Source: an uncultured Candidatus Binatia bacterium (GTDB taxonomy: Bacteria; Desulfobacterota; Binatia; UBA9968; JAJDTQ01). Taken from it: a DNA stretch of 64,000 nucleotides. The stretch spans positions 1,280,001 to 1,344,000 of the forward strand of contig OZ219754.1 of the NCBI GenBank assembly GCA_964291295.2, written 5' to 3'. The translations under genes and the position numbers were made by a program. The first letter of the stretch is position 1; each line of letters begins with the position of its first letter. Of the stretch, positions 1 through 64,000 are shown one piece after another. The notes under the pieces were generated by a model, which was not told where the DNA came from, ran no database searches, and saw only the letters and a program-made list of their open reading frames with translations.

Positions 1-555
1 CTCCCGCGGCACGCGCAGCAAGGCCAGTTCCAGCGCGATGCGGAGCCGGGTGTGCCGATCTTCCGGCGGGAGCGCCTCCACTTCCAATCCGGCGGCGTTC
101 AGCCCACCGCCGGACTCCTCCGACAGCGCCAGGAACCGCAGCAGGTTGCGGAACGTTCCCTTGAGTTCCACGTTGATGGGGGTCTCGACATAGTGCTCTT
201 CCCGGCGGGCGGCGCCGGGTTTGAAACGGGTCACGTCGAGCCCGACCGCGGCGGCTCGGGCGGAAACACTTTTCAGCGTCGACGGACCGGCCCGGCGGGG
301 AAGCCGCGCATGCAGTTCGCGCCGCAGCGCCGCCGCCTGGTCGCGGAGTTGCGGTATCCGGCTCAACTGCGACCGCAGTCGAGCCTCCTGGAGGCGGACG
401 AGTTCGAGGTCGGCGGCGGCGCGGGCGATGGCCCCGGCCTGGTGGCGGTACACCGTGGCATAGTCGAGCGCCGCCAGCATCAGCACGAGCGCGGCCACCA
501 GCAGGGCGCGTTGGGCGAACGGGCGTTCCAGGAGGATGTCCAGATGGTAGGGCAT
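1..555 (-). CDS. pilO: Type IV pilus inner-membrane protein PilO-like (runs off the window edge)
   Basis: ATG at 555 just after the pilN stop. Manual translation MPYHLDILLERPFAQRALLVAALVLMLAALDY...EEHYVETPINVELKGTFRNLLRFL shows a TM helix, a coiled coil and a PilO-like core. Gene order is pilMNO. Confidence 0.75.
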   Translation of the reverse strand, partial: MPYHLDILLERPFAQRALLVAALVLMLAALDYATVYRHQAGAIARAAADLELVRLQEARLRSQLSRIPQLRDQAAALRRELHARLPRRAGPSTLKSVSARAAAVGLDVTRFKPGAARREEHYVETPINVELKGTFRNLLRFLALSEESGGGLNAAGLEVEALPPEDRHTRLRIALELALLRVPRE

Positions 556-557
556 GA

Positions 558-1127
558 TCAGCCTTGCGGTTCGGCGCTTCGGTCATCGGTTCCCGCGCGG
601 GCCGGGGGGCCGCCTTCGCCCTGGATGACGAAGCGCCGGAAGCCGGGCTCCGTGCCGACTTCGACGAGGCGCGCGTTCTTCAGGACCCGGGAGACGCGGC
701 GCAGGAATTGCGCGATGGGCTCGTTGCCGGCGGCGCGGCCCTCCAGTGTCGTCGTGCCTCGGGACTCGACGTAACGCGTCAGCCACAGCCGGTCCGGCGC
801 CGTTTCCGAGAGGCCGCGCAGGGTCCGTGCGTGCCGGCCCCGGCGCCGGAGCCAGGCATCGACAGCCTGGTTCCGTTCGCGTTGCCGCCGGATCCTTTCT
901 TTCAGTTCCCCGACGGCCTCGGTCTCGGCCCGGAGTCCGTCGACGGTGCGCTGCCGCTCCGTCAGGTGGGACTCCAGCGCGGCCCGGCGGCGTACCTGCG
1001 AGATGTTGACCGCGGCCAGCGCGCCGGCGGCGAGGAGGAGCGTGGCGACGCCGGCGGCGAGGGCGCGGCGCCTGCGCTGGAGTCCCCGCGTTTCGGTGCT
1101 GTCAAGAAGGTTGACACGAATCATCAC
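558..1127 (-). CDS. pilN: Type IV pilus assembly protein PilN
   Basis: N-terminal IRVNLL (INLL-type motif), TM helix, coiled coil, PDRLWLT motif. Confidence 0.85.
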   Translation of the reverse strand: MMIRVNLLDSTETRGLQRRRRALAAGVATLLLAAGALAAVNISQVRRRAALESHLTERQRTVDGLRAETEAVGELKERIRRQRERNQAVDAWLRRRGRHARTLRGLSETAPDRLWLTRYVESRGTTTLEGRAAGNEPIAQFLRRVSRVLKNARLVEVGTEPGFRRFVIQGEGGPPARAGTDDRSAEPQG

Positions 1128-1208
1128 CGGAACAATCTCCTGGCCTCCTGTGAAGAGCCCTCCTGCGACGAGGCGCGCCTTGCGAGGTGCCCCCCGGCGG
1201 GGGCTCCC

Positions 1209-2282
1209 TCAACGCCGCTGCCCGGATGGGCTCCTCGCCACCAGACCGGCCACCACGGCGAAGGCCGGTCCCGCACGGGTGTCCGCCGCGGCGGAAGAGC
1301 CCTCGAAAAAAGGTCCGGCAATGCGCACCTCGGCGTCGAGGGCGCGGCCGAGGCTCGGACCGAGACCGGGCAACGGGGCGCTGCCGCCGCTCAAGGAAAC
1401 CCGGCGCGGCCCGGACTGCCCGCTCAGCGCTCCGAACAGATTGAGGCTGCCCGCGACCTGGGCGGCGAATTCATCGCACAGCCCCTCGGGCAGGCGGCCC
1501 GCGGCCGGAGGCCGGGCGCCGCGCTTGATGGCCTCGGCCTCGTCCCGGGGAACGCCCAGCTCTCCCGCCAGGCGTTCGGTGAAGTGCTCCCCGCCCAGAG
1601 TCAGATCGGTGGTGTGGCCGAGGGCGTCGCCTGTGGGGACGTGGACCGTCGTGGAGTACGCCCCCACATGGACCAGCACATCCGCGGTCTGGTGGCAACC
1701 GGACCGGAGGGCGAAATGGTCCACTTCCACGATGGCCGGAACCAGGCCCGCCGCCTCCACGAGTTCGACATGGTTCTCGACCAGAGTTTTCCTGGCCGCC
1801 ACCAGCAGTACCTCCGATCCTTCGCCGCCGTCCGGAGCTTCGAGAACATGGTAGTCGATGTTGACCTTGTCCAGATCCCCGGGAAGGGCCTCCATGGCCT
1901 CGAACTCGATGATCTCGTCCATCTTCCGGTGGTCCCGGCCAGGAATCCGCAACCGTTTGGTGAGGACTCCTCTGCCCGGAATCGACACGACGGCCCGGGG
2001 CGGTCTGCCGCGCGTCACCCCGGCAAAGTCGCGAATGGCCCCGCTGAGGGTGTCGGTCCCGCGCACCAGGCCGTTCTCCACCGCTCCCTCCGGCACCGGC
2101 AGCACTCCGGTGCGCAGGACCCGGGGGCCGCCGCGGGTGTCCATGACCTCGGCGATCTTGATGGCGCTGGAGCCGGTGTCGATGGCGAACCAGCTGCGCG
2201 CACGCCGGAAAGGGAAGGGGGCGGTCAGGAAGAGGCTGTTCATGTACGGGCAGGAACGCAAATCAGGGGCCAACACCGTCAT
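1209..2282 (-). CDS. pilM: Type IV pilus assembly protein PilM (actin-like)
   Basis: AIDTGSSAIK, LGGEHFT, LSGGSA and FAVVAGL motifs; lies upstream of pilN. Confidence 0.85.
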   Translation of the reverse strand: MTVLAPDLRSCPYMNSLFLTAPFPFRRARSWFAIDTGSSAIKIAEVMDTRGGPRVLRTGVLPVPEGAVENGLVRGTDTLSGAIRDFAGVTRGRPPRAVVSIPGRGVLTKRLRIPGRDHRKMDEIIEFEAMEALPGDLDKVNIDYHVLEAPDGGEGSEVLLVAARKTLVENHVELVEAAGLVPAIVEVDHFALRSGCHQTADVLVHVGAYSTTVHVPTGDALGHTTDLTLGGEHFTERLAGELGVPRDEAEAIKRGARPPAAGRLPEGLCDEFAAQVAGSLNLFGALSGQSGPRRVSLSGGSAPLPGLGPSLGRALDAEVRIAGPFFEGSSAAADTRAGPAFAVVAGLVARSPSGQRR

Positions 2283-2483
2283 CGCCGCGTTCCGGCCGTC
2301 ATCCGCGCGCCTCCTCCGGCATCCGCACGAAAGCGGCCATCCACGGGGTCCGACGTGCGTCTGACGACGACCTTTTGCCCCCGCCCGCCCGGGCTTCGCA
2401 ATGGCGGACCGGGCGGAGACTTGATCTCCCGGTTACGTCAAAAGCGTGGCATTCCGACGGCGTGTCATCAATAATCCGGTGAG

Positions 2484-4709
2484 ATGAAGCGAACGGACCC
2501 CTTTGCCCTGGTGGCGGTGCCGGCACCGCTCGACGAGCCGTTGACCTACGCCGTGCCCGAGGCGCTCGCCGGGCGTCTTGATGTGGGCATGCGCGTCCTG
2601 GTGCCCCTGGGGCGGCGTCGGGTGACCGGTGTGGTGGTGGGGTTCCAGCGGGAATCGCCCGTGACCTCGGTGAAGCCGGTGGCCGAGGCGTTGGACGACG
2701 AGGCGCTCCTGGACCCGGCCTTCCTGACCATGTGCCGCTGGGCGGCGGACTATTACGTCGCTTCCCTGGGTGAGGTGCTGGCGGCGGCGTTGCCGCCGCT
2801 GTTGCGCGCCGAGAGCCGGCTGGTGGTGGCATTCGCCCGGGAACCGGAAAGTCTGGACGGGGTGCTGGACCGGGAGGTGCTGGCGGCGGTCAGGCGGCGC
2901 GGCCGCATGACTCCGGCGGCGCTGAGCCGTCTGTTCCCGCGCCGGGGTGTCAAGGCGGCGCTGGATCGGCTGGCCGCGGCCGGCGCCGTGGTACTGGAGG
3001 ACCGCCTCCGGGGCCACGTGCGCGAAGCCCGGCGCAGGCGGCAACCCCGGCCGGAAGCGGCCGCCGCGGCGGTCGCGGCCAGCCGTGCTCCGGTGCTCAC
3101 GGGGGAACAGCGGGCGGTGCTCCGGGCCATGGAGCCGCGTCTTGCCCAAGGCGGCTTCGAGACCATGCTGCTGCACGGCGTCACCGGCAGCGGCAAGACC
3201 GAGGTCTACCTCCAGGCCGTGGACCGGGTGCGCCGGCAGGGCCGGCAGAGCCTGATCCTCGTGCCGGAGATCGCGCTGACCCCGCAGTTGCTGGACCGGC
3301 TCGAAGGGCGTTTTCCGGGCGACGTGGCCGTGCTTCACAGCGGACTCACCGCGGCGGAGCGGTGGCGTCACTGGTGGCGCATCGCCCACGGCGCGGTGAA
3401 GGTGGTGGCGGGAGCCCGCTCCGCGGTCTTCGCCCCCGCCCGGGAGCTGGGGCTCATCGTGGTGGATGAGGAGCACGACAACAGCTACAAGCAGGAGGAG
3501 GGCGTCCGCTACCACGGGCGCGACTTGGCGGTGGTGCGCGCCCGCATCGTCGGGTGCCCGGTGATCCTGGGCTCGGCCACGCCCTCGGTGGAGAGCTACC
3601 ACAACGCCCGCAGCGGCCGTTACCGCATGCTGGAGCTCACCGAGCGCGTGGAGGCGCGGCCCATGCCCGGCGTGGAGGTCGTCGACCTGAAGACCCGGCC
3701 GGGGCAGACCACCGCGGACGGGCTTTTCTCCGACCCGCTGCTGCGCGCGTTGCGGGAGAATCACGAACGCGGCCGGCAAAGCCTGATCTTCCTCAACCGG
3801 CGCGGGTTCGCCTCGTTCCTGCAGTGCTGGTCCTGCGGCTTCGTGTTCCGCTGTCCGCGCTGCAGCATCAGCCTCACCTATCATCTCGCGCGCGACCGTA
3901 CCTTCTGCCATCACTGCGGCTTTCATCAGCGCAAGGCGGAAGCCTGTCCCGAGTGCGGCAATCTGTCGCTGAGCGAGGTGGGTTTCGGCACCGAGAGGGT
4001 CGAACAGGAGTTGCGGCGGCTGTTCCCCAAGGCCCGGATCGGACGCATGGATCGGGACACCACCAGCGCCCGGGGCGCCCAGGAACGGATATTCCGGTCC
4101 TGGGAGAAGGGAGAGCTCGACGTGCTGGTGGGCACCCAGATGGTCGCCAAGGGACACGATGTGGGCGGGGTCACTCTGGTGGGGGTGGTGCTGGCGGACT
4201 CGTCGCTGAATCTCCCGGACTTCCGGGCGGCGGAAAGAACCTTTCAGATCATCAGCCAGGTGGCCGGCCGTGCCGGGCGCGCGCGGCAGCCGGGCCGCGT
4301 CATCGTGCAGACGCTGGTGCCGGGGCACTACTGTTTCGGCCATGCCAAGGTCCATGACTACCCGGCGTTCTTCGCCACCGAGACCGGGTTCCGCCGGGAG
4401 CTCGGCTACCCTCCGTTCCAGCACCTGGTGCATCTGCGTCTCGACGGCGCCGACGAGGACAAGGTGGCGCGCGGCGCCCGGGAACTGGCGCGGGCGTTGC
4501 GGCGCGAGGAGCCCCTGGCGCCGCTGGACATCCTCGGCCCGGCGCCGGCGCCCATCGCCAGGCTGCGCGGCCGCTACCGCTGGCAGATCCTGCTCAAGGG
4601 GCGCAGCCGCCGGGCGCTGCTGGCCATGGCCCGGCGGGCGGTGGCGCTGGTACCCAGGGGCAGGGCCGCCAGGATCCACGTTGATGTGGATCCGTACAAC
4701 ATGCTATGA
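2484..4709 (+). CDS. priA: Primosomal protein N' (replication restart helicase)
   Basis: GVTGSGKT, DEEH, zinc-binding CxxC cluster, GTQMVAKG, C-terminal DVDP. Confidence 0.97.
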   Translation: MKRTDPFALVAVPAPLDEPLTYAVPEALAGRLDVGMRVLVPLGRRRVTGVVVGFQRESPVTSVKPVAEALDDEALLDPAFLTMCRWAADYYVASLGEVLAAALPPLLRAESRLVVAFAREPESLDGVLDREVLAAVRRRGRMTPAALSRLFPRRGVKAALDRLAAAGAVVLEDRLRGHVREARRRRQPRPEAAAAAVAASRAPVLTGEQRAVLRAMEPRLAQGGFETMLLHGVTGSGKTEVYLQAVDRVRRQGRQSLILVPEIALTPQLLDRLEGRFPGDVAVLHSGLTAAERWRHWWRIAHGAVKVVAGARSAVFAPARELGLIVVDEEHDNSYKQEEGVRYHGRDLAVVRARIVGCPVILGSATPSVESYHNARSGRYRMLELTERVEARPMPGVEVVDLKTRPGQTTADGLFSDPLLRALRENHERGRQSLIFLNRRGFASFLQCWSCGFVFRCPRCSISLTYHLARDRTFCHHCGFHQRKAEACPECGNLSLSEVGFGTERVEQELRRLFPKARIGRMDRDTTSARGAQERIFRSWEKGELDVLVGTQMVAKGHDVGGVTLVGVVLADSSLNLPDFRAAERTFQIISQVAGRAGRARQPGRVIVQTLVPGHYCFGHAKVHDYPAFFATETGFRRELGYPPFQHLVHLRLDGADEDKVARGARELARALRREEPLAPLDILGPAPAPIARLRGRYRWQILLKGRSRRALLAMARRAVALVPRGRAARIHVDVDPYNML

Positions 4710-4800
4710 AATATCATGGATGTGTCACCGGACCGACCACCGGACCAGCCTCCGGACCAGCCTTGACGGCCCGCGGCGAATGGCCTGCGCGAGTTCCCGC

Positions 4801-4924
4801 ATGACCCCGGACATTCACCAACAAGTGATCCCCGATATTTTCGGCTGACTCCGGATATTCTCGAATGACCGTCGATACTCTCAGATGACCGCCGATATGC
4901 TCAGATGATTCTCGATATTCTCAA
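4801..4924 (+). repeat. Degenerate 20-bp tandem array whose last unit is the start of def
   Basis: Units at 4825, 4845, 4865, 4885 and 4905 (exact 20-bp period), consensus ~ATGACCNNCGATATTCTCAG, plus a weaker copy at 4801. Confidence 0.8.
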
Positions 4925-5441
4925 ATTTCCCGATCCGGTTCTGCGCGAACCGGCCCGGCCGGTGGAAGCCGTCACCGGCGAGACCGTCGGGTTCATCGAA
5001 AACATGCTGGAGACGATGTATGCGGCGCCGGGCATCGGACTGGCCGCGCCCCAGGTGGGCGTTTCCATGCGCATCATCGTGCTGGACCTGGACCACGAGC
5101 ATCCCGGCGCCAACGCCATCAGGCTGGTCAATCCGGTGATCCGCGAGGCCGAGGGCGAGGTGGTGTTCGAGGAAGGCTGCCTGAGCGTCACGGACTTCAC
5201 CGCCGAGGTGAGGCGCGCCGAGCGGGTGGCGGTGTCCGGGTACGACCAGGACGGCGAAGAGGTGGAGATCGAGGCGGACGGGCTTCTGGCCGTGGCGTTG
5301 CAGCACGAGATCGACCATCTCGACGGCAAGCTTTTCATCGACCGCATCAGCCGGCTCAAGCGCGAGATCTACGTGCGCAAGCTCAGGAAAATCCTACGCA
5401 CGGGCAAGGAGCCGCAGGAAAGCCGCGGCGTCGTCATCTGA
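4905..5441 (+). CDS. def: Peptide deformylase
   Basis: GIGLAAPQ, EGCLS and QHEIDHLDG motifs. Confidence 0.98.
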   Translation: MILDILKFPDPVLREPARPVEAVTGETVGFIENMLETMYAAPGIGLAAPQVGVSMRIIVLDLDHEHPGANAIRLVNPVIREAEGEVVFEEGCLSVTDFTAEVRRAERVAVSGYDQDGEEVEIEADGLLAVALQHEIDHLDGKLFIDRISRLKREIYVRKLRKILRTGKEPQESRGVVI

Positions 5442-5542
5442 CTCCCGCCGCCAGTTTCGCAAGACCCGGGCGCGGCCTCCGGCATCCTCTCCTTCGGCAT
5501 CGTTCTCCGGAACGAGCGGGGCACCCGCAAGCGGATACACAC

Positions 5543-6538
5543 ATGCGCATTGTCTTCATGGGGACGCCGGCTTCGGCCGCGGCCTCCCTGGAAACCCTGC
5601 TGGGCGGCCCCGACGAGGTGGTGGGGGTGGTGACACAGCCCGATCGCCCGGTCGGGCGAGGGCGGGTCAGCATGCCGTCGCCGGTGCGGCGAAGGGCCGA
5701 GGAGGCCGGCATTCCGGTGCGGACGCCCCGGAAGATGAAGGATCCCGGCCTGTTGGAACAGCTTGCCGGCTGGCGGCCCGACCTCATGGCGGTGGTGGCC
5801 TACGGGCGCATCCTGCCGCAGGCGATCCTGGACTTGCCGCCCCTGGGCTGCGTCAACGTTCACTATTCGCTGCTGCCCCGGTATCGTGGCGCGGCCCCCA
5901 TGCAGTGGGCCATCCTCAAGGGCGAAGCGGTCACCGGGGTCACCACCATGCAACTCGTGGCGGAGATGGACGCGGGCCCGATCCTGCTGGCGGAAAAAAT
6001 GCTGATGAGACCGGACGAGACCGCGGCCTCGCTGGAGGCGCGGCTCGTTCCCGTCGGCGCGCGCCTGCTGGCGGCCACCGTGCGCGGAGTCGAGCGAGGC
6101 TCCCTGACACCGCGCTCGCAGGATCCCGCCAGCGTCACCTTTGCGCCCATGCTCCGCAAGGAGGACGGAGTGATCGACTGGACGCGCCCGGCGCGAGAGA
6201 TCGAGCGCCGGACAAGGGCATTCACTCCCTGGCCCTCGGCCTTCACATGCTGGCGCGGCAAGCGCGTCAAGGTGCACGGTGCCCGGCCGTTGCCGCCGGT
6301 CGCCGCACCGGGGACGGCACCGCCGGGAACGGTGGTGGGCGTGGGCGCGGAGGGCATCTCGGTGGCCACCGGCGCGGACGTGTTGCTCCTCACCGAGTTG
6401 CAGCTGGAGGGGCGCAAGCGCATGGCCGCGGACGCCTTTCTTCGGGGCGCCGGGGTCCGGACGGGAATGCGGTTCGGAAACCCTCCCGCCGAGGGGCCTG
6501 GTGGAACGCCGCGCGCCATTGCTCCCGCCCGTCCGTGA
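5543..6538 (+). CDS. fmt: Methionyl-tRNA formyltransferase
   Basis: MRIVFMGTP, NVHYSLLPRYRGAAP; follows def. Confidence 0.97.
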   Translation: MRIVFMGTPASAAASLETLLGGPDEVVGVVTQPDRPVGRGRVSMPSPVRRRAEEAGIPVRTPRKMKDPGLLEQLAGWRPDLMAVVAYGRILPQAILDLPPLGCVNVHYSLLPRYRGAAPMQWAILKGEAVTGVTTMQLVAEMDAGPILLAEKMLMRPDETAASLEARLVPVGARLLAATVRGVERGSLTPRSQDPASVTFAPMLRKEDGVIDWTRPAREIERRTRAFTPWPSAFTCWRGKRVKVHGARPLPPVAAPGTAPPGTVVGVGAEGISVATGADVLLLTELQLEGRKRMAADAFLRGAGVRTGMRFGNPPAEGPGGTPRAIAPARP

Positions 6539-7887
6539 CTCGCCGCACCGCAAATCCCCGCGAACTCGCCCTCGACATCCTCGACCGGGTGGATCGGCGA
6601 AAGGCCTATGCCGGTGTGCTGCTGAACGCGCGCCTGCGGGAAGCGGCCCTGTCCCGGGCCGACGGTGCGTTGTTGACCCGGGCGGTCTACGGCGTCCTGC
6701 GCTGGCGCGGGCGCATTGACTGGGTGCTTGGCGGCCTGTTGCGGGACCCCCTCGACGACCTGGATCCAACGGTCCGAAACCTGCTCCGGCTGGGCACTTA
6801 CGAGCTGCTCTTCCTGGATCGGGTGCCTTCCTATGCCACGGTCCATGAACTGGTGGAACTGGCCAGGAGACGCACCGGCCCGGGAAGGACGCGGCTGGCC
6901 AACGCCGTTCTGCGGCGTGTCGCGCGGCTGGACCGCGACGCCGGGTCGCCGCCCGCGCACACCGGGGACCTGGCGGCGCTGGTTTCCCACCCGCCCTGGC
7001 TCATCAGACTGTGGCGGGAGCAGTTCGGCGCCAAGGAAAGCCGTCGGCTCATGGAAGCCAACAACCAGGAGGCGCCGCTGGTGCTGCGCGCCAACCGCCT
7101 GCGGATATCACGGGACGCGCTGGTGGCGCGCCTGCGCGCCCGGGGCGTCGACGCCCGGCCCGGGCGGTGGTCGCCGCTGGCGGTTCGCCTGTCCGGGTCG
7201 GCGTCACCGAGCCGCCTGGCGGAGTTTCGCGAGGGGCTGTGTCAGGTTCAGGGAGAAGCGTCCCAGGCGGTGGGTCTGCTTGCCGGCCCCGCGCCGGGAA
7301 TGCGGATCCTCGACGTCTGTGCCGCTCCCGGCGGCAAGACGACGCATTTGGCGGAACTCATGGATGGCCGGGGCGAGGTCGTGGCCTGGGACATCTCGAA
7401 GCGCGGTCTCGCGAGGCTGGCCGACAATGCCGACCGCCTGGGGCTCGACTGCATCCGGGCCGAGGCCCGTGACGCCACCCGGGCTCTGCCGGGCATGGTG
7501 GACAGGTTCGACCGGGTGCTGGTGGATGCGCCGTGCTCGGGCTTGGGCACCCTGCGCGCGCATCCGGAGATCCGCTGGCGGCGGACCGCCCGGGACCTTT
7601 CCCGCCTCGCCGCCCTGCAGGCCCGGATACTCCACCAGGCCGCCCTCGGGGTTCTCCCTGGCGGGGTGCTGGTTTACGCCACCTGCACGCTGTCCCGCGT
7701 CGAGAACGAACAGGTGGTGGAGGCCTTCGTGGCCGGCCACGCCGACTTCGAGGTCGAGGACGCCGCCGCCCATCTCCCGCCCAGCGCCCGCGCCATGACC
7801 GCCGGGGCCTTTCTGCTGGCGCTGCCCCAACGCCACGACACCGACGGTTTCTTCGCCGCCCGCCTGCGCCGGCGGCCTCCGGAATAG
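6535..7887 (+). CDS. rsmB: 16S rRNA m5C967 methyltransferase RsmB/Sun
   Basis: GTG start overlapping the fmt stop; NusB-like N-terminus, CAAPGGKT, DAPCSG, YATCT. Confidence 0.93.
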   Translation: MTRRTANPRELALDILDRVDRRKAYAGVLLNARLREAALSRADGALLTRAVYGVLRWRGRIDWVLGGLLRDPLDDLDPTVRNLLRLGTYELLFLDRVPSYATVHELVELARRRTGPGRTRLANAVLRRVARLDRDAGSPPAHTGDLAALVSHPPWLIRLWREQFGAKESRRLMEANNQEAPLVLRANRLRISRDALVARLRARGVDARPGRWSPLAVRLSGSASPSRLAEFREGLCQVQGEASQAVGLLAGPAPGMRILDVCAAPGGKTTHLAELMDGRGEVVAWDISKRGLARLADNADRLGLDCIRAEARDATRALPGMVDRFDRVLVDAPCSGLGTLRAHPEIRWRRTARDLSRLAALQARILHQAALGVLPGGVLVYATCTLSRVENEQVVEAFVAGHADFEVEDAAAHLPPSARAMTAGAFLLALPQRHDTDGFFAARLRRRPPE

Positions 7888-7896
7888 CCTTGCTGA

Positions 7897-7925
7897 TTTA
7901 CCCCGCAGGGTTCATGTGCTAGATT
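7897..7925 (+). promoter_or_regulatory. Putative sigma70 promoter for tRNA-Pro
   Basis: TTTACC-17bp-TAGATT with TGn extended -10. Confidence 0.5.
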
Positions 7926-7961
7926 CTGACGGACAAGCCAAGATTCAACCGGACCGGGAGT

Positions 7962-8038
7962 CGGGGCGTGGCTCAGCCTGGTAGAGCGCACGGTTCGGGT
8001 CCGTGAAGTCGCTGGTTCAAATCCAGTCGCCCCGACCA
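7962..8038 (+). tRNA. tRNA-Pro (CGG)
   Basis: CGGGGCG/CGCCCCG acceptor stem, D arm, anticodon arm CACGG-TTCGGGT-CCGTG, T loop GGTTCAAATCC, encoded CCA. Confidence 0.97.
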
Positions 8039-8351
8039 CTCTCTCGCCACTCTCACACCAACGTTTCACCCACTTCTCACCAACTACACTATCACCAACT
8101 CCGTCCTCTCGTCGTAAGTCGTAATCCTGTCCGCTTGATGAGGATGTCGTGGTATCGCCGCGGCGATTCCCTGCGCATGAGGCACACGATCGAAACCTCT
8201 TCACAGGCTTGGGGATGAATCCGATGGTCAGGGAGGGCAGGGTGGGGATGGACCCGATACGCCAACGCGGCACGGAGCGAAAGTCGGGGCGGAGCGAAAG
8301 TCGGGGTTCCGACGCCGGCTCGCGGACGCCGGAACCCCTCCTGATGCAGTG

Positions 8352-9344
8352 CTACATGGCGGCCTTTACCTTCGCCGCCACGTCCGCGGGCATCCACTTC
8401 GTCCACACGTTGGCGTAGTTCTTCAGAAAGTGCTCGGCGGTCTCCCTGGCGGGCGCCTTCCTGTCTTCTTTCCACGCCAGCAGCGTGTTCACCAGCGAGT
8501 TGGGCCACGATACGCTCGACACGAACTTGAACGCCGCCGGTTCCCTCTTGGCGAAATCGGCCCCCACCACCGTCAGCACCACGGACTTCGGGTACATGTT
8601 GGGTTTCGGGTCGGCGCAATCCTTGTCGACGGTGCATTCCCAGGTCTCGGGGTCGTGGTTCATCCCGCCGAGCTTCACCATCGGGTATTTGCCCAGGACC
8701 GACGTTGGTGCCCAGTAGTAGGTGAAGATGGGCTCTTTCCGCTCGTAGGCCTTGGCGATGGCGCCGGCCAGACCCGTTCCGGATCCCGGATCGAACAGCG
8801 TGAAGTCGGCTTCCTTCAACCCGTACGCCTTGAACAGGTTGGTGTTGACGATCTGGCACGCCCAGCCCGCGGGGCAGCCGTAGAAACGGCCCTTCCCCGG
8901 CTCTTCCTTGTCCGGGAACAGTTCCGGACGCTTCATGACCGCCTGCAGCGTCGTGAGTTCCGGGTGCTTCGAGACGACATAATCGGGCACCCACCAGCCC
9001 TCCTCGCCGCCGTCGCTCAGGATCTCGCCGGCGATCTTCAGGCGTCCCTCCTTGACCGCCTTGTCCATCACCTCCCGGACGGAGTTGATCCAGATCTCCG
9101 GGGCGATGTCGGGTTCACCCTTCTCCGTCATCGACGTCACGGTCGGCACCGTGTCACCGGGCACCAGTTCCACGTCGCATCCGTATCCCTTGTCCAGGAT
9201 CATGGCCTCGATGTGTGCCGCCACCGCGGCCGAGTCCCAGTTCATCTCGGATATCGTCACCTTGCCGCACTGCGCCCAGGCCGACGCGCCCGCCGCAAGC
9301 ACCAGCAACACTCCCGTCAGCAAACCCGTTGGTCGCAACCTCAT
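8352..9344 (-). CDS. Glycine betaine/proline-type ABC transporter substrate-binding protein (ProX/OpuAC-like)
   Basis: Signal peptide MRLRPTGLL...ASAWA; MNWDSA, PEIW, GCPAGWAC and YYWAP motifs. Confidence 0.88.
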   Translation of the reverse strand: MRLRPTGLLTGVLLVLAAGASAWAQCGKVTISEMNWDSAAVAAHIEAMILDKGYGCDVELVPGDTVPTVTSMTEKGEPDIAPEIWINSVREVMDKAVKEGRLKIAGEILSDGGEEGWWVPDYVVSKHPELTTLQAVMKRPELFPDKEEPGKGRFYGCPAGWACQIVNTNLFKAYGLKEADFTLFDPGSGTGLAGAIAKAYERKEPIFTYYWAPTSVLGKYPMVKLGGMNHDPETWECTVDKDCADPKPNMYPKSVVLTVVGADFAKREPAAFKFVSSVSWPNSLVNTLLAWKEDRKAPARETAEHFLKNYANVWTKWMPADVAAKVKAAM

Positions 9345-9608
9345 GCAGGCCTCCCTTTCTTTCCCCTGTTCACGCGCCCCCGCCCGGTCTGTGCGTGCGC
9401 AGCCCAGAAGGCGACCCATGAAACCGTTTGAAATTCGCCAAGTATCGCACAATCTCGATCGTAAGATCTCGATCGCACGATCTCGCCCCATACGCCTTTC
9501 GGCTCCCATTCCGCGCGGTGTGACAGACCCGGCCGCGTGGTTCCGTGCACGCAACCCCGGACCCCGGTTCGGATCTTGACTGCCGCCGGTCTCATCGTAT
9601 CAGCGGGG

Positions 9609-9637
9609 ATTATCCCCCATGTGGGCGGGGGTGGCAA
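9609..9637 (-). promoter_or_regulatory. Putative sigma70 promoter for the substrate-binding protein gene
   Basis: Minus strand TTGCCA-17bp-GATAAT. Confidence 0.5.
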
Positions 9638-9682
9638 GCCCTGGGGGCGGCTCGCGGCATTTGCGGCAAGGGGCCGCAGTCT

Positions 9683-10636
9683 TCACTGCTTCAACCCGCA
9701 CCCTTCGAACGCCTCCCGGGTGCGCGCCTTCTCTTCGTCGGTAAGCTGGAGGAACGGTGGGCGGGTGGGGCCGCCGACCTGGCCCAGGAGTTCCTGCCAG
9801 TATTTCTGATGGGCATGGGGCTTGCCGCCCGGTCGGGTGGACGACAGCGCCTCGCGGACCGGGTTCAGGCTGTCGCGAACCTGGCGGGCCCTGGCGGCCT
9901 GGCCGTCGAAAGCGAGTTGGGTGTACTCGTGCATGCGCCGGTCATTCCGGGTCTGGAGCAGGTAGGGAGGGGACGAGCACAGGTAGAGTTGCCAGCCGAG
10001 TTCCACGATGTTGTCGAGCCACTCTTCCTCGGATGCGGTGCTGACGATGATCCGCTCCCCCGCCAGCCGCGTCAGTTCGGCGTACATGCGGCGCGGCACC
10101 GAGTATTTGATGGCCACGATGTTGGGCAGCGCCGCCACCCGGGCGCACAGTTCCGGGCTCATCAGGTAGCCGGCATCCGGATGGCTCCACATGGCGATGC
10201 CGATGTTCACCTGGTCGCAGACGGCCTTGTAGTAGTTGTAGATGGTGTCGTCCCGGTCGCTGATGAAGTGCAGCATGGGGGCGTGCACCACGATGTAGTC
10301 GGCGCCCACCGCCTCGGCATGGCGCGCCAGTTCCACCACCGTGTCGAAGTTCTGGTCGGAGCAGGACATGATGGTGCCGGCCCGGTCGCCGGCTTCCTCC
10401 ACCGCGATCACGAAGTTGCGCTTGCGCTCCTCCAGGCTCATGGAGAAGAACTCTCCCTGTTTGCCGGCAATGAAGAGCCCCTGGATCGCCAGGTCGTCGA
10501 TCCAGTGCCGGATGTTCCGGCGCAGCCCCTCCTCGTTGAACGAGAAGTCGTCGTTGAAGGGATTCATGGCCGCGGCCCAGATGCCCTTCATGTTCTCCCG
10601 GGCATGCTCCTTCGCATCGTGCCTGGAGTACTTCAT
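9683..10636 (-). CDS. DHDPS-like class I aldolase/lyase family protein (not canonical DapA)
   Basis: GKQGEF in place of GTTGE, Schiff-base Lys in IVAIKYS, TIM-barrel length. Confidence 0.85.
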   Translation of the reverse strand: MKYSRHDAKEHARENMKGIWAAAMNPFNDDFSFNEEGLRRNIRHWIDDLAIQGLFIAGKQGEFFSMSLEERKRNFVIAVEEAGDRAGTIMSCSDQNFDTVVELARHAEAVGADYIVVHAPMLHFISDRDDTIYNYYKAVCDQVNIGIAMWSHPDAGYLMSPELCARVAALPNIVAIKYSVPRRMYAELTRLAGERIIVSTASEEEWLDNIVELGWQLYLCSSPPYLLQTRNDRRMHEYTQLAFDGQAARARQVRDSLNPVREALSSTRPGGKPHAHQKYWQELLGQVGGPTRPPFLQLTDEEKARTREAFEGCGLKQ

Positions 10637-10736
10637 GGCTTCATGCCTCTCATGGGCTTCATGCCCTTGTGTGCTCCTGTGTCTTGTTCCGCCCTCCCGC
10701 TCCCGCCCTTTGCTCCTGACTCATTTCGCCCCTGAC

Positions 10737-11210
10737 TCATTTCCCGGCCAGCAGCCCGGGCCAGTTGGCGTCGCCCCTGGCGATGTTGCCGGGGATGTCC
10801 CGGGACCACTGGTCCCGCACGTTCAGGCTGTAATTGAGGTAGAGCGCCCCGTCCACGAGGCTCCAGGCGTCAGGGTCGATGGAGGCCGTGTAGCCCCGGC
10901 TCACCGCGAACGCGCAGTATCCGCCGTACCTGGGCGCGTACTTCTCGGGGTCGGCCTCGAACTTCGCCTTGTTCCCGGCGCTGGCGAATGACCAGGTGGC
11001 TCCTTTCCATTCCGCGCGGTGGGCCCGCTTGCCTTTCACCGGCTTCCCTTCGGTGTGGTAGGCCACGGGGTCGTAACCGCGGATGGCCCCGCCCGTGTAG
11101 GTGGAGAACACCGGGTCAAGGGCCGCCGCCGCTCCTGCCCAGCCGGCCAGAAACGCCACGGTGATGAGGACGTCGAGGAACAGGGCGTGTCGAATCCGCG
11201 CACGATGCAT
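10737..11210 (-). CDS. Secreted YHS-domain protein
   Basis: Signal peptide; GYDPVAY, KYAPRYGGYCA, ANWP motifs. Confidence 0.88.
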   Translation of the reverse strand: MHRARIRHALFLDVLITVAFLAGWAGAAAALDPVFSTYTGGAIRGYDPVAYHTEGKPVKGKRAHRAEWKGATWSFASAGNKAKFEADPEKYAPRYGGYCAFAVSRGYTASIDPDAWSLVDGALYLNYSLNVRDQWSRDIPGNIARGDANWPGLLAGK

Positions 11211-11961
11211 GGATGCCTCCGCAAGCTTCAGTGTGGCTGATTTTCAATTTCACCCCATTACGGGCGAGTTTGCAATACGCGCGTTGGCTGCAAAGGTGCT
11301 CAAGGTGCTGCGTTACGGTGCCGGCTGAACTGATCCGTGAACGGTGCCGCGCCGCGGCCTGAGGCGGACAGGCGCGCCGATTCCGCGGTCTGCCACCGGG
11401 TTTTCCGGCCCCACCGTCCGAAACGGCCGGAGCCGCTTCTTCCGGCTCTGCTTCGCATGGAACGGCGCGATCCGGCAGGTCGTCATCGGCCGAGCGACAG
11501 GCCGGCGACGGGATACGCCCAGCCTGGAACGAATCCGCTTTCAAGGCGATTGCCTGATTGCATGCTGCCGACCGATCATGTTGCAAGAAAACATGTTGCA
11601 AGAAAAGGCTGTTTCTCACAGTACGGTTTTCCGGTTCTCCGTCAGGTACAGGTACACGCAGGCGTGGTCACCCATCGGTGTGATCACCGGGCGTCTTGCC
11701 GCCGACATTCGCGAAGGTTGTCCGCTCCCGAGGCATCGGGCCATGAATGCCACCCGCTCTACGGGCGTGTGCAACACGCACGGCGATGGCCAAGGTCCGG
11801 GTTCGTTCCCGCCGCAATTCCGCCATGGATGGCGACGTGGTACCATGGATGGCGACGTGGTATACAGGCGAACGACGCCTTTGATCGGAGGGTCGCGCGC
11901 CGCCACCGCCTGCGGTGCCTGACCCGATTGGCCCGGACCGCCTCCACCCCACGAAATTCCG

Positions 11962-13239
11962 ATGCCCACCAACCGCCGCACGGTGTTCGCCTGGTGCCTT
12001 TACGACTTCGCCAACTCGGCCTTCACCACGCTGGTGGTCACATTCATCTATGCGGCTTTCTTCACCAGGGTCATTGCCCCGGACGAGGTGACGGGCACGT
12101 GGCTGTGGTCCCGGAGCGTCAGCGTCACGGCCATCGCCGTGGCGCTGCTGTCGCCGCTGCTGGGGGCCGTGGCCGATCGGCGCGGCTGGCGCAAGCGCTT
12201 TCTCGGGTTCTTCACGCTGGCGGCCGTGGTCGGTTCGTGTTTCCTGTACACCGCCATGCCCGGCGAGTGGGTCAAGGCGCTGCTCTGGTTCACCGCGGCC
12301 AATATCGCGTTCGAGATGGGCGGCGTGTTCTACAACGCTTTCCTGCCGGACGTGGCGCCACCGGACCGCATCGGGCGCATCTCGGGTTACGGCTGGGCGC
12401 TGGGCTACGTCGGCGGCCTCAGCGCCCTGGGGCTGGCCCTGGCGGGATTCGTGGATGCGGAGGTTCCGTGGTTCGGCTTCGAGAAGGAAGGCTACCAGCA
12501 CATCCGCGCCACCAATCTGCTGGTGGCCGGCTGGTTCGCCGTGTTCAGCCTGCCGTTGTTCCTGTGGGTGCCGGAGAGCCCGGCCGGGCCCGGCGTGCGC
12601 TCGTCGTCCAGCCCCTTCCGGCGGCTGGCGGCGACGTTCCGCGAAATCCGGCGCTACCCCGATGTCTTCCGCCTGCTGCTCGCCCGCCTCTTCTACGCGG
12701 ACGGCCTCAACACGGTCTTCGCCTTCGGCGGGATCTACGCCGCCGGCACCTTCGGCTTCACCTTCGAGGAGTTGCTGTTCTTCGGCCTGACGCTCAATGT
12801 GGCCGCCGGCCTGGGTGCCTTTGCGCTGGGCTTCGTGGACGACTGGCTCGGGGGCCGGCGCACCATCCAGATCAGCCTGATGGGATTCATCGTCGCCACC
12901 GTGACGGCGCTGCTCACCGGCCGCCGTGCGCTCTTCTGGGCCGCCGGCCTTCTCATCGGCCTGTGCGGCGGACCCAACCAGGCGGCCAGCCGCTCGCTCA
13001 TGGGCCGGTTCGTACCGGAGGGGAAGAAGAACGAATTCTACGGCCTCTTCGCCTTCTCGGGCAAGGCCACCGCCTTCCTGGGCCCCTTTCTGCTGGGTGA
13101 ATTGACCCGCTTCTTCGGCTCGCAGCGCGCCGGCATGGCGGTGGTGCTGGTCTTCTTCGTCATTGGCCTCGCGCTCATCGGGCGGGTCGACGAGGCGCGC
13201 GGGAAGCGGCCGGCAGCGGCGCCGGCGCGCCCCTCCTGA
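11962..13239 (+). CDS. MFS transporter (UMF1/Atg22-like)
   Basis: WCLYDFANSAF, about 12 hydrophobic segments, QAASRSLM. Confidence 0.88.
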   Translation: MPTNRRTVFAWCLYDFANSAFTTLVVTFIYAAFFTRVIAPDEVTGTWLWSRSVSVTAIAVALLSPLLGAVADRRGWRKRFLGFFTLAAVVGSCFLYTAMPGEWVKALLWFTAANIAFEMGGVFYNAFLPDVAPPDRIGRISGYGWALGYVGGLSALGLALAGFVDAEVPWFGFEKEGYQHIRATNLLVAGWFAVFSLPLFLWVPESPAGPGVRSSSSPFRRLAATFREIRRYPDVFRLLLARLFYADGLNTVFAFGGIYAAGTFGFTFEELLFFGLTLNVAAGLGAFALGFVDDWLGGRRTIQISLMGFIVATVTALLTGRRALFWAAGLLIGLCGGPNQAASRSLMGRFVPEGKKNEFYGLFAFSGKATAFLGPFLLGELTRFFGSQRAGMAVVLVFFVIGLALIGRVDEARGKRPAAAPARPS

Positions 13240-13882
13240 GGATCGCCAGCGCCGCCTTGACGCGGTTGTCCACGTTGAGCTTGGCGAAGATGCTGGTGAC
13301 ATGGGCCTTGACCGTGCGCTCGCTGATGAAGGTGCGGGCGGCGATCTCCCTGTTGCCGAGTCCCTCGGCCAGCAGCTCGAGGACTTCCAGTTCGCGCCGG
13401 GTCAGGCTTTTCAGCCCGTCAGCGTTCCTTGTCGCGGGCTCGGCGGGGGCCTGGGCGGCGATGGCGGCGAACTCGCCGGCGCGCGGCAGCTTGGGGTCGA
13501 TCCATATCCCGCCGGCGTGAATCGTGCGCACCGCCTGGACAAGCGTTTCGGGAGCCGCGTCCTTCAGGATGTAGCCGCGGGCGCCGGCCTTGGCCGTGTT
13601 GACGATGCTGTCCGCCTCCTCGAAAGCGGTGAGGATGGCCGTCCGGGTCCCGGGGTGGCCCTCCTTCAGTTCCAGGAGCGTCTGGACCGCATTTCTGCCG
13701 GGCATCCTGAGGTCCAGCAGCAGGACGTCGCCCCGACCCTTGGCGACGGCCGGCTCCACCTCCTCGGCCCGCGCCGCCTCCGCCGTGACCAGCAGGTTCC
13801 GTTCCCGCGCCAGGACGTGTTTCAGACCCTCCCGAAAGAGAGTGTGGTCATCCGCCAGGACGATCTTGATGGGCTCGGCCAT
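13175..13882 (-). CDS. NarL/LuxR-family response regulator (no kinase nearby)
   Basis: REC domain (ADDH, DLRMP, GYILK) plus LuxR HTH (LTRRELEV, ISERTVKAH); convergent overlap with the MFS gene. Confidence 0.93.
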   Translation of the reverse strand: MAEPIKIVLADDHTLFREGLKHVLARERNLLVTAEAARAEEVEPAVAKGRGDVLLLDLRMPGRNAVQTLLELKEGHPGTRTAILTAFEEADSIVNTAKAGARGYILKDAAPETLVQAVRTIHAGGIWIDPKLPRAGEFAAIAAQAPAEPATRNADGLKSLTRRELEVLELLAEGLGNREIAARTFISERTVKAHVTSIFAKLNVDNRVKAALAILRRGAPAPLPAASRAPRRPAR

Positions 13883-13955
13883 GAGGGGACACTATTTCTT
13901 CCCGGCAGTCCGGATGTCAACGTTGGACGCCGTGTGCGCCCGCCTCCGGCGGAGT

Positions 13956-14927
13956 CTACAGAAAGGCGTTGCCGGCATGGTCGCAGAACGCGTCGGCGTC
14001 ACGGATGTAGCCCATGACGGTAGCAGGGCTGGTATGGCGGGTGACGGCCATGATCTTGTCGAGCCGGGCATGGTGGGCCGCCGCGCTGGTGACGAAACCC
14101 GCTCGCAACGAATGGCCGGACAGCTCTTTCGGATTCAGGCCGATGGCTGCGCCGTAGCGCTTGACCAGGCGCGGGATATCCGAGTGGTGCAGCGGCCGTT
14201 CCTGCACCGAACCGCCCCGTTTCATCGACCGGAACAGCGGCCCGCGCGTGATGCCCGACACCGACAACCAGGCTTGCACGCGGGCGATGGGCCTGACCGT
14301 TCTCCCTTCCGGGACCGCGATGCGCTGACCTTTGCCGTTCTGGTCGGTCTTGGAGCGGCGGACGACAAGCAGCATACGCTGGGGTTGGCGCCGGGTTGAC
14401 GGGAGGATCATCACATCGGCGACGCGCAGCGCACACAGTTCGGAGCGGCGCAGGGCGGCCGCGAAGCCGAGTGCCAGCACGGCCGCGTCGCGCCTGCCGA
14501 TTACCGAGTCGGGACAGCGCGCCAGCATGGCCGCCAACTCCCCCTCGCGCAGCGCCCTGACCCGCCGCGGTGCGGCGCTCGCAAGGCGGCTCAAGCCCTG
14601 GAGGGTTGCCCGAACGGTGGGGTGACGGGTGGGAGAGGGCATGCCGGCGTCGCTGAATCGCCTGGCGATGGCGCTGCTGTAGAGGAAGACCGTACCCATG
14701 GACAGCGGGACGCCGCGTCCCGAACGGGGACGCATGGCGCAGTCCAGGAGAAAGCGGGCGACGGTCTCCGGAGAGACGGAAAGCGGATCGGCGATCTTTT
14801 CCCGCGCGCAATACGTGGCGAAACGGGTCCAGCCCTTTGCGTAGGCCAGGCGCGTGTTCGGCGCGATGGCGGACGACAGGACAAGCTGGTGAATATCGGA
14901 TTGGTGAATATCGCATGTGTTCGGCAT
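13956..14927 (-). CDS. Tyrosine recombinase/integrase, Cre-like
   Basis: N-terminal core-binding region (APNTRLAYAKGWTRF); catalytic residues R (LRRSEL), K (RSKTDQ), HxxR (HSLRAG), H (TRHTS), Y (MGYIR); start codon uncertain. Confidence 0.92.
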   Translation of the reverse strand: MPNTCDIHQSDIHQLVLSSAIAPNTRLAYAKGWTRFATYCAREKIADPLSVSPETVARFLLDCAMRPRSGRGVPLSMGTVFLYSSAIARRFSDAGMPSPTRHPTVRATLQGLSRLASAAPRRVRALREGELAAMLARCPDSVIGRRDAAVLALGFAAALRRSELCALRVADVMILPSTRRQPQRMLLVVRRSKTDQNGKGQRIAVPEGRTVRPIARVQAWLSVSGITRGPLFRSMKRGGSVQERPLHHSDIPRLVKRYGAAIGLNPKELSGHSLRAGFVTSAAAHHARLDKIMAVTRHTSPATVMGYIRDADAFCDHAGNAFL

Positions 14928-14953
14928 TGCGGACCTGATACTGTGCGGGACGA

Positions 14954-14987
14954 GGTTTATCAAACCAGCGGGTTTATCAAACCGGCG
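14954..14987. repeat. Tandem pair of 13-bp quasi-palindromes GGTTTATCAAACC upstream of the recombinase
   Basis: GGTTTATCAAACC-AGCG-GGTTTATCAAACC-GGCG. Confidence 0.8.
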
Positions 14988-15230
14988 CGATTCCAGCGCA
15001 GTGCGATTGCTTGTCGATTGATCAAATATCGGGCGCGACGTTATCGGCCACGGAGTCGCGCAGGGGTCACCGCATGGGCGTGGACCGTAACAACAAGGCG
15101 GTATCAGGGGGTAGGAACTCCGGAGAACGGCCGGGTGACAGGGAGTGGCGGCAGGTGGTGGCTGGCGGGAAGGTGGCCTCTTGTGGCCTCCCGGATGCGA
15201 TTCGAGAAGGCTGCCCGGGCGGCCGGCGGC

Positions 15231-15266
15231 AAAACAGGGCCGTTCCACGAAGGAACGACCCTGTTT
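15231..15266 (-). terminator. Rho-independent terminator of porin copy A
   Basis: Minus strand AAACAGGGTCGTTCC-TTCGT-GGAACGGCCCTGTTTT. Confidence 0.75.
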
Positions 15267-15292
15267 CCGTGCGGTTCCGGCGATGGACGGCG

Positions 15293-16789
15293 CTAGAACC
15301 GGTATTCGGCGATGAGGGTGAAGACGTTGGTCTTGTCGTCGCCCTTGTCCGCAGTGGCAAGCTGCTCGTTAGGCTGCTTGTGCGGACAGCCCTCGCCGTC
15401 GCAGCTGAGTTGATCCCACACGCCGTGGATCTGCATCCAGCCGCCGGGGGCGTTGTACACCACCGCCAAGCCGCTGTTGTTCCCTTCCTGGTCTTTCAGC
15501 GCGACGTTATTTCCGTACGTACCCTTCGAATCGACATCCGTGACGGAGTACATCGGGGAGAGGTAGATGCCTCCTTCCTTCTTGCTTCCGCCCATCATGC
15601 CGCTCTTGGGACCCCACAGCCAGACCTGCGCGGCCAAGCGAATCTCCGAGGCCTCGCGGTCGTATTTCATCGCTGTGTACAAACGGTTATCCGGTTCACC
15701 CTTGTAAGTTGCCAAGTGGGCGGACAGTCCGAGCCACTTCAGAGGCGACCAAGAAACGTTATGGTACGTGTAGGTGTGATCACCCGTCACCTTGCCGCCG
15801 ACATACGCGAAGTTGATCCGCTCCTGAGTCGTCGGGCCGTAAATGTCGCCCACGCCGTGGTAGAGATCCTTCATCTGCTCGTAGGTGAAGGAGTACTTCA
15901 GGCTCGATACGTCGAAGCCGCCCATCTGCGGCGACTTCGCCATGGGCTGGATGCCGATGCCGAAGGCCATGCTGCGCCCATCCCTGGACAGGATATTCTC
16001 GCCGCCTTCCCTCTTGAGATCAGGAGCAGTCGTCTCTTTGGTTTTGTCATAGGCAGTGACCGGGGTGCGGCCGTACTCATCCTGTTGATCGAGGCCGACG
16101 GCGAATGCGATGTGGTTGATCTTGCTGATGCCCATGGCGGGAAGCTTGCCCCAGTTCAGCACCAGGCTGCCGTCCTGCGATCCGCCCATGGCCAATGCGT
16201 TGATGAACGGCGAGTCTTCTGTCCGGCCATAACCGTTGTTCTTGTTGCCGTTGAACGAAGGGTTGTAGCCGTAGGCCACCGTCGGCAGCCAAGGGTTCAT
16301 CTTCTCGAAGTGGAGATAGGCGTCGCCGTCAAAGGCCACGGAGGTATTTCCGCTGAAGGTCCACTTGACTTCGTAGAAGCCCTGGTTCGACGTCACGTTG
16401 ATGTTGGGCCGAAAACGCCGGATTCGGATCACGCCGTTCTGGTAACCCATTGCGGGGTCGTCATTGGTGAGCCATATGCTGGTGTAGATCTGGAGCCGCT
16501 GCCCGAACGTGATGCTCCAGTTGTTGTCCGCCGCGGCGATGGTCAGGCCCTTGCCCGCGGAATACTTGAACGACGGCCCCTTCATCTCGGCCGCGAGGGC
16601 GCTCTCCTGGTTCCGTCTCTCCTGGTTCTGCTTCAGCTGCACCAGTTCCCGCTCCAGGGCTGCTATTCTTCCATCCACGTCGGTTTCGTCCACGTCGGAC
16701 GCCTGCACCGGCGATGCCGCGAGCACCATGCCCGCTGTCAGGACCAAGGCACTTGCGAAACCCAGCGCCTTCTTCAACACGTCATTCAT
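15293..16789 (-). CDS. Outer-membrane beta-barrel (porin-like) protein, copy A, 498 aa
   Basis: Signal peptide ending VQA, N-terminal coiled coil, amphipathic beta-strands, C-terminal AEYRF BAM-type signal, strong RBS AAGGAGGGG. Confidence 0.8.
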   Translation of the reverse strand: MNDVLKKALGFASALVLTAGMVLAASPVQASDVDETDVDGRIAALERELVQLKQNQERRNQESALAAEMKGPSFKYSAGKGLTIAAADNNWSITFGQRLQIYTSIWLTNDDPAMGYQNGVIRIRRFRPNINVTSNQGFYEVKWTFSGNTSVAFDGDAYLHFEKMNPWLPTVAYGYNPSFNGNKNNGYGRTEDSPFINALAMGGSQDGSLVLNWGKLPAMGISKINHIAFAVGLDQQDEYGRTPVTAYDKTKETTAPDLKREGGENILSRDGRSMAFGIGIQPMAKSPQMGGFDVSSLKYSFTYEQMKDLYHGVGDIYGPTTQERINFAYVGGKVTGDHTYTYHNVSWSPLKWLGLSAHLATYKGEPDNRLYTAMKYDREASEIRLAAQVWLWGPKSGMMGGSKKEGGIYLSPMYSVTDVDSKGTYGNNVALKDQEGNNSGLAVVYNAPGGWMQIHGVWDQLSCDGEGCPHKQPNEQLATADKGDDKTNVFTLIAEYRF

Positions 16790-16872
16790 GACCCCCTCCT
16801 TGGTAATCAGAGTTAACTACAACAGCCTGCAATCTGATTGGAGTTTTGTACTTTTTTCGCGTTATCCATGCA

Positions 16873-16901
16873 ATTGTACACAGGTATGGTTTTCCGCCCA
16901 A
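16873..16901 (-). promoter_or_regulatory. Putative sigma70 promoter in the spacer, pointing at porin copy A
   Basis: Minus strand TTGGGC-17bp-TACAAT in the AT-rich half of the spacer. Confidence 0.55.
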
Positions 16902-17240
16902 CATGGGCTGTAGGTGCCCATAAAGTAGTACCCAAGTCTTGTTTCCAGGATAGTCTGGCCGCATCCGGACGGCACCGGGCAAGAGCAGCGGCAGAGAGAC
17001 CGTCCTGTACCAACTGTTTCCGGCCCTGACCGAACCGGAACCGGACCGCAAGCCCCATCGGCCCGGAAACCCGGCCCGAAGGCCGCCTGACAATGCTGGC
17101 CAGCCCGGTGGAACGATTGTCGGCCTCGGTCCGGGTGACCGCATGGGCCGCATCGCTTCCGTGCATCGTTGCACCCCCTCCAGGACCACCCGAGCAGCCC
17201 CGGAAAGTCCATGATTACTCTGATTACCAAGGAGGGGGTC

Positions 17241-18611
17241 ATGAATGACGTGTTGAAGAAGGCGCTGGGTTTCGCAAGTGCCTTGGTCCTGACAGCGGGC
17301 ATGGTGCTCGCGGCATCGCCGGTCCAGGCGTCCGACGTGGACAAAAGAATAGCAGCCCTGGAGCGGGAACTGGCGCAGTTGAAGCAGAACCAGGAGAGAC
17401 AAGATCAGGAGAACGCGCTCGCGGCCGAGATGAAGGGGCCGTCGTTCAAGTATTCCGCGGGCAAGGGCCTGACCATCGCCGCGGCGGACAACAACTGGAG
17501 CATCACGTTCGGGCAGCGGCTCCAGATCTACACCAGCATATGGCTCACCAATGACGACCCCGAAATGGGTTACCAGAACGGCGTGATCCGGATCCGGCGT
17601 TTTCGGCCCAACATCAACGTGACGTCGAACCAGGGCTTCTACGAAGTCAAGTGGACCTTCAGCGGAAATACCTCCGTGGCCTTTGACGGCGACGCCTATC
17701 TCCACTTCGAGAAGATGAACCCTTGGCTGCCGACGGTGGCCTACGGCTACAACCCTTCGTTCAATGGCAACAAGAACAACGGTTATGGCCGGACAGAGGA
17801 TTCGCCGTTCATCAACGCATTGGCCATGGGCGGCTCGCAGGACGGCAGCCTGGTGCTGAACTGGGGCAAGCTTCCCGCCATGGGCATCAGCAAGATCAAC
17901 CACATCGCATTCGCCGTCGGCCTCGATCAACAGGATGAGTACGGCCGCGGGCCGGGACACGACACCGACGGGCGCAGCATGGCCTTCGGCATCGGCATTC
18001 AGCCCATGGCGAAGTCGGACCAGATGGGCGGCTTCGACGTATCAAGCCTGAAGTACTCCTTCACCTACGAGCAGATGAAGGATCTCAACTACGGCGTGGG
18101 CGGCATTTATGGTCCGACGACGCAGGAGCGGATCACCTTCGCGAATGTCGGCGGCAAGGTGCTGGGTGATCACACCTACATGTACCATAACGTTTCGTGG
18201 TCGCCCTTGAAGTGGCTCGGAATGTCCGCCCACTTGGCGACTTATGAGGGTGATGCGGACAGCGGCATGATGGCTGACGACCGCGAGGCCTCGGAGATTC
18301 GCCTGGCGGCGCAGGTCTGGCTGTGGGGTCCCAAGAGCGGCATGATGGGCGGAAGCAAGAAGGAAGGCGGCATTTCCATCTCCCCGATGTACTCCGTCAC
18401 CGATGTCGACACGATGGGCATGAAAGACCAGGAAGGTAACAATAGCGGCTTGGCGGTGGTGTACCACGTGCCCGGCGGCTGGATGCAGATCCACGGCGTG
18501 TGGGATCAACTCAGCTGCGACGGCGTGGACTGTCCGGATGAGATTGCCACTGCGGACGCGGGCGACGACAAGACCAACGTCTTCACCCTCATCGCCGAAT
18601 ACCGGTTCTAG
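17241..18611 (+). CDS. Outer-membrane beta-barrel (porin-like) protein, copy B, 456 aa
   Basis: Same RBS, signal peptide and AEYRF end as copy A, with shorter variable loops. Confidence 0.8.
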   Translation: MNDVLKKALGFASALVLTAGMVLAASPVQASDVDKRIAALERELAQLKQNQERQDQENALAAEMKGPSFKYSAGKGLTIAAADNNWSITFGQRLQIYTSIWLTNDDPEMGYQNGVIRIRRFRPNINVTSNQGFYEVKWTFSGNTSVAFDGDAYLHFEKMNPWLPTVAYGYNPSFNGNKNNGYGRTEDSPFINALAMGGSQDGSLVLNWGKLPAMGISKINHIAFAVGLDQQDEYGRGPGHDTDGRSMAFGIGIQPMAKSDQMGGFDVSSLKYSFTYEQMKDLNYGVGGIYGPTTQERITFANVGGKVLGDHTYMYHNVSWSPLKWLGMSAHLATYEGDADSGMMADDREASEIRLAAQVWLWGPKSGMMGGSKKEGGISISPMYSVTDVDTMGMKDQEGNNSGLAVVYHVPGGWMQIHGVWDQLSCDGVDCPDEIATADAGDDKTNVFTLIAEYRF

Positions 18612-18637
18612 CGCCGTCCATCGTCGGAACCGCACGG

Positions 18638-18681
18638 AAAGAGGGGCGTTCCTTCATGGAACGGCCCTCTTTTTTTATTTT
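18638..18681 (+). terminator. Rho-independent terminator of porin copy B
   Basis: AAAGAGGGGCGTTCC-TTCAT-GGAACGGCCCTC followed by a T run. Confidence 0.8.
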
Positions 18682-18849
18682 GTGACATCCGGAGCGGCAG
18701 GCTTCCGCACCGCCGGGTGCGGCTTGACGAACCGCGGCTGGTGGAATAGATCACTCACATGATGGGGATACCCATCGGCCCGCCCGGGTTGCGCGGGACC
18801 GGTGGCCGTGAAGGGCGGGAGGTCGGCCGAAAACGGCCTGGAGGAACGA

Positions 18850-19509
18850 ATGGTGCGAGCCGGACGAACGATACGCGGACTTTTCGGTGGGGTTGTCGTC
18901 TGCACCCTTCTGATGGCAGGTCTTTCGGGCTGTTGGCGGCCCTCGGGCATCGGGGTGGGGGGCAAGTACAACGACGCGCTGAACGAGATGGGCAAGACCC
19001 TGCGTGGCGGGCAGGCCAGGAAGGCCATTGTCGACTTGCAGTATGTGGTCAGCAGGAACCCCCGGTACAAGGACAGCCTGACACAGCTCGGGCGCGCCTA
19101 CTATTACGCGGGCCGGTACGGTGACGCTTTCGACGTAGTGAAGCGGGGCTTGGCGCTGAACAGGGACGACGAGATCGGGTGGCTGGTTCTCGGGCTCACT
19201 CAGATGCAGCGCGGCGACGATGAGGGCGGACTTGCGAGCTTCAAGGGCGGCCTGACCCTGCTGGCCAAGGCCACGCGGGAAGGCTACAGGGACATACCGG
19301 ACGAGTTCTGGGACACCCGGGGGGTGGTACGCAGAGCCTTGCGCCGGAGCATCTCGCTGGCGCGCAAGGGTGTCGGCGAAAAACGCCGAATCATTCAGGC
19401 GGGTGAACTATTGCTCCACCGCGTCGACCGCGAACTCTATGACGCCGAACAGCTTCAGAGCCACAGCGAGTATCTGGACAGCCGGCGCGACCGGGAAAAG
19501 GACAATTAG
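18850..19509 (+). CDS. TPR-containing lipoprotein
   Basis: RBS GGAGG, lipobox LSGC, TPR-like helices (LGRAYYYAGRYGDA). Confidence 0.75.
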   Translation: MVRAGRTIRGLFGGVVVCTLLMAGLSGCWRPSGIGVGGKYNDALNEMGKTLRGGQARKAIVDLQYVVSRNPRYKDSLTQLGRAYYYAGRYGDAFDVVKRGLALNRDDEIGWLVLGLTQMQRGDDEGGLASFKGGLTLLAKATREGYRDIPDEFWDTRGVVRRALRRSISLARKGVGEKRRIIQAGELLLHRVDRELYDAEQLQSHSEYLDSRRDREKDN

Positions 19510-19955
19510 TTCCTGATCCCGGGCCCGCTCCGTTCGACGAGGAGATGGAGGGCCGCGCCCTGTTCGCGCAGCAGGGCGCTCTGTTCGCGCAGAGCGGCGC
19601 CTTGCTCACGAAGCGCCTCGCCTTGCTCACGAAGCGCCTCGCCTTGCCGTTCCAATGCCAGAAGGTTGGCATTCAGCACTTTCATGGTCTCCTCATGGTT
19701 GGCCATGTATTGCTCATGGTTGGCCATGAATTCCGCGTGGCGGCGTTCTTGGGCGGCGACGACTTCGGCGTTCTGCATGTCCCTGCGCTGCATTCCCCGG
19801 TGCATGATCCATAGACCGGAGCCGATGAGCAGACACTGAGCGGTGCCGACACCGGCACTGATCCACAGCCCGGCATACTGATAGGACAGCGCCGTGGCCT
19901 GATAGGCCAGTACCGCGGACTGGTAAGCCAGCGTTGCGGTCTCGAATTCCGTCAT
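19506..19955 (-). CDS. Membrane-anchored heptad-repeat coiled-coil protein
   Basis: TM helix, RRHAEFM motif, 21-bp repeats encoding LREQGEA/LREQGAA; start codon uncertain. Confidence 0.6.
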   Translation of the reverse strand: MTEFETATLAYQSAVLAYQATALSYQYAGLWISAGVGTAQCLLIGSGLWIMHRGMQRRDMQNAEVVAAQERRHAEFMANHEQYMANHEETMKVLNANLLALERQGEALREQGEALREQGAALREQSALLREQGAALHLLVERSGPGIRN

Positions 19956-20090
19956 GATGCGAGCCTTCGCCCTGGTCCCACAACCCGTGCTCCGCCAAGA
20001 TACACTATCGTACATATCGGCAAAAAGCGGAGGCCCTTTAGGTGCCGGAGAAAAATACTAGTTGCCGGGAGGGCCGATTGCAAGATTCGA

Positions 20091-20864
20091 TCACCGGTCC
20101 GGTGGCAACCCGGCCCCCGGACGGCGTTGGAGAAAATGGGGCCTCAGGCTGCCATCCCGCAGCTTGGCGGCGGTTGCCTGCAGCCGCTCCGGCGTACCCA
20201 GGTCGTGCCAGTCGCCGTTGAAGGGGAATCCGCAGAGGGGCTCCTCGCCTGTCAGCATCCGTGGGTACGTCGTGTGCGTGATGCTGAAGGGCTCCGTACC
20301 GTCCATGTACCGGAAGATCCGGGGTTCCACCACATGGACTCCGGTGAACATGTACTGTTCCAGAGGGCCGGCCGGGTGGCCCGGGGCTTCGTGCCGGAGC
20401 AGCCTTCGTATCGTTCCTCTCGCATCCGTCCAGATGGAACCGTAGACAATGGCCCGCGGGTCCTTGCGCAGGACCAGGGTCACCGCCGCCGCGCGCTCGC
20501 GATGAAACCGCAGCACCTGGTCCAGCCGCAGGTCTATCAGCACGTCGCTGTTCATGATCACGAAAGTTTCCCGGCACAGGAACCGCTTGGCGCCCAGCAG
20601 GCCGCCGCCCGTATCCAGCAGCACCGGCTCGCGGGACCAGGCGATGTCGAGGCCAAGGCGGGAGCCGTCTCCCAGATATGCTTCGACCCGCTCGGCATGA
20701 TGGTGGACGTTCACCACGATCTCGCGGATTCCGTAGTGGCGCAACAGCAGCAGCGGGTAGTCGATCATCGGCCTGCCGTTCACCGGCACGAGGCACTTGG
20801 GCAAGGTGTCGGTCAACGGGCGGAGCCGGGTTCCCAGACCGGCGGCGAAGAGCATCGCCTTCAA
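20091..20864 (-). CDS. murU: Sugar-phosphate nucleotidyltransferase, MurU-like
   Basis: KAMLFAAGLGTRLRPLT, LDTGGG, WHDLGTP; TTG start overlaps the amgK stop. Confidence 0.8.
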   Translation of the reverse strand: MKAMLFAAGLGTRLRPLTDTLPKCLVPVNGRPMIDYPLLLLRHYGIREIVVNVHHHAERVEAYLGDGSRLGLDIAWSREPVLLDTGGGLLGAKRFLCRETFVIMNSDVLIDLRLDQVLRFHRERAAAVTLVLRKDPRAIVYGSIWTDARGTIRRLLRHEAPGHPAGPLEQYMFTGVHVVEPRIFRYMDGTEPFSITHTTYPRMLTGEEPLCGFPFNGDWHDLGTPERLQATAAKLRDGSLRPHFLQRRPGAGLPPDR

Positions 20865-21952
20865 GGGATCTCCTCGAAGTGTGCCGCCAGGACCGGCGCC
20901 AGGTGATGGAACCCCGGCGTCCGGCCGAGGTTCCTCCCGATGCGTCTCAACGTGGGGGCGATGTGCCGCGTGTAGGCGGGCTTTCCCTTCACCCGGTCGA
21001 GAAACCGGAAACGGCCCACGACCTTGAAGTCCCGTTGCAGCGCGGACAGCAGGTAGGTCTCCCGGAATTCGTCCCGGGACACCTCGGGCGCCCGCCATTC
21101 CTTCAGGCGCCAAAGATAATAGTCGACGAGCGCGTCTTCCACCTCGGGTGTCACCACCCGGTCCGTCTCCCGGTCGTTCAACAGCGACGCCAGATCGTAC
21201 GGAGCTGGCGCCATCAGCGCATCCTGGAAGTCGATGACCGCGATGGCATCGTCGCACACCATCAGGTTCCAGCTGTGGTAGTCCCGGTGACTGAGCACCC
21301 GCGGCTGCCCGGAAAGATGCCCGGCGATGTTCTCGAAAGCCTTGTCCAGGAGTCCCCGTTCCGCCGCCGGCAGGCTCCCCTTGTTGCCCGCCTCCAGCCC
21401 GTGCTCGATGAAGTGGGCGAACTCCCGGAGATAAAGCCGGCGGTCGAAGGCCTGGTGGAACGCCACGCAGTGGTCGTCCCGGGCCCGGGTTCCGCCAACC
21501 TGCAACACCAGCAGTTCGTCGATGGCCTTGCGGTACCAGCGGATCACTTCCGCTGCCGGTGCCTGCCGCACTTGGTCCCAGAGGCAGAGACCGCCCAGAT
21601 CCTCGAGCAGTATCAGTCCCTGCTCCACCCAGTGGCCGTAGACCGCCGGCACCCTCACCCCGATTGCCTTCAGGAAGCGGTGCACGTTCAGGAACGGCAA
21701 CTCCTCCGGAGGCTTCCCGAACACCGCCAGCTCCTCCGACGCCAGCGGCAGGCCCGGGTCGTTCCAGTGCATCACGATGGCCGAACCCGGCCCTGCCGGC
21801 CCTTTGATGGCGGCCCGGAAATAGCGCCGGGACGAGGCGTCTCCCGCCAGCGCCGCCAGCGCCGTCACCCGCGTGTCCGCGCCGAACACCTCCGCCACCT
21901 TCACCGCCACCGTCTCACCGATCTCCTCCATGGGTTCCATGATGTAGTCCAT
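20861..21952 (-). CDS. amgK: MurNAc/GlcNAc anomeric kinase AmgK (APH family)
   Basis: GDASSRRYFR, LEDLG, HRDYHSWNL, IDFQDA; paired with the murU-like gene. Confidence 0.85.
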   Translation of the reverse strand: MDYIMEPMEEIGETVAVKVAEVFGADTRVTALAALAGDASSRRYFRAAIKGPAGPGSAIVMHWNDPGLPLASEELAVFGKPPEELPFLNVHRFLKAIGVRVPAVYGHWVEQGLILLEDLGGLCLWDQVRQAPAAEVIRWYRKAIDELLVLQVGGTRARDDHCVAFHQAFDRRLYLREFAHFIEHGLEAGNKGSLPAAERGLLDKAFENIAGHLSGQPRVLSHRDYHSWNLMVCDDAIAVIDFQDALMAPAPYDLASLLNDRETDRVVTPEVEDALVDYYLWRLKEWRAPEVSRDEFRETYLLSALQRDFKVVGRFRFLDRVKGKPAYTRHIAPTLRRIGRNLGRTPGFHHLAPVLAAHFEEIP

Positions 21953-22041
21953 CGCCTTGCCGAATTCCAGGAACCTGGCGTTCCCGGCCGAGCCCGCGCG
22001 GCCCGCTTCCTCGCCTCGCGGAAATGTGTTAGTCCCCCTCC

Positions 22042-22899
22042 ATGCCTTTCCGAGTCGGCATGGCGCAGATCAACCCGAAGCTGGGCGACATTGAGGCGAA
22101 CATGGCCCTCTACGAGGCCCGTGTGCGCCAGGCGGCGGGCCAGGACGTGGACCTGCTGGTCTTCCCGGAGTTGAGCCTCACCGGATATTTCCTGCGGGAC
22201 ATGGTGCCCGACGTGGCGGTGCGGCTGTCGAGTCCGGAGATGGAGCGGCTCAAGGCGCTGAGCCGGAATGTGCCGCTGGTGGCCGGACTGGTGCTGGAGA
22301 GCCGCGACCACCGTTTTTACAACGCCGCGGTGTACCTGGAGGACGGCGACGTCGGTCATATCCACCGCAAGGTGTATCTCCCCACCTACGGCATGTTCGA
22401 TGAGCAGCGCTATTTCGCCCGGGGCGACCGCCTGAGGGCGTTCGACACCCGGTACGGCCGGCTCGCGCTGCTCATCTGCGAGGACCTCTGGCATCCATCC
22501 ACCGTCTACCTGGCGGCGCTGGACGGGGCGCTTGCCGTTCTTTGCCCGTCTTCCAGCCCGCTGCGCGGCGTCAGCGACGGCGTCGATCAGGACGATAACG
22601 CCCGTTACTGGGAGCTCATCACCCGGAGTTATGCCGAGACTTACGGTCTCTTCATCATCCACGCCAATCGAGTCGGCTTCGAGGACGGGGTCGGCTTCTG
22701 GGGCGGCTCCCGCGTCCTGGACCCCTTCGGCCGCACGGTGTGCAAGGCGGACTACTACGACGAGGCGTTCGTGGCCGGGGACGTGTCTCACGAGGTGGTG
22801 CGGCGAAAACGCACCCGTGCGCCGTTGATACGCGACGAGGACATGGATCTTACCCTCCGCGAGCTGGATCGCATTCGTCGCGGGCCGACCGGCCGATGA
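22042..22899 (+). CDS. Nitrilase-family C-N hydrolase, probable glutaminase subunit of NAD synthetase
   Basis: E-K-C triad ([23 protein letters not shown]); ATGA-coupled to nadE. Confidence 0.88.
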
Positions 22900-23711
22900 T
22901 CTCCACCAACGTGCCACTGATGCGCCGGATCCTGGTGGCGTTCATCCGGAACGAGGTGCGCAAGGTGGGCCTCGAACGGGTGGTGGTGGGCCTCTCCGGC
23001 GGCGTGGATTCGAGCCTGAGCGCCATGCTGGCGGCCGAGGCCCTGGGCCGGGACCGTGTGCTGGGCATCATGATGCCCTACCGGACCTCCAGCGCCGAGA
23101 GCCTGGAGCACGCCCGGCTGGTGGTGCGGAAGAGCGGTATCCGTTCCGCCACGGTGGAGATCACGCCCCAGATCGACGCCTATTTCGCCGCGTTCCCCGA
23201 TGCCGACCCCAGGCGCCGGGGCAACAAGATGGCCCGGGAACGCATGACCATCCTCTACGACCACTCCGCGCGCTGGGACGCCCTGGTGGCGGGCACCAGC
23301 AACAAGACCGAGCTTCTGCTGGGCTACGGCACCCTGCACGGCGACATGGCCTCCGCGCTGAACCCCCTGGGCGATCTGTACAAGACCCAGGTGTGGGCCT
23401 TGAGCGAGGCCGTCGGTGTACCCGACGAGGTGGTCCGGAAGAAGCCGTCGGCGGATCTCTGGGAAGGGCAGACCGACGAGGCCGAACTGGGCTTCAGCTA
23501 CCGCAAGGTGGACGAACTGCTCTACCTGATGGTGGATCAGCGTTACCGCCGGGCCGAGCTCATCGAGGCGGGCTTTACCCCGGAGTTCGTCGACGACATC
23601 GCCCGGCGCATCAGGACCTCCCAGTTCAAGCGCCGCCTTCCGGTCATCGCCAAGGTGTCGCACCGCACCATCGACCGCGACTTCCGCTATTCCCGGGACT
23701 GGGGCCGGTAG
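22896..23711 (+). CDS. nadE: NAD+ synthetase
   Basis: [27 protein letters not shown]. Confidence 0.95.
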
Positions 23712-23773
23712 GCCCGCCCGGCGGCGGGCGGACGACCGGACCGCGCCCGCGCCCCGTCCTCATCACCCTGTCC

Positions 23774-24622
23774 TCATGGCCGTTCGGCGACTTCAAGCAC
23801 GAGCTTGTAGATGTCCCGTTTTGCCAGGGGAGAGGTCTGCGCCATGAGCCGGGCCACGTCGCTGACCTTTCGGCCCTCCCGCAGGAGCTTCCCGATCTCG
23901 TCCCGCAACACGGCCTCGCTCATCGGCGGCGCGTCGCCGGCGCCTTCCACCACGATCACGAACTCGCCGCGCGGCTCGTTCTCGCCGATCTCCCCGGCCA
24001 GTCGCGACAGCGTCCCGCGCAGCAGCTCTTCGTGTACCTTGGTCAGTTCCCGACCCACCACCGCGGCGCGGTCTCCCAGGACCGCGTGCATGTCGGCCAG
24101 GGATTCCCGGAGCCGGTGCGGCGCCTCGTAGAACACCACCGTGCGGTCGTCGTCCCGGAGCCGCCGCAGCGTCTCCCGCCGCCGGCTCCGCCTGGCTGGC
24201 AGGAAACCCTGGAACACGAACCGGTCGGTGGCGAGCCCGCATATGCTCAAGGCGGCTGTGGCCGCGGTGGCACCGGGAACCGGCGCGATGCGCACGCCGG
24301 CCGCGGCCGCCGCCCGGATCAGGTGGTAGCCCGGATCCGAGATCGTCGGAGTTCCCGCGTCCGACACCAGCGCGATGTCCTCGCCGGCCTCCAGCCGCCG
24401 CACCAGCGCCGCGGTCCGGGTCCGTTCGTTGCGGTCGTGATAGCGGGTCAGCGGGGTGCGGATGGCGTGCCGGGCCAGCAACTTGCGGGTGTGGCGGGTG
24501 TCTTCCGCGGCGATGAGGTCCACCTCCCGCAGCACGCGCACCGCGCGCAGGGTGATGTCCTCAAGGTTGCCGATGGGTGTGGCGACGACATAGAGCATTC
24601 GTCCAACCGGAATTCCTTCCAC
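23774..24622 (-). CDS. rsmI: 16S rRNA C1402 2'-O-methyltransferase
   Basis: LYVVATPIGNLEDIT, SDAGTP, RELTK. Confidence 0.95.
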   Translation of the reverse strand: MEGIPVGRMLYVVATPIGNLEDITLRAVRVLREVDLIAAEDTRHTRKLLARHAIRTPLTRYHDRNERTRTAALVRRLEAGEDIALVSDAGTPTISDPGYHLIRAAAAAGVRIAPVPGATAATAALSICGLATDRFVFQGFLPARRSRRRETLRRLRDDDRTVVFYEAPHRLRESLADMHAVLGDRAAVVGRELTKVHEELLRGTLSRLAGEIGENEPRGEFVIVVEGAGDAPPMSEAVLRDEIGKLLREGRKVSDVARLMAQTSPLAKRDIYKLVLEVAERP

Positions 24623-24638
24623 TCCCGGGCGGGTGGGA

Positions 24639-26708
<2,070 letters not shown>

Positions 26709-26899
26709 TCATCCCTGCCGGCAAACCGGGTGTGCCGACAGGAAGGCCCGTGCAATGGCTCTCACGTACACTCCGCCAGGGTCCGCAGACATGGCCCGGA
26801 AACCCGGGATGTTGCCGGCGCGGTGCGCTCCCGCCTCCGCGTCACCGTCCTGGAACGTTGACCGGTCCCGCCGCCTGTGGTAGTCAGATTCCGACAGTC

Positions 26900-26997
26900 C
26901 CATCCTGGAATTCCGACAATTCTGACCGGACGTTCCTGACCTGATAATTCTGACCGTACAATTCTGACCGTACAAACCTGACATCTCCATCCTGGAA
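26900..26997 (+). repeat. Degenerate 14-bp tandem array (AATTCTGACCGTAC) bracketed by CCATCCTGGAA direct repeats
   Basis: Units at 26918, 26932, 26946, 26960, 26974; CCATCCTGGAA at 26900 and 26987. Confidence 0.75.
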
Positions 26998-27003
26998 AAT
27001 ACC

Positions 27004-28725
27004 ATGCGCCATCTTCTCCGGGGAATCGTCTGTGTACTGTTTCTCACGGGTTGCGGTCCCGTGGCGACGGTCCCCGGGCTTTCGTCCGGTGTTCGCGGCG
27101 GTGAGAAGACAGTGGCGGTGCCGCCGGAAGCCCGGGCCATGTACCACTATCTGCGGGCCCGGCTGGAACTGCTCGGCGGCGATTCCCGGGCGGCCCACGA
27201 ACACTACCAGGCGGCTGCCGAACACGATCCGTCCAGCGTTTTCATCCGCTTGCGCCTGGCCAGGTCTCATCTCCGCCACGGCGAGATCGACGCCGCCCTG
27301 GGCGAGGCGGAGGCCGCGGTTCGGCTCGATGGCGAGGACCGGGAGAGCCGCCGGCTGCTGGCGGCTCTCAACAGCGCCGCGGGAAAGGTATCGGAGGGGG
27401 TCCGGGAGTACCGGAAGCTGCTGGAAGCCCACCCGGAGGACGCTCCGGCGCTGCTTTATCTGGGTGCGCTCTATCTCGACCAGAAGCGCTACGAGCTTGC
27501 GCGGGAGCAACTGGAGCGGTATGCGAGGCGCAATCCCGGATCGCCGCGGGGTCACTACTACCTGGGCCGCATCCTGGCCGAGTCCGGGAAGCTGGCGGAA
27601 GCGGAAAAGAGCTACGAGGTCGCCCTCGGGCTGCATCCATCGTCCGCACGGGTGTTGACGGAACTGGCACTGGTCCGGGAGTTTCGCGGCCGCCGCCACT
27701 CCGCGCTGGCGACGTACGAGAAGCTGCTCGAGATCGATCCGCGCAGCGCATGGGCCGGGCCGCGCGTCGAGATCCTTCGCTCCGGCGGCCGGGACCTGGC
27801 GGGCGCGCGCGCCGAGTTCGATCGCCTGCGCTGGCGGGAAGCGGCACCGGGCGCGGTCCGGACGACCATGGCTTTGGTCCACTACGAACTCGGCAACCTG
27901 GAGGAGGCGTTGACGGAGTTCAATCTGGTTATTGCGGAAAGGCCCGAAGACCATCGTGCGCGGTTCTTTCTCGGTCTTGCCTACAGCCGTCTGCAGGACT
28001 CCAGGGGGGCGGTGGCGCAGTTCCGGCGCGTCCCCGCGGACAGCGAGTACTTCGTCGATGCCCGAGTGCAGCTCGCCTCGCTCTACGAGCGGCAGGAGAA
28101 GTTTTCCGAGGCTGCGGCCGCGGTCCAGGCGGCCCTCGAACAGGACGACGAGCGGCGCAAGGAGTTGTTGCATCTTCTTGCCGAAATCCACCGCGCGGCC
28201 AAGGACTACCCCAACGCCATCAAGGCCATGCGTACCGTGGTGGATCTGGATCCGGAAAGCGACCGGGCGCACTTTGCGCTGGGAGCGCTCTACGACGAGA
28301 GCAAGGACAAGGACAAGACCATCGAGTACATGAAGAAGGCCATCGAGTTGAATCCGGACTATGCGGCGGCATTGAACTACCTGGGTTACACCTACGCCGA
28401 CATGGGTGTGGAACTCGACCAGGCCGAGCGGCTCATCATCCGCGCACTGGAGATCGCGCCCAACGACGGCTTCTATATCGACAGCCTGGGCTGGGTGTAT
28501 TACCAGAAGGGCGACTACCCGCGGGCCATCGAACAGTTGGAGAACGCGGTCCGCCTGGTGGTGGACGACCCCGTCATCATCGAGCACCTGGGCGACGCCT
28601 ACCTCAAGGACGGCAGGCCGGTCAAGGCGCTGGAGAGCTATCGCGGCGCGCTGAAGGCGGCCAGCGAGGACGAGCAGGTGGAGCGGCTCCGATCGAAGAT
28701 CGCGGATCTCGAACAAGGGATATGA
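27004..28725 (+). CDS. Multi-TPR lipoprotein
   Basis: Lipobox LTGC; many TPRs; ALNYLGYTYAD...IDSLGWVYY...EHLGD C-terminal signature. Confidence 0.88.
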   Translation: MRHLLRGIVCVLFLTGCGPVATVPGLSSGVRGGEKTVAVPPEARAMYHYLRARLELLGGDSRAAHEHYQAAAEHDPSSVFIRLRLARSHLRHGEIDAALGEAEAAVRLDGEDRESRRLLAALNSAAGKVSEGVREYRKLLEAHPEDAPALLYLGALYLDQKRYELAREQLERYARRNPGSPRGHYYLGRILAESGKLAEAEKSYEVALGLHPSSARVLTELALVREFRGRRHSALATYEKLLEIDPRSAWAGPRVEILRSGGRDLAGARAEFDRLRWREAAPGAVRTTMALVHYELGNLEEALTEFNLVIAERPEDHRARFFLGLAYSRLQDSRGAVAQFRRVPADSEYFVDARVQLASLYERQEKFSEAAAAVQAALEQDDERRKELLHLLAEIHRAAKDYPNAIKAMRTVVDLDPESDRAHFALGALYDESKDKDKTIEYMKKAIELNPDYAAALNYLGYTYADMGVELDQAERLIIRALEIAPNDGFYIDSLGWVYYQKGDYPRAIEQLENAVRLVVDDPVIIEHLGDAYLKDGRPVKALESYRGALKAASEDEQVERLRSKIADLEQGI

Positions 28726-29481
28726 TGGAGTTGCGGCAAGAGCGAACCATGACAATGGCGGCGGTTGTCGGGCTGTGCGTTGCCGCCCTGCTGGCGGGTT
28801 GCTCGCTCCCGGAGCCGGCGCCGGCGCCGACTCCGAACCTCCGCCTTCCGCTGCTGCTCGCGGATCGGAACGAGTCGTTCCAGTCCCTGCGCAGCCTGGC
28901 CCGGATCCGCTACCGGACGCACGGGGAGAGGGGCTCGTTCTCCGCCGCGGTGCTGGTGCGCAGGCCCCATCGGCTGCGGCTGGAAGCGTTCTCCGTGGTC
29001 GGCGCGGCGCTGATACTCACGGCCGATGATGTCATGGTCACCGGGTTCCGCCCCTCCGAGGCGCAGTTCTATCGCGCCAGGACGTCCCGGATGAATCTGT
29101 TCCGCGCGACCCGGTTGTTGCTGGAGCTGGACGAACTGTCAGCCTTGATGATGGGCCTTCCGCCGGTGGATTCGACGGCCGCCTGGGACCTCGGAGCACG
29201 GGAGTTGCGGCGCGTCCGCGCCGACGGCAGCACCGACGTTCTCACCTTCGGCCCGGACGAGGCCGCTCCGGTCCGCTGGCAGCACCTGGGCCCGTCGGGC
29301 GAGCCTTGGTACATCGCCACCTTCGAGGATTTCTTCGATGCTCCGGCCGGACGCTTCCCGCTGAGGATCCGGTTGGAGACCCCGCCGCTTCAACGCTCCT
29401 ACGAGATCCGCTACGACAACCCGGAGATCAACATCACCCTGCCCGAGTCCCACTTCGTCCAGGATCTGCCCGAGGGCGCCG

Positions 29482-32208
<2,727 letters not shown>

Positions 32209-32222
32209 GCGGGCGGATGCCT

Positions 32223-33338
32223 TCAGGTTTCCCGGCTCTCGAAGTCGATGCGCGGGTCCACCACCATGTAGGTCAGATCCTCTACCAGCTTCATCCCCAG
32301 CCCCAGCAGGGTGAAGAAATACAGCGTGCCGAACATCACCGGATAGTCGCGGTTGATGGCCGCCTCGAAACCCAGCAGGCCGATGCCGTCCAGCGAAAAG
32401 ATCACCTCGGTGAGGAGGGCGCCGGTGAACAGGATGCCGATGAAGGCGCCGGGGAAGCCGGCGATGACGATGAGCATGGCGTTGCGGAACACGTGGCGGT
32501 ACAGCACCCGCCATTCGCTCAGGCCCTTGGCCCGCGCGGTGGTGACGTACTGTTGGTGGATCTGGTCCAGGAACGAGTTCTTGGTGAGCAGGGTGAGGCC
32601 GGCGAAGCCGCCGATGACCATGGACGCCACCGGCAGCGTGATGTGCCAGAGATAGTCGGTGATGCGCCGCCACAGGCCGAGGTCGCTCCAGTTGTCCGAC
32701 ACCAGGCCGCGCAGCGGGAACCAGTCGAGGTAGCGTCCGCCGGCGAACAGCACGATCAGCAGGATGGCGAACAGGAACCCCGGCACCGCGTTGCCGACGA
32801 TGACCGCCCCGGAGGTCCAGACGTCGAAGCGCGAGCCGTCGCGCACCGCCTTGGCCACGCCCAGGGGGATGGAGACCAGATAGACCAGCAGCGTGGTCCA
32901 GAGCCCCAGGGAGATGGACACCGGCAGCTTGTCCACCACCAGTTGCACCACCGAGCGGTCGCGGAAGAAGCTGTCGCCGAAGTCGAAGCGCAGGAAGTTG
33001 CCCATCATGAGGACGAAGCGCTCGTGGGCGGGCTTGTCGAAGCCGAACTGGCGCTCGATCTCCCGGATGAACTCGGGGTCCACGCCCCGGGCGCCCCGGT
33101 AGCGGCCGGCGGTGCCGCTGCCGGCGTCCCGGGGCTGCCGCGCCGGCGCATCCACCTCCCGTTGGTCGCCGCCGCCGCTGAACCGCTCGGTGGCCGATAC
33201 GTCGGTGCCCTGCAGTTTGGCCAGAAGCTGTTCCACCGGCCCGCCCGGTGCCGAGTGGATGATGACGAAGTTCAGCACCATGATGCCGAACAGCGTCGGA
33301 ACGATGAGCAGCAGGCGGCGCAGGATGTAGGCGAGCAT
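32223..33338 (-). CDS. yejB: Peptide (microcin C-type) ABC permease YejB
   Basis: [31 protein letters not shown]. Confidence 0.92.
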
Positions 33339-33371
33339 GACAGGTGGGTCACCGCGAAACGGGACGCGGCA

Positions 33372-35213
33372 TCACCGGCCCTTGCGGCTGGCCGCCAGGG
33401 CTTTCGCCCGGGCGGCGTCCACCCACCAGGTATTGAACTGCACTCCCCGGGTGGGCGTGGCCGCGGGACGTCCGAACATGTCCCAGTAGACCAGACGGTC
33501 GTAGGGAATGTGCCACTGGGGAATCACCCAGTGGCCCCACTGCAGCACACGGTCCAGGGCGCGCACGTGGTTCACCAGGCTCCCGCGGTCGGGGGCGTGG
33601 ATCACCTCTTCGATCAGTTCGTCCACCACCGGGTCCCTGATGCCCGCGAGGTTCCGGCTGCCGGGCCGGTCGGCAAAGTCCGAGCCCCAGTATTCGCGCT
33701 GTTCGTTGCCGGGCGACAGGGACTGGCCCCAGCTCCCGATGACCATGTCGAAGTCGAAGCCATCCAGCCGGCGGCGGTATTGCGCGGTATCCACCGTGCG
33801 AACGGTGACGGTGATGCCGAGCCGCGACAGGTTCTTCCTGAAGGGCAGGACGACACGTTCGAACAGGGGGCTGACCAGCAGGATCTCGAAATCCATGGTC
33901 CGACCGGTGGCCGCGTGGGTCAGCTTTCGCGTGGTCTTGTCGATGCTCCAGCCGGCCTCCTCCAGGAGCTTCAGCCCTTGGCGAAGGTTGGCGCGGATGC
34001 GCCCTGAGCCGTCGGTGGCCGGCGGTTCGTAGACCTTGGCAAAGACCTCCTGCGGCAACCGGTGGCGCCAGCGGGCGAGGATGGCCCGCTCCGCCGGCCC
34101 CGGAAGCCCGCTGGCGGCCAGTTCCGAGTTGTCGAAGTAGCTGCGGTTGCGTTTGTACTGCCCGTAGAACAGCGTCCGGTTGGACCACTCGAAGTCGAAG
34201 GCGTAGGCCAGCGCCTGCCGGACCTTCCGGTCCTGGAACAGCGGCCGGCGCGTGTTCATGACGAACGCCTGCATGCCGGTGGAACGGTCGTGGGGGATCT
34301 CCTCCTTCCTGACCCAACCCTGCCGCAATGCGGGAAAGTCGTAGGCCGCGGCCCAGTTCTTGGAGCTGTTCTCCGCCCGGAAGTCGTACGCGCCGGCCTT
34401 GAACGCTTCCACCGAGACGGTGCCGTCACGGTAGTAGTCATGGCGGATCCGGTCGAAGTTGTCGCGCCCCGCGTTCACCGGCAGGTCTCTGCCCCAGTAG
34501 TCCGCCACGCGCTGGTATTCCACGTGGCGGCCGGGTTCGAAGGTGCCGATCCTGTACGGACCGCTGCCCAGGGGCGGTTCCAGGGTGGTCCGGGTGAAGT
34601 CCCGGGTGGCCCAGTAGTGCTTCGGCAGCACCACCAGTTGCCCCAGGATCAGCGGCAGTTCGCGGTTGCCGCCGCTGGCGAAGGTGAAGCGCACGGTCCG
34701 GTCGTCGAGCTTCTCGACCGTCTTCACGCCGCCGTAGTAGCCGCGGTAGAAAGGAACGGCCTTGGTGACCAGGGTCTCGAAAGTCCAGATGACGTCGTCC
34801 GCGGTGACCGGTTTGCCGTCGTGCCAGCGTGCCTCCCGGCGCAGCGTGAACGCCACCCACGAGCGGTCCTCGGGCACGGTGATGCGCTCCGCCAGCAGGC
34901 CGTACTCGCTGAAGGGTTCGTCCGCGGCGCCGGTCGTGAGGGTTTCGTAGATGCGGCCGATGCCCGCCGCTGGACTTCCTCTGACGATGAAGGGATTGAA
35001 GCTGTCGAAGGTGCCGATGGCCTGAAGCCGCACCGCGCCCCCCTTGGGGGCCCGGGGATTCACGTAGTCGAAGTGCCGGAAGTCCGGTCCGTACTTGAGG
35101 TCGCCGTGCATGGCGATGCCGTGGCTCGTGCGCGCCTCGCCGGCCGAAGCTGGCGAAACGGGCATGGCCGCCAGTGCCCACAACGCGAAACCCCACATCC
35201 AGATCGATCGCAT
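33372..35213 (-). CDS. yejA: Peptide ABC substrate-binding protein YejA
   Basis: Signal peptide; HGIAMHGDLKY, PLGSGPY, QSLSPGNEQ. Confidence 0.92.
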   Translation of the reverse strand: MRSIWMWGFALWALAAMPVSPASAGEARTSHGIAMHGDLKYGPDFRHFDYVNPRAPKGGAVRLQAIGTFDSFNPFIVRGSPAAGIGRIYETLTTGAADEPFSEYGLLAERITVPEDRSWVAFTLRREARWHDGKPVTADDVIWTFETLVTKAVPFYRGYYGGVKTVEKLDDRTVRFTFASGGNRELPLILGQLVVLPKHYWATRDFTRTTLEPPLGSGPYRIGTFEPGRHVEYQRVADYWGRDLPVNAGRDNFDRIRHDYYRDGTVSVEAFKAGAYDFRAENSSKNWAAAYDFPALRQGWVRKEEIPHDRSTGMQAFVMNTRRPLFQDRKVRQALAYAFDFEWSNRTLFYGQYKRNRSYFDNSELAASGLPGPAERAILARWRHRLPQEVFAKVYEPPATDGSGRIRANLRQGLKLLEEAGWSIDKTTRKLTHAATGRTMDFEILLVSPLFERVVLPFRKNLSRLGITVTVRTVDTAQYRRRLDGFDFDMVIGSWGQSLSPGNEQREYWGSDFADRPGSRNLAGIRDPVVDELIEEVIHAPDRGSLVNHVRALDRVLQWGHWVIPQWHIPYDRLVYWDMFGRPAATPTRGVQFNTWWVDAARAKALAASRKGR

Positions 35214-35923
35214 GGAACATCCTCCCGGACAGTTGCCCCGGACAAGTATGATGGCCGTGGAGACCCTTTGCAACGACGGTGCGCGGACCGAACCCCGACG
35301 CTCACGCAGCCCGCGGCTGTGCCGGCGGGAGCGCAAGGTTCCATGCGCCGGTTCCGGTAGAAGTTCCCGATCCAAGGTGGAACCGGCCGCGCGCGCCGGG
35401 ATTGCCACCTTCAGAGGCCGTTGGCCGGACTTGGCGGCGTGGCGGAACGGGGCCTTCAAGTGCCGGCTGCGGGACCGTTGGACGGGCTGGCGGTCGGAGC
35501 AGCCGTTTCCGGGTCTGGGTCTGATCGCGTACAACACGCGCCTTCTGGTGCCCTCCAAGTCCGGTGTGTTTCCGAACCTTGCGTCCCATTTCGCGGTGCG
35601 GATGACCTGCGGGTCTGCGCACGCCAACGGGCGCTGAATCAACCCCGCGGTCGGCGGAAGAGGATATTCGTCACGCCGCCGCGGCCCGGCGCCCGGGCGC
35701 TGCTGTCGCATACATCGCGCCCGCGGTGGCCTTCACCAACCGGCGTGGCACCGAGAGCTTTGCCGAAATCCGCCGGCGCTCATCCCTCGACATTTCCCCT
35801 ACACGGACAACCGCAAGGAAGGCGCCAAACACCCTTTCCCCCGCCCTCATCCCAGCACAATCCCCAGCATGGGAAAGTCCTGATGGGAAAGCCCTGGCAC
35901 ATGGAAAGAGTCTCCTGCTTCTG

Positions 35924-37993
35924 CTAGCCCAAGTTTACCACCCTCCAAAAGATCACATTGCATATCATATAGTTATGGTGGCTTGAAGCGGCGAGTGGCA
36001 CTACAGGTGGGTGTTTGAGGGTTGGTTACACGAGGGTTTTGCGGGTTCCTCCGGGAGCGGGATCAATGCCCAAGGCTTTGTAGATGGCCAGCTGGGTTGG
36101 TTCGGCGCGGGTCGCCTTGCGCACGTGCAAGGTGCGCCCTTCAGCACGGCGGAAGGTAGTGGTGACGCGCTGCTGTCCCTGGAGGACGCGGCGTAGCGTG
36201 GTCCAACTGGCGTTCTCCTCGGCTTGACGCAGGCGGGTACGGATGACCTGGACGAGTTGGTAGGCGAACACGGTGATGAACAGATGGCCTTCGGAGCGGA
36301 GCGGCTTGTGGTGGTAGACGGGTCGCAGGCCGAGTTCGGATTTGAGGGAGCGGAAGACGGCTTCGATGTCGGTGAGCCTGACGTAGGTACGCCACAGGGC
36401 TTCTTCCTTCCAGTGGGTTTCGCTGCTGCGCAGGCAGTAGACGCCGGGATGGGTCATCAGGGAGCCGGGGAGAGGGCGGCGGGTGAAGCGCACGGCGGTG
36501 GCGCGTTGACCGGACTCATCGGTGTCGAGTGAGATGTCGTAGTGCTGGGCGATGCCGCGGGTGCTCTCCTTGAGCCGCCCGATACGTTGCCAGACCTGCT
36601 CCACCCGTTTTTGGGTGTGGGGTCGGGAGAGACCTTCGGAGAGCTTGTTCAGGGCGTTCTCGAAGCGCCGGGCGAAGCGCTCGACGATGCCGCGTTCCTT
36701 GGCGGCCCGTTGTTCGGAGAAGCAGTACAGGCGCACCTCCCGACCGTCTGGGGACAGGGCCTTGTGCAATTGTATGCCATGCTTGGAAGCGGTCTTGATG
36801 CGCTGTGCCGCCTGAGGGACGAAGTGCCGGTTGCGTTCACGGCTGACCACCAGGTAGCGGTAGCCCTGCTCACGCAGCCACTGCAGGCGCTCTTCGGTAG
36901 CGAGGCCCCGGTCCATCACCACCAGGGCGGAATGCGGGGCCTTGAGCGCATCCAGCATCCGGGCCAGAGTGTGGTGCTCGCGCACGTTGCCGGCGAAGAC
37001 CTGGGAGCGGCGCACGAAGCCGCTGGAGTCGAGCACGAGCCCCAGGGTGAGCAGCGGGCAATCGGTGCGCTTGTCCTTGGAGTGGCCGCGCAGGGCCTTC
37101 GGTTGGAGGGGCGCCGCGCCCTCGAAGTAGGTGTTGGTCAGATCGTAGAGCGTCACGGTGGGTTCGATCTCGAACAGGTCCATGGCCCGATCGAACAGAT
37201 GCTTTTCGATGACGTCGCGGTGAGCCATCAGGGCATCGGAGGCGCGATACAGCCGCATGGGTCCCATGGTGGCGAACTCCATTCCGAGCAGTTCACCCAA
37301 GGCGCTGCGTTCGCCGAGCCAGCGTCGGGTGGCGCGCTCTGCGCCATACGCGCGATGATCGAGCCGATGGCGGTCGCGCGCATCGAGGCGCCGAGACCGA
37401 GTTGTTCGAGCAGGGTGCGCAGGCCGAGTTGGTCCATGGCCCACAATCCCACGTGCTCGACGCCTACCGAGCGTGGTCGAACCAACTCCAGGGAGTCGAC
37501 ATCCACGCTCTGGAGGTCGCCCCCTTGGCTTGGGGACGCGGTGCCGACGCGCTCCCGGGCGAGGAGTTGGGTGGTGATGCGCTGGGCGTGGTTTTCGAGT
37601 GCCGGGGGACAGCCCGGAGACAGGGGGAGTTGACCGGCAAGCATCTCCTCAATGCGCCGGCACAGCACGGGCCACTCCTGTGGAGCCACATCGAAGTGCC
37701 GCCCGAGATTGAGCAGGGTGCGTTGACGCACCTTTGAACCGTCGCGTTCGGAGCGCACCAGGCGGTGGGTGACGTAAGGTTCGCTGCTGCTGCGAGTACG
37801 GGTGCGACGGATGAACATGAGAGGGTGGCAGCATGGTGCGCCACCCCCAGCAATATCCAGCATGTACTTTGTGGCACTACATTCGCCTGCCCGACAACCT
37901 GCCCACGATATATCAATGACTTGCGTGCCAATTTCGGCAAAATCACCCCTGATTCCTGCCCAAACCGGACTCCAGGTGGTAAAGTTGGGCTAG
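35924..37993 (-). mobile_element. IS1634-family insertion sequence
   Basis: Terminal inverted repeats CTAGCCCAAGTTTACCACC (35924-35942) and GGTGGTAAAGTTGGGCTAG (37975-37993), one mismatch; the outer CTAG may be the target; lower GC than flanks. Confidence 0.88.
36026..37818 (-). pseudogene. IS1634-family DDE transposase, frameshifted near 37345
   Basis: N-part MFIRRTRTR...QRTLLNLG...IIARMA; C-part in another frame ERATRRWL...YDLTNTYFEG...VMDRG...IEAVFRSLKSELGLRPVYH. Confidence 0.85.
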
Positions 37994-38430
37994 GGGAGGG
38001 CGCCGGCGTGACTTGGCGCGCCCCGGCGGCGGGTCTGACCGCGGAACTGCGCGCCCGGATGGTGGCGGTGCACGAGCGGGACCGTGAGGAATGGGGCGTG
38101 AGCGGACTGGTGCGGTTCGACCCGGGGGCCGACGGACGTGGAACTTTTCTGACCTTGGGTCCCTCCCACGGGCGGACGGCAAGCGGGCTGGGGCAGTGGT
38201 TCGACTACGGCCCGGTGACGGAGGAGGCGGGCCACGGTTTCGGCATGGCGGGGTCGGAGCCTCTGGCTTTGCTGACGCCGTATGCGGGGCTGAGCCTGGC
38301 GGAGTCGGGCGAGCGGGCGCTGCGGCTTGGCGCGCGCTACAGCCATGGGGAGTGGGTTTCCTTGGGGGTCGAAGCCACGCGGGCGTCCGCGGAGGACAGC
38401 GTGATGCTGCGCGGTGCGCTGAGTTGGTGA
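37994..38430 (+). pseudogene. C-terminal remnant of an autotransporter-like beta-barrel gene
   Basis: Beta-strand pattern (GLTAELRAR, LTPYAGLSL, LRLGARY) ending LRGALSW-stop; no start outside the IS. Confidence 0.6.
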
Positions 38431-39258
38431 GGACCGCGACTCCGCACGCGATACGAGGAAGGGGGCTTCGCCGCTCCATCCGATCAGCAGTGGAAGCCGG
38501 ACCCTGGTGATGGCCTCCGGTTCCCCCGGGCTGGCGTCGGAGCCGGAACAGGCGAGCCGGCGGGAGCGAAATGGGGCTGGGGCGTCCGAGTCGGAAGGGC
38601 CGGGAGCGGATGCCTTTCCGGAAGACGGATACCGGCAGCCGCGGTACCGTTCCATCGACCGTGACGAAGATGCCGTGCCAGGGCCACGTGACCAAGCCCG
38701 TTTCAGGGTGCGGGTGGAACGGCGGTCGTACCTGCTCAGAATCTGATAGATTTGCCTGTCCACCGTTTCCATGTTTCACGGTCCATGTTTCACGGTGCGG
38801 GTGTAGTGGCGGTCGTACCTGCCCGCTCGCTTCGCCTCATGGGCACGGGCTCCCGGCCCGGCCTCTGGCGGCAACTCCCGCTGTTGACTTTCCCGTGGCC
38901 GGCGGCAGCCGGCGAGTTGGATCCACGCTACGGAAAAACCGTGCGGGATATGGTAAATCTCTCCGAAAGGGCAGGCCCGTGGCCATTCCGGACGCGGGCA
39001 CAACACGCATTTCGAGAACCTTGAGACGTTCCCACGCACCCTGCGGGATTTTCTGGTGAGCGGTTTCTGGTGAGCGGTGGGTGACGAACCGGGAGGCCGG
39101 CACCCTCCTGGGGTTGTAGCCGCGAAAAGGGGAACCGGGGGGCGAAGCCCGGTCGTTGGTGCCGTCGCCGGGCGGCAAAGACGCCGCTGGAGCGCCGCCG
39201 TCTGCGACCATCCCTTCATGGCAGCGGGCGAACGGGGTGGTGGGAGGGAAGTCGGAGG

Positions 39259-40083
39259 ATGGCGATGATCGAATGGACCGAGGCGGGGACATATAGCGAT
39301 ATCCGGTATCACAAGACCGACGAGGGCATCGCGAAGATCACCATCAATCGGCCGGAGGTCCGCAACGCCTTCCGCCCGCTGACGGTGGAGGAGATGATCC
39401 GGGCGCTGGACGATGCGCGGAATGACTCGGTCATCGGGGTGGTGATCCTGACGGGGGAGGGCCGGGAGGCGTTCTGCTCCGGCGGGGACCAGAAGGTTCG
39501 GGGCGACTCCGGCTACAAGGATGAGTCGGGGGTGCACCGGCTGAACGTACTGGAGTTCCAGCGCCAGATGCGAAGTTGCCCGAAGCCGGTCATCGCCATG
39601 GTGGCGGGTTACGCGGTGGGTGGGGGGCACGTGCTGCACGTCATGTGCGACCTGACCATCGCGGCCGACAACGCGGTTTTCGGACAGACGGGTCCACGGG
39701 TGGGTTCGTTCGACGGGGGCTACGGCGCCACCTACCTGGCGCGTATCGTGGGGCAGAAGAAGGCCCGGGAGATCTGGTACCTGTGCCGGCAGTACGACGC
39801 GGGGCAGGCGCTGGAGATGGGGCTGGTGAACGCGGTGGTGCCGTATGAGCGGCTGGAGGAGGAGACGGTGGGGTGGTGCCGGGAGATTCTCGCCAACTCG
39901 CCGATTGCCATCCGCTGCCTCAAGGCGGCGTTCAACGCGGACTGCGACGGCCAGGCGGGGCTGCAGGAGTTGGCGGGCAACGCCACCATGCTGTTCTACA
40001 TGACCGAAGAGGGGCAGGAGGGTCGGAACGCCTTCGTCGAGAAGCGCAAGCCGGACTTCTCCCGATTCCCCCGCCGCCCTTGA
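39259..40083 (+). CDS. menB: 1,4-dihydroxy-2-naphthoyl-CoA synthase
   Basis: [31 protein letters not shown]. Confidence 0.97.
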
Positions 40084-40103
40084 ACCCGGCGACGAGGGAA
40101 CGC

Positions 40104-40181
40104 GTGAACCACGACCCCCTCTCCCGCCCGCCCGCCTCCGTCTGGCTCCTGGCGGCTCGACCCAAGACCCTCTGGGCATCC
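40104..40181 (+). pseudogene. menA: N-terminal stub of MenA (DHNA prenyltransferase)
   Basis: GTG start after menB; [14 protein letters not shown] matches the MenA WxxAARPKTL N-terminal motif, then similarity stops. Confidence 0.7.
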
Positions 40182-40192
40182 TCCCGCGTCGT

Positions 40193-40220
40193 TTGCACCC
40201 TTGTGGTTTTTTGGTACAGT
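40193..40220 (+). promoter_or_regulatory. Putative sigma70 promoter for the oppD/F-like genes
   Basis: TTGCAC-16bp-TACAGT with TGn. Confidence 0.5.
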
Positions 40221-40271
40221 GCGCGCGTACCGATCGGGGGGGCGCCCGTTTGCCGGGCGCCCCCATGGGGC

Positions 40272-41234
40272 ATGGCGATACTGCTCGAAATCAAGAACCT
40301 GCACACCTCGTTCGTGACTTCCGATGGCGAGTTTCCGGCGGTGGACGGGTTGAACCTCGCCATCGAGGCCGGAAAGACCGTGGGGCTCGTGGGTGAGTCG
40401 GGTTGCGGCAAGAGCGTGACCGCGCTCTCCATCATGCGGCTCATTCCGTCTCCTCCCGGGAGGGTGGCGGAAGGCGAGATCCTCTATCGCGGGCAGGATC
40501 TTCTGAAGGTGGCGGACGAGGAGATGCGGCGGATCCGCGGCAACGAGATCTCCATGGTTTTCCAGGAACCCATGACGTCGTTGAATCCGGTGTTCACCGT
40601 GGGGGACCAGATCATGGAGGCCATCCGCCTCCACCAGAAGGTGAACCGGAGGGAGGCGAAGGACAAGGCGGTGGAGATGCTGCGGCTGGTGAAGATCGCC
40701 GACCCCGCCGTGCGCGTCAACGACTACCCGCACCAGATGAGCGGCGGCATGCGCCAGCGCGTGATGATTGCCATGGCGCTGTCGTGCAATCCGAGCCTGC
40801 TCATCGCCGACGAGCCGACCACCGCCCTGGACGTGACCATCCAGGCTCAGATCCTGGAGTTGATGGGCGAGCTTCAGGACCAGCTCGGCATGGCCCTGCT
40901 GCTCATCACCCACGATCTCGGGGTGGTGGCCGAACAGGCAGACGAGGTGGCCATCATGTACGCCGGCCGGATGGTCGAGCGGGCCAAGCCCGAGTCGATC
41001 TTCAGCAAACCCCTGCATCCCTACACCATCGGCCTGCTGAACTCGCTGCCCAGCGGTACCAGCAAGCGGCGCCTGGACGCCATCCCCGGCGTGGTGCCGA
41101 GTCCTTTGGACCTCCCCAGCGGCTGCCGTTTCCGGGATCGCTGTTTCAAGGCCTCCGGAATCTGTGCCGGCCACGAGCCGAGCCTGGAGGAAAAGGCGCG
41201 CAATCAGTGGGTTGCCTGCTACCGGACCAGCTGA
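40272..41234 (+). CDS. Oligopeptide/dipeptide ABC ATP-binding protein (OppD/DppD-like)
   Basis: [28 protein letters not shown]. Confidence 0.93.
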
Positions 41235-41252
41235 CGCGGGGCGGTTGATGTC

Positions 41253-42252
<1,000 letters not shown>

Positions 42253-42254
<2 letters not shown>

Positions 42255-42292
42255 GCCGGGGACAGGGTCACCCCTGACCCTGTCCCCGGCTC
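42253..42292. other. Perfect 18-bp stem hairpin after the oppF-like gene (terminator or RNA stabiliser; no U tract)
   Basis: GAGCCGGGGACAGGGTCA-CCCC-TGACCCTGTCCCCGGCTC. Confidence 0.65.
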
Positions 42293-42338
42293 TCGACCCG
42301 GAGCTTCCGTCCCCTGTCCCGGTTTCCCCCGGCCTTCC

Positions 42339-42366
42339 TTGATTTCTCGCGGGCCGGTGTTAAACT
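42339..42366 (+). promoter_or_regulatory. Putative sigma70 promoter for the greA operon
   Basis: TTGATT-16bp-TAAACT with TGn. Confidence 0.55.
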
Positions 42367-42453
42367 CCGATAGCCACGGGCGGGCGGAGAATGGGCGGAG
42401 AGACTGGGCGGATCTTCCCGGCTCGCCCGGCAATTTTTCAGAGGTGCAGCCAG

Positions 42454-42942
42454 ATGGCAGACAACGACGGCCCCGTGCCGATGACGGCGCAGGGGCATCA
42501 GCAGTTGCTGGAGGATCTCCAGCGCCTCAAGTCCGTCGAGCGTCCCCGGAATGTTCGCGACATCGAAGAGGCCCGGGCTCATGGCGACCTGTCGGAGAAC
42601 GCGGAGTTTCACGCGGCCAAGGACCGCCAGTCCCTGCTCGATGTCCAGATTCGCGAGATCGAGGACAAGATCGCGCGGGCTCAGGTCATCGACGTCTCCA
42701 GGCTCTCCGGCGACAGGGTGGTGTTCGGCGCCACCGTCAAGCTGGTGGACGACGACACCAATGAGAACGTCATCTACAAGATCGTCGGCGAGCACGAGGC
42801 GGAGCCTCGGGAAGGGAGGATCTCCCTGGGCTCCCCGGTGGCGCGGTCGCTGATCGGCCGCCGCGCGGGGGATCTCGTGGAGGTGCGCACGCCCGCGGGC
42901 GTGCGGAACTTCGAGGTACTGGACGTCTCTTTCATCGAATAG
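42454..42942 (+). CDS. greA: Transcription elongation factor GreA
   Basis: HGDLSENAEFHAAK, ISLGSPVARSLIG; RBS GAGGTG. Confidence 0.96.
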   Translation: MADNDGPVPMTAQGHQQLLEDLQRLKSVERPRNVRDIEEARAHGDLSENAEFHAAKDRQSLLDVQIREIEDKIARAQVIDVSRLSGDRVVFGATVKLVDDDTNENVIYKIVGEHEAEPREGRISLGSPVARSLIGRRAGDLVEVRTPAGVRNFEVLDVSFIE

Positions 42943-43051
42943 CCTCGCGGTTCTCGCGGGGCTGCTGCTCCTTTGGCCCGGCCCGGCCCGGGCCGAGGTT
43001 TCGATTCGGGCGCAGCCGGGTTTCGGAGGCATCTTTCGCCTGGGCGAGCCG

Positions 43052-44827
43052 TTGCCTTTGCGCATAGAGCTGGTGAACTCCGGGGTGGCGGTCCGGGGCG
43101 TCCTGGAGGTGGAGGAAGCCCGGGGCGGTGCCACCCGGGGCGTGGAAGCCTACGCGTTCATCCAGCGCCGCGACATCTTCCTCTCCACCCACGCCCGCAA
43201 GGTCGTCCACGTCACCGTGGATCCCGACACGGTGGCGCGGCCGCTGATTCTCCGGTTCACCGGCGCTGGCCGAAGTCACGAAACCACCGTCAGCCTCCGC
43301 GGCCGGTTCACCGGCCGGCCGCTGGTTCTTCTGCTCACCCGGAGCAACGTCGCTCCCGCCATCCCGCTTTCCTACCGGACCCCGGTGCCGGTGGTGTCCG
43401 TCCGGCAGCGCGACCTTCCGGAGGATCCCAGGGCCTACGGCGGCGTCTGGAGCGTCATGGTCTACGAGCAGTCCCTGCGGGGCTTGTCCCGGGCGCAGCG
43501 GGGCGCACTGACGCACTGGCTCTCGGCGGGCGGCCTCATGGTCGTGCTGGGCGGCGCTCACTTCGCCTTGTATCAGGACGCCGCCACCGCCGCGTTGCTG
43601 CCGGTGACGGTGCGCGGCCTGAAGCGGCTGGGCGCACTGCCGGAGTTGTCCGCCCGGTTCGGCGGCAACCTGGCGGACCTCCTGGTGCAGCATGCCGTCC
43701 CGGCCAAGGGGGGGCGCGTGCTGCTGGCGGAGGCGGGGACGCCCCTGCTGGTGGAGAAGAGCCACGGCGCGGGTCGGGTGGTCCATCTGGCGCTGGACGT
43801 GGGAAGGCCGCCGGCGGCCGACTGGACGGGTCTGGCCGCGCTCTTCGGCGAGATTCTGGGAGAGCCGCCGGACCGGGGCATGGAGCCGTGGACCCTGTGG
43901 AACCTGGATGTGTTCGTCGGGCTGCTCCAGGACTTCGGCTTTTCCAGCCTGCGCTCCCCGATGCTCTCCCTGCTGCTGGCGCTGGCACTCTACCTGGGCT
44001 CGCTGCTGCTCTGGTTCCGCTGCTGGAAAGCCGGCGGCCCGCGCCGCTTCAGGCTCGTCCTCGCGCCCGCATGGCTGGTGCTGGCGTTCGCGCTGAGCGG
44101 CTACGCCTACTTCGACCGGGGCGGCCACGTGCCGGACGGTATCCTGATCGCTTCCACGGTGGTGGACGGAACGCTCTGGTCGGAGGTCGCGCCGGTGCAT
44201 TCCAACGTCGGCCTGTTCGCAACCCGGCACAAGGACTTTTCCTTCAGCCTTGACCGCGACCTGACCCAACTTGACCTGTTGCCCGCTCCCGGCGGCGCCG
44301 CGCAACCGTCGCTGGTGCTGCGGGAAGGGCGGCCGCGCAACCGCCTTCACCTTCCCCTGGCGGAATGGCAGGCGGCGCTGTTCCGGACGCGCGCCGTCCG
44401 TCCTTCACCGGTGGTCGTGGATTGGGAGCGCTCGCGCCGGACCTATCGCATCGGCGTCGCCAACCGGGGGCCGGACAGCCTCACCGAATGTTGGCTGCTG
44501 ATGGGCGGGCGCGCTTACCGGATCGGGGATCTTCCGCCGGGCGGCCGCCTGCGGCGCGAGTTTCCGGTACCCCCGGGCGCCGGCGAGGCCGGAGACGGGG
44601 AAGGCCTCCAGCCCCGGGACGTCCGGTTCGACGAAGGGGTGCGCGCGGCCCTGCTGTGGCGTTCGGTGTTTCCCGGGGGTGAACCGGAACCCGGGACGGC
44701 TTTTCTCATTGGCTGGATCCGGGCGGCGGAGCCGGAACCGCGGGTGGACGACCCGCGGGTCCGTACGCACCACTTCAAGCTGCTGCGCGTGGCCATCCCT
44801 TTGGACGCGGAGGAGGAAGAGTTGTGA
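43052..44827 (+). CDS. Large membrane protein with GATase-like domain, MoxR-operon associated (true start probably upstream)
   Basis: ALTHWLSAGGLMVVLGG motif, two central TMs; a signal-peptide-like stretch lies in frame upstream of 43052. Confidence 0.7.
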   Translation: MPLRIELVNSGVAVRGVLEVEEARGGATRGVEAYAFIQRRDIFLSTHARKVVHVTVDPDTVARPLILRFTGAGRSHETTVSLRGRFTGRPLVLLLTRSNVAPAIPLSYRTPVPVVSVRQRDLPEDPRAYGGVWSVMVYEQSLRGLSRAQRGALTHWLSAGGLMVVLGGAHFALYQDAATAALLPVTVRGLKRLGALPELSARFGGNLADLLVQHAVPAKGGRVLLAEAGTPLLVEKSHGAGRVVHLALDVGRPPAADWTGLAALFGEILGEPPDRGMEPWTLWNLDVFVGLLQDFGFSSLRSPMLSLLLALALYLGSLLLWFRCWKAGGPRRFRLVLAPAWLVLAFALSGYAYFDRGGHVPDGILIASTVVDGTLWSEVAPVHSNVGLFATRHKDFSFSLDRDLTQLDLLPAPGGAAQPSLVLREGRPRNRLHLPLAEWQAALFRTRAVRPSPVVVDWERSRRTYRIGVANRGPDSLTECWLLMGGRAYRIGDLPPGGRLRREFPVPPGAGEAGDGEGLQPRDVRFDEGVRAALLWRSVFPGGEPEPGTAFLIGWIRAAEPEPRVDDPRVRTHHFKLLRVAIPLDAEEEEL

Positions 44828-45585
44828 GACCGTGGGCGAACCCGGTGTTCCGGGAGGGCGCGGCGGTCTATTGGCAGGAGGGCCAGGCCTGCCTCACCTA
44901 TCTGCTCTACGTGGCCATCCTGGGCGTGCTGCAGATCCTGGCGCTGGTGCTGCCGGCGGGCGAAGCGCGGTTCTGGGTCGGTCCCGCCTTCCTCTTCAGA
45001 TTCTCCTCGGTGGCCGTGCTGCTGCTGATCGTCTATCTGACCCTGCGTTTCGCCGGTCTGGAATTCCTGGCTTGGCGGTTCTCGCCGCTGCGGCACTGGC
45101 TCGATGAGGAGCGCGTCGGCGTCCTGGCGGTGGCGCTCGGGCTGCTTTCCCTGCTGGCGGGCCACGGGCTGATCCTGCTCTCCCTTGCCGCGCCGCTGCT
45201 GGCATGGTCCGGTGCCATCGCCCGCGCCCCGCTGCAGGACATGGTCTCCACCGTTTGCATGCTGTTCCTGTACGCCGTGGGCTACGGTATCTGGGGCCTC
45301 GTGGGCCTTGTCTTCTGGGAGCGCAAGGCGGACAGCCGCCGGGTCTTCATCCGCTGGGTCTTCGTCTGCTTTTTCCTGATTTCGGGCGCCTTCGGAGCGT
45401 GGGCCCAGACATTGAATCCGGTGGCGTTCCTGCTCTATCATCTCGGCACCCTGGAGATGACCGCGCCGTGGGGTCGGGCGTGGTCGCCGTTCCTTGTGCA
45501 CTGGGTCTTCCAAGGCCTGGTATTCTCCGTGGGCCTGGCGTTCCTGTCCCACGGCTTGAAGCGTATCCGGAAGGGCCATTCGTGA
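44824..45585 (+). CDS. Polytopic membrane protein (ABC-2 permease-like)
   Basis: NPVFRE start motif, about 6 TMs, LNP motif; GTGA-coupled. Confidence 0.65.
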   Translation: MRPWANPVFREGAAVYWQEGQACLTYLLYVAILGVLQILALVLPAGEARFWVGPAFLFRFSSVAVLLLIVYLTLRFAGLEFLAWRFSPLRHWLDEERVGVLAVALGLLSLLAGHGLILLSLAAPLLAWSGAIARAPLQDMVSTVCMLFLYAVGYGIWGLVGLVFWERKADSRRVFIRWVFVCFFLISGAFGAWAQTLNPVAFLLYHLGTLEMTAPWGRAWSPFLVHWVFQGLVFSVGLAFLSHGLKRIRKGHS

Positions 45586-46970
45586 CCGATCCGCAAGCCC
45601 TGCTGAAGGAGAAGCTGGCCGCTCTGCGCCGCTGGGAGAGGCGGAAGCGCCGCGAGCGTCTCTTGCTGGAGAGCCTCTTCTACACTGCGGCGGCGGCCGC
45701 GGGCGTGGTGCTGGCGCGCGCCCTGGCGGCGGTGGACGCGGGCCTCCTGTGGCTTGCGCCGGTGGTTTTCGCGGCGGTCGCGGCGGTGTTGTTCGTGCGG
45801 CGTCCCTGGCGCGAGCAGGCGTTCGTCCGCTCCCTCAAGCAGGTGGACGACGGGCTGGAGCTCAAGGAACGGGTGCTGACGGCGTGGGAGATACTGGCCC
45901 GGCCAAGGGGGCTGCCGGAGCGGCGTATTGGCCCGGAAGAGTCCTTGGTGGTGGCGGAAGCGGCGGAGAGGGTCGCGGCGGTGCCGCTGCGGCCGCTTTG
46001 CCGGCGGTGGTTCACGTGGCACGCGCTGGCCGGCCCGATCCTGGTGATGCTGGCGGCGGCGGGGTTGTGGCTGCCGCCGGGCGCCACTCCCCAGGCGGCA
46101 TCGGCGCCGTCCCGCATGGCGCAGGCGATTCGGGAGCATGCCCGGGAACTGGAGCGCCGGGCGCAACAGCAGGATCTCGCCGAGAGCCGGCGCATGGCCG
46201 GGGCCTTGCGGGAGATGGCCGAGCGGCGGTCGGGCGCGGAGAAATCGCGCCTGCAGGCGTCGGTGGCGGCCATGGTGGATGTGCTGGAGGAGATGACCCG
46301 GTCCCGGCCCGGGGCGGCGGGTCTCGAGTGGCCGGCGCTGTCCGACAAGGCTCTGGAGCGGTTGCGCCAACACCTGCGCCGGTCGGACGCCGGCAGGATG
46401 CCGGGTTCCCTCGAGGGCAAGCGCCGTGCCGAACTGCTGGAATCCCTGGGGCTCTCCTCGCTGGACCGCCAACCCGGCGGTTCCGAGGAGATGAGCGCCG
46501 GTGAGGTGCGGAAGTTTCTGGACCGCCTGGAGCGGGATGCCAGGGAGGAGCAGGACCGGCGCTCGTTGAGAGCCACTTGGCAGTTCCTCACCGAGCTGCT
46601 GCCGGGCGGCGAGGCGGACGAGGCCATGGCGGCCCGGCCCGGGAGCCCCGAAGGGCCGGTGCAGGAACCGCCGGCGGTCGGCCGCCGGCCGGGGAACGAG
46701 CCGGGCAGGGGCGGCCAGGAGCCCTTCGACCCCGCCTTCCAGGCCCGCGCGCGTACGCATCTGCAAGGGCTGCTGGGTCAGGGGCCGAGCCGGGGGTTTG
46801 GCTTCAGGGGCGAGGCCCGGGCGGGCGACAGCGCCGTGTCCGAGGAGGCGCTGGTGGTCCGATACCGGCGGCAGGTGGAGGCCGAGCTTGCCTCCGAGGA
46901 GATCCCCGCCGAGTTCAGGGAGACCATCAGGAACTATTTCCTGTCGCTGGGCGTGGCCCGGGAACGATAG
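45582..46970 (+). CDS. Membrane-anchored coiled-coil protein of the MoxR operon
   Basis: Three TMs, LELKERVLTAWE, C-terminal EEIPAEFRETIRNYF. Confidence 0.7.
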   Translation: MTDPQALLKEKLAALRRWERRKRRERLLLESLFYTAAAAAGVVLARALAAVDAGLLWLAPVVFAAVAAVLFVRRPWREQAFVRSLKQVDDGLELKERVLTAWEILARPRGLPERRIGPEESLVVAEAAERVAAVPLRPLCRRWFTWHALAGPILVMLAAAGLWLPPGATPQAASAPSRMAQAIREHARELERRAQQQDLAESRRMAGALREMAERRSGAEKSRLQASVAAMVDVLEEMTRSRPGAAGLEWPALSDKALERLRQHLRRSDAGRMPGSLEGKRRAELLESLGLSSLDRQPGGSEEMSAGEVRKFLDRLERDAREEQDRRSLRATWQFLTELLPGGEADEAMAARPGSPEGPVQEPPAVGRRPGNEPGRGGQEPFDPAFQARARTHLQGLLGQGPSRGFGFRGEARAGDSAVSEEALVVRYRRQVEAELASEEIPAEFRETIRNYFLSLGVARER

Positions 46971-46983
46971 AACGGGAGCCGAT

Positions 46984-47994
46984 GTGAACCTGGATGCTTC
47001 GACCGAGGCAGTTCGCCACCGCATGTCGAGCGCGCAGCGCGCTTTCGAGGAGGTCCGGAGCGAGATGCGCAAGGCGGTGGTGGGCCATGAGGATCTCATC
47101 GAGGGTATCTTCCTGGCGCTGGTGTGCGGCGGCCATTGTCTGTTGGAGGGCGTGCCGGGCCTGGGCAAGACGTTGATGGTGCGTTCTCTGGGAGAACTCA
47201 TGGATCTGAGCTTCTCGCGCATCCAGTTCACTCCCGACCTGATGCCGGCGGACATCACCGGCACCAACATCGTCAACGAGGACGCCTCCGGGCGGAAGGT
47301 GTTCGAGTTCGAGGCGGGTCCGGTGTTCGCCAACATCGTGCTGGCGGACGAGATCAACCGCGCCACCCCCAAGACCCAGTCCGCGCTGCTGGAGGCGATG
47401 CAGGACCAGAGCGTCACCGCCGGCGGGACGGTGCATCCCATCGCCAGCCCGTTCATGGTCCTGGCCACCCAGAACCCCATCGAAATGGAGGGTACCTATC
47501 CGCTTCCCGAGGCCCAGGTGGACCGCTTCTTCTTCAAGCTCATCGTCCAGTACCCGTCCTATGAGGAGATGGGGCGAATCGCCGAGTTGACCACGGCGGC
47601 GCCCTCAGGCGGCCTGGCCAAGGTGCTGGCGGCGGAGTCGGTGCTCGAGATGCGTGAGGCGGTGCGGGCGGTGCCCTTGGCCGGCCCGGTGCGGGACTAC
47701 GCCGTGCGTCTGGTGATGGCGACGCATTCGGAGACCGCGCACAGCACCGGGTTGGCGCGCCAGTACGTGCAGTACGGCGCCAGTCCCCGGGGCTTGCAGG
47801 CGTTGATCCTGGCGGCCAAGGCCAGGGCGTTGCTTTCCGGCCGCCCCAACGTGTCGTTCGAGGACATCCGCCGGGACCTCATGCCGAGCCTGCGTCACCG
47901 GCTGCTGCTCAATCTCACCGCCGAGGCCTCGGGCATCGCCCCGGAAACGGTGCTGGAGGAGGTGGCGGCGCGGGTGCCCGAGGTGCCCTCCTGA
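46984..47994 (+). CDS. moxR: MoxR-family AAA+ ATPase
   Basis: EGVPGLGKT, RIQFTPDLMPAD, ADEINRA, ATQNPIE, GASPR. Confidence 0.95.
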   Translation: MNLDASTEAVRHRMSSAQRAFEEVRSEMRKAVVGHEDLIEGIFLALVCGGHCLLEGVPGLGKTLMVRSLGELMDLSFSRIQFTPDLMPADITGTNIVNEDASGRKVFEFEAGPVFANIVLADEINRATPKTQSALLEAMQDQSVTAGGTVHPIASPFMVLATQNPIEMEGTYPLPEAQVDRFFFKLIVQYPSYEEMGRIAELTTAAPSGGLAKVLAAESVLEMREAVRAVPLAGPVRDYAVRLVMATHSETAHSTGLARQYVQYGASPRGLQALILAAKARALLSGRPNVSFEDIRRDLMPSLRHRLLLNLTAEASGIAPETVLEEVAARVPEVPS

Positions 47995-48881
47995 TGGCCG
48001 AGGCCCCGGCGCACCGCTTCCTGGAGCCCGACTTCCTGGCCCGGCTGGACAAGCTGCGGTTGGCGGCCAAGCGCTTCAGCCGGGGCATGGCCCGGGGCGA
48101 GCACCCCACCGTCCGCAAGGGTTACAGCCTGGAGTTCTCCGACTACCGCAAGTACAGCCGCGGGGATGACCTGCGCTACGTGGACTGGAACGTCTACGGG
48201 CGCCTGGAGCGGCTGCTCCTCAAGGTGTTCACGGCCGAGCAGGAGATCACGGTCTATCTTCTGCTGGACACCAGCCTGTCCATGGCGGCAGGCTCGCCGC
48301 CCAAGCTGGACTTCGCCAGGAACGTCGCCGCGGCCTTGGGCTACATCGGCCTCAAGACCCACGATCGGGTGGGGGCGGCGGCCCTGGCCGAGGACCTGGC
48401 TGCGCGGTTGCCGCCGGCCCGGGCCCGGCGTCAGATCTTCTCCCTGTTCCACTTTCTCGCGGAGTTGTCCTGCGCCGGCCGCACCGATCTGGAGACCTCG
48501 GTGAAGACCTTTTCGCGGCTCTTTCCGCGGCCGGGGCTGGTGGTGCTGTTCAGCGACCTGCTGGACCCGGCGGGGTGCCGCGCCGCCCTGGAAGAGCTGG
48601 CGCGGAAACGGCACGACGTGCTGCTGGTACACGTGCTCGCCGAGGGCGAGACGCGGCTGGCCCCGGGCGGCGACGTGTCGCTGGTGGACGTGGAGAGCGC
48701 CCGCCAACGCCGCGTCTTTCTCGACCGGGATCTCGTGGACCGGTTTCAGCGGGAGGCGGAAGACTTCTTCGCCGGCGCCCGACGATTCTGCGAGAGCCGG
48801 GACATGGATTACCGGCGCACCACCAGCGGCGTCCCCTTCGACGACTTCGTCCTGCGTTATCTGACCCAGGACACGGGGTAG
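47994..48881 (+). CDS. DUF58 protein
   Basis: GYSLEFSDYRKY, GDDLRYVDW, LLDTSLSM. Confidence 0.93.
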   Translation: MAEAPAHRFLEPDFLARLDKLRLAAKRFSRGMARGEHPTVRKGYSLEFSDYRKYSRGDDLRYVDWNVYGRLERLLLKVFTAEQEITVYLLLDTSLSMAAGSPPKLDFARNVAAALGYIGLKTHDRVGAAALAEDLAARLPPARARRQIFSLFHFLAELSCAGRTDLETSVKTFSRLFPRPGLVVLFSDLLDPAGCRAALEELARKRHDVLLVHVLAEGETRLAPGGDVSLVDVESARQRRVFLDRDLVDRFQREAEDFFAGARRFCESRDMDYRRTTSGVPFDDFVLRYLTQDTG

Positions 48882-48887
48882 CCTCCG

Positions 48888-51800
48888 GTGTTATGGCTCT
48901 TTCCCGCGGCTTTCCTCTTCCTGCTGGGGGCCGTCCCGCTCATCCTGCTGCTCAACAGCCTCCGGCCCCGGGGGCCGCGGGTGCCGGTGACCGCGCTGTT
49001 CCTGTTGGAGAAGGTGCTGCGGGAGAGGCCCGTGGGGCGGCGCCTGGGCTGGCTCTGGCGCCGGAACCCGCCGCTGGTCCTGCAGCTGCTGGCCGCCGCC
49101 GCGGTGGTGGCCGCGCTGGCGTGGCCGGCGCTGCCGGGGGCGGGCGGGAGCGCCAGGGACCTGGTGGTGGTGATGGACCTCAGCGCCAGCATGAAGGCCT
49201 CGGGGGAGTCGGGCTCCCGTTGGAGCGCGGCCCGCGGCGAGCTCCTGAAGCGCATCGACGGACTGGGCGCCGGCGACCGGATGATGATCATCGGCGCCGC
49301 GGCGGCGCCCGAGGTGGTGCAGCCTTTCACCCGGGACCGCGCCAGGCTGCGCCAGGCGGCGGAGGCGCTGGCCCCCGCCGACGTCGCGGCACCGGTGAAG
49401 GAAGCGGTGCTGCTGGCGCACACGTTTCTCGGGCGCCGGGGGCCGCATCGGGTGGTGGTGGTCACCGACGGCGCCTTCGAGGATATCGAGGAACTGCCGC
49501 TGGCGGCATCCTCCCTGGAACTCGTGCAGGTCCGGGGCGGGACGGACAATGTCGGCATCCTGGGGTTCCAGTTCCGCAGGGTGGCGGGCGAGGCGGACGA
49601 GTACGAGGCCATGGTGGTGGTGCAGAACTTCACCGAACGGTCCGTGCATGCGCCCCTGATCGTCACCGTGGCGGACCGGGTGGTGAGCCGGGCTCTCCTG
49701 TCCCTGGAACCGTTCTCCCGCGAAGTGCGGATCTACGGCATCCCCGGTCCCCTGCGCGGGCGCGCCACCGCACTGCTGGCCATCGACGACGACCTGGAGA
49801 CCGACAACCGCGCCTTCCTGGCGTTCCCGGAGCAGCGCCCCACGCGGGTTCTCTACGTGGGCCCCGGCAATCCGTTCCTGGAGCGCCTGCTGCGCTATTT
49901 CCCTCACGTCACGCTGGCGCGCATCGACCGCATCCCGGTGGACCGCGTGACCGAGCAGGTGGCGGCCTACGATGTCGTGATGCTGGACCGGGTGCCGGCT
50001 CCGCCTCTCGCGCGCGGCAACTTCGTGCTGATACGCACCGTGGCCGCGGGCCTGCCCCTGCGCATGACCGGCCGGATACGGCGCCCCGCGCCGGTTTCCG
50101 GCACCGCCGGCCACCCGCTGGCGGCGGGGGTGCGTCTGGACGGACTCTACGTCCGGGACGCGCTGAAGCTGGCCGCGGACGGCGGCGTCTCCCTGGCCGG
50201 ATCGGAGCAGGGGCCGCTGATTCACGCGGTGGATTCCGGCCCTCTCAAGGCCCTGGTGTTCGCCTTCGATCTCGCCGACTCGGACCTGCCGTTCCGGGTT
50301 TCGTTCCCGTTGCTGGTGCGCAACGCCTTCGCCTGGTTCCGGCCCGCGGCCAGGGAGTTTCCCGCCAGCCAGGTGGCCGCGGGGGTGCCCTTCGTGGCGG
50401 ACGTGGGCGTGGGCGAAGAGCGGCTGGTGTTCGTGGCCCCTTCCGGCGAGAGTCGTACGATCCCTGTCCGGGATCGTACCGGGACCTACGGCGAGACCAC
50501 GCGGGTGGGCTTCTACCGGTTCCGGGGAGAGCGCGGCGAGGGCGAGTTCGCAGTGAATCTGTTCAGCGAGGAGGAGTCCCGCATCCGTCCTTCGTACCAG
50601 GCGGACCTGAGGTCCACGGCGTCGCCGGCGGCGGAGAGCGGGCCGGGCACACGCCTTGATCTCTGGCCGGCGCTGCTGGTCCTGGCCCTGGCGTTGCTGT
50701 CGGTCGAGTGCGTCGTGGTCTGCCGCACCCGCCGCTCGCTGCTGCCCCTGTGGCTGCGGGTGCCGGCGGGGGCGGTGCTGGTGGTGGCGCTGCTGGATCC
50801 GCGCATCCTTGCCGAAGACCGCGAGCTGGACGTGGTGATGGCAGTGGACCTCTCCCACAGCGTGGGGGAGGAGGCCCGGGACCAGGCCGCGGAGGTGTTG
50901 GAGCGGGCCCGGGCGCTGGTGGGCTCCAAGGTGCGCCTGGGCCTGTTCTCCTTCGCGCGCCGCCCCCAGTGGGAGTTTCTGCCCACCCGCGAGCTTCCGG
51001 TTAGCGACCTGCCGCCGCCCCCGGAGCGCGACGCCACCGATCTCGGCGCGGCGCTCCAGGGCGCGCTGGGCGAGCTCCGGGAGGGACGCGAGAGCCGCAT
51101 CCTGCTGGTCTCCGACGCCAACGAGAACCGCGGCTCGGTGGAGCGGGTGCTGCCCATGCTGCGCTCCCGCGGCGTGGCGGTCTGGTCGTATCCGGCAAGC
51201 CTTGCCGAGGGCGGAAACGAGGTCTACCTGTCCGAGTTCGCTCTGCCCTCGGTGGTGGACAGCGGCGAGACCTTCGAGATCAAGGCATCGGTCACCAGCG
51301 CGCGGGCAGCGGAGACGGGCGTGAACCTGCTGCGGGACGGCCGCGTCATCCGTTCCATCCGCCGCGAGTTGACGCCCGGAGCCAACTGGCTGAGCTTCAC
51401 CGACAGCGTGGAGCGGCGCGGCGCCCACACCTACGAATTGATGGTGGAGGCGGCCGACGATGTGTTGGCGGAGAACAACCTGTTGCAGGGCATGGTCAGC
51501 GTCCGGGGGCCGTCACGGATCCTCTACCTGCACGACGCTGGTGCTTTGCGGCGTTTCATGGCCGAGGCCTTGGCCGTGCAGGGGTACGAGGTGGTGGAGA
51601 AGACCCCGGCGCGGGCCAACCTCACGCTGCCGGAGCTTTCGGGATTCGACCTGCTGATCCTGGACAACGTGCCGGCCTACCAGCTTTCGCAGTCGAAGAT
51701 GGAGCGTATCGAGCGGTACGTGCGCGACCTTGGCGGCGGCCTCATCGTCCTGGGCGGGACCCGGAGCTACGGTGCCGGGGGCTACTACCGGACGCCGCTG

Positions 51801-53210
51801 GAGCGGACGCTGCCGGTGGAGATGCGTCCGCCGGCGCGCATGGAGTTGCCGCACGTGACCCTGCTCTTCGTGCTGGACAAGTCGGGCAGCATGGGCGGCG
51901 CCCCTTTCGGAACCACCAAGCTGGATCTGGCCAAGGCGGCCGCCCTGTCGTCGGCGGAACTGCTCAACCCCACCGACGAGGTGGGCATTCTGGCGTTCGA
52001 CTCCAACTGGCAGTGGGTGGTGCCGTTCCGCGCGGCGGGCGGCGGCGAGCGCATCGCCGAGGACGTCGCCGGCCTGAGCTCCGATGGCGGCACCGATCTC
52101 CACAAGGCGATGGTGGAGGGCCGCCGGGCGCTGGCCGCGAAGGCGTCCGCCATCAAGCACGTGCTGGTGTTGTCCGACGGGCTCACCGAAAAGGAGGATC
52201 TGCCGGAACAGGTCGCGCGCATGGCCGGGGAGCGCATCACCGTCTCCACGGTCTCCATCGGCGGCGACGCCAACCGGCACCTCATGAGCCAACTCGCCCG
52301 GAGCGGCAGCGGCCGGAGCTATGCCGCCGTGGACCCGCGGTCCATCCCGCAGATCTTCACCACCGAGACGCTGCTGATCTCCCGGGACCTGCTGGTGGAA
52401 AAGACCCTGACCCCCACCGTCGCCGGGCCGGCGGGCCCCATGCGCGGTCTTTCGGAAGAGCCGCTGCCGCGGATCCTGGGCTACGTCCTGACGCACGTCA
52501 AGCCTGGAGCGGAGGTCCACCTGCGGGCCGGCGAGGACCCGTTGCTGGTGTCCTGGCGCCACGGCCTGGGCCGAGTGTACGCGTTCACCTCCGACGTCTC
52601 CGGCCGTTGGGGGCGGCATTGGGTGCGGTGGCCGGATTTTTCCCGGTGGGCCGCACAGATGGCCCGCCTGGCGGTCCGGAGCGTCTCGGACCACCAGCTG
52701 CGGACGGACCTGGCAAGGGACGGCGACGTCATGAACGCGGTGGTGGACCTCTTCTCGGCCTCGGGGCGGCCGGTGAACCACTTGGAGTTGCAGGGACTGC
52801 TGACCCGCGCCGACGAGACCCTCGAACAGGAGACCTTCCGGCAGGTGGCGCCCGGCCGCTACCGGACGAGCTTCCCCACCCCGAGGCGGGGGGTCAATCT
52901 GCTCACCGTGAAGCAGCCGTCCGGCCCGTCGCCCGTGGTCCTCACGGTTCCCTTCATCGTCGCCTTCTCGAGCGAGTACCGCGAAATGGATGCCAACACC
53001 GGGCTGCTGGAACGGCTGGCCGAGCAGACCGGCGGGAAGGTGTTGCGGGAGGAAACCCTGGCCGGGGACATCGAGCGTCTCTTCACCGCGGACCCGGACG
53101 CCGCGGGCTCCGCCCGGGGAGGCTGGTGGATGCTGGCCGCTGCCGGCCTGGGCGTGTTTCTCCTGGACCTCGCGCTGCGCACCCTGCTCCAGCTGCGCCG
53201 GGCGGGATGA
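48888..53210 (+). CDS. 1440-aa BatA-like/vWA membrane protein with three vWA domains and GATase-like domains
   Basis: BatA-like N-terminal TMs; MIDAS motifs DLSASM, DLSHSV, DKSGSM; GGGLIVLGG...YGAGGY. Confidence 0.85.
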   Translation: MLWLFPAAFLFLLGAVPLILLLNSLRPRGPRVPVTALFLLEKVLRERPVGRRLGWLWRRNPPLVLQLLAAAAVVAALAWPALPGAGGSARDLVVVMDLSASMKASGESGSRWSAARGELLKRIDGLGAGDRMMIIGAAAAPEVVQPFTRDRARLRQAAEALAPADVAAPVKEAVLLAHTFLGRRGPHRVVVVTDGAFEDIEELPLAASSLELVQVRGGTDNVGILGFQFRRVAGEADEYEAMVVVQNFTERSVHAPLIVTVADRVVSRALLSLEPFSREVRIYGIPGPLRGRATALLAIDDDLETDNRAFLAFPEQRPTRVLYVGPGNPFLERLLRYFPHVTLARIDRIPVDRVTEQVAAYDVVMLDRVPAPPLARGNFVLIRTVAAGLPLRMTGRIRRPAPVSGTAGHPLAAGVRLDGLYVRDALKLAADGGVSLAGSEQGPLIHAVDSGPLKALVFAFDLADSDLPFRVSFPLLVRNAFAWFRPAAREFPASQVAAGVPFVADVGVGEERLVFVAPSGESRTIPVRDRTGTYGETTRVGFYRFRGERGEGEFAVNLFSEEESRIRPSYQADLRSTASPAAESGPGTRLDLWPALLVLALALLSVECVVVCRTRRSLLPLWLRVPAGAVLVVALLDPRILAEDRELDVVMAVDLSHSVGEEARDQAAEVLERARALVGSKVRLGLFSFARRPQWEFLPTRELPVSDLPPPPERDATDLGAALQGALGELREGRESRILLVSDANENRGSVERVLPMLRSRGVAVWSYPASLAEGGNEVYLSEFALPSVVDSGETFEIKASVTSARAAETGVNLLRDGRVIRSIRRELTPGANWLSFTDSVERRGAHTYELMVEAADDVLAENNLLQGMVSVRGPSRILYLHDAGALRRFMAEALAVQGYEVVEKTPARANLTLPELSGFDLLILDNVPAYQLSQSKMERIERYVRDLGGGLIVLGGTRSYGAGGYYRTPLERTLPVEMRPPARMELPHVTLLFVLDKSGSMGGAPFGTTKLDLAKAAALSSAELLNPTDEVGILAFDSNWQWVVPFRAAGGGERIAEDVAGLSSDGGTDLHKAMVEGRRALAAKASAIKHVLVLSDGLTEKEDLPEQVARMAGERITVSTVSIGGDANRHLMSQLARSGSGRSYAAVDPRSIPQIFTTETLLISRDLLVEKTLTPTVAGPAGPMRGLSEEPLPRILGYVLTHVKPGAEVHLRAGEDPLLVSWRHGLGRVYAFTSDVSGRWGRHWVRWPDFSRWAAQMARLAVRSVSDHQLRTDLARDGDVMNAVVDLFSASGRPVNHLELQGLLTRADETLEQETFRQVAPGRYRTSFPTPRRGVNLLTVKQPSGPSPVVLTVPFIVAFSSEYREMDANTGLLERLAEQTGGKVLREETLAGDIERLFTADPDAAGSARGGWWMLAAAGLGVFLLDLALRTLLQLRRAG

Positions 53211-53351
53211 AGCCCCGCCCGGCGCAGCTCTCGTGTCCGGCGGGGGCACGGTCCGGCGGTCCCTTCGGAAGCCGGCGCCGGCCCCGGGGCGGCGCCGCCA
53301 GCACGCGGTGTGCGCCAGCCGCCGGGCGCGACTGGTTCCCGCGGCGTTACG

Positions 53352-53379
53352 TTGACCTCCCCGCCGCCCGTGCCATAAT
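53352..53379 (+). promoter_or_regulatory. Sigma70 promoter positioned for leaderless era mRNA
   Basis: TTGACC-16bp-CATAAT with TGn; ATG begins 7 nt after the -10; no SD. Confidence 0.6.
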
Positions 53380-53385
53380 GGACCG

Positions 53386-54315
53386 ATGGCCGAGACCGAC
53401 TCCATGCCCGGGGAGACCGCGGCAGCATCCCCGCCGGCCGGTTTCCGGTCGGGTTTCGCCGCGCTCCTGGGTCGGCCCAATGTGGGCAAGTCCACGCTGT
53501 TGAACCAGCTCCTGGGGGAGAAGGCCGCCATCGTCTCGCCCCGGCCGCAGACCACCCGGAACCGGATCATGGGCATCAAGACGTTGCCCGGGGGGCAGCT
53601 CCTGTTGCTGGATACACCCGGGATCCACCGGGCCAGGTCGCTGCTCAACCGGCGCATGGTGGAGGTGGCCCGGCGCTCTCTCGGCGACGTCGAGGCGGTG
53701 GTCTGGGTGGTGGACGCCCGCGGCGGCATCCGGGGGGACGACGAGGACATCGCGGGGATTCTGGGCGGCAGCCGGCGCGAGACCCTGATCGCGCTCAACA
53801 AGATCGATGCGGTGTCGAAGGGGCGGCTGCTGCCCGTGATGGCGCGGCTGGCGGAGTTGTTGCCCGGGCGGGAGATCGTTCCTGTCAGCGCCCGCACCGG
53901 AGAGAACGTTCCACTTCTGGTGGAAGGGGTTCTGAAGCGGCTGCCGGCGGGCCCCCGCTACTTCCCCGAGGACGAATGGACCGACCAGACGGAGCGGTTC
54001 ATCGCCGCGGAGCTGGTCCGGGAGAAGGTGTTTCTGCGTACCCGCCAGGAGATACCCTACGGCATCGCGGTCACGGTGGAGAATTTCGAGGAGAAGAACG
54101 ACCTTGTGGTCATCGCCGCCACCATACACACCGAGCGGGAGAGCCACAAGCCGATCCTCATCGGCCGGCGGGGGGCGATGCTGAAAGAGATCGGCCGCGC
54201 CGCGCGGGAGGATCTGGAGCGCCTGCTCGGCTGCCGCGTCTATCTGGATCTCGCCATCAGGGCCACACCCGGCTGGAGCCGGGATCCCCGGAGCCTCGCG
54301 GCCTTCGGCCTGTGA
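53386..54315 (+). CDS. era: GTPase Era
   Basis: GRPNVGKS, PQTTR, DTPG, NKID, KH domain. Confidence 0.97.
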   Translation: MAETDSMPGETAAASPPAGFRSGFAALLGRPNVGKSTLLNQLLGEKAAIVSPRPQTTRNRIMGIKTLPGGQLLLLDTPGIHRARSLLNRRMVEVARRSLGDVEAVVWVVDARGGIRGDDEDIAGILGGSRRETLIALNKIDAVSKGRLLPVMARLAELLPGREIVPVSARTGENVPLLVEGVLKRLPAGPRYFPEDEWTDQTERFIAAELVREKVFLRTRQEIPYGIAVTVENFEEKNDLVVIAATIHTERESHKPILIGRRGAMLKEIGRAAREDLERLLGCRVYLDLAIRATPGWSRDPRSLAAFGL

Positions 54316-54708
54316 CCGGACCCTGGTGGAGACTCGTGGGGAACGGACGTCCCGGCTACGGCGGTGTCGCTGCCGTATCCGGATGCGCTCCCGGCCGCCC
54401 GGGACGCCCCGGGAGTCAACATGAGCTTTCGCCGGCAGGGCCGTTCAGGCCGGGACACCGCCCCCCGTCGCCGGCGTGCGGGCCGGCGCCAGGGCCGGTT
54501 TCTCGCGTTTGGGCCTCAAAAAGGCTAACCTCCCCCCTGTGCGGCCTCGTCCCACGGTGGCACGGGCGCCGCGGCCGCACGATGTTTTCCAACAGATGGC
54601 CCTGAAGATGGCCCTGATTTCATCTCCACGGCTGCAAGAGGACTTCGCGCCGTACACCGCCAGCCGCGGGGAACCCGAGCTTTGCGCCGGCCCCCGCCGT
54701 CTTCGATC

Positions 54709-56064
54709 ATGAGCACTTCCGAAAGACTGCCGCTGGTGGCCATCGTGGGCCGGCCCAATGTAGGCAAGTCAACGCTGTTCAACCGCCTGAGCCGGGGCCG
54801 CCGCGCCATCGTGGACAACCAGCCGGGGGTGACCCGCGACAGGAACTACAATCCGGTGTCGTGGCGCCGCCGCCGCCTCATGCTGGTGGATACCGGCGGA
54901 CTCGAGCCGGACGAGCGCGCCGGGCTCAAGGGGCGGATTCTGCAACAGACCCTGACGGCGGTGGACGAGGCCGACGTCATCGTGTTCCTGCTGGACGGCC
55001 GCACCGGGCCCACGCCGCTGGATACGGCGGCGGCGGAGCTGTTGCGACAAACCGCCAAGCCGGTCTTCCACGCGGTCAACAAGCTCGACACCGGGCCCCG
55101 GGAAAGCGACCTCTACGAGTTCTACCGGCTTGGCGTGGAACGGTTGTTCCCGCTCTCGGCCGAGCACGGTCTGGGTGTCGCGGACCTCATGCAGGAAGTG
55201 CTGGACGCCCTGCCCGGGGAGCGGGGAGAAACCCCCGAATCCGGCCATTCGCTGGCCCTGGCGGTGGTAGGCCGGCCCAACGTGGGCAAGTCGACGCTGG
55301 TCAACCGGTTGCTGGGCCACGAACGTTCGCTGGTGGATTCGCGGCCAGGCACTACCCGCGATGCGCTTCAGGCGGACTTTGCCTGGCGCGGGATTCCCTG
55401 CCGGCTCACCGATACGGCGGGCATCCGGCGCAAGTCCCGGGTGGTGGACCCGGTGGAACGGTACAGCGTGAGCCGCGCGTTGCGTTCGGTGGACGCCGGC
55501 GATGTGGTCATCCATCTGCTGGACGGTTCGGAGGGGGTCACGGACCAGGACGCGCAGGTCATGGCCTATGGTTTCCAGCGGGGCAAGGCGATGGTGCTGG
55601 GCATCAACAAGTGGGATCTGCTGGACACGGACCGCCCGAGCCTGCGGGTGTACCAGGATTTTCTGCACCGGCGGCTACCGTTTGCCGACCACGTGCCGAT
55701 AGTTTCCCTGTCGGCATTGCAAGGGTCGGGCATGACGAAGCTGATGGACACGGTGGTTCGGGTGGGCGGGGCCCAGCGCCAGTGGGCCGGGACGCCGGCG
55801 CTCAACCGGACATTGCGCCGGCTGACCGCGCGGCACTCCCCGCCGCAGTTCCACGGGCGCGCCGTGAAGTTCTACTACGGCACCCAGACGGACGTGCAGC
55901 CGCCGACCTTCACCCTGTTCGTCAACTACCCGGAAGGCGTGGACGCGGGCTACCGGCGCTACCTCGTCAAGGCACTGCGCGCGGAACTGGGGCTCGAGCA
56001 CACGCCGGTGCGCCTGACCCTGCGGCCGCGGGCCGGCAGGGGAAAGCGGCAGGATGCCGGCTGA
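54709..56064 (+). CDS. der: Ribosome biogenesis GTPase Der (EngA)
   Basis: Two tandem G domains (GRPNVGKS twice). Confidence 0.97.
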   Translation: MSTSERLPLVAIVGRPNVGKSTLFNRLSRGRRAIVDNQPGVTRDRNYNPVSWRRRRLMLVDTGGLEPDERAGLKGRILQQTLTAVDEADVIVFLLDGRTGPTPLDTAAAELLRQTAKPVFHAVNKLDTGPRESDLYEFYRLGVERLFPLSAEHGLGVADLMQEVLDALPGERGETPESGHSLALAVVGRPNVGKSTLVNRLLGHERSLVDSRPGTTRDALQADFAWRGIPCRLTDTAGIRRKSRVVDPVERYSVSRALRSVDAGDVVIHLLDGSEGVTDQDAQVMAYGFQRGKAMVLGINKWDLLDTDRPSLRVYQDFLHRRLPFADHVPIVSLSALQGSGMTKLMDTVVRVGGAQRQWAGTPALNRTLRRLTARHSPPQFHGRAVKFYYGTQTDVQPPTFTLFVNYPEGVDAGYRRYLVKALRAELGLEHTPVRLTLRPRAGRGKRQDAG

Positions 56065-57202
56065 GACCCGGCGCGATCTTGCCTGGCTCGCTTTCGGTCG
56101 GGTGCCGGGGCTCGGGTGTGTCGGATTCCGGTGTGTGGCGGACTTCTTTGCCGACCCCGCCGACGCCTTCTTCAGCACCCGCGGGACCTTGCTTCGGGTT
56201 CCCGGGCTGGGCCGGGCGGCGGTGGACGGGTTGCTCGCCTTTTCCGGCTGGGACCGCGCCGCCGAGGAGATGCGCCGGGTCCGGGGCGCCGGCGTCCGGC
56301 TGGTGCGCTTTTGCGACCCGGCCTATCCCGAACGCCTGCGCACATTGCCCGACCCGCCGCCGGTGCTCTACGCCAGAGGCTCGCCGGAGGCTGCCGCCCG
56401 CCCGGCCGTGGGCATGGTCGGCACTCGGGCTCCGAGCGAGTACGGCCGCAGGATGACCCGCGCGCTGTGCCGGGGGCTGGCCGCCGTCGGCATCGTCGTG
56501 GTCAGCGGCATGGCCCGTGGTACGGACGGCGAAGCCCATGAAGCCGCGTTGGACGGCGGCGGGGAGACGGTGGCGGTGCTCGGTTCCGGTGTGGACGTGC
56601 CTTATCCGCGGGAACATCGGGAGCTCTGCCGCCGCATCGAGGCTGGCGGCGTAGTGCTCTCCGAGCATGCCATGGGGGCGGCCCCGCTGCCGCACCACTT
56701 TCCCGCGCGCAACCGCATCATCAGCGGCCTCTCGCTGGGCGTGGTGGTGGTGGAAGCCACCGGGCGGAGCGGCTCCCTGATCACCGCCCGGTGGGCGCTG
56801 GAGCAGGGCCGCGAGGTGTTCGCGGTTCCCGGACCGGCGGGGGCCAGCCGCAGCCGCGGACCCCACCGGCTGATCCGCCAGGGCGCCAAGCTGGTGGAGG
56901 ACGTGGGAGACATCATTGAGGAGATCGCGCCGCAACTGGCGCTCTCGCCCGCTCCTTCGGCCGAGGCGACGACAGGCTCCGGCGGCGCATCCGTGGAAAC
57001 GCCTCCTCTCGGGGGAACCGCGGGAACGGTCCTGCGGGAGCTGGGGGCCGGGCCGCTGCCGGTGGACGATATCATCGAGCGGACCGGCCTGTCGCCGCCC
57101 CAGGTCTGCCAGGTGCTGCTGGAGATGGAGTTGCAGGGATTGTTGAAGCAGTTGCCCGGAAACAGATATGCGTTAGACTCTGCTGTAGCCGTCCGCCGCT
57201 GA
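56054..57202 (+). CDS. dprA: DNA-processing protein DprA
   Basis: VSGMARG, FPARNRIISGLS, SGSLITA, C-terminal winged helix. Confidence 0.95.
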   Translation: MPAETRRDLAWLAFGRVPGLGCVGFRCVADFFADPADAFFSTRGTLLRVPGLGRAAVDGLLAFSGWDRAAEEMRRVRGAGVRLVRFCDPAYPERLRTLPDPPPVLYARGSPEAAARPAVGMVGTRAPSEYGRRMTRALCRGLAAVGIVVVSGMARGTDGEAHEAALDGGGETVAVLGSGVDVPYPREHRELCRRIEAGGVVLSEHAMGAAPLPHHFPARNRIISGLSLGVVVVEATGRSGSLITARWALEQGREVFAVPGPAGASRSRGPHRLIRQGAKLVEDVGDIIEEIAPQLALSPAPSAEATTGSGGASVETPPLGGTAGTVLRELGAGPLPVDDIIERTGLSPPQVCQVLLEMELQGLLKQLPGNRYALDSAVAVRR

Positions 57203-57238
57203 GCGCGGTCTCCCCGGGGGCGGCGAAGAAGTGCCGGG

Positions 57239-58603
57239 ATGAACAAAGCCAACGAGTGCGTGATCAGCGCGGCTGTGACCCGCGAGCGTGTGAATGTCGT
57301 GGGCGGGGGGTTGGCCGGGTGCGAGGCCGCGTGGCAGCTCGCCCGGCGGGGCGTGCCGGTGGACCTGTACGAGATGCGGCCGGCCACCCGGACCGCCGCT
57401 CATGCCACGGATCAACTGGCGGAGCTGGTGTGCAGCAATTCGTTCCGTTCCCGGTCGCGGACCACCGGAGCGGGGCTGCTGAAAGAAGAGATGCGGCGCA
57501 TGGGCTCGTTGGTCATCGCCTTGGGGGAGGCCCACCAGGTGCCCGCGGGCACGGCCTTGGCGGTGGACCGCGAGCGCTTTGCCCGGGCCGTCACCGAACA
57601 GGTGGCGGGTTTGCCGGGGCTGCGGCTGATACGCCGGGAGCTTGAGACCATTCCGTCCGGCCTGACCATCCTGGCCACGGGACCGCTCACGGCACAGCCC
57701 CTTTCGGCCTCCATCGGCGCGCTGCTGGGCGCGGAACATCTCTACTACTACGACGCCATCTCGCCGGTGGTCACCGCGGAGTCGGTGGATGCGGCGGTGG
57801 CCTTCCGGGCCTCACGTTACGACGAGCGGCCCGGCGACTATCTGAATCTGCCGTTGAACCAGCAGGAGTACTATCGGTTGGTGGATGCGGTGGTGGAATC
57901 AGAGAAGGCTCCGGTACGGAGCTTCGAGCGGTTCTTCGAGGGCTGTCTTCCCATCGAGGAGATGGCCCGGCGTGGACGGGAGACCCTGGCCTTCGGCCCC
58001 ATGAGGCCCACCGGCCTGGTGGACCCGGCTTCCGGGCGGCGTGCTTACGCGGTGGTGCAGTTGCGCCAGGAGAACCGCGAGGGCACGCTGTACAATCTCG
58101 TGGGCTTTCAGACCCGGATGACCTATCCGGAGCAGAAGCGGGTCTTTTCGCTGATTCCGGGTCTGGGCAGGGCGGTGTTCGTGCGCTACGGCAGCCTGCA
58201 CCGCAACACCTTCATCAACGCGCCAAAGCACCTGCTGCCCACGCTGCAATGGCGCGGCGCGTCGCAGCTCTTTTTCGCGGGCCAGCTCACCGGCGTCGAA
58301 GGGTACATCGAGTCGGCGGTGTCGGGGCTTCTGGCCGGGGTCAACGCCGCCCGCCTGGCCGCGGGGGCGAGCCCGGTGACGCCGCCCGCCACCACCGCCC
58401 TGGGTTCGCTGCTTCGCTACATTACCGACACCGGACGAGAGGCCTTCCAGCCCATGAATGTCAATTTCGGCCTGTTTCCGGAACTCTCGATCAAGGCCCG
58501 GGGCCGGCACAGGAAGGAACTCATGGGCGAGCGGGCGCTGCGGGATCTGGATCGCTGGTGGCGTGAGGTCGGCGAGGAGGCCGGCACCGTCCGGGAAGCG
58601 TGA
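57239..58603 (+). CDS. trmFO: Folate/FAD-dependent tRNA U54 methyltransferase TrmFO (Gid)
   Basis: GGGLAGCEAAWQ, ELVCSNS, GQLTGVEGY, FQPMNVNFG. Confidence 0.96.
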   Translation: MNKANECVISAAVTRERVNVVGGGLAGCEAAWQLARRGVPVDLYEMRPATRTAAHATDQLAELVCSNSFRSRSRTTGAGLLKEEMRRMGSLVIALGEAHQVPAGTALAVDRERFARAVTEQVAGLPGLRLIRRELETIPSGLTILATGPLTAQPLSASIGALLGAEHLYYYDAISPVVTAESVDAAVAFRASRYDERPGDYLNLPLNQQEYYRLVDAVVESEKAPVRSFERFFEGCLPIEEMARRGRETLAFGPMRPTGLVDPASGRRAYAVVQLRQENREGTLYNLVGFQTRMTYPEQKRVFSLIPGLGRAVFVRYGSLHRNTFINAPKHLLPTLQWRGASQLFFAGQLTGVEGYIESAVSGLLAGVNAARLAAGASPVTPPATTALGSLLRYITDTGREAFQPMNVNFGLFPELSIKARGRHRKELMGERALRDLDRWWREVGEEAGTVREA

Positions 58604-58606
58604 GCG

Positions 58607-59671
58607 ATGGACGATGCCGGCCTCATCACCCTGGACAGCGTCTCCAGGACGCATGCCCCTCGCGCTCCCGCGGCGGTCTCGGGCCTGAGTTTCACGCTGA
58701 GGCGGCACGAGGTTCTCGCGCTGCTGGGCCCGAGCGGTTCCGGCAAGACCACGACGCTGCGGCTGATCGCGGGCTTCGACCGCCCCGACAGCGGCAGGAT
58801 CCTGCTCAACGGCGCTCCGCTGTCCGGCGACGGCATCTGGATCGAGCCCGAGGGACGGCGTATCGGGATGGTCTTTCAGGACTACGCCCTGTTCCCCCAC
58901 CTGACGGTCCGGGACAACGTCATGTTCGGACTTGGCGGCCGGCCGCGACCGGCGCGCGTGGATGCGGCCCGGCGGGTGCTTGGCGCGGTGGGGATGGAAA
59001 CGTTGGCGCAACGCTATCCCCATGAACTCTCCGGCGGCCAGCAGCAACGGGTGGCGCTGGCCCGGGCGCTGGCCCCCAACCCCCTGGTGTTGTTGCTGGA
59101 CGAGCCCTTCAGCAGCCTCGACTTCGACATGAGGGCGGAGATGCGTGAGGAGCTGTTGAGGATCCTGCGCCTGTCGGAGACGGCCGCCATCCTGGTTACC
59201 CACGATCAGGAGGAAGCCCTTGCGGTGGCGGACCGGGTCGGGGTGCTCAACGACGGCGTCCTGGAGCAGCTCTCCGAACCGGAGGTGCTGTATCGCCAGC
59301 CGAAGACGCGCTTTGTCGCGGAGTTCGTCGGCCAGTCGGACTTCGTCTCCGGGGTGGTGCACGAAAGCATCAAGACCGAGGTGGGACTCTTTCCCAACGG
59401 CCCCGGTTTTCCCGACGGCACCAGGGTCGAGGTGTTGGTGCGCCCCGACGAGGTGGCGGTGGAGCCTGCCGGCGGCGGTGCGGCGGTGGTGGCGCGGCGG
59501 CAGTTTCGCGGCTCCGAGAGCCTCTACCACCTGAACCTGCCGTCCGGGGCGCAACTCCGCAGCAGCCAGCCGTCCACCTGCGCGCTGCGCCCGGGCGCGC
59601 GCGTGAACGTGACCGTCCGGCCCGCCCATCTGGTGGTCTTTCCCGCGCCCCCCCGCGCCGCCGTCCGATGA
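58607..59671 (+). CDS. ABC ATP-binding protein, FbpC/PotA type with TOBE domain
   Basis: GPSGSGKT, FQDYALFPHL, LSGGQQQR. Confidence 0.9.
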   Translation: MDDAGLITLDSVSRTHAPRAPAAVSGLSFTLRRHEVLALLGPSGSGKTTTLRLIAGFDRPDSGRILLNGAPLSGDGIWIEPEGRRIGMVFQDYALFPHLTVRDNVMFGLGGRPRPARVDAARRVLGAVGMETLAQRYPHELSGGQQQRVALARALAPNPLVLLLDEPFSSLDFDMRAEMREELLRILRLSETAAILVTHDQEEALAVADRVGVLNDGVLEQLSEPEVLYRQPKTRFVAEFVGQSDFVSGVVHESIKTEVGLFPNGPGFPDGTRVEVLVRPDEVAVEPAGGGAAVVARRQFRGSESLYHLNLPSGAQLRSSQPSTCALRPGARVNVTVRPAHLVVFPAPPRAAVR

Positions 59672-59966
59672 GTCGGCCCGGCGGGTCCGGAGTTTGACAT
59701 TCCAAAGGGATTCTGAAGAAATATGAGCCTGTAGCGGCCACCATGGCGTTGGCGTGGTGGCCTTTCGTCGTTCCTGGCGTGGTGCTTGCCCATTGTTCCC
59801 GGCGTCGTTCCGGGGTTTTGCCTGGCCACGGTGCCTGGTTGCTTTGTCTGGTTGCTGCACGGCGTCGTTGGTCGGCGTACCTGGTCGTTGTCTTGGTCGT
59901 TGTACCTGGGAGTGTCGCCGTTCATGGGGCGTGTGACGGACACGCGGCCCGATCCGGAGAGTGTCG

Positions 59967-60884
59967 ATGGCTGTGAGGAGCGAAAAGATTTGGGTCGACG
60001 GGGAGATGGTGGACTGGCAGGACGCCCGGTTTCACGTCATGAGCCACGCGCTCCACTATGGCACCGCCTATTTCGAGGGGATCCGTTGCTATGCGCTGGA
60101 GGACGGGCGGTCGGCGGTCTTTCGGCTCCCCGAGCACATCCGGCGCTTCAGGGATTCGGGGCACATTCTCGGCACGCCGCTGCCGTACGGCGGCGAGCGG
60201 ATGACCGAGGCGGTGCTGGATGTGATCCGCGTCAACCGGCTGAAGGAGTGTTACATCCGGCCCCTGGCGTTCGTGGGCGATGGCGAAATGGGATTGTACG
60301 CGCTGAACAATCCCGTGCGGGTGATCGTGGCGGCGTGGGCCTGGGGCGCCTACCTGGGCGACGAGGGGCTCGAACGGGGCGTCCGCGCCAAGGTGTCCTC
60401 CTATACGCGGCATCACGTCAACGTGATGATGACCAACAGCAAGATCTCCGGCAACTACGTGAACTCGGTGCTGGCCAAGCACGAGGCCAGACAGGCGGGG
60501 TACGATGAGGCGATCATGCTCGACCCCGAGGGGTGCGTCTCGGAGGCCAGCGGCGAGAACCTCTTCATCGTCAAGGACGGCGCGCTCAGGACGGCTCCGG
60601 CGACTTCGATTCTCCCCGGCATCAATCGGGCCAGCGTGATCGAGCTGGCCCGGGAGAAAGGGTACACGGTCCACGAAGAGCGTTTTGCCCGGGATGCCCT
60701 CTATATTGCCGACGAGGCCTTCCTCACCGGTACCGCGGCAGAGGTGACGCCGATCCGGGAAGTGGACGACCGCGCCGTCGGCGAGGGCAGGCCGGGGCCG
60801 GTCACGCTCGATCTGCAACAGACCTTCTTCGATGTCATCCGGGGCCGGGACGAGCGGTTCGGCCGCTGGCTGACCCTGGTCTGA
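59967..60884 (+). CDS. ilvE: Branched-chain amino acid aminotransferase
   Basis: HALHYG, KISGNYVNS, SGENLF, TGTAAEVTP. Confidence 0.96.
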   Translation: MAVRSEKIWVDGEMVDWQDARFHVMSHALHYGTAYFEGIRCYALEDGRSAVFRLPEHIRRFRDSGHILGTPLPYGGERMTEAVLDVIRVNRLKECYIRPLAFVGDGEMGLYALNNPVRVIVAAWAWGAYLGDEGLERGVRAKVSSYTRHHVNVMMTNSKISGNYVNSVLAKHEARQAGYDEAIMLDPEGCVSEASGENLFIVKDGALRTAPATSILPGINRASVIELAREKGYTVHEERFARDALYIADEAFLTGTAAEVTPIREVDDRAVGEGRPGPVTLDLQQTFFDVIRGRDERFGRWLTLV

Positions 60885-60973
60885 ACGCGGCCCCGCCGTG
60901 AGTCCGATCCGTTTTGCCGCCAGGCGGCATGGGGCCGCCGTCCGCCGCGCGGCCTCCTGAAAGGAGCGCGCAT

Positions 60974-63355
60974 ATGTGGGTCCGGGAAATCGCGATGGCC
61001 GCCGCCTGTGTCCTTCTCGTCGCCGCCTGCGGAGGCGGTGGAGGCGGGGGTGGAGGCGGAGGCGGTACTCCGACAGAGCGGACTCCTCCCGACCCGACGC
61101 CCCGCCAACCCGTGACCCCGCCCAACCCTGCGGCACAGCTCGACACGCCGCGTTTCACGACGCATCAACCCGACGTACTCGAACAGATCGGTGCGCACCA
61201 CGCCTACGCCAGGGGCTTGACCGGAAAGGGCGTTCGGGTCGGCATCGAAGACACGGCTGTCGACTGGACGCAGAGTGCGGAGTTCGGGAACCGGGTGAAG
61301 TTGACCCACGCCGGCGGCGCCAAACTCTACTATGATCGTTGGGTGGCCAACCTTGGATCAAGCTTGGTGGGCGAACTGCTGGAGTGCGAGCGCCGCGCTT
61401 CATGCACGGAGCGGTACATCGACAGTAACGGAGACCTGCACCGGGCGACCAGGGATTTCAACCGTGAGGTGCTCGATATTGTCAGGACAACCGGCCAGCC
61501 TCGCCGGGACGACTCGGCATTCCTGGGAGACAGGCATTATCTTGAGATCGCGAACAATGCCCTCCTCTCTTTCGATGACCGTTGGATCGCCTTGCAGAAT
61601 GCCGTCAAGGAGGTGCCCACGGTCTATGGCGAAGGAATGCACGGGACGGCCGTGGCTTCGGCAGCGGGCGGGAAGAACCTGGGCGTCGCACCGGAGGTGT
61701 CCATCGTCCCCATCGCGGTCAATCTGACCTCGGACGACCAGGTCGGGAACAGGTCCGTGATCGAAGATTTCAAGGATGTCGTGGAGGGTTCGCCGTCCGC
61801 GGTGCGCAGACAACTGGACGAGGACGTGGCGAGGTTCGTGCGGGACGGGTTTGCGAAACTGGACGTGATCAATCGGTCCTATGGACGGCCGGACACGGTT
61901 TTTGCGAGGTACAACGAATACAGCGACATACGATGGCTCAGCCGATACCTGCCGAAGAGCTTGAATGCCGAAACGCAGGCGGACCGGCCTGCCGCCGAGC
62001 GGACCATCATCGTCTATGCCGCGGGCAATGAGTCGGACCCTTCCCCCGGGCTCGGCGGCGCCTTGCCCTACTATTACGCACCACTTCGCGGACACAATCT
62101 GGCGGTTGTCGCGACGGACCCATCCACCGGCACCATCGCCGATTATTCCAACCGGTGCGGTCCGTTGCCGTCGAACTGGAATGCGGCGAGCCACGGGCGC
62201 CATTACTGTCTGGCCGCCCCGGGGACGGTGCGCGGTCTGGTGCCGAGAGTGAACACGCCCGGGCGCGGGGAGGTGCGCGAAAACCGGGGCACCAGCTTTG
62301 CGGCTCCCGTCGTTACCGGTTCGCTGGCGCTCCTGATGGAGCATTTCCGGGGAACACGCGGCAACACGGCCATCGTGCGGCGGCTGCTGGACACCGCGGA
62401 TCGCAGCGGGCGCTACGGCGCGTCGGAGATCTACGGCGCCGGTTTTCTGGATCTGGAGGCGGCGTTGTCGCCGGTGGGGACGCTGGTGGCCGGGCAGTCG
62501 GGGAGCGCGCTGCGCCGCACCACGCTCTACACGCCGGCGGCGTTCGGTTCGGTGGCGTCGCGTACCGCCCACATCGAACTGGCGGCCTTCGACGCGCAGG
62601 AGTTTCCGTTCTGGGTACCGCTGTCGTCGCGCATTGTCAGCCGGCCCGTGGGTCGTTCTCCGGTTCCCCGGCTCGATGAGGGCGTTGACGCCGCGGCCGG
62701 CCCCGAAGCTTTGGGGCAGCGGTGGATGGCGTTCGGAAACGCCGCGGACGGACCGCCCGCGGGCGGGCGCCGGTGGATCGTCGGTTTCGCGCCGCAATCG
62801 GCGAGCCTGGCGTTGGCCCCGCGCCAGGAGGGCTGGGGCTACGGTCTGAACTTCGACGGCGGCGGATATCTCGGCTCGCGCACATCCGGCGGTTTCGGTT
62901 CGGAACTCCGTTCCGGTTTCTCATGGCTCACGCGCGCCTTCAGGCACGAGCTCTGGGGTGACTGGCGGCTCGAGACCACCGGCACGGTGGGTCTGGGCGC
63001 GCCGCGTTACGAGAAGCGCGCGGTCTTTACCGCCTCCCCCTCCCTGCTGTCGGCGCTGTCGGTGCGCATCGGCACGGAGAGCACGGGGCTGACCGTGGAA
63101 CAGCCGCTGCGCGCCGAGACCGGAACCGGCACGTTCCGGGTGGAGAACGGCCGGATGGAGAATGGCCAAAAGTCTTACGACGAGCACCGCATCCCACTGC
63201 GGCCCGAATCGCGGGAAGTGCGCATGACGCTGCGCCACCAACGCCCGGCGCTGGCCGGGAGGCTCGCCCTGGAACTGGGCCTGGCCATGAACGCCGGCCA
63301 CGTCCCGCACCAGCGCGAGACCAGCCTCGGCATCGCCTACCGGGCGGCATGGTGA
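60974..63355 (+). CDS. Lipoprotein S8 (subtilisin-like) serine protease with a probable C-terminal beta-barrel
   Basis: RBS AAGGAG; lipobox VAAC then poly-Gly/Pro linker; D (GIEDT), H (HGTAVAS), N (AAGNE), S (GTSFAAP); ends YRAAW. Confidence 0.88.
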   Translation: MWVREIAMAAACVLLVAACGGGGGGGGGGGGTPTERTPPDPTPRQPVTPPNPAAQLDTPRFTTHQPDVLEQIGAHHAYARGLTGKGVRVGIEDTAVDWTQSAEFGNRVKLTHAGGAKLYYDRWVANLGSSLVGELLECERRASCTERYIDSNGDLHRATRDFNREVLDIVRTTGQPRRDDSAFLGDRHYLEIANNALLSFDDRWIALQNAVKEVPTVYGEGMHGTAVASAAGGKNLGVAPEVSIVPIAVNLTSDDQVGNRSVIEDFKDVVEGSPSAVRRQLDEDVARFVRDGFAKLDVINRSYGRPDTVFARYNEYSDIRWLSRYLPKSLNAETQADRPAAERTIIVYAAGNESDPSPGLGGALPYYYAPLRGHNLAVVATDPSTGTIADYSNRCGPLPSNWNAASHGRHYCLAAPGTVRGLVPRVNTPGRGEVRENRGTSFAAPVVTGSLALLMEHFRGTRGNTAIVRRLLDTADRSGRYGASEIYGAGFLDLEAALSPVGTLVAGQSGSALRRTTLYTPAAFGSVASRTAHIELAAFDAQEFPFWVPLSSRIVSRPVGRSPVPRLDEGVDAAAGPEALGQRWMAFGNAADGPPAGGRRWIVGFAPQSASLALAPRQEGWGYGLNFDGGGYLGSRTSGGFGSELRSGFSWLTRAFRHELWGDWRLETTGTVGLGAPRYEKRAVFTASPSLLSALSVRIGTESTGLTVEQPLRAETGTGTFRVENGRMENGQKSYDEHRIPLRPESREVRMTLRHQRPALAGRLALELGLAMNAGHVPHQRETSLGIAYRAAW

Positions 63356-63382
63356 ACTTGCCGGAGTGAAGGGAGATAGGCC

Positions 63383-63859
63383 ATGACCGTGGCGGAATGG
63401 ATCGCAGTCGCGCAACTGGTGATCGCGGCGGTCGGCGTCGGATCGGTGTGGTACGGGATCGCCCAGATGCGCTGGGCGGGCGAACAACGCGAGAAGCGTG
63501 AGGACCATCGCCATGCCGAGGCCATGAAGTCGCTGGACAGCCAGGCCGAAGCTCTCCGGACCGCCATGGCGGGTCTCGAACGCCAAGGGGCCGCGCTCGA
63601 CCGCCAGGGGGCTGCACTCGACCGCCAGGGAACCGCGCTCGAACGCCAGGGGGACGCGCTCGACCGCCAAGGGGCTGCGCTCGAACGCCTGGGGGGAGCG
63701 CTCGACCGTCAGGGGGCTGCGCTCGAACGTCTGGGGACGGGTCTCGACCGTCAGGGGGCTGCGCTTGAACGCTTGGGGACGGGTCTCGACCGCCAGGGGG
63801 CTGCGCTTGAACGCCAGGGAGACGCACTCGCGGCTGTACTGACCGGGAACCGGAGCTGA
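63383..63859 (+). CDS. Membrane-anchored heptad-repeat coiled-coil protein
   Basis: RBS GGGAG; TM helix, HRHAEAM motif, about 12 x 21-bp repeats encoding L[DE]RQGAA. Confidence 0.75.
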   Translation: MTVAEWIAVAQLVIAAVGVGSVWYGIAQMRWAGEQREKREDHRHAEAMKSLDSQAEALRTAMAGLERQGAALDRQGAALDRQGTALERQGDALDRQGAALERLGGALDRQGAALERLGTGLDRQGAALERLGTGLDRQGAALERQGDALAAVLTGNRS

Positions 63860-64000
63860 GGACGCTTCGGTTCGTTTTCGCGGGATCCGTCCGCGCCCTT
63901 CGGTTCCGCCGCGCCTGTCCCGCCCGCGGGGAGGGCGTCCATGTTCCGGCTAACATCTCTCGTTCCAGTCCCGCACCGAGTACTTTCGTTCGATCAGCGC

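Follow-up and report, generated by a model that had tools for sequence, protein, structure and literature searches.

Divergent porin genes around a candidate invertible promoter beside a tyrosine recombinase in an uncultured Candidatus Binatia bacterium

Phase and antigenic variation by DNA inversion has been documented mostly for pathogens and gut commensals, with pili, flagella, capsules, S-layers, lipoproteins, SusC/D transporters and restriction specificity as the usual targets. In a stretch of 64,000 nucleotides from an uncultured Candidatus Binatia bacterium (assembly GCA_964291295.2, contig OZ219754.1; the whole stretch analysed is called the window, and positions are counted in it), two porin genes lie head to head beside a gene for a tyrosine recombinase, and an earlier note on this DNA had read them as an invertible switch. 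Do the two genes share one promoter that can be turned towards either of them, and is the recombinase the enzyme that turns it? Our answer, to which we give a probability of about 0.65, is that the locus is a two-state surface-antigen switch by promoter inversion, with the adjacent recombinase as the most likely catalyst. The earlier interpretation is thereby supported, by the co-occurrence of recombinase and porin pair, by the presence of both spacer orientations among species and by the single promoter-like block.

The porin pair and its inverted repeat

Porin copy A (15293–16789, minus strand, 498 aa) and porin copy B (17241–18611, plus strand, 456 aa counted from the ATG behind the ribosome-binding site) are the only two porin copies in the genome, and both are at this locus. 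Six collinear blocks (I1–I6), 91–98% complementary, compose an inverted repeat with its left arm at 15231–16813 and its right arm at 17217–18673, which confirms the roughly 1.5 kb repeat of head-to-head paralogs described earlier. The dimensions given for it also held on measurement: homology starts 24 nt 5' of each ATG and continues through both terminators, reaching 62 nt beyond each stop across a hairpin and T tract, and the unique spacer between the innermost arms, put at about 400 bp, is 403 nt long (16814–17216). The terminator-like hairpin 3' of porin B (18647–18663, plus strand) was called by the terminator scan; its mirror 3' of porin A, a hairpin with a short T tract (15231–15266, minus strand, block I5), was left uncalled by that scan and was recognised by reading the sequence. 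No Rfam family matched within 13000–20000 at E up to 0.1. A NarL/LuxR-type response regulator with Pfam Response_reg and GerE domains (13175–13882, minus strand) adjoins the porin locus in 19 of the 19 loci fetched, the window and the contig-end locus L042 included, and is a possible regulator outside the switch proper.

The two porins are 84% identical in amino acids, with gaps confined to a few blocks. Copy A consists of a signal peptide, a coiled coil (aa 36–69) and an OprO/OprP-like beta-barrel, for which an AF2 model of moderate confidence (pLDDT 68.7) was searched with Foldseek; the best matches were OprP (2o4v, E 1e-15) and OprO (4rjw/4rjx), at E 1e-15 to 8e-15 and TM 0.56–0.67. Among the Atlas neighbours of copy A, Binatota hypothetical proteins come first and Porin_O_P clusters next. 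The phosphate-selective porins OprP and OprO are thus the nearest structural matches, whereas the window porins differ from them in an additional N-terminal coiled coil and in the lack of a Pfam match: neither copy matched Pfam Porin_O_P at E up to 0.01, the profile itself (PF07396) had no match among 26 family members at E up to 1, and the NCBIfam and Pfam profile libraries assigned no family to the porins. On the AF2 model, the differences between copies A and B occupy 32–64% of cells in loops L4–L8, against 2.5–28% in the strands and 2.5–10% in the periplasmic turns of the same barrel half, suggesting that the copies diverge mainly in predicted extracellular loops.

Porin copies of one genome are far closer to each other than positional orthologs are across species. 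A comparison of the six sequences of G005, G002 and G010 likewise found the copies homogenised within genomes, while in G008 the identity of the copies is limited to the first ~200–250 nt from the arm boundary. This concerted evolution makes the crossover point of an inversion unmappable from sister species.

The spacer and its orientation across the genus

The proposed invertible segment is the 403-bp spacer, of which homologous counterparts are oppositely oriented in relatives. Near its copy A end lies a promoter-like block directed towards copy A (16845–16876, minus strand), with TTGCAT and TACAAA, 17 nt apart, as putative hexamers; copy B has no such block on its own side in this assembly. 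The block is conserved in all nine pair spacers and upstream of single-copy porins, and in each of the nine pair genomes it occurs once, not twice, which bears out the expectation of a single promoter per spacer. Its distance to the ATG that it faces is 84–98 nt in the nine spacers. A sigma-70 consensus scan found no promoter in the spacer, and the block itself fails the consensus; the promoter is assigned from conservation, and its activity is presumed. The side of the spacer opposite the block has a conserved stretch of ~14–50 nt adjoining the arm. As in promoter invertons, inverted repeats here bracket a segment with one conserved promoter-like block.

The pair with its recombinase occupies the same locus in 9 of the 28 genomes of the genus, this genome counted, in the common gene order MFS, LuxR(-), Rec(-), PorA(-), spacer, PorB(+), TPR(+). 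In a tenth genome (G018), Rec is located at a contig end, and five further genomes have one porin gene each and no recombinase. The predicted co-occurrence was therefore found, with a recombinase at 9/9 pair loci versus 0/7 fetched loci with single or tandem porins; on a tree of four flanking proteins, the pair genomes make essentially one clade, and for this reason the co-occurrence counts as one gain followed by retention, not as nine independent events. Meanwhile, the flanking proteins MFS, LuxR, TPR and APH are 71–89% identical to those of the window, a divergence of 11–29% among species.

Against these fixed flanks the spacer occurs in both orientations among relatives, as the earlier note had anticipated, facing copy A in three genomes and copy B in six. 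The spacer block next to copy A in the window has the same sense in G005 and G010 and the opposite sense in G002, G006, G008, G019 and G020, and the promoter-like block of G042 points towards copy B. Between the sister species G002 and G005, the whole spacers agree at 77% over 297 nt when one of them is inverted, and on a tree of the four flanking proteins the orientations require at least two flips, these two sisters being on different sides.

The recombinase, its relatives and the 19-nt motif

The recombinase gene (13956–14927, minus strand, 323 aa) is identified by a PF00589 match of 50.8 bits (cut-off 27.1), by its catalytic set and by orthologs. A longer open reading frame, 13956–15248, is over-extended: the orthologs align only from residue ~108–116, and therefore translation probably begins at the ATG at 14927, which lies 366 nt from the stop of copy A, and the longer form is probably not translated. 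The full R-K-HxxR-H-Y set reported earlier was recovered, in that R160, K193, H272, R275, H298 and Y307 match the Cre active-site columns, and none of the six varies in any of 14 relatives. Orthologs at 78–82% identity, a value similar to that of the neighbouring genes, stand in the same place in nine other genomes. The label "Cre-like" is apt insofar as Cre is the best PDB match (E 1e-5, 27–28 bits), and loose insofar as the alignment covers residues 94–313, that is, the catalytic domain only; XerC, XerD and XerA score in the same weak range. Assignment to Cre proper, of the P1 Cre/loxP type, was rejected for want of full-length similarity that includes the N-terminal DNA-binding domain.

At the inner ends of the arms lies a 19-nt motif that includes the ribosome-binding site, ACTCTGATTACCAAGGAGG, at 16795–16813 (minus strand) on the left and 17217–17235 (plus strand) on the right. 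It is unchanged in all 18 porin gene copies (18/18), which have no other invariant run of at least 12 nt, and each of the nine pair genomes has exactly one inverted pair of it and no occurrence elsewhere. The motif is a candidate crossover or recognition region. Against this, it may be partly an inherited 5' UTR, to which G021 points with a single porin, no recombinase and a 19-mer with one mismatch.

The closest relatives of the recombinase include a paralog at 64% identity in G010 and an ortholog at 77% in G011, both of which adjoin inverted TaqI_C specificity cassettes of an Eco57I-type methylase; loci of this specificity class are known for programmed inversion, according to PMC9881135. 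A blastn-short comparison of the G011 and G010 cassette repeats with all porin 5' arms returned chance 7–9-mers only and no shared motif. A family scan of genome contigs gave 11 loci, six of them in congeners and the remainder 28–37% identical, and a scan of metagenome contigs gave 80 loci, at best 51% identical. Among the distant relatives (35–51% identity), inverted repeats at least 40 nt long lie near 2 of the 51 metagenome loci of 4 kb or more, to which this count is limited, and no porin and no TaqI_C or methylase match was found at these 51 loci. The wider family is rarely near inverted repeats, and therefore the invertase context is shown for close relatives only.

Mechanism, competing explanations and known systems

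In the proposed mechanism, the 403-bp segment would carry the only porin promoter between the divergent genes, and the 5' UTRs and 5' coding parts of both porins would serve as identical inverted repeats. Recombination within the arms would flip the segment, and the promoter, directed at copy A in this assembly, would then drive either copy A or copy B, so that porin expression would be mutually exclusive and the cell would probably display one of two surface variants at a time. With shared strands and periplasmic turns and differing predicted loops L4–L8, the flip would change the exposed face of an abundant OprO/OprP-like porin, for which phage or host recognition is a plausible selective agent. 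The most likely catalyst of the inversion is the neighbouring tyrosine recombinase, acting at or close to the 19-nt motif. In addition, RecA-type exchange and gene conversion over these long arms probably generate chimeras and maintain the similarity of the two copies.

Opposed homologs with conserved 5' ends and a promoter-bearing invertible segment occur in the sapA homologs of Campylobacter fetus and in slpA–slpB of Lactobacillus acidophilus, where the products are S-layer proteins and not porins. Inversion in C. fetus sap is mainly RecA-dependent and moves a segment of several kb; no dedicated recombinase is known to be adjacent to it. The window locus might work likewise, with RecA-dependent exchange between the arms flipping the spacer and toggling expression, and with the recombinase in another role, for example as a remnant of an element that had brought in the second porin gene. 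We consider this unlikely. The long arms are almost identical, and arms of at least 600 nt with 97–100% identity are invertible by general recombination, hence the enzyme is not strictly needed; pervasive concerted evolution testifies to general recombination and conversion along the whole gene, the other loci of the recombinase lineage have no recognisable core site in common with this one, the wider family is mostly away from inverted repeats, and porin debris (an 81-nt fragment at 11677–11757 and a stretch at 7710–7912 of locus L023) suggests past rearrangement. Against it, an adjacent recombinase is present, which departs from the simple C. fetus type; that recombinase is intact, invariant in its active site and kept at every pair locus, its closest relatives stand at other inverted-cassette loci, and an invariant motif sits exactly at the arm boundary. 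The single-copy genome G017, nested in the tree, also seems, with weak support, to have lost the recombinase together with the second copy.

It is very improbable that the genes are static divergent paralogs, each with its own signals, and that the spacer flips are rare evolutionary accidents without regulatory meaning. The conserved stretch on the spacer side without the promoter-like block could be a second, unrecognised promoter, as that explanation would need, but only one block has a homolog in the promoter region of single-copy porins, at least two flips are needed among nine species, sisters included, and the architecture was kept with its recombinase while the flanking proteins diverged. 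A fusion of two strain alleles of one porin gene head to head during assembly has a negligible probability. The material is uncultured, and of the four public runs of one study that contain the locus, consulted as Logan contigs, run X2 has allele-like differences and odd depths there; yet the same pair with its flanks recurs in eight further assemblies, including several chromosomes in one contig each, contrary to the mis-assembly that the earlier note had named as a possible refutation, and in run X1 the unique spacer is one contig at flank-level depth (122 versus 125–127). The run contigs break at the repeat (spacer contig 16784–17246), and within-population orientation and chimeras are not visible in them. 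Joints between "opposite strands" at 14900/18098, considered as a sign of inversion, are explained by the 81-nt porin fragment.

The preferred reading, promoter inversion with the adjacent recombinase as likely catalyst, has its nearest parallel in the vpma, vsp and vsa switches of Mycoplasma agalactiae, M. bovis and M. pulmonis, in which, as PMC2268961 describes them, inversion sets another gene behind one unique promoter, identical 5' UTRs contain the recombination sites (vpma -1 to -72) and a tyrosine recombinase is adjacent (Xer1, Mbr and HvsR). The window locus has an identical 5' UTR with an invariant 19-mer as a candidate site. The Mycoplasma targets, unrelated in sequence, are lipoproteins that Mollicutes, which lack a cell wall, encode in multi-gene arrays with short sites, whereas here two classical beta-barrel porins of a diderm are joined by whole-gene arms; recombinase dependence is proven there and inferred here. 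Outer-membrane beta-barrels varied by tyrosine-recombinase inversion are described in PMC4747536 for the SusC/SusD shufflons of Bacteroides fragilis (Tsr0667), and according to PMC9881135 the targets of programmed inversion are enriched in TonB-linked outer-membrane proteins. These systems and the promoter invertons of B. fragilis share the barrel target with the window locus, but there 22-strand TonB-dependent transporters and SusD partners are rearranged by a master invertase at many distant loci, whereas here a 16-strand-type porin pair is involved and the 19-mer is confined to one locus. In Dichelobacter nodosus, Omp1 is also a major outer-membrane protein with variant genes, for which switching by site-specific inversion was proposed (PMC4196234, citing Moses et al. 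1995); it has four linked omp1 genes with multiple inversions, and the likeness is drawn from that description.

The novelty suggested earlier consequently stands in part: no porin pair with an invertible promoter was found described for Binatota in the literature consulted, and the word "porin" is absent from the main text of PMC9881135, the supplements of which may list further target families, but inverted outer-membrane proteins are in print in the accounts of Omp1 (PMC4196234) and SusC/SusD (PMC4747536). Mycoplasma vpma/Xer1, Bacteroides SusC/D and Dichelobacter Omp1 already embody the switching principle; what is new would be a classical porin of an uncultured Binatia, and the locus would extend inversion switching to a barrel of the general-porin type in Binatota, an uncultured phylum. 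The comparative case, built without cultures from retention, both orientations and loop-focused divergence, makes receptor variation testable, and the small module, about 1 kb of arms and spacer together with one enzyme, suits a heterologous inversion assay.

PglX and proteins with Eco57I domains rank at the top among the targets of programmed inversion in PMC9881135, and the inverted TaqI_C cassettes beside the recombinase relatives in G010 and G011 resemble them. Those inversions alter coding sequence, namely the 3' specificity domain, while the window locus would move a promoter between full genes. A tentative and rather doubtful extension is that the recombinase and an inverted alternate cassette form a portable switching module, which moved between an Eco57I/TaqI_C restriction-specificity shufflon and the major porin locus and took two architectures at the latter, a pair of divergent full-length genes around an invertible promoter and, in G009, a convergent 5'-truncated silent cassette. 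If this were true, one recombinase lineage would diversify both a phage receptor and restriction specificity in an uncultured Binatia lineage. On this doubtful reading, the state of the switch might also feed back on recombinase expression, since the recombinase gene follows copy A downstream in the same direction. HvsR of M. pulmonis, which also acts on an hsd restriction-specificity locus as described in PMC2268961, offers a parallel to a lineage found at both surface-protein and specificity-cassette loci.

A divergent porin pair with a shared 5' boundary

The porin pair consists of two divergent open reading frames, copy A on the recombinase side (15293-16789, minus strand, 498 aa) and copy B on the TPR side (17241-18611, plus strand, 456 aa), whose proteins are 84% identical, with the gaps confined to a few blocks. 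These are the only porin copies in their own genome (3.7 Mb, 3 contigs). Six collinear inverted-repeat blocks, 91–98% complementary, cover 15231-16813 and 17217-18673, and 403 bases of unique DNA, the spacer (16814-17216), separate the two arms. The homology starts 24 nt 5' of each ATG, with the RBS inside it, and ends 62 nt beyond each stop, past a hairpin with a T tract. The earlier note had described this divergent repeat, and its reading frames, repeat, spacer and upstream onset were all recovered here.

Neither porin is recognised by Pfam or NCBIfam, and none of 26 porin family members has a Pfam match to a barrel family. An AlphaFold2 model built on these 26 sequences, of moderate confidence (pLDDT 68.7, pTM 0.69), places a signal peptide and a long helix (aa 36-69) ahead of a beta-barrel; its top PDB matches are OprP (2o4v, E 1e-15) and OprO (4rjw, 4rjx), followed by general porins, and the ESM Atlas neighbours are Binatota hypothetical proteins and Porin_O_P clusters. 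The porin is thus predicted to be OprO/OprP-like by fold, rather than a member of that Pfam family. Binatota have been reported from marine sponge microbiomes.

When the A-versus-B differences of eight pairs were mapped onto the model, 32–64% of cells differed in L4-L8 (aa 235-270, 312-333, 367-377, 422-433 and 465-485); in the same half, strands differed in 2.5–28% of cells and short turns in 2.5–10%. Because porins generally keep both termini and their short turns on the periplasmic side, a count from the C-terminal strand makes L4-L8 predicted extracellular loops, and a switch would therefore alter the exposed face of the porin.

Two minor features lie nearby. An intergenic 81-nt fragment (11677-11757, minus strand), upstream of the MFS gene and 3.5 kb from copy A, is 70% identical to porin B residues 286-312; it accounts both for contig joints on "opposite strands" and for contigs with loose ends at 18176, and is probably a remnant of an earlier rearrangement. 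At 19506-20015 (minus strand), 21-nt tandem units code for a protein of 169 aa that has heptad-like repeats and a membrane segment and that a Pfam/NCBIfam search assigned to no family; the G023 locus holds a cluster of four to five paralogs.

Distribution and concerted evolution in the genus

The genus comprises 28 genomes, among which the porin was searched in 24 congeners and the recombinase in all 28; 18 porin loci of other genomes were fetched, one of them truncated where its contig stops, along with five other sites of recombinase relatives. Nine genomes (G000, the window's own, and G002, G005, G006, G008, G010, G019, G020 and G042), hereafter pair genomes, have one gene order: MFS, LuxR(-), recombinase(-), porin A(-), spacer, porin B(+), TPR(+), nucleotidyltransferase and kinase. 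In G018, the recombinase adjoins LuxR and the contig stops 472 nt beyond. Six fetched loci carry a single porin (G003, G011, G012, G014, G017 and G022), while in G024 (L029, 7478-13737) the porin-TPR unit is duplicated in tandem, not inverted, without a recombinase; all seven of these loci read LuxR(-), porin(+), TPR(+), and the recombinase is absent there. Five further genomes have, by genome searches, one porin gene each and no recombinase. A tree of four flanking proteins, drawn from 18 genomes and excluding G018 and those whose loci were not fetched, groups the pair genomes in what is essentially one clade, with weakly supported nesting of single-copy G017 inside it; the co-occurrence of porin pair and recombinase is thus a single gain with long retention, not nine independent events.

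G009 and G023 carry a full-length porin together with a second copy in convergent orientation, missing both signal peptide and coiled coil; the recombinase directly adjoins this silent cassette in G009 and lies elsewhere in G023. In this second architecture (L031 of G009, 6577-13470; L030 of G023, 6618-14161), the full-length porin adjoins LuxR, the 5'-truncated cassette sits 4–5 kb away, and the cassette repeats span ~395 nt at 89% and ~725-765 nt at 85%. As well, a ~250-nt Ala/Lys-rich insertion separates coiled coil and barrel in the recombinase-proximal porin of G042 (L041, 7813-8063), and two short porin-like fragments lie between recombinase and porin A in G005 (L023, 7710-7912).

The only invariant run of at least 12 nt in all 18 porin copies is ACTCTGATTACCAAGGAGG, at -23 to -5, on the inner repeat boundary. 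This 19-nt motif occurs once per strand in each pair genome and nowhere else therein; with up to one mismatch allowed, it is absent from 18 other genomes; one copy, mismatched at one base, is present in G021, which lacks the recombinase and has one porin. Single-copy relatives have AATCTCGTTACCAAGGAGG at this position. Porin copies within a genome are far closer than positional orthologs of sister species (e.g., 97–100% vs. ~80%) and mostly group by genome in the trees built from each half, a pattern of concerted evolution; comparison of the copies did not locate the crossover point. The G008 copies have diverged to ~55–65%, except for the first ~200–250 nt from the boundary (perfect run, 191 nt), so exchange persists in this 5' section at the least. 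These two copies (L027, 3263-6340), ~61% identical overall, group separately, A with porins of G017 and G000, B with those of G006 and G042, pointing either to alleles exchanged across species or to allelic lineages that are old.

The recombinase and its relatives

The open reading frame adjacent to porin A (13956-15248, minus strand) is a tyrosine recombinase (PF00589), as the earlier note had recognised from its catalytic set. Orthologs align only from residue ~108-116 onward, so the true gene is most likely 13956-14927. Residues R160, K193, H272, R275, H298 and Y307 fall on the active-site columns of Cre, which is also the closest solved relative, though only weakly matched (E 1e-5). Identity among pair genomes is 78–82%, on par with neighbouring genes.

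Close relatives also occur beside methylase-specificity cassettes; such loci, as described in PMC9881135, rank with the foremost known targets of programmed inversion. In G010, a 64% paralog adjoins a 1295-aa Eco57I-type methylase with an N6_Mtase domain and a TaqI_C specificity domain, and this locus (L039, 9772-15470), with an inverted silent TaqI_C cassette and a 171-nt repeat at 91%, resembles a specificity-domain shufflon. In G011, a 77% ortholog adjoins two inverted TaqI_C cassettes (L037, 7842-10425) with a perfect 112-nt repeat; with transposase-like ORFs adjacent and no full-length methylase nearby, it may be a decayed shufflon. Close relatives are thus found at three kinds of inverted-cassette locus. 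Among more distant relatives (35–51% identity, metagenome contigs), a nearby inverted repeat is rare (2 of 51 loci of at least 4 kb).

Spacer orientation and competing explanations

After every locus was oriented by its flanks, a ~105-nt AT-richer spacer block was found to adjoin copy A in the window, with the same sense in G005 and G010, and to adjoin copy B in the opposite sense in G002, G006, G008, G019 and G020; the G042 spacer also faces copy B. The full spacers of G002 and G005 are inverted relative to each other, with 77% identity across 297 nt. The block is homologous to DNA upstream of single-copy porins, sharing the motif CAATTGC..(N)..AAAAA(A/C)GTA(G/C)AAA, which is present exactly once in each of the nine spacers, 84–98 nt from the faced ATG, and points toward A in three and toward B in six. 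TTGCAT, 17 nt and TACAAA (16873-16845, minus strand) may represent the -35 and -10 elements of a candidate promoter, at which a consensus promoter scan made no call.

By sequence comparison, an invertible-promoter porin switch is well supported. Our preferred mechanism, to which we give a probability of about 0.65, is that promoter inversion would toggle expression between the two porin variants, with the adjacent recombinase acting on the 19-nt motif or close to it, and with gene conversion and chimeras contributed by general recombination. Inversion by RecA alone, with the recombinase uninvolved, is an unlikely competitor: no motif common to the TaqI_C-cassette repeats and the porin arms was found, but none of the six catalytic residues of the recombinase varies across the 14 sequences compared. 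The pair might also be static paralogs and the inversions evolutionary accidents, which we regard as improbable; the orientations require at least two inversions on the flank tree, and sisters G002 and G005 are in opposite states. Mis-assembly of the pair is contradicted by the locus comparison across genomes and by the run contigs, and its probability is negligible.

The contigs of all four public sequencing runs end at the repeat. In one of them, X2, the region 15806-17246 is irregular: the spacer contig has a depth of 224 versus 64–67 in the flanks, and a contig at ~2x flank depth carries a short B-type L4 loop (21 nt vs. 87) at the copy A position; this may reflect strain-level conversion or mixture.

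A literature search of main texts found neither an invertible promoter serving a pair of classical porins nor such a system in Binatota. The sap genes of Campylobacter fetus and slp genes of Lactobacillus acidophilus, named in the earlier note, are parallels. The Mycoplasma vpma/vsp/vsa systems follow the same logic, with a unique promoter, recombination sites in identical 5' UTRs and an adjacent tyrosine recombinase, and one such enzyme, HvsR, also serves hsd, according to PMC2268961. Switching of outer-membrane proteins by inversion is already known from Bacteroides, where Tsr0667 is described for SusC/D proteins (PMC4747536), and has been proposed for Dichelobacter Omp1 (PMC4196234).
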